DNA from: Armatimonadota bacterium | Lineage (GTDB): Bacteria; Armatimonadota; Fimbriimonadia; Fimbriimonadales; Fimbriimonadaceae | NCBI GenBank assembly: GCA_031400935.1 | Contig: JANNQV010000018.1 | Span: 119,155-139,154 of the forward strand | Reading direction: 5' to 3' | DNA length: 20,000 nt | Part shown: positions 1-20,000 of the stretch, one piece after another | How positions within the stretch are numbered: the first letter of the stretch is position 1 | Layout: each line of letters begins with the position of its first letter | Made by a program: the position numbers and the translations under genes | The notes under the pieces: generated by a model | What the model saw: the letters and a program-made list of their open reading frames with translations, nothing else | What the model was told of the DNA's origin: nothing | The model's database searches: none

Positions 1-36
1 GCAGACGGATTCAATCGAGATGTTCGTCTGAAGCAT
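1..36 (-). CDS. 5' end of a gene running off the left edge (MLQTNISIESVC...)
   Basis: ATG at 36 on the minus strand, preceded by the SD-like GGAGAAGGA (complement of tccttctcc, 43-51). The frame is open to the window edge. Product unknown. Confidence 0.5.
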   Translation of the reverse strand, partial: MLQTNISIESVC

Positions 37-83
37 GTAATTTCCTTCTCCCGTCTTTCGATTCAGTCTTAGTCGCTCCGGTT

Positions 84-118
84 ACCGCTAACCGCCAACA
101 GCTAACTGCAAACCAAAA
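84..118. repeat. Degenerate 7-bp tandem repeat (ACCGCTA ACCGCCA ACAGCTA ACTGCAA ACCAAAA)
   Basis: Read directly. Its reverse complement (TAGCGGT/TGGCGGT/TAGCTGT) matches the heptamers at 5011-5045. Confidence 0.7.
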
Positions 119-126
119 AGTCCCGT

Positions 127-214
127 ACCACTTGCCAACAACTTGCCATCAACCTGCCGACCACGTGCAAACCACTTGCCGACTACCTACCGACTACCCG
201 CCAACAACCTGAAT
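127..214. repeat. Degenerate 11-bp tandem repeat, 7-8 copies, consensus ACNACYTGCCR
   Basis: Units: ACCACTTGCCA, ACAACTTGCCA, TCAACCTGCCG, ACCACGTGCAA, ACCACTTGCCG, ACTACCTACCG, ACTACCCGCCA, ACAACCTGAAT. The array overlaps the stop codon of the 194..1045 gene. Confidence 0.85.
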
Positions 215-1045
215 GGACTTCGCCATAGCCAGAATCGTCTCCGACGACTGGATTTCATAGCCTGGCCTGCAAAAAGTCATTGCACACCAAACGTTTTCAA
301 CGGAGTAAGCATAGAACAGGTTGGCTATAGAGACAACATGGCCCGGATCATTCTCCTCGCCAATGCTTAAAACGACTCTCAAAACGGGACACTCTTCGCC
401 TTCGATTTTTTCATGGGCTTCGATCCGCACTCGTCCGTTGCTATCCATAAAGCCGTTTTTGGGGCCGTTTCTAATATCTTCCAATTCGCTCAACATTGCT
501 TCAATTGAGCCGTTTTCCGATTTTGGCAGGAGGAAAAGCTGCGTGGCGAGTCCAGCTTCATCGTCTGGAGTACCGACTTTCGGCATAAGGAATTGAATGT
601 CTATGGGAGCGTTCGTTCCGGATAGAAGTTGATCGAAGTTGTTTCCAGTCATTCTCATCGAACTTTCAAACGTAGTCCTGTCTGCGACTGTCCAATTTGG
701 AGGCACGATCATTGAAAAATGAGAGCCAACCATTGTCCGTTCCACTTGCTGCAATTCGCCTGAAACCCAGCCGTTCGAGCTATCTGAACCGATATTCGTA
801 TCCTGCTTTTTTTCGCGGGTGACGTAATCGTATAGCTGAACAGAAGCAGCGAGTCCACCAATCAGCGTCGCCAAAGTCACGAGAACCAAAATGACTTTGT
901 TTCCAAAACTACGAGCCGGCCTTGATTCGCGAGCAATTTTCGCTTGAGTAAAGTTCATTACAGGCTCGGCATTCGGCGGGGAGACCGGCTTATTCTCGCT
1001 GACTTCCACTGTTTCCGGAACTCGATCTTCGTTGTCCACAACCAT
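194..1045 (-). CDS. Hypothetical single-pass membrane protein; C-terminal domain possibly PsbP/DcrB-like
   Basis: 283-aa ORF with one hydrophobic segment (VILVLVTLATLIGGLAASVQLY). FSMIVPPNWTV resembles the first strand of PsbP-like folds (inference). Start codon uncertain. Confidence 0.7.
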   Translation of the reverse strand: MVVDNEDRVPETVEVSENKPVSPPNAEPVMNFTQAKIARESRPARSFGNKVILVLVTLATLIGGLAASVQLYDYVTREKKQDTNIGSDSSNGWVSGELQQVERTMVGSHFSMIVPPNWTVADRTTFESSMRMTGNNFDQLLSGTNAPIDIQFLMPKVGTPDDEAGLATQLFLLPKSENGSIEAMLSELEDIRNGPKNGFMDSNGRVRIEAHEKIEGEECPVLRVVLSIGEENDPGHVVSIANLFYAYSVENVWCAMTFCRPGYEIQSSETILAMAKSIQVVGG

Positions 1046-1091
1046 AGTTTACAAAAGTTATGGGAATTAAGCAATGCAAAATGATGGATAA

Positions 1092-1120
1092 GGTAACGAC
1101 GTTGGTTCTCCTTCGTCTGA
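1092..1120 (+). promoter_or_regulatory. Putative ECF sigma promoter GGTAAC-N16-CGTCTGA
   Basis: AAC ends at 1097 and CGT starts at 1114, giving the AAC-N16-CGT spacing typical of ECF promoters. The predicted TSS falls at about the ATG at 1126. Confidence 0.45.
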
Positions 1121-1125
1121 AAACT

Positions 1126-1422
1126 ATGGTCAGAATTCTGTTCGCAATCGTTGCAATGGCATCCACAACAATCGTTTTTGCCCAAAGTTCGACGGTGCTC
1201 CCGGTGAAGCGTACGCCGTTTCGCCTCAAAATCCGAAGCGCAGACCCATGGTTTGTAAAAGCCATGCTCGAAGGACTTCCGATGACTCAAAGCGAAATCA
1301 GTACAATTCCCGGGTTCGGCGGTCTTGGCTCGGCAGTTTCCCAAGGAATGTCCAAGATGTTTGAAGGCGGTCACTTGATCGTGAATCCAACAGATAACAG
1401 CCTTTGGTTCATTCCTGATTAG
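1126..1422 (+). CDS. Small secreted hypothetical protein, stand-alone NolW/secretin N-domain-like
   Basis: Starting from ATG 1126 gives a signal peptide (MVRILFAIVAMASTTIVFA-Q). RLKIRSADP...AML and LIVNPTDNSLWF resemble the two conserved ends of the NolW-like domain. Confidence 0.7.
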   Translation: MVRILFAIVAMASTTIVFAQSSTVLPVKRTPFRLKIRSADPWFVKAMLEGLPMTQSEISTIPGFGGLGSAVSQGMSKMFEGGHLIVNPTDNSLWFIPD

Positions 1423-1425
1423 ATC

Positions 1426-3897
1426 TTACTCATCCCCGTCTACGCCTTCCGCCAAGTCAACATCCCCGTCATCTTCACCCTGAATGATCCTTGCAATGTT
1501 TCGAACTTGATCACCAGCAGCCAAGTCAATCAGCTTCACGCCTTGCGCGATTCTTCCAACCAGGCGAATGCCGTTCACCTTCATTCGGATGCCCTTGCCT
1601 TGTGTGGTCATGAGAAGCAGGCGATCATCGTCGCTGACAACTTCTGCGCCAATGATCACCCCGGTTTTCGCGGTGACATTCATCGTAAGGATGCCAGAAC
1701 CGCCACGACCTTGAACGCGATATTCGTCAAGATTCGTTCGCTTGCCGTAGCCGTTTGCGCCTACTACGAGAAGGGTCATATCGGGCTGAATGATGTCCGC
1801 CGAAACCAGCGCATCGTCGCCGCGCATCCTCATTGCCCTCACTCCGCCAGCTTGGCGTCCTCGTGAACGCGCTTGTGTTTCGTTGAAGCGGATAGATTGG
1901 CCTTCGCGAGTAACGCAAATCACGTCGTCGGTTCCACGAGTTCGCAAAACCCAGCCAAGTTCGTCGCCTTCCTCGATGTCAAATGCATTGATTCCGTTTG
2001 ATCGAATGTTGCCAAACTTGTTCAGCTCCGTTCGTTTGATCTCCGCCTTGCGAGTAATCATCGTCAGGAAGCCTTCCGCATTGATATCCTTAACGCTGAC
2101 AGTTGCCGTCACTCGGTCATCACTTTCAATGGCAATGTAATTGATAACCGGCATTCCCTTGGCATAGCGGCCATTTTCAGGAATGTCATAGGCGCGAAGC
2201 TTATGAACCCGTCCTCGATTTGTAAAGAACAAAATATAGTGGTGCGTATTCACCTGGAAGAGGTGCGCTGGCTCGTCGTCTGCCTTTTGGGTGTTGTTCA
2301 CTCCCTTTCCACCGCGCTTTTGCTGCCGCCAGGCGTCTATGCTGACCCGCTTAATATAGCCGTCTCGGGAGATGGAAATGATACATTCTTCTTCTGGAAT
2401 CAGGTCTTCTTCGCTGAAATCTCCCGCTTCGCGGGCGATGATTCGAGTTCGCCGTTCGTCGCCGTGCTTGTCTCGCATTGCGATGACTTCATCGGTCAAA
2501 ACCCGTGTCGAACGAACTTTGTCATTCAAAATATCCAATAGGTTTTGAACCCGAAGCAGAGCATCCTTGTACTTGTTTTCAAGTTCTTGCTGCGAAAGAC
2601 GGGTCAATTGCCTCAACGCCATCGCAAGCACTGCATTGGCTTGGTAGGGCGACATACCAAACTTTCGAACCAAATTCACACGGGCTGTCGGAACGTCGTC
2701 TGAATCGCGAATTGTCTGAATGACCTCATCGAGGAACCTTCGTGCGATTTGGTAACCCTCGTTCAGGTGGACTTCGTCAAATGCCCTAGCCAATTCGTAA
2801 CGAGTTCTTCTTTCGATGACCGATCTGCGGTGAGCGATGTATTCATCGAGCAAAATCGGGAGCGGCGAAGTTCGCGGGGCGCCATCAACAAGCGAAAGCA
2901 TGATGCAGCCGAAACTGGTTCGCAATGGCGTGTGTTTGAGAAGATAGTTCAGGGCCTTGTTCGGGTTCACGTCGCGGCGAAGGCTGACCTCAACCCTCAT
3001 TCCGCGCTTGTCAGAATAGTCCTGAACGTCAGTGATCCCGTCAAACTTCTTGTTCTTGCCAATGTCTGCGATGTACTTGACCAAGCTTTCTTTTTTGACT
3101 TGATATGGAATTTCGGTAATGACGATGGACGATTTGCCCATTTCGCCAGGCTCGATCATCGTTTTGGCTTGCATGACAACAGAACCGCGGCCCGTTGTAT
3201 AGGCGCTCTTGATTCCGTTGGTGCCCATAATCGTTCCGTAAGTTGGAAAATCTGGGCCGGGCATGACTTCCATTATCTCTTCGAGCGAGCAATCCGGATT
3301 GTCCACACGCATTAATATCGCATTGGAAACTTCGGTGAGGTTGTGCGGAGGCATATTCGTCGCCATGCCAACTGCGATTCCTTGCGAACCGTTGCAAAGC
3401 AGATTCGGGAATTTGCCTGTCAGAACCATAGGCTCATTTAGTGTTTGGCTATAGTTCAGAACCCAATCAACCGTTTCTTTGTCAAGGTCTTCCAGCATTT
3501 CCATCGCGAGTGGCGAAAGGCGGCATTCGGTATATCGCATAGCGGCGGCCCCGTCGCCATCAATCGAGCCGAAATTCCCTTGACCTTCAATCAGCGGATA
3601 TCGCAACGACCAGGGCTGCGCCATTCGAACGAGGGTTGGATAAATAACAGCTTCGCCGTGCGGGTGGAAGTTGCCCATGGTTTCACCGCAAACCTTGGCG
3701 CATTTGGCATAGCCTGAATCCGAAGTGAGATTTAGCTCGCGCATCGCGTACAGAATTCGGCGTTGAACGGGTTTTAATCCATCGCGAACATCTGGAAGTG
3801 CGCGGGCAATAATGACGCTGAGAGCGTAGTTAACGTAGCAACGACTGAGTTCGTCGTCAACGTTGACCATTTGTATTTTAAGATCGTGTTCGGCCAC
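1426..3897 (-). CDS. gyrA: DNA gyrase subunit A
   Basis: RALPDVRDGLKPVQRRIL, HPHG, catalytic AAMRYTE, GyrA-box QKRGGKG, C-terminal beta-pinwheel repeats and an acidic tail. GTG start with a GAGGA SD. Confidence 0.98.
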   Translation of the reverse strand: MAEHDLKIQMVNVDDELSRCYVNYALSVIIARALPDVRDGLKPVQRRILYAMRELNLTSDSGYAKCAKVCGETMGNFHPHGEAVIYPTLVRMAQPWSLRYPLIEGQGNFGSIDGDGAAAMRYTECRLSPLAMEMLEDLDKETVDWVLNYSQTLNEPMVLTGKFPNLLCNGSQGIAVGMATNMPPHNLTEVSNAILMRVDNPDCSLEEIMEVMPGPDFPTYGTIMGTNGIKSAYTTGRGSVVMQAKTMIEPGEMGKSSIVITEIPYQVKKESLVKYIADIGKNKKFDGITDVQDYSDKRGMRVEVSLRRDVNPNKALNYLLKHTPLRTSFGCIMLSLVDGAPRTSPLPILLDEYIAHRRSVIERRTRYELARAFDEVHLNEGYQIARRFLDEVIQTIRDSDDVPTARVNLVRKFGMSPYQANAVLAMALRQLTRLSQQELENKYKDALLRVQNLLDILNDKVRSTRVLTDEVIAMRDKHGDERRTRIIAREAGDFSEEDLIPEEECIISISRDGYIKRVSIDAWRQQKRGGKGVNNTQKADDEPAHLFQVNTHHYILFFTNRGRVHKLRAYDIPENGRYAKGMPVINYIAIESDDRVTATVSVKDINAEGFLTMITRKAEIKRTELNKFGNIRSNGINAFDIEEGDELGWVLRTRGTDDVICVTREGQSIRFNETQARSRGRQAGGVRAMRMRGDDALVSADIIQPDMTLLVVGANGYGKRTNLDEYRVQGRGGSGILTMNVTAKTGVIIGAEVVSDDDRLLLMTTQGKGIRMKVNGIRLVGRIAQGVKLIDLAAGDQVRNIARIIQGEDDGDVDLAEGVDGDE

Positions 3898-4030
3898 AGG
3901 TGAAAGTCCTCAAAAGGTGCATCGGCTCGGTTTCGCGATGCGGCTGGGAATGATCGTTAATTTTACCCAGAAATGCACATTTTCAACTTAGAGACGTGTT
4001 GTAACCAATACGTGCGTCACAATCTGAGAC

Positions 4031-5041
4031 ATGAAAGTTTTGGTAATTGGCGGAACCCGATTTGTGGGGCGACATTTGGTCGAGGCGTTGCTGGCTGGGA
4101 ATCACGAAGTCACCCTCTTTCACCGCGGGCAAACCGGGGCAGATTTGTTCGAAGGAAGTGTTCAGCGAGTCATTGGAGACCGAAATTCCGAACTTTCAAA
4201 CCTGGGAGATGCTGACTTAGATGCAGTGATTGACACATGCGCTTACCGGCCATCTCAGGTTCGCTCTGCGATACAGGCTCTTTCGGGCAAGGTGAAGTTT
4301 TATCTCCTGATCTCAACCGTAAGTGTTTATGATCCTGATTCTGCCCCGGTCTTAGAGGATTCGAAAAAATACGAACCGAATTGGAATAATGCCGCTGAGA
4401 TCACTGGCGAAACCTACGGCCCACTCAAAGTTGCGTGCGAAATGGCACTACTTAAAGGCAAAGGCTCGTTTAAGAATGGAGTTTGCATTCTCCGTCCTGG
4501 GCTTATCGTCGGGCCGCACGACCATACGGATCGGTTTACCTATTGGCTCGCGAGAATTCACGCTGGCGGAGATGTTTTGATTCCTGATGACGATGAGGCA
4601 ACGACGCAGTTCATTGATGCTCGTGATTTGGCAGCTTTTATGGTTCGGTGCGTCGAGAATTCGACGACTGGGACAATGAACGCCGTCGGCCCTGCCTCAC
4701 AAATTCGATTCAAACAATTACTTGAGTTGGCTCAGGGGCTGATCAATCCAATGGCACAGCTTTGCCCGATTCCAGTTTCTGCACTACAAGAATCCGGAAT
4801 CAAACCCTGGTCAGACCTTCCACACTATTCGAGTTTTGATCCAAATGATCGAGCCATAGACCACGTTTCTTGCGACCTGGCAAAGCATGTTGGCTTGGTT
4901 CATCGTTCAGTTGAAGAGACAATTGTTGATACGATTGGCTGGTGGACTTCCGAGCGGGCAAGTGAGCCGCAAAGGGCTGGAATGAGTCGGGAACGCGAGG
5001 CAGAAGTGATTGCTGGTTGGCGGTCATCAGTTAGCAGTTAG
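4031..5041 (+). CDS. NAD-dependent epimerase/dehydratase (extended/atypical SDR, isoflavone-reductase-like)
   Basis: GGTRFVG Rossmann motif, ISTVSVY, YGPLK (YxxxK), LRPGLIVGPHDHTDRFTYW. Confidence 0.93.
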   Translation: MKVLVIGGTRFVGRHLVEALLAGNHEVTLFHRGQTGADLFEGSVQRVIGDRNSELSNLGDADLDAVIDTCAYRPSQVRSAIQALSGKVKFYLLISTVSVYDPDSAPVLEDSKKYEPNWNNAAEITGETYGPLKVACEMALLKGKGSFKNGVCILRPGLIVGPHDHTDRFTYWLARIHAGGDVLIPDDDEATTQFIDARDLAAFMVRCVENSTTGTMNAVGPASQIRFKQLLELAQGLINPMAQLCPIPVSALQESGIKPWSDLPHYSSFDPNDRAIDHVSCDLAKHVGLVHRSVEETIVDTIGWWTSERASEPQRAGMSREREAEVIAGWRSSVSS

Positions 5042-5045
5042 CGGT
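5011..5045. repeat. Degenerate 7-bp tandem repeat (TGCTGGT TGGCGGT CATCAGT TAGCAGT TAGCGGT)
   Basis: Read directly. It contains the TAG stop of the epimerase and belongs to the same family as 84-118. Confidence 0.65.
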
Positions 5046-5060
5046 CTGCGGCGAGCGGCT

Positions 5061-5131
5061 CCTTCCCCCGTCAAGCCACTAATTTCCAGGGATTTCGGTC
5101 TTTCATTGACGGGGGAAGGTTGGGATGGGGG
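5061..5131. repeat. REP-like palindrome CCTTCCCCCGTCAA...TTGACGGGGGAAGG-TTGGGATGGGGG
   Basis: Perfect 14-bp inverted repeat (5061-5074 / 5106-5119) followed by a G-rich tail, as in CCCTCCCC...GGGGAGGG-type palindromic elements. Confidence 0.8.
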
Positions 5132-5241
5132 CACAGTTCCGCCTTCTGCATTCATCCTCCTGCTCTCCCCGAGCCTGAAGAGCCTGAAATTTTGCGATTT
5201 GCAGGGGACGGAATCAATCTCCAAAGCGGACTGAAGTTTAG

Positions 5242-5335
5242 TGACTCCGAAGGAGTCAAAGCCTAATAGCCCGGAGACGAATCTGGGAGACTCCGGGTTC
5301 AACGGCCGTCCAAATGCCGCACCCTGGAGGGGTGC
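5242..5335. repeat. Three-hairpin REP-like element
   Basis: TGACTCC-GAA-GGAGTCA (5242-5258), AATAG then CCCGGAG...CTCCGGG (5270-5297), and GCACCC-TGGAG-GGGTGC (5319-5335). The layout resembles repeats found next to IS200/RAYT Y1 transposases (family resemblance, not a search result). Confidence 0.7.
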
Positions 5336-5394
5336 AAGAATCCGAACCATGCTTTTCTCAATGTTCACATGGTGGCTGGCGGATTGCAGTTTGT

Positions 5395-5446
5395 GGTCGG
5401 CGAGACGCCAGACCGACCCAGATGCGGGCGAGACGCCACGCGCTCC
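5395..5446. repeat. Two tandem GGCGAGACGCC REP-like hairpins
   Basis: GGTCGGCGAGACGCCAGACC (5395-5414) and GCGGGCGAGACGCCACGCGCTCC (5424-5446). Confidence 0.75.
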
Positions 5447-5489
5447 TTGGGCTGCGCAACATCCCCATACCCCGCACCCTTCCCAACAC

Positions 5490-5498
5490 TGTTACAAT
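5490..5498 (+). promoter_or_regulatory. Extended -10 promoter TGnTACAAT, probably giving a leaderless ubiX mRNA
   Basis: TG-T-TACAAT lies 7 nt before ATG 5506, and no SD is present. Confidence 0.55.
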
Positions 5499-5505
5499 GA
5501 ACCTA

Positions 5506-6123
5506 ATGTCTACGGGCAAAATAGTTGTGGGGGTTACGGGTGCAAGTGGAGCGATTTACGCTCAGCGATTCCTCAAATTTGCCGCCAAAAAGTTTGACGA
5601 AGTCTTCCTCATTCTCTCTGCCCAAGCAGAGCAGGTAGCTTCCGTAGAGCTTGGAATTACCATTTCGCGAGACAACCTCGACATCGAAAAATGGCTCGGC
5701 GAGCCTTTTGAAAACATCCGAATACTCGACGAAAAGAACTACTTCACACCTCCTGCTAGCGGCTCGTTTCGGCATGATGGAATGGTGATTATTCCTTGCA
5801 GCATGGGAACGGCGGGGCGAATTGCGAATGGAATCTCAAACGATCTTTTGACCCGTTCGGCCGATGTTTGCCTGAAAGAAAAACGCAAACTGATTCTTGT
5901 TCCTAGAGAGATGCCCTGGAATATAATTCACCTTCGAAACATGACCCAACTCGCAGAGGCAGGCGCAACCATTCTTCCGGCTTCGCCTGCATGGTATTCG
6001 AAACCGAAATCTTTAGAAGATTTGGCAGATACGGTCGTTGCGCGGGTGTTTCAGTCCTTAGGGGTTGAGCAAGATTTGCAGAAAGAGTGGATGGGGGAAG
6101 ACTTTGGGAGTGCGCGGGCTTGA
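5506..6123 (+). CDS. ubiX: Flavin prenyltransferase UbiX
   Basis: VVGVTGASG, ASGS, PCSMGT, RSADVCLKEKRKLILVPRE, HLRNM, ILPASPAWY. Start at 5506 (alternative 5497). The longer ORF from 5314 runs through repeat DNA. Confidence 0.95.
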   Translation: MSTGKIVVGVTGASGAIYAQRFLKFAAKKFDEVFLILSAQAEQVASVELGITISRDNLDIEKWLGEPFENIRILDEKNYFTPPASGSFRHDGMVIIPCSMGTAGRIANGISNDLLTRSADVCLKEKRKLILVPREMPWNIIHLRNMTQLAEAGATILPASPAWYSKPKSLEDLADTVVARVFQSLGVEQDLQKEWMGEDFGSARA

Positions 6124-6217
6124 TCGCGCTTTTTTTCGGAATTTGCACCGAACACTGGGTTCAATAGTCGTTAAGAAAGAGACAGCAAGAACGCGGTCAA
6201 GCCCGCGCACTCCCAAA
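6103..6217. repeat. REPIN/MITE-like element with 26-bp inverted repeats
   Basis: TTTGGGAGTGCGCGGGCTTGATCGCG (6103-6128) versus CGCGGTCAAGCCCGCGCACTCCCAAA (6192-6217), one mismatch. Each arm is itself a small hairpin. Confidence 0.88.
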
Positions 6218-6226
6218 AGCCCAAAC

Positions 6227-7141
6227 ATGAACCACCTCCAACATCGAATCGTACTTGCCGGAGGATCGGGCGATCTAGGAAGAGCCTTGATCGCCCACTT
6301 TCGTGCGATTGGAATTTCATCGGTCGTCCTTAGCCGAAGCGGCAATCCTGTAAATGGCTCAGTCAAATCGGTGAAGTGGCTAGACGGCAACGACGAATGG
6401 AACCAAGAGCTAGAAGGCGTGTTGGCAGTAGTCAACCTCTGCGGCGAGCCGATCGCTCAAAGATGGACGCAAGAAACTTTGAAGACCATTCGATCTTCAA
6501 GAGTCTGGCCGACCCATGAGATTGGAAGTGCTCTCCAATCCGCAAAGAATCCGCCTCGAATGTGGATCAACATGAGCGGCATCGGCTACTACGGAAATCG
6601 CGGCGACGAAGAACTGAATGAAAACTCAATGGTTGGCGACGGCCCAATATCCGAGATTTGCAAAGAATGGGAAGGGACTGCCATTTCGTCTTGCCCTAAC
6701 ACTATGAAACTCACAATACTGAGAGCTGGAGTCATCTTTCAACCAGGTCTCGGATTTTTGAACGAAATGGTCAAAGCCACCAAGCGTGGCGTGGGTGGCA
6801 GAATCGGGACTGGAAGGCAGTGGATCTCTTGGATTAGTATCCAAGATTTTTGCAGGGCAGTTGAGTTCATCATTGAAAACGAAATGGATGGGCCCATCAA
6901 CTTGTGCACCCCGAATCCTGTCCGCCAGGCCGAACTCTCGAAGTTCATGGTGGCAAAGACTGGGACGTTTTTCGCTCCGCCATCCCCAGAATTTCTGGTT
7001 CGGCTCATTTCGCCGAAAATGGGAATCGAGCCTGAACTGATTCTTAGCAGTACTAAGGTGATTCCGATGCGCTTGTCGAAAGCCGGGTTTTCATTTGAGA
7101 GCCCAGATTTGATGAGTTTGAGCCCCAACATTTTCGGATAA
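6227..7141 (+). CDS. TIGR01777 family oxidoreductase (YfcH-like epimerase family, DUF1731 C-terminus)
   Basis: AGGSGDLG, VVNLCGEPIAQRWT, SRV, SGIGYYG, CKEWE, GGRIGTGRQWISWI, GPINLCTPNPV. The true start is most likely ATG 6227, after the repeat. Confidence 0.93.
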   Translation: MNHLQHRIVLAGGSGDLGRALIAHFRAIGISSVVLSRSGNPVNGSVKSVKWLDGNDEWNQELEGVLAVVNLCGEPIAQRWTQETLKTIRSSRVWPTHEIGSALQSAKNPPRMWINMSGIGYYGNRGDEELNENSMVGDGPISEICKEWEGTAISSCPNTMKLTILRAGVIFQPGLGFLNEMVKATKRGVGGRIGTGRQWISWISIQDFCRAVEFIIENEMDGPINLCTPNPVRQAELSKFMVAKTGTFFAPPSPEFLVRLISPKMGIEPELILSSTKVIPMRLSKAGFSFESPDLMSLSPNIFG

Positions 7142-7156
7142 ATCCATGCTTCTTCT

Positions 7157-7182
7157 GGAACAGTTTCGAACCAGATTGCGTT
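7157..7182 (+). promoter_or_regulatory. Putative stress ECF sigma promoter GGAAC-N18-GTT upstream of htpX
   Basis: GGAAC at 7157-7161, 18 nt, then GTT at 7180-7182. This matches the SigH/SigR-type consensus GGAAY-N18-GTT. Confidence 0.55.
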
Positions 7183-7219
7183 AAGATAAGTAACGGAACA
7201 TACACGAACAATCTGAAAT

Positions 7220-7242
7220 CTTGGGCAGGATGCCCAAGCTAC
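7220..7242 (-). repeat. GTAG-family REP hairpin (GTAG-CTTGGGCA-TCC-TGCCCAAG)
   Basis: Perfect 8-bp stem with a 3-nt loop, preceded by GTAG on the minus strand. Confidence 0.75.
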
Positions 7243-7256
7243 TTCCGGAAAGAAAA

Positions 7257-8096
7257 ATGAGCACAGTAAAAGTTGGAATCTTGTTAGTCGCGCTTACGGC
7301 GCTGTTTCTCTTCATCGGCCGAATGGTCGGAGGGCAAATTGGAATGTTTGTCGCCCTTGGCTTAGCCATCGCCATGAACATTGGAACCTATTGGTTCAGC
7401 GATAAATTGGTGTTGAAAATGACCAAAGCAGAACCCGTAGACCCCGCCAAAGCACCTGAACTCGTGGCAATGATCGAACGACTTTCCAAGCGAGCGGGAA
7501 TTCCAACGCCACGCCTCTATGTCGTAAACGACCCTTCGCCGAACGCATTTGCAACTGGAAGAAACCCAGAACATGGAGTTGTTGCTGTCAATACAGGCTT
7601 GCTCCAAATCCTCGATCAATCAGAAGTAGAAGGTGTAATCGCACATGAACTGGCGCACATCAAGCACCGAGACACATTGACGATGGCAATTGTGGCTTCC
7701 ATCGCAGGAGCGGTAATGACGCTAGCTTTCATCGCTCGATTCGCCGCATTTTTCGGGGGCGGCGATGAAGAAGGTGGCGGAAATATATTTGTCATGCTTC
7801 TAGTTGCCTTAATCGCTCCGTTGGCGGCGACAATGGTTCAGCTTGGCATTTCCAGAGCCCGCGAATATGAAGCAGACCGGATGGGAGCCGAAATCGCCGG
7901 GACGCCTTCGGGGCTGGCGGGAGCATTGCGAAAACTAGAAATGGGAGTCGAAATGAAGCCCAGCCACATGCCGCCTGCTGCGGCTCACATGTGCATCGTA
8001 AATCCTTTTGGCGGCGGTGCTGGACTGATGAACCTTTTTCGAACTCATCCTTCGACTGAAGATCGGATTCGAAGGCTTAACGAGATGACGCCCTGA
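7257..8096 (+). CDS. htpX: Zinc metalloprotease HtpX (peptidase M48)
   Basis: PNAFATG, HELAH (HExxH), ISRAREYEAD, THP and four hydrophobic segments. Start at ATG 7257. Confidence 0.96.
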   Translation: MSTVKVGILLVALTALFLFIGRMVGGQIGMFVALGLAIAMNIGTYWFSDKLVLKMTKAEPVDPAKAPELVAMIERLSKRAGIPTPRLYVVNDPSPNAFATGRNPEHGVVAVNTGLLQILDQSEVEGVIAHELAHIKHRDTLTMAIVASIAGAVMTLAFIARFAAFFGGGDEEGGGNIFVMLLVALIAPLAATMVQLGISRAREYEADRMGAEIAGTPSGLAGALRKLEMGVEMKPSHMPPAAAHMCIVNPFGGGAGLMNLFRTHPSTEDRIRRLNEMTP

Positions 8097-8100
8097 ACGG

Positions 8101-8265
8101 GATGACTTGGGTGAAGTGGGTGAGTCGTGAAGTGGATAACGCGTGAAGATCGTAATTAGCTTGATTATTGATTTCAGAGTAATGGTTAGATTGAAACGAG
8201 GCTAACTGACCTGGGTTACTTAACTCACCCAATTCACCCAACTCACCCACTTCACCCTAGTCATC
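8101..8265. repeat. MITE-like element with 25-bp terminal inverted repeats built from 9-bp units
   Basis: GATGACTTGGGTGAAGTGGGTGAGT (8101-8125) versus ACTCACCCACTTCACCCTAGTCATC (8241-8265), one mismatch. The right side has four 9-mers, AACTCACCC AATTCACCC AACTCACCC ACTTCACCC (8222-8257). Confidence 0.85.
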
Positions 8266-8330
8266 TGTCCTCTCCAGGTACAATCTGCCTACAAACCCCC
8301 GCCAAAACCGGGCGGATGGAAGCTGTTTTT

Positions 8331-9650
8331 ATGCAAATTACTCGAGCCGAATTGAACCCATGCACCGTGCAATTGACCGTCGTTGCCGCTGAAGAAGCGG
8401 TAAAGAGCGGTTTTAGCCGTGCCTTTAAGAAGATCACAAAGGACATTAAGCTTCCGGGATTTCGACCGGGTTCGGCCCCTCGCCAAATGCTTGAGCAGCA
8501 CGTAAACCCGGATCATCTTGCTGAAGTAGCGGCAGACATCATTGTCCGCGATACTTTTCCCAAAGCTTTAGAAAGTGAAAAGTTGGAGCCGCACAGCCAA
8601 CCTTCCATTTCTGTCAAGGAATTGAATCAGGAAGAAAGCAAATGCACCTTTGAAATCAAGGTTCCATTGGCTCCTCAAGTCGAGCTAATCGAGTACAAAA
8701 AACTGAAAGCATCAAGGCCGCCGATGGAAGTGACCGAAGAAGAAATCACCCACCAAATTGACGAGTTGCGGCGTGGAAAATCAACTCGAACCGCTGTCAG
8801 TGGCAGAGGGATTGAAGAAGGCGATGTCGCAGTTGTAAACGTCCGTCCAGATGGCGACGAAGGCGAGGGACGCAACTTCATGACTATCGCCGGACAGACT
8901 TTTCCCCAACTCGACCAAGCACTAATGGGCATGACCTCAGATGAAATCAAACACCTTGAACTGACATTTCCGGAAAACTTCCAAGAGAAAGATTGGGCTA
9001 CCAAAACGATGAAAGCGCAAGTATCTGTCCGTTCAATCAACGCAGTCCAAATGCCCGAACTTGACGATGCATTCGCGAAGAGCCTTAGAACTGAGTCTGT
9101 TGAAGAATTGCGCGAGAGTGTTCGGGAAGCCATAACAGCCGCAAAGGACAACATGGTCGCGGACTATTTGAACGAGCAGTTGCTTGAAATTCTTTTGACA
9201 TCTTCAACTGTTCACGTTCCAGATACCATGTGGGAGCAAGTTGCTTCTCGCCGATTGAACGACCTGGCGCAAGAACAAAGAGAAAAGGGCGTTACGATGG
9301 AACAATATGCCGAGCAAAACGGCATGAAGATCGAAGAGTTGATTGCTGCTTGGGAGCACGAAGCAAAACTTCATGTTCAAAGGGCTGTGATCGTTCAAAA
9401 AATCTTCGACCTTGAAACTATGAAACTCGTGGATTCCGACCTCAATCGCGAGCTTATCGTGATGGCGAGAGAATATGAAATGGATCCGAAAGAGCTATTG
9501 GACATCATGAAAAAGCAGGGCTCACTTCAAGAACTACATTTCCGCTCGGTTTTCCGAAAGGTGACGGATTTCTTGCGAGAACATGCACAAATCGAGATTT
9601 CAGATGCTCCACCAACACAAACAAAGCCAAAGAAAAGCAAGAAAAGCTAG
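8331..9650 (+). CDS. tig: Trigger factor
   Basis: Ribosome-binding signature LPGFRPGSAP, FKBP-like middle (TFPENF), PELDDAFAK, and position upstream of clpP-clpX. Start at 8331 (alternative 8316). A TACAAT box lies at 8279-8284. Confidence 0.96.
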   Translation: MQITRAELNPCTVQLTVVAAEEAVKSGFSRAFKKITKDIKLPGFRPGSAPRQMLEQHVNPDHLAEVAADIIVRDTFPKALESEKLEPHSQPSISVKELNQEESKCTFEIKVPLAPQVELIEYKKLKASRPPMEVTEEEITHQIDELRRGKSTRTAVSGRGIEEGDVAVVNVRPDGDEGEGRNFMTIAGQTFPQLDQALMGMTSDEIKHLELTFPENFQEKDWATKTMKAQVSVRSINAVQMPELDDAFAKSLRTESVEELRESVREAITAAKDNMVADYLNEQLLEILLTSSTVHVPDTMWEQVASRRLNDLAQEQREKGVTMEQYAEQNGMKIEELIAAWEHEAKLHVQRAVIVQKIFDLETMKLVDSDLNRELIVMAREYEMDPKELLDIMKKQGSLQELHFRSVFRKVTDFLREHAQIEISDAPPTQTKPKKSKKS

Positions 9651-9695
9651 GAATCTTGGTTCAAAACACCGAGAATTGACGTACGAGCTACTACG

Positions 9696-10304
9696 ATGAA
9701 AAACGATAACTTAGTTGGAATGGGAATTCCTTACGTAATTGAGCAAACTGCTCGTGGCGAGCGCAGCTACGATATTTGGTCGAGGCTGTTGAAAGACCGC
9801 ATCGTTTTTCTTGGGACAGAAGTGGACGATTATGTTGCTAATCTTTTGGTAGCGCAGTTCTTGTTCCTTGAGAAAGAAGACCCCGACAAGGATATTGATT
9901 TTTATATTCACAGCCCTGGCGGTTCTGTTAGCGCTGGAATGGCGATTTATGACTGCATGCAGATCATCAAGCCAGACGTTGCCACGATCTGCGTCGGGCA
10001 AGCTGCTTCCATGGGTGCCGTATTGCTCGCTGGTGGCGCGGCCGAAAAGAGATATTGCCTCGAAAACGCACGAGTGATGATTCATCAAGGCTCGGCTGGA
10101 ACTCGTGGCACCATTGCTGACATGAATGTTGCACTTGCCGAATTCAACCGCTACAATGATATTATCTTTAATGTTTTGGCTAAGCACACCAAGCAAACAA
10201 GAGAAAAAGTTCAAGCAGATTGCGACCGCGATTACTTCATGTCTGCCGAACAAGCGAAAGAATATGGCGTAATTGATAAAGTTTTGAAGCCCGGCGAACG
10301 ATAA
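9696..10304 (+). CDS. clpP: ATP-dependent Clp protease proteolytic subunit
   Basis: [18 protein letters not shown], catalytic AASMG / MIHQ / DRD. Confidence 0.98.
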
Positions 10305-10320
10305 TATATTCGAGGATTGG

Positions 10321-11607
10321 ATGCCAAAGATGATGGAACGTCGAGAACAATGCTGCCTATGTGGCAAAACGAAAGAACAAGTCAAGAAATTGATAGTCGG
10401 ATTGCATGGGGCGGTTTGTTCCGATTGCGTTGATCTTTGCAACGGAATTCTGAATAGCGAACCGGATAGGCAAGCACCGATTACCGCTGCAGTTTCGCGC
10501 CAATCGTCAGTTGCCAAAGAAGGCGAAGTTCCAAAGCCAAAGGAAATCGTTGGATTCCTGGATCAATATGTAATCGGGCAAACCAAAGCCAAACGATCGC
10601 TTTCAGTCGCAGTTTATAACCACTATAAGCGGGTTCGAGAGACAATTGACCACGATGTCGAACTCTCAAAAAGTAACATTCTGCTGGTTGGGCCAACTGG
10701 TTCTGGGAAAACCCTTTTAGCGCAAACATTGGCGCGAATGCTGAATGTTCCATTCGCGATTGCAGATGCCACAGCGCTCACCGAAGCCGGTTACGTTGGC
10801 GAAGACGTTGAAAACATACTTCTCAAACTCTATCAAGCCGCCGAAACCATGAATCCGGCAAATGCAAAAGAACTTTGCGAGCGCGGAATCATCTACGTGG
10901 ATGAAATTGATAAGATCGCCCGCAAGAGCGACAACCCTTCGATCACTCGAGATGTTTCAGGCGAAGGCGTTCAGCAGGCTCTGCTCAAAATTTTAGAAGG
11001 CACAACAGCGAACGTTCCGCCTCAAGGTGGACGAAAGCACCCGCAGCAAGAATACATTCCGATTGACACAACAAACATCTTGTTTGTTTGCGGCGGTGCC
11101 TTTGAAGGAATTGAAGACATCATTCGCCGCCGAATGAAAGAAAACGTCCTCGGCTTTAGGGCAACTCCGGAAAGCAAAAAAGAGCAGGACCTGAACATTC
11201 TGCGCAAGATCATGCCTGAAGACCTGCTTCATTACGGTCTGATTCCAGAATTTATTGGGCGTCTTCCGGTCATCGCGCCACTCGATCAGCTTGACGAAGA
11301 CACGCTGATGCGAATTCTCACCGAGCCTAAAAATGCGCTTTTGAAGCAATATTCGAAGTTCTTCGAGCTTGACGGAGTTGAGCTAATATTCGAGCCTGGC
11401 GCTTTGCAAGAAATCGCGGCAGAAGCCTTAAAACGCAAGACGGGAGCAAGGGCACTTCGTTCGATCATTGAGCAAATCATGCTCGACGTGATGTACGAAG
11501 TTCCAAGCAATCTGGAAATCAAGAAGGTAATCATTCCTGCTGGAGTCATTACAGGTGACAACGAGCCAGAACTCTTGACAGCGGAAATGATTGCAAAGGC
11601 TTCGTAA
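10321..11607 (+). CDS. clpX: ATP-dependent Clp protease ATP-binding subunit ClpX
   Basis: C4 zinc finger, [12 protein letters not shown] pore loop, DEIDK, RKH loop, LGF ClpP-docking loop, GARALR. Confidence 0.98.
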
Positions 11608-11688
11608 CCGCTACTGGCAAATTTCGGCTTTGTACATTCTCCAGAATTGCGATGCTATGCCCCTCTTTTGGGAAGTAAACTCTGCATT

Positions 11689-12078
11689 GTGAAACCTTCA
11701 GTTAACGTCCTCGGCGGACCACTCGAAACTTGCAGCACAAACCCAAAGACCGGATTCTATCGAACGGGTTGCTGTGACACTGGTGCTGACGATCAAGGGG
11801 TACACACTGTTTGTATTATTGCTACCGAGCAGTTCCTTTCATTCAGCATGATGGCTGGAAACGACCTCTCAACCCCGCATCCAGAATGGGAGTTTCCGGG
11901 ACTCAAGCCCGGAGATCGCTGGTGCCTGTGCGCACAAAGGTGGCAAGAGGCATTTGAAGTAGGCATGGCACCGAAGGTCGTGTTAGAAGCCACTCACGAA
12001 TTTACACTTGAGTTTGTCAATCTCGAAGATCTAATGCAGCATTCGCATGTGCCTTTTGCGGGTCCAAGCTCGGGCTAA
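11689..12078 (+). CDS. DUF2237 family protein
   Basis: NVLGGPLETCS...TGFYRTGCC...G.HTVC...GNDLSTP.PE..FPGLKPGDRWCLCA.RW. GTG start at 11689. Its stop overlaps the convergent fucosidase stop. Confidence 0.93.
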   Translation: MKPSVNVLGGPLETCSTNPKTGFYRTGCCDTGADDQGVHTVCIIATEQFLSFSMMAGNDLSTPHPEWEFPGLKPGDRWCLCAQRWQEAFEVGMAPKVVLEATHEFTLEFVNLEDLMQHSHVPFAGPSSG

Positions 12079-15000
12079 TCATTCTGGCGGACCAGCGAAA
12101 CGGATCGAAGGTTCATGAGGGCTCCTCCCGCCATTTTTTGCGCCTTTACAACCACCTTTACTTTGCCACCCGGAGCCAATGCCAGCTTCCCAATTTCAAC
12201 CTTTGTGAACGTTGTCCAACTGCCGGTATCAGGAACGGTGAACGAAAACGGCTTTACGCCGATCAAAACGCCTACTACGTTGCCGGCGCTAGAAGGTTCG
12301 CAGGCAACTTCAGCTGAAAGCTGGAAGTTGCCTGGTTTATCCAATACAAACTGCCACGAGACGACGTCGTTGCTATTGGTCCAAAACCCGATGCACTGTT
12401 TTGATTCGTCTGATTCGTAATGCGCTGAACCTTGAACTTCTGCATCAATCGCCTTCAATATCATGTTGCCATTTGGGTCTGGAACAATTGGCGGCGCAGG
12501 CGGTGTAATCGCAACTAACTTGCCTGTAAATTCGACGACAAACACTTCGGGCATTGGCTCTTTGATGAAGACTTTAGGCTCAGGATTCGTCACTGTCCAG
12601 CCATTCTTTGACTTCACGATCGCAACTCGCTTTTTGTCCAAGAATCTGTATGCTTTGCCAATTTTTCCGTCCAATCCTGTCAATTCGATTGTCGCAAGCG
12701 ATGGGTTGAACAAGTGCAAGTAAAGCTTATTGCCTTTTCGAGTCGCTCGGCCCCAAGGCAGAGGTTTAGCGAACGGACCAGCTTGCGAACCGTAAATCGT
12801 CTCGCCATGCAGCTTCATCCAGGCCCCAACAGCGGCAAGCCTTTGAACGCTTGCTTCAGGAATCTCTCCCAAATTGGTTGGGCCGACATTTAAGAGATAG
12901 TTGCCACCTTTGCTGGCGCAATCAATCACGTTGTGAACCAGTGTTTCAGCGGACTTCCAGCTTTGGTCATTTTTGTGGAATCCCCATGAGCCATTCATAG
13001 TCATGCAGCTTTCCCAATCGAGTCCGGGCATTCCATTTGCCGGAATCTCCTGTTCGGGAGTGCCGTAATCGCCGACCGCTTGGTCGTTTGCACTCATTCC
13101 AGCCATGCCGCTTCGATGGACGTCAACGCGATTATTGATGATGATTTTGGGTTGCAACGAACGAACGTAATGGTAAAGGTCCACTCCCCGTTCATGGGTC
13201 CATGCCTGTGGCTCCCATTCTCCATCGAACCAAAGAATTCCGATATCTCCGTAATTGGTCAGAAGCTCCTTCAATTGTCCCTTCATAAAGACCGTGTACT
13301 TATCCATATTGGTAGGAACTTCTGGCCTAAGATCCCACGGCCTTCGCAGGCCGTAATCTGGATGAGTCCAATCCATGATCGAATGGTAGAAGCAAAGCTT
13401 GATTCCGCCCTCTTTGCAAGCCTTCGCGAGTTCCTTCAAGGCATCACGCTTGAACGGAGTGTTCATGATGTCCCAATCGGTCAGCTTGCTGTCAAAGAGC
13501 GCAAATCCATCATGGTGCTTGCTTGTGATCACGATGTACTTCATGCCCGCATCTTTTGCGATCTGTACCCAGCGCTTGGCATCGTATTTCACTGGGTTGA
13601 ACTGAGCTTGAAGCGGGTGATAATCCTTCGCTGAAATTTGGGCAGAATACATCAGCCATTCGCTGGCTCCAGCGAAGTTCTTGCCTTTCCATTCACCCGC
13701 AGGGACCGCATATAGCCCCCAATGGATGAACATTCCGAAGCGGGCTTCGCGGAACCACGCCATCCTTTTATCCTTTTGAGCCTTTGTTTCGGGCTCCCCG
13801 ACTTGTCCTTTCATAAGCTTCATCATAAAGGTGTTATAGTCCTCAACTGGAATCAGCCCGACTTCGGCTCGCCGAGCATCTAGATTCTTTGGCTCCTCGA
13901 CTGGTTTCATGATCCATTTACTCCCCTCAAGCGAGTTCTGCGTGCCGTATCTCTGCTTTTTGCCTCGAGCACAGAGGACTCGATCGGTGAGCATTGCCCA
14001 ATCAACCCTTTTGACGTCTCCTGTTTGAGCAAGAGGCTCCATGAGCTTCAAGCAATTCTCCTGAAAATCGGGCTCTGCGTCTGCGTACTGCAAGAGAAGC
14101 CAGGCGTTGCTGGCGCCTTCCGTGCCAAAAATCTCTTGAGTCGGCCAACCGTTTTGGTTAACGATTTCCTTCATTCGAGCGGTGTTCGCCTTGTCAACCT
14201 TTGCCATCACGTCGGCCCTCCTCTTTTTCTCTTCAATTGGCATCGTGCCGAATCTGAAATCACCGTGAGCTTTTTGGCTGGCTGCAACCATTGATTTGAT
14301 TTCGGCTGAGATCGCAACGGGAGAACTCAGTGACGTAATTTCAACTTCGTTCGCCCTTGAAAATTCAGGTTCAGAAATCGAAGGGCCGATCCCTAAGTTT
14401 TGATTAGGAAAGCTGGGTTTGTAGATGACCCAAATACATTTAGTCTTGACTGGCTGAAATCGCACGATCCGCTTGTTGCCAATCGTAGTGCCAGTCGCAA
14501 CAGTTGTAGCTTTGCCGTCAATGTAACTTCTGATTTCAAAACTGGTGACATGCTGACCGTTTACGATATGTTCTCTTAGCAACACTCCATCAACATACTT
14601 CTCGACTTTAAGTAGCTCTGGACTTGAATCTTTGCCGAAGGGACCATCCGCTTCTGGTGGACGTCCCGTAGAATTGAGGAAAATTGGATCTTTTTCATCG
14701 CGAGCTCCACGATCTTTTTCATCGCGAGCTTCGCGATGCGAGGCATCCCTCAACTTCTTGAACCCCATCAACGCTTTCACGTCATTCTCATGGATCAGCC
14801 CCCTCCGATCTGGAGGAACGTTGAGAAGCAGCGAGCCATTCCTTCCAACGGACTTCTCGTAAAGTTCAAAAAGCTTCGCTGGGGACTTCACTTGATTGTC
14901 TTGACTTGCATGATAGAACCAGCCTGGGCGAATTGAAACATCGCACTCCGCTGGAACCCAATCTTTGCCCTTTGGATCACCGACGTTCAAATACTTCGTA

Positions 15001-15737
15001 TCAGCAGCGCCGATCGCAGTTTTCGGGCTCGAAAGGTCAACTGTGCTCCAGCAAGTTTCGCCCGCAATTCCATCTTCATTGCCAACCCAGCGAATATCGG
15101 GTCCCGCATCCGAAAAGATCACGGCATCGGGCGCATACTGGCGCACTGTCGAAATAAATAGGTTCCAGTCATAAATTTGCCTTTTTCCGTTCGGCCCTTC
15201 GCCGTTCGCTCCATCGAACCAGACTTCATATACAGGCCCGTATTTGGTTAGAACTTCCTTCAGCATCGCGGCGAAAATGATGTTGTAGCCGGGAGTCCCG
15301 TACTGAGGATGGTTGCGATCCCAGGGCGAAAGATAGACCCCCATCTTCATTCCGTATTCGTCGCAAGCCTTTCTCAGCTCCGCCAAAACGTCGCCTTTCC
15401 CATCTCGCCACTTGCTTTGGGCGACTGTGTGCTTCGAGAAATTCGAGGGCCAAAGGCAAAATCCGTCATGGTGCTTGGCGGTGATAATCACCTGCTTCAT
15501 ACCAGCTTCTTTGAAGGTGCGAACCCATTGACGGCAATCGAGCGCTGTTGGGTTGAAGCTGTTCGGGTCCTCGTTTCCATGCCCCCATTCCTGATCGGCA
15601 AACGTATTTGGGCCAAAGTGGACGAAAGCGTAGTATTCGAGCTTCTGCCATTCAAGCTGGCGCGGGCTTGGGATGGCTGTGCCGCTGTGAATGGTGGATT
15701 GAGACATGGCGAGTGAGAGAAGCAACGAGAGAATCAT
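12075..15737 (-). CDS. Secreted tandem GH29 alpha-L-fucosidase (GH29B-like + DUF6624-like + GH29A-like + C-terminal CBM-like beta-sandwich)
   Basis: Two KHHDGF motifs and two WFDG nucleophile motifs. The first domain has AFVHFGPNTF/PAECDVSIRPGWFYH and the second has FGMFIHWGLY/WESCMTMN/LLNVGP. Short N-terminal hydrophobic signal. Confidence 0.95.
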   Translation of the reverse strand: MILSLLLSLAMSQSTIHSGTAIPSPRQLEWQKLEYYAFVHFGPNTFADQEWGHGNEDPNSFNPTALDCRQWVRTFKEAGMKQVIITAKHHDGFCLWPSNFSKHTVAQSKWRDGKGDVLAELRKACDEYGMKMGVYLSPWDRNHPQYGTPGYNIIFAAMLKEVLTKYGPVYEVWFDGANGEGPNGKRQIYDWNLFISTVRQYAPDAVIFSDAGPDIRWVGNEDGIAGETCWSTVDLSSPKTAIGAADTKYLNVGDPKGKDWVPAECDVSIRPGWFYHASQDNQVKSPAKLFELYEKSVGRNGSLLLNVPPDRRGLIHENDVKALMGFKKLRDASHREARDEKDRGARDEKDPIFLNSTGRPPEADGPFGKDSSPELLKVEKYVDGVLLREHIVNGQHVTSFEIRSYIDGKATTVATGTTIGNKRIVRFQPVKTKCIWVIYKPSFPNQNLGIGPSISEPEFSRANEVEITSLSSPVAISAEIKSMVAASQKAHGDFRFGTMPIEEKKRRADVMAKVDKANTARMKEIVNQNGWPTQEIFGTEGASNAWLLLQYADAEPDFQENCLKLMEPLAQTGDVKRVDWAMLTDRVLCARGKKQRYGTQNSLEGSKWIMKPVEEPKNLDARRAEVGLIPVEDYNTFMMKLMKGQVGEPETKAQKDKRMAWFREARFGMFIHWGLYAVPAGEWKGKNFAGASEWLMYSAQISAKDYHPLQAQFNPVKYDAKRWVQIAKDAGMKYIVITSKHHDGFALFDSKLTDWDIMNTPFKRDALKELAKACKEGGIKLCFYHSIMDWTHPDYGLRRPWDLRPEVPTNMDKYTVFMKGQLKELLTNYGDIGILWFDGEWEPQAWTHERGVDLYHYVRSLQPKIIINNRVDVHRSGMAGMSANDQAVGDYGTPEQEIPANGMPGLDWESCMTMNGSWGFHKNDQSWKSAETLVHNVIDCASKGGNYLLNVGPTNLGEIPEASVQRLAAVGAWMKLHGETIYGSQAGPFAKPLPWGRATRKGNKLYLHLFNPSLATIELTGLDGKIGKAYRFLDKKRVAIVKSKNGWTVTNPEPKVFIKEPMPEVFVVEFTGKLVAITPPAPPIVPDPNGNMILKAIDAEVQGSAHYESDESKQCIGFWTNSNDVVSWQFVLDKPGNFQLSAEVACEPSSAGNVVGVLIGVKPFSFTVPDTGSWTTFTKVEIGKLALAPGGKVKVVVKAQKMAGGALMNLRSVSLVRQND
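14687..14730. repeat. In-frame 24-bp-period duplication (20-bp perfect repeat GATCTTTTTCATCGCGAGCT x2)
   Basis: Copies at 14687-14706 and 14711-14730. They encode ARDEKD twice, just after the first GH29 barrel. Confidence 0.9.
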
Positions 15738-15869
15738 GGATATGGACCTTTCAGGATTGTGTCTTCATTTTCCTTGTCTTTCAATTCGATGCGAAACCGG
15801 AGTTTCCTCTAAATACCAAGGGAACATCGCAAGGGTTCGGATGTAGTTCGGAACTCTAAGCAGTCGACT

Positions 15870-16364
15870 TTATTTCTTTAGGGTAGCTCGGAGTGTCTTT
15901 GGCAGGACATCGATAGGTAGCATGTCTGCCAGTTTCTTAGTGATTTTGTAGGTCACAGCCTGCCCTTCAGCCATTCTAACCAGAGTCCCGGCATTGCCTT
16001 CGGCTACATCACCTTTTCGCCACATGTTGAACACAATCTCCTTTGGACAAATTCCTAAGCAAAGCAGGTATTCGTAATTCCTGTCGAGCCGAACATGATT
16101 GAACTGGAACGTTCCTTTGGCTCCCAGTGAAGCGGTTTTGACTTCAAAGCGATGTTGCGCAATGAGCATATCCGTTCTCGCAGTACGACTTCCCTTTTTC
16201 GCTTCAATTCCTGCGTTTGTAACGAAGCGGAGAACAAACTCTTCGCCAATTTCGCCACGGTTCGTATTGCCAAGGAGCCTATATCCTGCCAAAGTAGAAT
16301 CCAGCCAGATATCCTCCGGCGCGTGTTCCTTAATGACCTCTATCAACAGTTCTACGGAAGTCAT
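15870..16364 (-). CDS. Small PD-(D/E)xK nuclease, putative Type II restriction endonuclease
   Basis: GEIGE helix followed by TD-x8-EVK. ATGA overlap with the methyltransferase stop and an AAGGA SD. 164 aa. Confidence 0.75.
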
Positions 16365-17083
16365 TTCGGTCCTTTCCACCGGGATCTACCAGCAGGTTTG
16401 CGAAATACAAGAAAGTAAGAGTGGTTTTTCCTTGCGTGGACCTGTCGAACAACACGGCTCACGCCAGGTTTGTTGTTTCGAACAATCACGAACAGGTCTT
16501 CGCAAACAAAGCCATGAGAGGCAAATTCGTTAATAAGTTCGACATGCGTTAGTCGCTGTTGATTAGCGCAAACTTCGTCTTGGCACTTGACAATGAATAT
16601 CCCGTTCGTCTTGAGAACCCGCTTCGCCTCTTTTGCCGCATCGAAGTAAAGCTCCAAAACTGCTTCATGGTATTTGGCACCCTCACCATTTGACGTACCG
16701 TTGTTCTGGTAGTAGCCTTCGTAGTTTTGGTGGCCTACATGGGCCGTTCCGCCAGGTGTGTGCATGTATGGCGGGTCTAATACAACGCAGTCAATTGAAG
16801 CATCTGAATATGGAAGCTTGCGACAATCGGTTCCAGTCAAAAGATCGGTAGCTTTCAGATTGTAGCGTCCTGGGGCAACAGCTTTCCAAAACACTCCTCT
16901 CCCGTAGGTCACGTCGGCGACGATGCTTCCCTCTGCAACGTAGAGTTCGAGCACGGATGGGAACAGCTCGTCATTTGTGCCGACATGGGCGCTATGGACC
17001 AGGTCGTTGGTGGCGATTCCATTTAGTGCCTTTCGACCTGTTTTCGGTTCTCTGGTTGTGGGAAATTCTAGCAAGGCGCTCAT
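16361..17083 (-). CDS. Amino (N6-adenine or N4-cytosine) DNA methyltransferase, compact
   Basis: SAM-binding motif I variant [26 protein letters not shown] (motif IV), RVLK..G. Start at ATG 17083 (240 aa). The extension to 17188 enters the repeat array. Confidence 0.88.
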
Positions 17084-17167
17084 AGTTAACAGACGTTGTA
17101 CCGCATTCCAATGATGCCAACGACATGCGGGAACGCCTCGTACCCCGAATGGGGCGTGACAAGAAAG

Positions 17168-17377
17168 GTTTCCCACCCGGAACTGCATGATTCCCGGCTG
17201 GAATTGCGAATTCTCCGCCCGGAGCTAGAGGTTTTCCGTTTGGAGCTGCATGTTTTCCGCCTGGAGAAATTGCAGTTCCGCCTGGAGTTGGAGGTTTCCC
17301 CCTCGGAGTCAGCGCGGTTCCCGTCGGAGAATTCGCAGTTCCAGGTGGAAAACCATATGTTCCATCGGGTACAACCA
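17168..17377. repeat. Array of ten degenerate 21-bp repeats with palindromic core TYCC-N4-GGAR
   Basis: Units from 17168: GTTTCCCACCCGGAACTGCAT, GATTCCCGGCTGGAATTGCGA, ATTCTCCGCCCGGAGCTAGAG, GTTTTCCGTTTGGAGCTGCAT, GTTTTCCGCCTGGAGAAATTG, CAGTTCCGCCTGGAGTTGGAG, GTTTCCCCCTCGGAGTCAGCG, CGGTTCCCGTCGGAGAATTCG, CAGTTCCAGGTGGAAAACCAT, ATGTTCCATCGGGTACAACCA. There are no indels. Confidence 0.93.
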
Positions 17378-17400
17378 CTTTTACCTGTGGAGGTACTACA

Positions 17401-18090
17401 ATGCCCGTGTCCTGGCTACCATCAACCGAAGCTGGAAAGCTTCTTTGGCTTCAAAATGCAGCGGCGAAAGTTGCGCTTCACGTCGGACAAGCTGGCATTG
17501 TGGCGGGAGATTCGACCAATTTCAATGGCTGGCTCGCTTGGTACCAATGGATATTGAACCGGAGCGACCAACTGCGGAACAGCGGGATCGAGGTCAACGA
17601 ATTCAAGAGCATCATGTCGGAAGGGCCTGCTGGCACGCCAATGGGCGCAACTCCTGTCGCTCCAGCTTATCCGCCTGCTCCTTTGTTCGTAATTTCGGCG
17701 GATATCTTTGGCCAAATCATCGCTTTTGCAGAGCGGACAAAGAACACGGTTGGCTACAACACGGTGATGGGCGAGGACATCGGGATCGAGCCTGTCGGTG
17801 GGCCGCCTGTGCTTGGCGATCCGACGTTCACACTAACCGCATTGCTTGGCAGCCAGGTTCAAATTGACTGGGTGAAGGCTACGGCGGATGGCGTGATAAT
17901 CGAATCGCAACGCGCTGACGAAGTTGTTTGGACGGTTCTCGCGATTGACCACTTCGCGCCGTACATTGACGCCCGCGGACCGCTTGTCGCTGGGCAACCA
18001 GAAGTTCGCAGGTACCGCTTGCGCTACGAAATCGCTGACGTTCCTGTTGGCGGTTATTCGGGCGTGTTTCAGGTGACTACGATTCCTTAG
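17401..18090 (+). CDS. Hypothetical cytoplasmic protein: helical N-domain, Pro-rich linker, Fn3/Ig-like C-domain
   Basis: Strong SD GGAGGT at 17389-17394 and no signal peptide. The C-terminal pattern V.I.W...G..I..R....W..L......Y.D......YRLRY......G.YS....VT is Fn3-like. Confidence 0.88.
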   Translation: MPVSWLPSTEAGKLLWLQNAAAKVALHVGQAGIVAGDSTNFNGWLAWYQWILNRSDQLRNSGIEVNEFKSIMSEGPAGTPMGATPVAPAYPPAPLFVISADIFGQIIAFAERTKNTVGYNTVMGEDIGIEPVGGPPVLGDPTFTLTALLGSQVQIDWVKATADGVIIESQRADEVVWTVLAIDHFAPYIDARGPLVAGQPEVRRYRLRYEIADVPVGGYSGVFQVTTIP

Positions 18091-18097
18091 TACAACA

Positions 18098-18131
18098 CCT
18101 TCGACCCTTGCTGAGATGTGGGGGTCGAAGG
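18098..18131 (+). terminator. Stem-loop after the 229-aa gene (terminator or mRNA-stabilising hairpin)
   Basis: CCTTCGACCC (18098-18107) and GGGTCGAAGG (18122-18131) form a perfect 10-bp stem, extendable by G-U pairs. There is no U-tract. Confidence 0.5.
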
Positions 18132-18151
18132 ATCAAAAGAGGTGTACGATA

Positions 18152-18565
18152 ATGAGCGGATCAGATGAATGGCGAAAGCTTAATGCTCTAGTAGATGCTG
18201 GACATCTCAAGATTGGCGTACACCGATCGCTATCGCTAGCGATCATCGAGAAAACTGATTTCATTAGACCTCTAATCGGAGTTGCTTGTATAGCTTCTGT
18301 CGTGATTTCCATTGTCCTATGGAAGCTTGGCGTCCATGCTGTCATTTCAGTCTTTGCTGGATTGGGAATTTTCATTGGCACGCCATACTTGTTTTCTGGA
18401 GTTGTCCGGATCCGGGCGGCGCATAAAGCAATCAAATTGCTTCTTGCCGATCGGGATTTCTTTGAAACTTCGTATACGAGTGGTATCGTTACGGTGCTCA
18501 ATGTTGAATCTGCTGAAGTGTTTAAACACCCGAGGGACTGGCCCGAGGCTTTACACGACCTTTGA
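18152..18565 (+). CDS. Hypothetical two-TM membrane protein
   Basis: SD GAGGTG before ATG 18152. Two hydrophobic segments (LIGVACIASVVISIVLW; VISVFAGLGIFIGTPYLF). Confidence 0.78.
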   Translation: MSGSDEWRKLNALVDAGHLKIGVHRSLSLAIIEKTDFIRPLIGVACIASVVISIVLWKLGVHAVISVFAGLGIFIGTPYLFSGVVRIRAAHKAIKLLLADRDFFETSYTSGIVTVLNVESAEVFKHPRDWPEALHDL

Positions 18566-18755
18566 TCTGCGGAGTTGACGGAGAATTTGGTTTGTTGGCA
18601 GATGGACTGAATGGCGGTATTGCCATTGTAACCAGAAAATTAGCGACAAGAGCGGGCTCAGAGCATTGTTCACATAAATTCGACATAATTGTAGAAGTCC
18701 GCTTCTGGCACATTATAAGTCGAAGCCACACGAAAGGGCGGATGTTGGAGAACTC

Positions 18756-19028
18756 ATGAGTTCCACAATTGATACCGCCGGACAACCGGCAAATGACACA
18801 TTCACCAAGACCTTCGAAACCATCGTAGGTAAGACCATTCAATCGGTCGAGCATTTACAAGCCAAGCCTCGAAAGGGCGTTCACAGGACAGAAATTCTTA
18901 TAATTGGTTTCACGGACGAAACTAAGTTAACTGTGGATACTGGAACAAACGTTCATAACGTTTCCGGGGAACACGGAGATTTCGAAGAATCGGAAGTCGA
19001 CGTTTACCTTAGGTGCTTTCCAGACTAG
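18756..19028 (+). CDS. Hypothetical 90-aa protein
   Basis: GGAG SD and a globular-looking beta-rich sequence (IVGKTIQSVE...LIIGFTDETKLTV). Confidence 0.7.
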   Translation: MSSTIDTAGQPANDTFTKTFETIVGKTIQSVEHLQAKPRKGVHRTEILIIGFTDETKLTVDTGTNVHNVSGEHGDFEESEVDVYLRCFPD

Positions 19029-19095
19029 AATCCGCACCCATTGTCGCCTCGGTAACCAAGCGTAGCAAGGATCGAATTGGTGTAGCGTAGCAAAA

Positions 19096-19965
19096 ATGAG
19101 TCCGAAGCCGCCGGAGCCGCTAAAGCCAGACCCTTCAAACTATGGTTTGACTGCGGCGCAAGTCGAGAAAACTGACCGTCTGGAACTCTATTGTAACTGG
19201 GCAGGCTGCATAACAGGACTGCCTATCGCGTCTATCGTGATCTACAGGATTGCTCCCTATGTGATCAGCAAGGAAGGAGGCACTGGACTATTCGGAGTTG
19301 GCTTTGGTGTGATCTTAGCTTCAGTTTCACTTTCCATCGGATTCTTTTACATACTCTTCAGTTTGCTCGGCCTCATAAGCGAACGCTGGATTGCTCCAAG
19401 GTTTTCTAAGCGGTACACCGCAATCAAGAAGTATGAGCTCGACATGGAAGAGTATGAGCGGCTATCCGCTGAGCGAGCAAAGCTCGTCACTGCATTCCAA
19501 GAACGGGAAAGGCAGGAAGAATGGGAAACGCGCCGCAAGGAGCGCGAATTATCCGAAGAACAGCTTAGGCGTAAAGCAAGCTTCTGGCTTGTCCTGGATG
19601 GCTATGAATTCGAGCGTCAAGTTGCCAAAGTCTTTGAGCTTCACGGCTTCATCGCCAAGGTCACGCGAGGCTCTGGCGATGAAGGCGTTGACATTGTGCT
19701 TCTCAAGGGCGGTCAAAAAGGAGTTGTCCAATGTAAAGCGCATGGAAAGGCCGTTTCGCCCGGAACGATTCGAGATATGTATGGCGCCATGCACCATTTT
19801 AAGGCTAATTATGCCGTTGTCGTTTCATCTAATGGGTTTACGGGAGGCTCAAAGACCTTTGCATCAGACAAGCCTGTTATCCTACTTGATGTTTCCGACC
19901 TCATCGCGATACAGGATGGTCAACGCACGTTAGATGAACGAATTGCGAACCTGCTTGATCCTTAA
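19096..19965 (+). CDS. Membrane-anchored Mrr-family (Mrr_cat) restriction endonuclease
   Basis: EFERQVA..F...GF....TRGSGDEGVDIV......VVQCK and SSNGFT. Two N-terminal TM helices and an E/R-rich coiled coil. Confidence 0.9.
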   Translation: MSPKPPEPLKPDPSNYGLTAAQVEKTDRLELYCNWAGCITGLPIASIVIYRIAPYVISKEGGTGLFGVGFGVILASVSLSIGFFYILFSLLGLISERWIAPRFSKRYTAIKKYELDMEEYERLSAERAKLVTAFQERERQEEWETRRKERELSEEQLRRKASFWLVLDGYEFERQVAKVFELHGFIAKVTRGSGDEGVDIVLLKGGQKGVVQCKAHGKAVSPGTIRDMYGAMHHFKANYAVVVSSNGFTGGSKTFASDKPVILLDVSDLIAIQDGQRTLDERIANLLDP

Positions 19966-19979
19966 AAAGCCCCAGTCAC

Positions 19980-20000
19980 AAAAAAGCCCCCGCCATGGGA
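19980..20000 (-). terminator. Probable half of an intrinsic terminator of a convergent gene (truncated by the window)
   Basis: An A-tract followed by the GC-rich arm GCCCCCGCC. The partner arm is outside the window. Confidence 0.35.

Follow-up and report, generated by a model that had tools for sequence, protein, structure and literature searches.

The array and its gene

The window, the whole stretch of 20,000 nucleotides that we analyzed, holds a tandem array of 21-bp units that runs up to a gene for a 229-residue protein. The array, the gene, and their surroundings are arranged as follows.

15870..16379, minus strand: context, type II restriction endonuclease-like gene (PADLOC REase_II, E = 2.5e-12)
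16361..17083, minus strand: context outside the module, divergent DNA methyltransferase (phrog_24333 spans residues 10-230 of the 240-aa form)
17086..17115, plus strand: sigma-70-like promoter match (9/12) upstream of the array, at chance level (2 found vs 0.8 expected)
17168..17377, no strand assigned: array of ten 21-bp units, core TYCC-N4-GGAR, 13-nt linkers in both orientations (window dyad 0.69, p = 0.01)
17378..17398, plus strand: degenerate eleventh unit, in register, whose right half-site is the ribosome-binding site (GGAGG, 17389-17393); likewise in the homologous array L126 of genome G147
17401..18090, plus strand: 229-aa gene, with a predicted helical dimerization domain (about residues 1-130) and an Fn3 domain (135-229)
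18098..18131, plus strand: 14-pair hairpin past the stop codon, without a U-tract (fold at -24.9 kcal/mol)
18116..19965, plus strand: variable downstream genes, namely unknown ORFs of 149 and 90 aa and an Mrr-type nuclease (ORF calls, profile matches)

A column table started at 17168 has C at unit positions 6 and 7 and G at positions 12 and 13 in all ten units, T4 and A14 in nine of ten each, and zero indels, just as a preliminary description of this DNA had reported. The same description put the array's end about 11 bp before the Shine-Dalgarno sequence, and indeed the SD-like GGAGG begins at 17389, 11 nt past unit 10. Phased CC-N4-GG runs at 21 bp are otherwise short in this 2.97-Mb genome: we counted 8419 singles, 35 doubles, 3 triples, and one ten-run, which is the window array and the sole run of more than three units genome-wide. 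The linkers had been said to vary freely. Instead, there are two classes of linker, one the reverse complement of the other, and the best pairs are identical at 12/13 and 10/13 positions; the array thus has two dyad axes per period and inverted units. A longer ORF call for the methyltransferase, with its start inside the array, is probably over-extended.

The hairpin that was said to close the gene does fold as described, but it received no intrinsic-terminator call. Strong post-stop folds occur in 28 of 76 loci and there is none in a second copy of the gene on contig C60 of the same assembly, so the hairpin is a non-fixed part of the module.

Several other features of this DNA were recorded on the way. 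Short intergenic tandem repeats of 11, 16, and 9 bp lie at 127-208, 8108-8148, and 8222-8257 of the window, and many intergenic repeats of 7-bp period occur across the genome. A 1220-aa ORF (12075-15737) reads as two alpha-L-fucosidase-like domains flanking another domain. At 19970-20000 a hairpin repeat that is frequent genome-wide begins, with the contig end inside it; a 31-nt match between C60 and the window end is likewise a frequent repeat. The contig also bears gyrase, tig, clpP, and clpX-like genes, named by reading of their sequences.

Distribution and neighbors

We examined 65 distinct, full-length homologue loci with at least 300 nt of upstream sequence, the window itself among them, along with three copies from the same genome and two pairs of near-duplicates. 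Scored as periodicity above shuffles, a 21-bp array lies upstream of the gene in 56 of the 65 and downstream in 3 of 57. Nine of the 65 have no 21-bp array by the threshold used; one of these, L006, has a 41-bp array. Distant members from the Acidobacteriota and Planctomycetota samples, with profile scores down to 20-45 bits, carry 21- or 42-bp arrays too. A recurring 21-bp period beside homologues, proposed as the check on a coupled system, was therefore found, other phyla included. Separately, an array-less family copy (G000:C17:127772-128452 and L092) keeps its upstream synteny in two species and is possibly domesticated.

The family profile matches 2347 clusters at 50% identity (E <= 0.001), and the named relatives closest to the window gene are Fimbriimonadaceae. 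Members occur in 36 of 228 genomes of the order, with up to 12 matches per genome, and in 5/201, 5/201, and 9/201 genomes of three other phylum samples, counts that take in weak Fn3-only matches. The distribution is patchy and multi-copy and covers at least four phyla. Searches of plasmid and phage collections (tblastn) and of viral contigs gave no family match. A pattern scan of viral contigs did return 40 loci, which we rejected as near-perfect minisatellites within open frames, the family gene being absent.

Among 105 flanking ORFs from 58 loci, 55 have a Pfam match, and no family recurs beyond a few times. The preliminary description had placed the module inside a defense island. That is true at the window but atypical of the family: by our own count a defense-type neighbor is present at 7 of 58 loci. 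We therefore take the methyltransferase, the restriction nuclease, and Mrr as local context, and a defense-specific role is not supported. Nor does a role as an operon leader appear general, since a translationally coupled downstream gene was found at just 8 of 69 loci. Elsewhere in the window's genome, four neighboring ORFs of about 305 aa lie at G000:C32:61939-65693; they encode acidic coiled coils with a heptad period.

Period and symmetry of the array

Array statistics were taken from 45 arrays with a score of at least 35, after two near-duplicates were dropped. The step is nearly fixed: of 524 steps, 501 are 21 bp, 13 are 20, 5 are 19, 4 are 22, and 1 is 23. Arrays have 8-24 units with a median of 12, which the score cut-off biases upward, and the gap from array to start codon ranges from 4 to 524 nt. 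Dyad symmetry is present at p <= 0.05 in 34 of the 45 consensus profiles (mean 0.61, against 0.38 for a mirror control) and was repeated in 15 of 24 further loci; the loci are related, so these p values overstate the case. Periods of 41 and 62 bp are present in some arrays and, together with the 21-bp step, fit the pitch of B-DNA, not codons. The arrays contain no sub-periods of 7, 10, or 11 bp. At one locus (L049), a near-perfect 19-bp tandem array sits between the 21-bp array and the gene, from about 230 to 20 nt upstream of the latter. A 32-bp repeat at L054-L056 is distinct from the array and was set aside as a REP-like hairpin.

Period and symmetry are kept while the sequence is not. Arrays are mostly unrelated between loci, and different arrays in one genome have no common sequence. 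At L044, a relative with 93% identity, TGC replaces the window's TCC, and roughly half of the units have a changed partner arm. The correlation of array similarity with protein identity is weak (rho 0.16): two proteins may be 79-81% identical and still have unrelated arrays, and among 93 close pairs there was no relation to identity of the N-terminal domain. The outcome of a search for specificity residues was rejected: the top column effect of 0.10 (permutation 95th percentile, 0.08) came from positions that lack a plausible pattern, and it was confounded by kinship. Co-variation of core motif with protein clade is thus not supported. In paralogues L100 and L102 of one genome, a 170-nt upstream element and a 100-nt leader are kept around unrelated arrays. 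Given these conserved flanks and the weak correlation with the protein, the array is the fastest-changing part of the module. Conserved elements of 57-173 nt also lie upstream of differing arrays in three groups (L100 and L102; L113, L117, and L122; L007 and L057) and are candidates for a promoter or a left end.

In one alternative, the array would serve as a control region for host factors (RNA polymerase, a transcription factor, or a nucleoid protein), and the protein would be a tightly gated effector of unrelated function. The commonest phased word, GGAA/TTCC, favors this, as it is found in 8 of 45 arrays vs 1.6 expected. However, the sites of one host regulator should resemble each other, unlike the arrays of a single genome, and the same period tracks the family across phyla.

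Is the array coding or RNA?

Since the window array is open in three of six frames, it could encode a peptide with a 7-residue repeat. Stop triplets are also fewer than in column-permuted controls (164 vs 322 sense, 218 vs 372 antisense), and one database protein, P0019, carries the array as an in-frame N-terminal extension. The stop deficit goes together with TA depletion (0.39 of expected) and may stem from it. Against a peptide, a codon-phase test was significant in only 2 of 45 arrays, with p = 0.64 for the window; third codon positions of the window array are invariant despite changing residues; steps of 20, 22, 41, and 62 nt occur; and no open frame is common to arrays across loci. We regard a repeat peptide as highly improbable. 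These comparisons support non-coding selection on the array, in line with the earlier argument that protein coding alone does not account for the conserved positions.

Could the array act as RNA? Either a sense leader or an antisense transcript might form a long imperfect duplex in which any unit pairs with any other, and the dimer would bind this duplex or be regulated by it. The window array is probably transcribed, because it reaches the ribosome-binding site. Relative to dinucleotide shuffles, its sense strand folds with z = -6.5, as a long nested hairpin, and its antisense strand with z = -4.8. The folding excess is the same for both strands. Yet permuting the units leaves the folding as good as it is in the native order (mean z -0.31 sense and -0.45 antisense; window -1.0), in a test that is blind to order-independent duplex. 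Compensation within units is absent (0.64 vs 0.65), and the G+T skew is alike in paired and free columns. Mismatches on the sense strand are more often A.C than G.T (268 vs 191; 21 vs 6 of 34 arrays), so that antisense strands would gain G.U pairs. The step also fits poorly: two A-form turns come to 22, whereas the arrays step by 21, and 20 is commoner than 22. On balance, an RNA role, which might take the form of an order-independent or antisense duplex, seems rather unlikely. The narrower proposal of ten tetraloop mini-hairpins is not supported by the compensation and mismatch results. Nor is there support for that of guide-like units, which match their own genome, the only one searched, no better than shuffled controls. 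Rfam gave no match beyond one chance miRNA match far under cut-off.

The protein

The 229-aa gene is real and under strong purifying selection, as synonymous changes far outnumber non-synonymous ones between the window gene and C60: 52 vs 3 codon differences (pS 0.315, pN 0.0096). The ORF at 17401-18090 does encode an Fn3-like domain, as first described. AlphaFold modeled the protein as a helical N-domain followed by a beta-sandwich (pLDDT 88), and residues 135-229 have the Fn3 fold (Z 11.7, rmsd 2.1, 86 aligned), although this part falls under Pfam fn3 detection. The N-domain has predicted helices at 10-26, 35-74, 102-114, and 121-127; modeled alone, it reached pLDDT 94.6 without a beta-strand. 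We found no clear match for its fold (best Z 5.7, Foldseek none), which does not make the fold new, and none among named Atlas clusters. A viral structure library matched the Fn3 part only. By sequence, 130 family members gave no more than isolated weak matches in Pfam and NCBIfam, and the 229-aa protein matched no PHROGs or PADLOC 2.0 family (PADLOC, 0 at E <= 0.01) and no PDB sequence. We found no longer fused forms of the family protein, which is weak evidence.

We then predicted the complex. A four-copy job scored 0.75, with the best control at 0.20; the mark for this score was attained by 20 of 30 solved pairs against 1 of 23 single chains, counts that are a rough guide for a four-copy job with a custom alignment. 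The predicted dimer interface is symmetric, covers residues 47-104 with residue 58 at its center, and has at least 50% contact agreement between runs and pLDDT of at least 79. The prediction supports a two-fold symmetric dimer formed via the long helix and does not bear on longer filaments. With a pI of 4.7 and a net charge of -8 (family median pI 5.7), the protein is acidic, a point in favor of the host-factor alternative. Conserved basic residues are K23, K69, R112, K114, K159, R171, R192, R203, and R206.

A second family with a duplicated helical domain

A 21-bp array also precedes a gene for a different protein in the window's genome, on contig C46 (G000:C46:12026-13319; L189, L192). This 319-aa protein has a 110-aa helical domain duplicated internally (probability 99.5, E = 6e-23) and an Fn3-like end, with a Pfam fn3 match in 1 of 27 family members. 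Sampled from one order, the second family occurs in 49 of 228 genomes, some of the matches covering the helical part only, and a 21-bp array is present at 24 of 30 loci. Its arrays are less symmetric than those of the first family: 8 of 22 show the dyad, a count that leaves out eight loci below the score cut-off, and the mean is 0.46 vs 0.61 (Mann-Whitney p = 7e-5).

Distant members of the first family link to the first repeat of the second (probability 43, E = 2.4e-4), but direct comparison fails, so homology of the two families is suggestive at the sequence level. Weaker symmetry is what one would expect if a pseudo-dimer relaxes the palindrome. If the family link holds, array symmetry follows protein symmetry, which would be the best indirect sign that the protein is the reader. 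Variation of symmetry with protein architecture also speaks against reading by host factors.

Orphan arrays and signs of mobility

Patchy, multi-copy, and set among unrelated neighbors, the module could be a selfish non-autonomous mobile cassette. The array would be its recombination or mobilization end, and neighbor genes would be captured or swapped at start and stop codons. Homology between module copies does stop at or near the stop codon, and the linkers inside the array are inverted. In the C60 copy, other genes follow directly after the stop codon in place of the window's downstream genes. The first 140 nt of C60 are identical to window sequence, a length one base under the assembly overlap of 141 nt; C60 is thus either a strain allele that follows the same array and has different genes downstream, or a second copy whose 5' part is identical.

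Another locus of the same genome (G000:C62:97462-98862; L191) contains, in order, an array, a leader, a foreign 87-aa ORF, a duplicated 46-nt leader, and the family gene, which runs on into C19 via a 141-nt overlap. The insert is absent from the orthologue L078 in G147. This is suggestive of capture, but leader duplication around an inserted ORF was found at this one locus only. No recombinase or transposase recurs beside the module, with one tyrosine integrase among the 105 neighbors (1 of 58 loci), and plasmid, phage, and viral collections lack it. Empty sites, target duplications, and a conserved left end were looked for and not found; in the empty-site search, of three loci in five genomes each, the flanking genes were non-adjacent in the relatives or were not found there. 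We infer that the module moves among unrelated positions on the chromosome. The selfish-cassette explanation, which is compatible with the one we prefer, is quite unlikely.

Arrays before other genes were the remaining point in favor of host factors. One such array, without a family gene, lies at G000:C32:77169-77377 (L190), 109 nt upstream of a DUF4357/PADLOC PDC-S14 gene, and another is that ahead of the foreign 87-aa ORF, which the duplicated 46-nt leader follows. In L126 (G147:C119:358-593), an array 73% identical to the window's, with its ribosome-binding site and ending at the start codon, runs into a truncated PTS permease gene (EIIC-GAT) that lies on the opposite strand; it is possibly a real orphan array and possibly a chimeric contig. 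Taken with the evidence above, reading by host factors has a low probability.

A proposed mechanism

We propose that the product of the gene behind the array reads the array as a double-stranded DNA element: the dimer would coat its own array and gate expression of its own gene and the variable genes downstream. We put the probability of this reading, in which binding is putative, at roughly 0.45. One dimer would sit on each dyad, and, with each unit spanning two helical turns, about ten to sixteen dimers would lie in a row on the same face of the DNA. They may form a cooperative nucleoprotein strip over the region from promoter to ribosome-binding site, and this strip would autoregulate the gene and the genes behind it, with the Fn3 domains left free for a partner or trigger. 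Recognition would rely on geometry and cooperativity with loose base reading, so that each copy could rewrite its own array fast.

The fixed 21-bp step, the dyad symmetry, the tight upstream coupling, and the non-coding behavior of the array all speak for self-binding. The acidic protein, the weak array-protein correlation, the array-less loci (9 of 65), the gene-less arrays, and the variable gap of 4-524 nt speak against it. Among the options first raised for this locus, phased dyad sites for a dimeric protein is the one that gained ground: symmetry in 34 of 45 arrays, a predicted dimer, and 501 of 524 steps at 21 bp are all consistent with it, as putative binding sites.

A broader conjecture, which we hold to be doubtful, is that a superfamily of small proteins with helical and Fn3 domains reads DNA by lattice geometry. 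Each copy would rewrite a private 21-bp dyad array and assemble a strip on it, as a mobile, trigger-released expression platform that captures foreign genes, defense genes too, at start and stop codons. Array symmetry would be dictated by the make-up of the reader, homodimer or fused pseudo-dimer.

In any case, this is a large family in at least four phyla that has no Pfam or NCBIfam model. A strict cis-element accompanies it, constant in period and symmetry though not in sequence. If the protein reads the array, it would represent a new class of bacterial nucleic acid-binding protein, one based on an Fn3 domain, and would reveal a new rule of protein-DNA lattices. If the array is RNA, it would be a new repeat-RNA system. 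One protein of 230 aa and a DNA fragment of 250 bp would be enough to test self-binding directly.

Comparison with known systems

A literature search, which covered few subscription papers and no TIGR array catalogues, found no description of an array-plus-gene module of this kind. The module is not TIGR-Tas, CRISPR, parC, or iterons. As for an integron cassette platform, with its IntI integrase and attC sites, a tyrosine integrase lies beside 1 of 58 loci. CRISPR arrays have regularly spaced palindromic repeats with variable parts, the latter being unique spacers of about 25-45 nt. In the module, the variable parts are 4 and 13 nt and are related to one another, and cas genes are absent among the 105 flanking ORFs and the window's island genes; the window Mrr protein has a weak Csx1 match (E = 0.002). 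Plasmid iterons are direct repeats for a monomeric winged-helix Rep, phased about two helical turns upstream of a gene. The repeats of the module are phased in the same way, but its units are palindromic, no Rep match was found in the protein or beside the repeats, and there is no plasmid carrier.

As for Fn3 domains in general, residues 135-229 match them, and the module fuses this fold to a helical domain; a shared fold shows no function.

According to the excerpts of the source at hand, TIGR-Tas has an array of about 5-15 units beside one gene, repeats whose sequence is constant within a locus and varies between loci, and a C2 dimer formed via a coiled coil; its unit is 36 nt, with edge and loop repeats and two spacers (PMC12045711). 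To the extent of that account, the layout is alike, with a repeat array of locus-specific sequence beside one gene. Judged by the same excerpts, the module differs in its 21-nt units, which lack alternating edge and loop repeats with two spacers. Its arrays also have no box C/D motif common to loci, and no Nop-domain match was found (Pfam on 130 members; fold lists).

The parC-ParR systems of R1 and pSK41 (type II/Ib), as far as excerpts of the source describe them, have tandem repeats upstream of the operon, along which a dimer oligomerizes to repress its own promoter (PMC5016525). The module has a tandem repeat locus upstream of its gene, as in that partial account, and here too a dimer is predicted. 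No RHH or HTH was found in Pfam, NCBIfam, or the fold lists, though a fold list that lacks a domain does not exclude it. The module differs in having an Fn3 domain, not a motor-binding tail, and in being chromosomal and multi-copy without a plasmid or phage match. The window has no adjacent ParA, ParM, or TubZ gene, and the one ParA-like domain among the 105 flanking ORFs (58 loci) is within a Wzz/tyrosine-kinase protein. By analogy, parC-ParR is most likely the system that the module works like.
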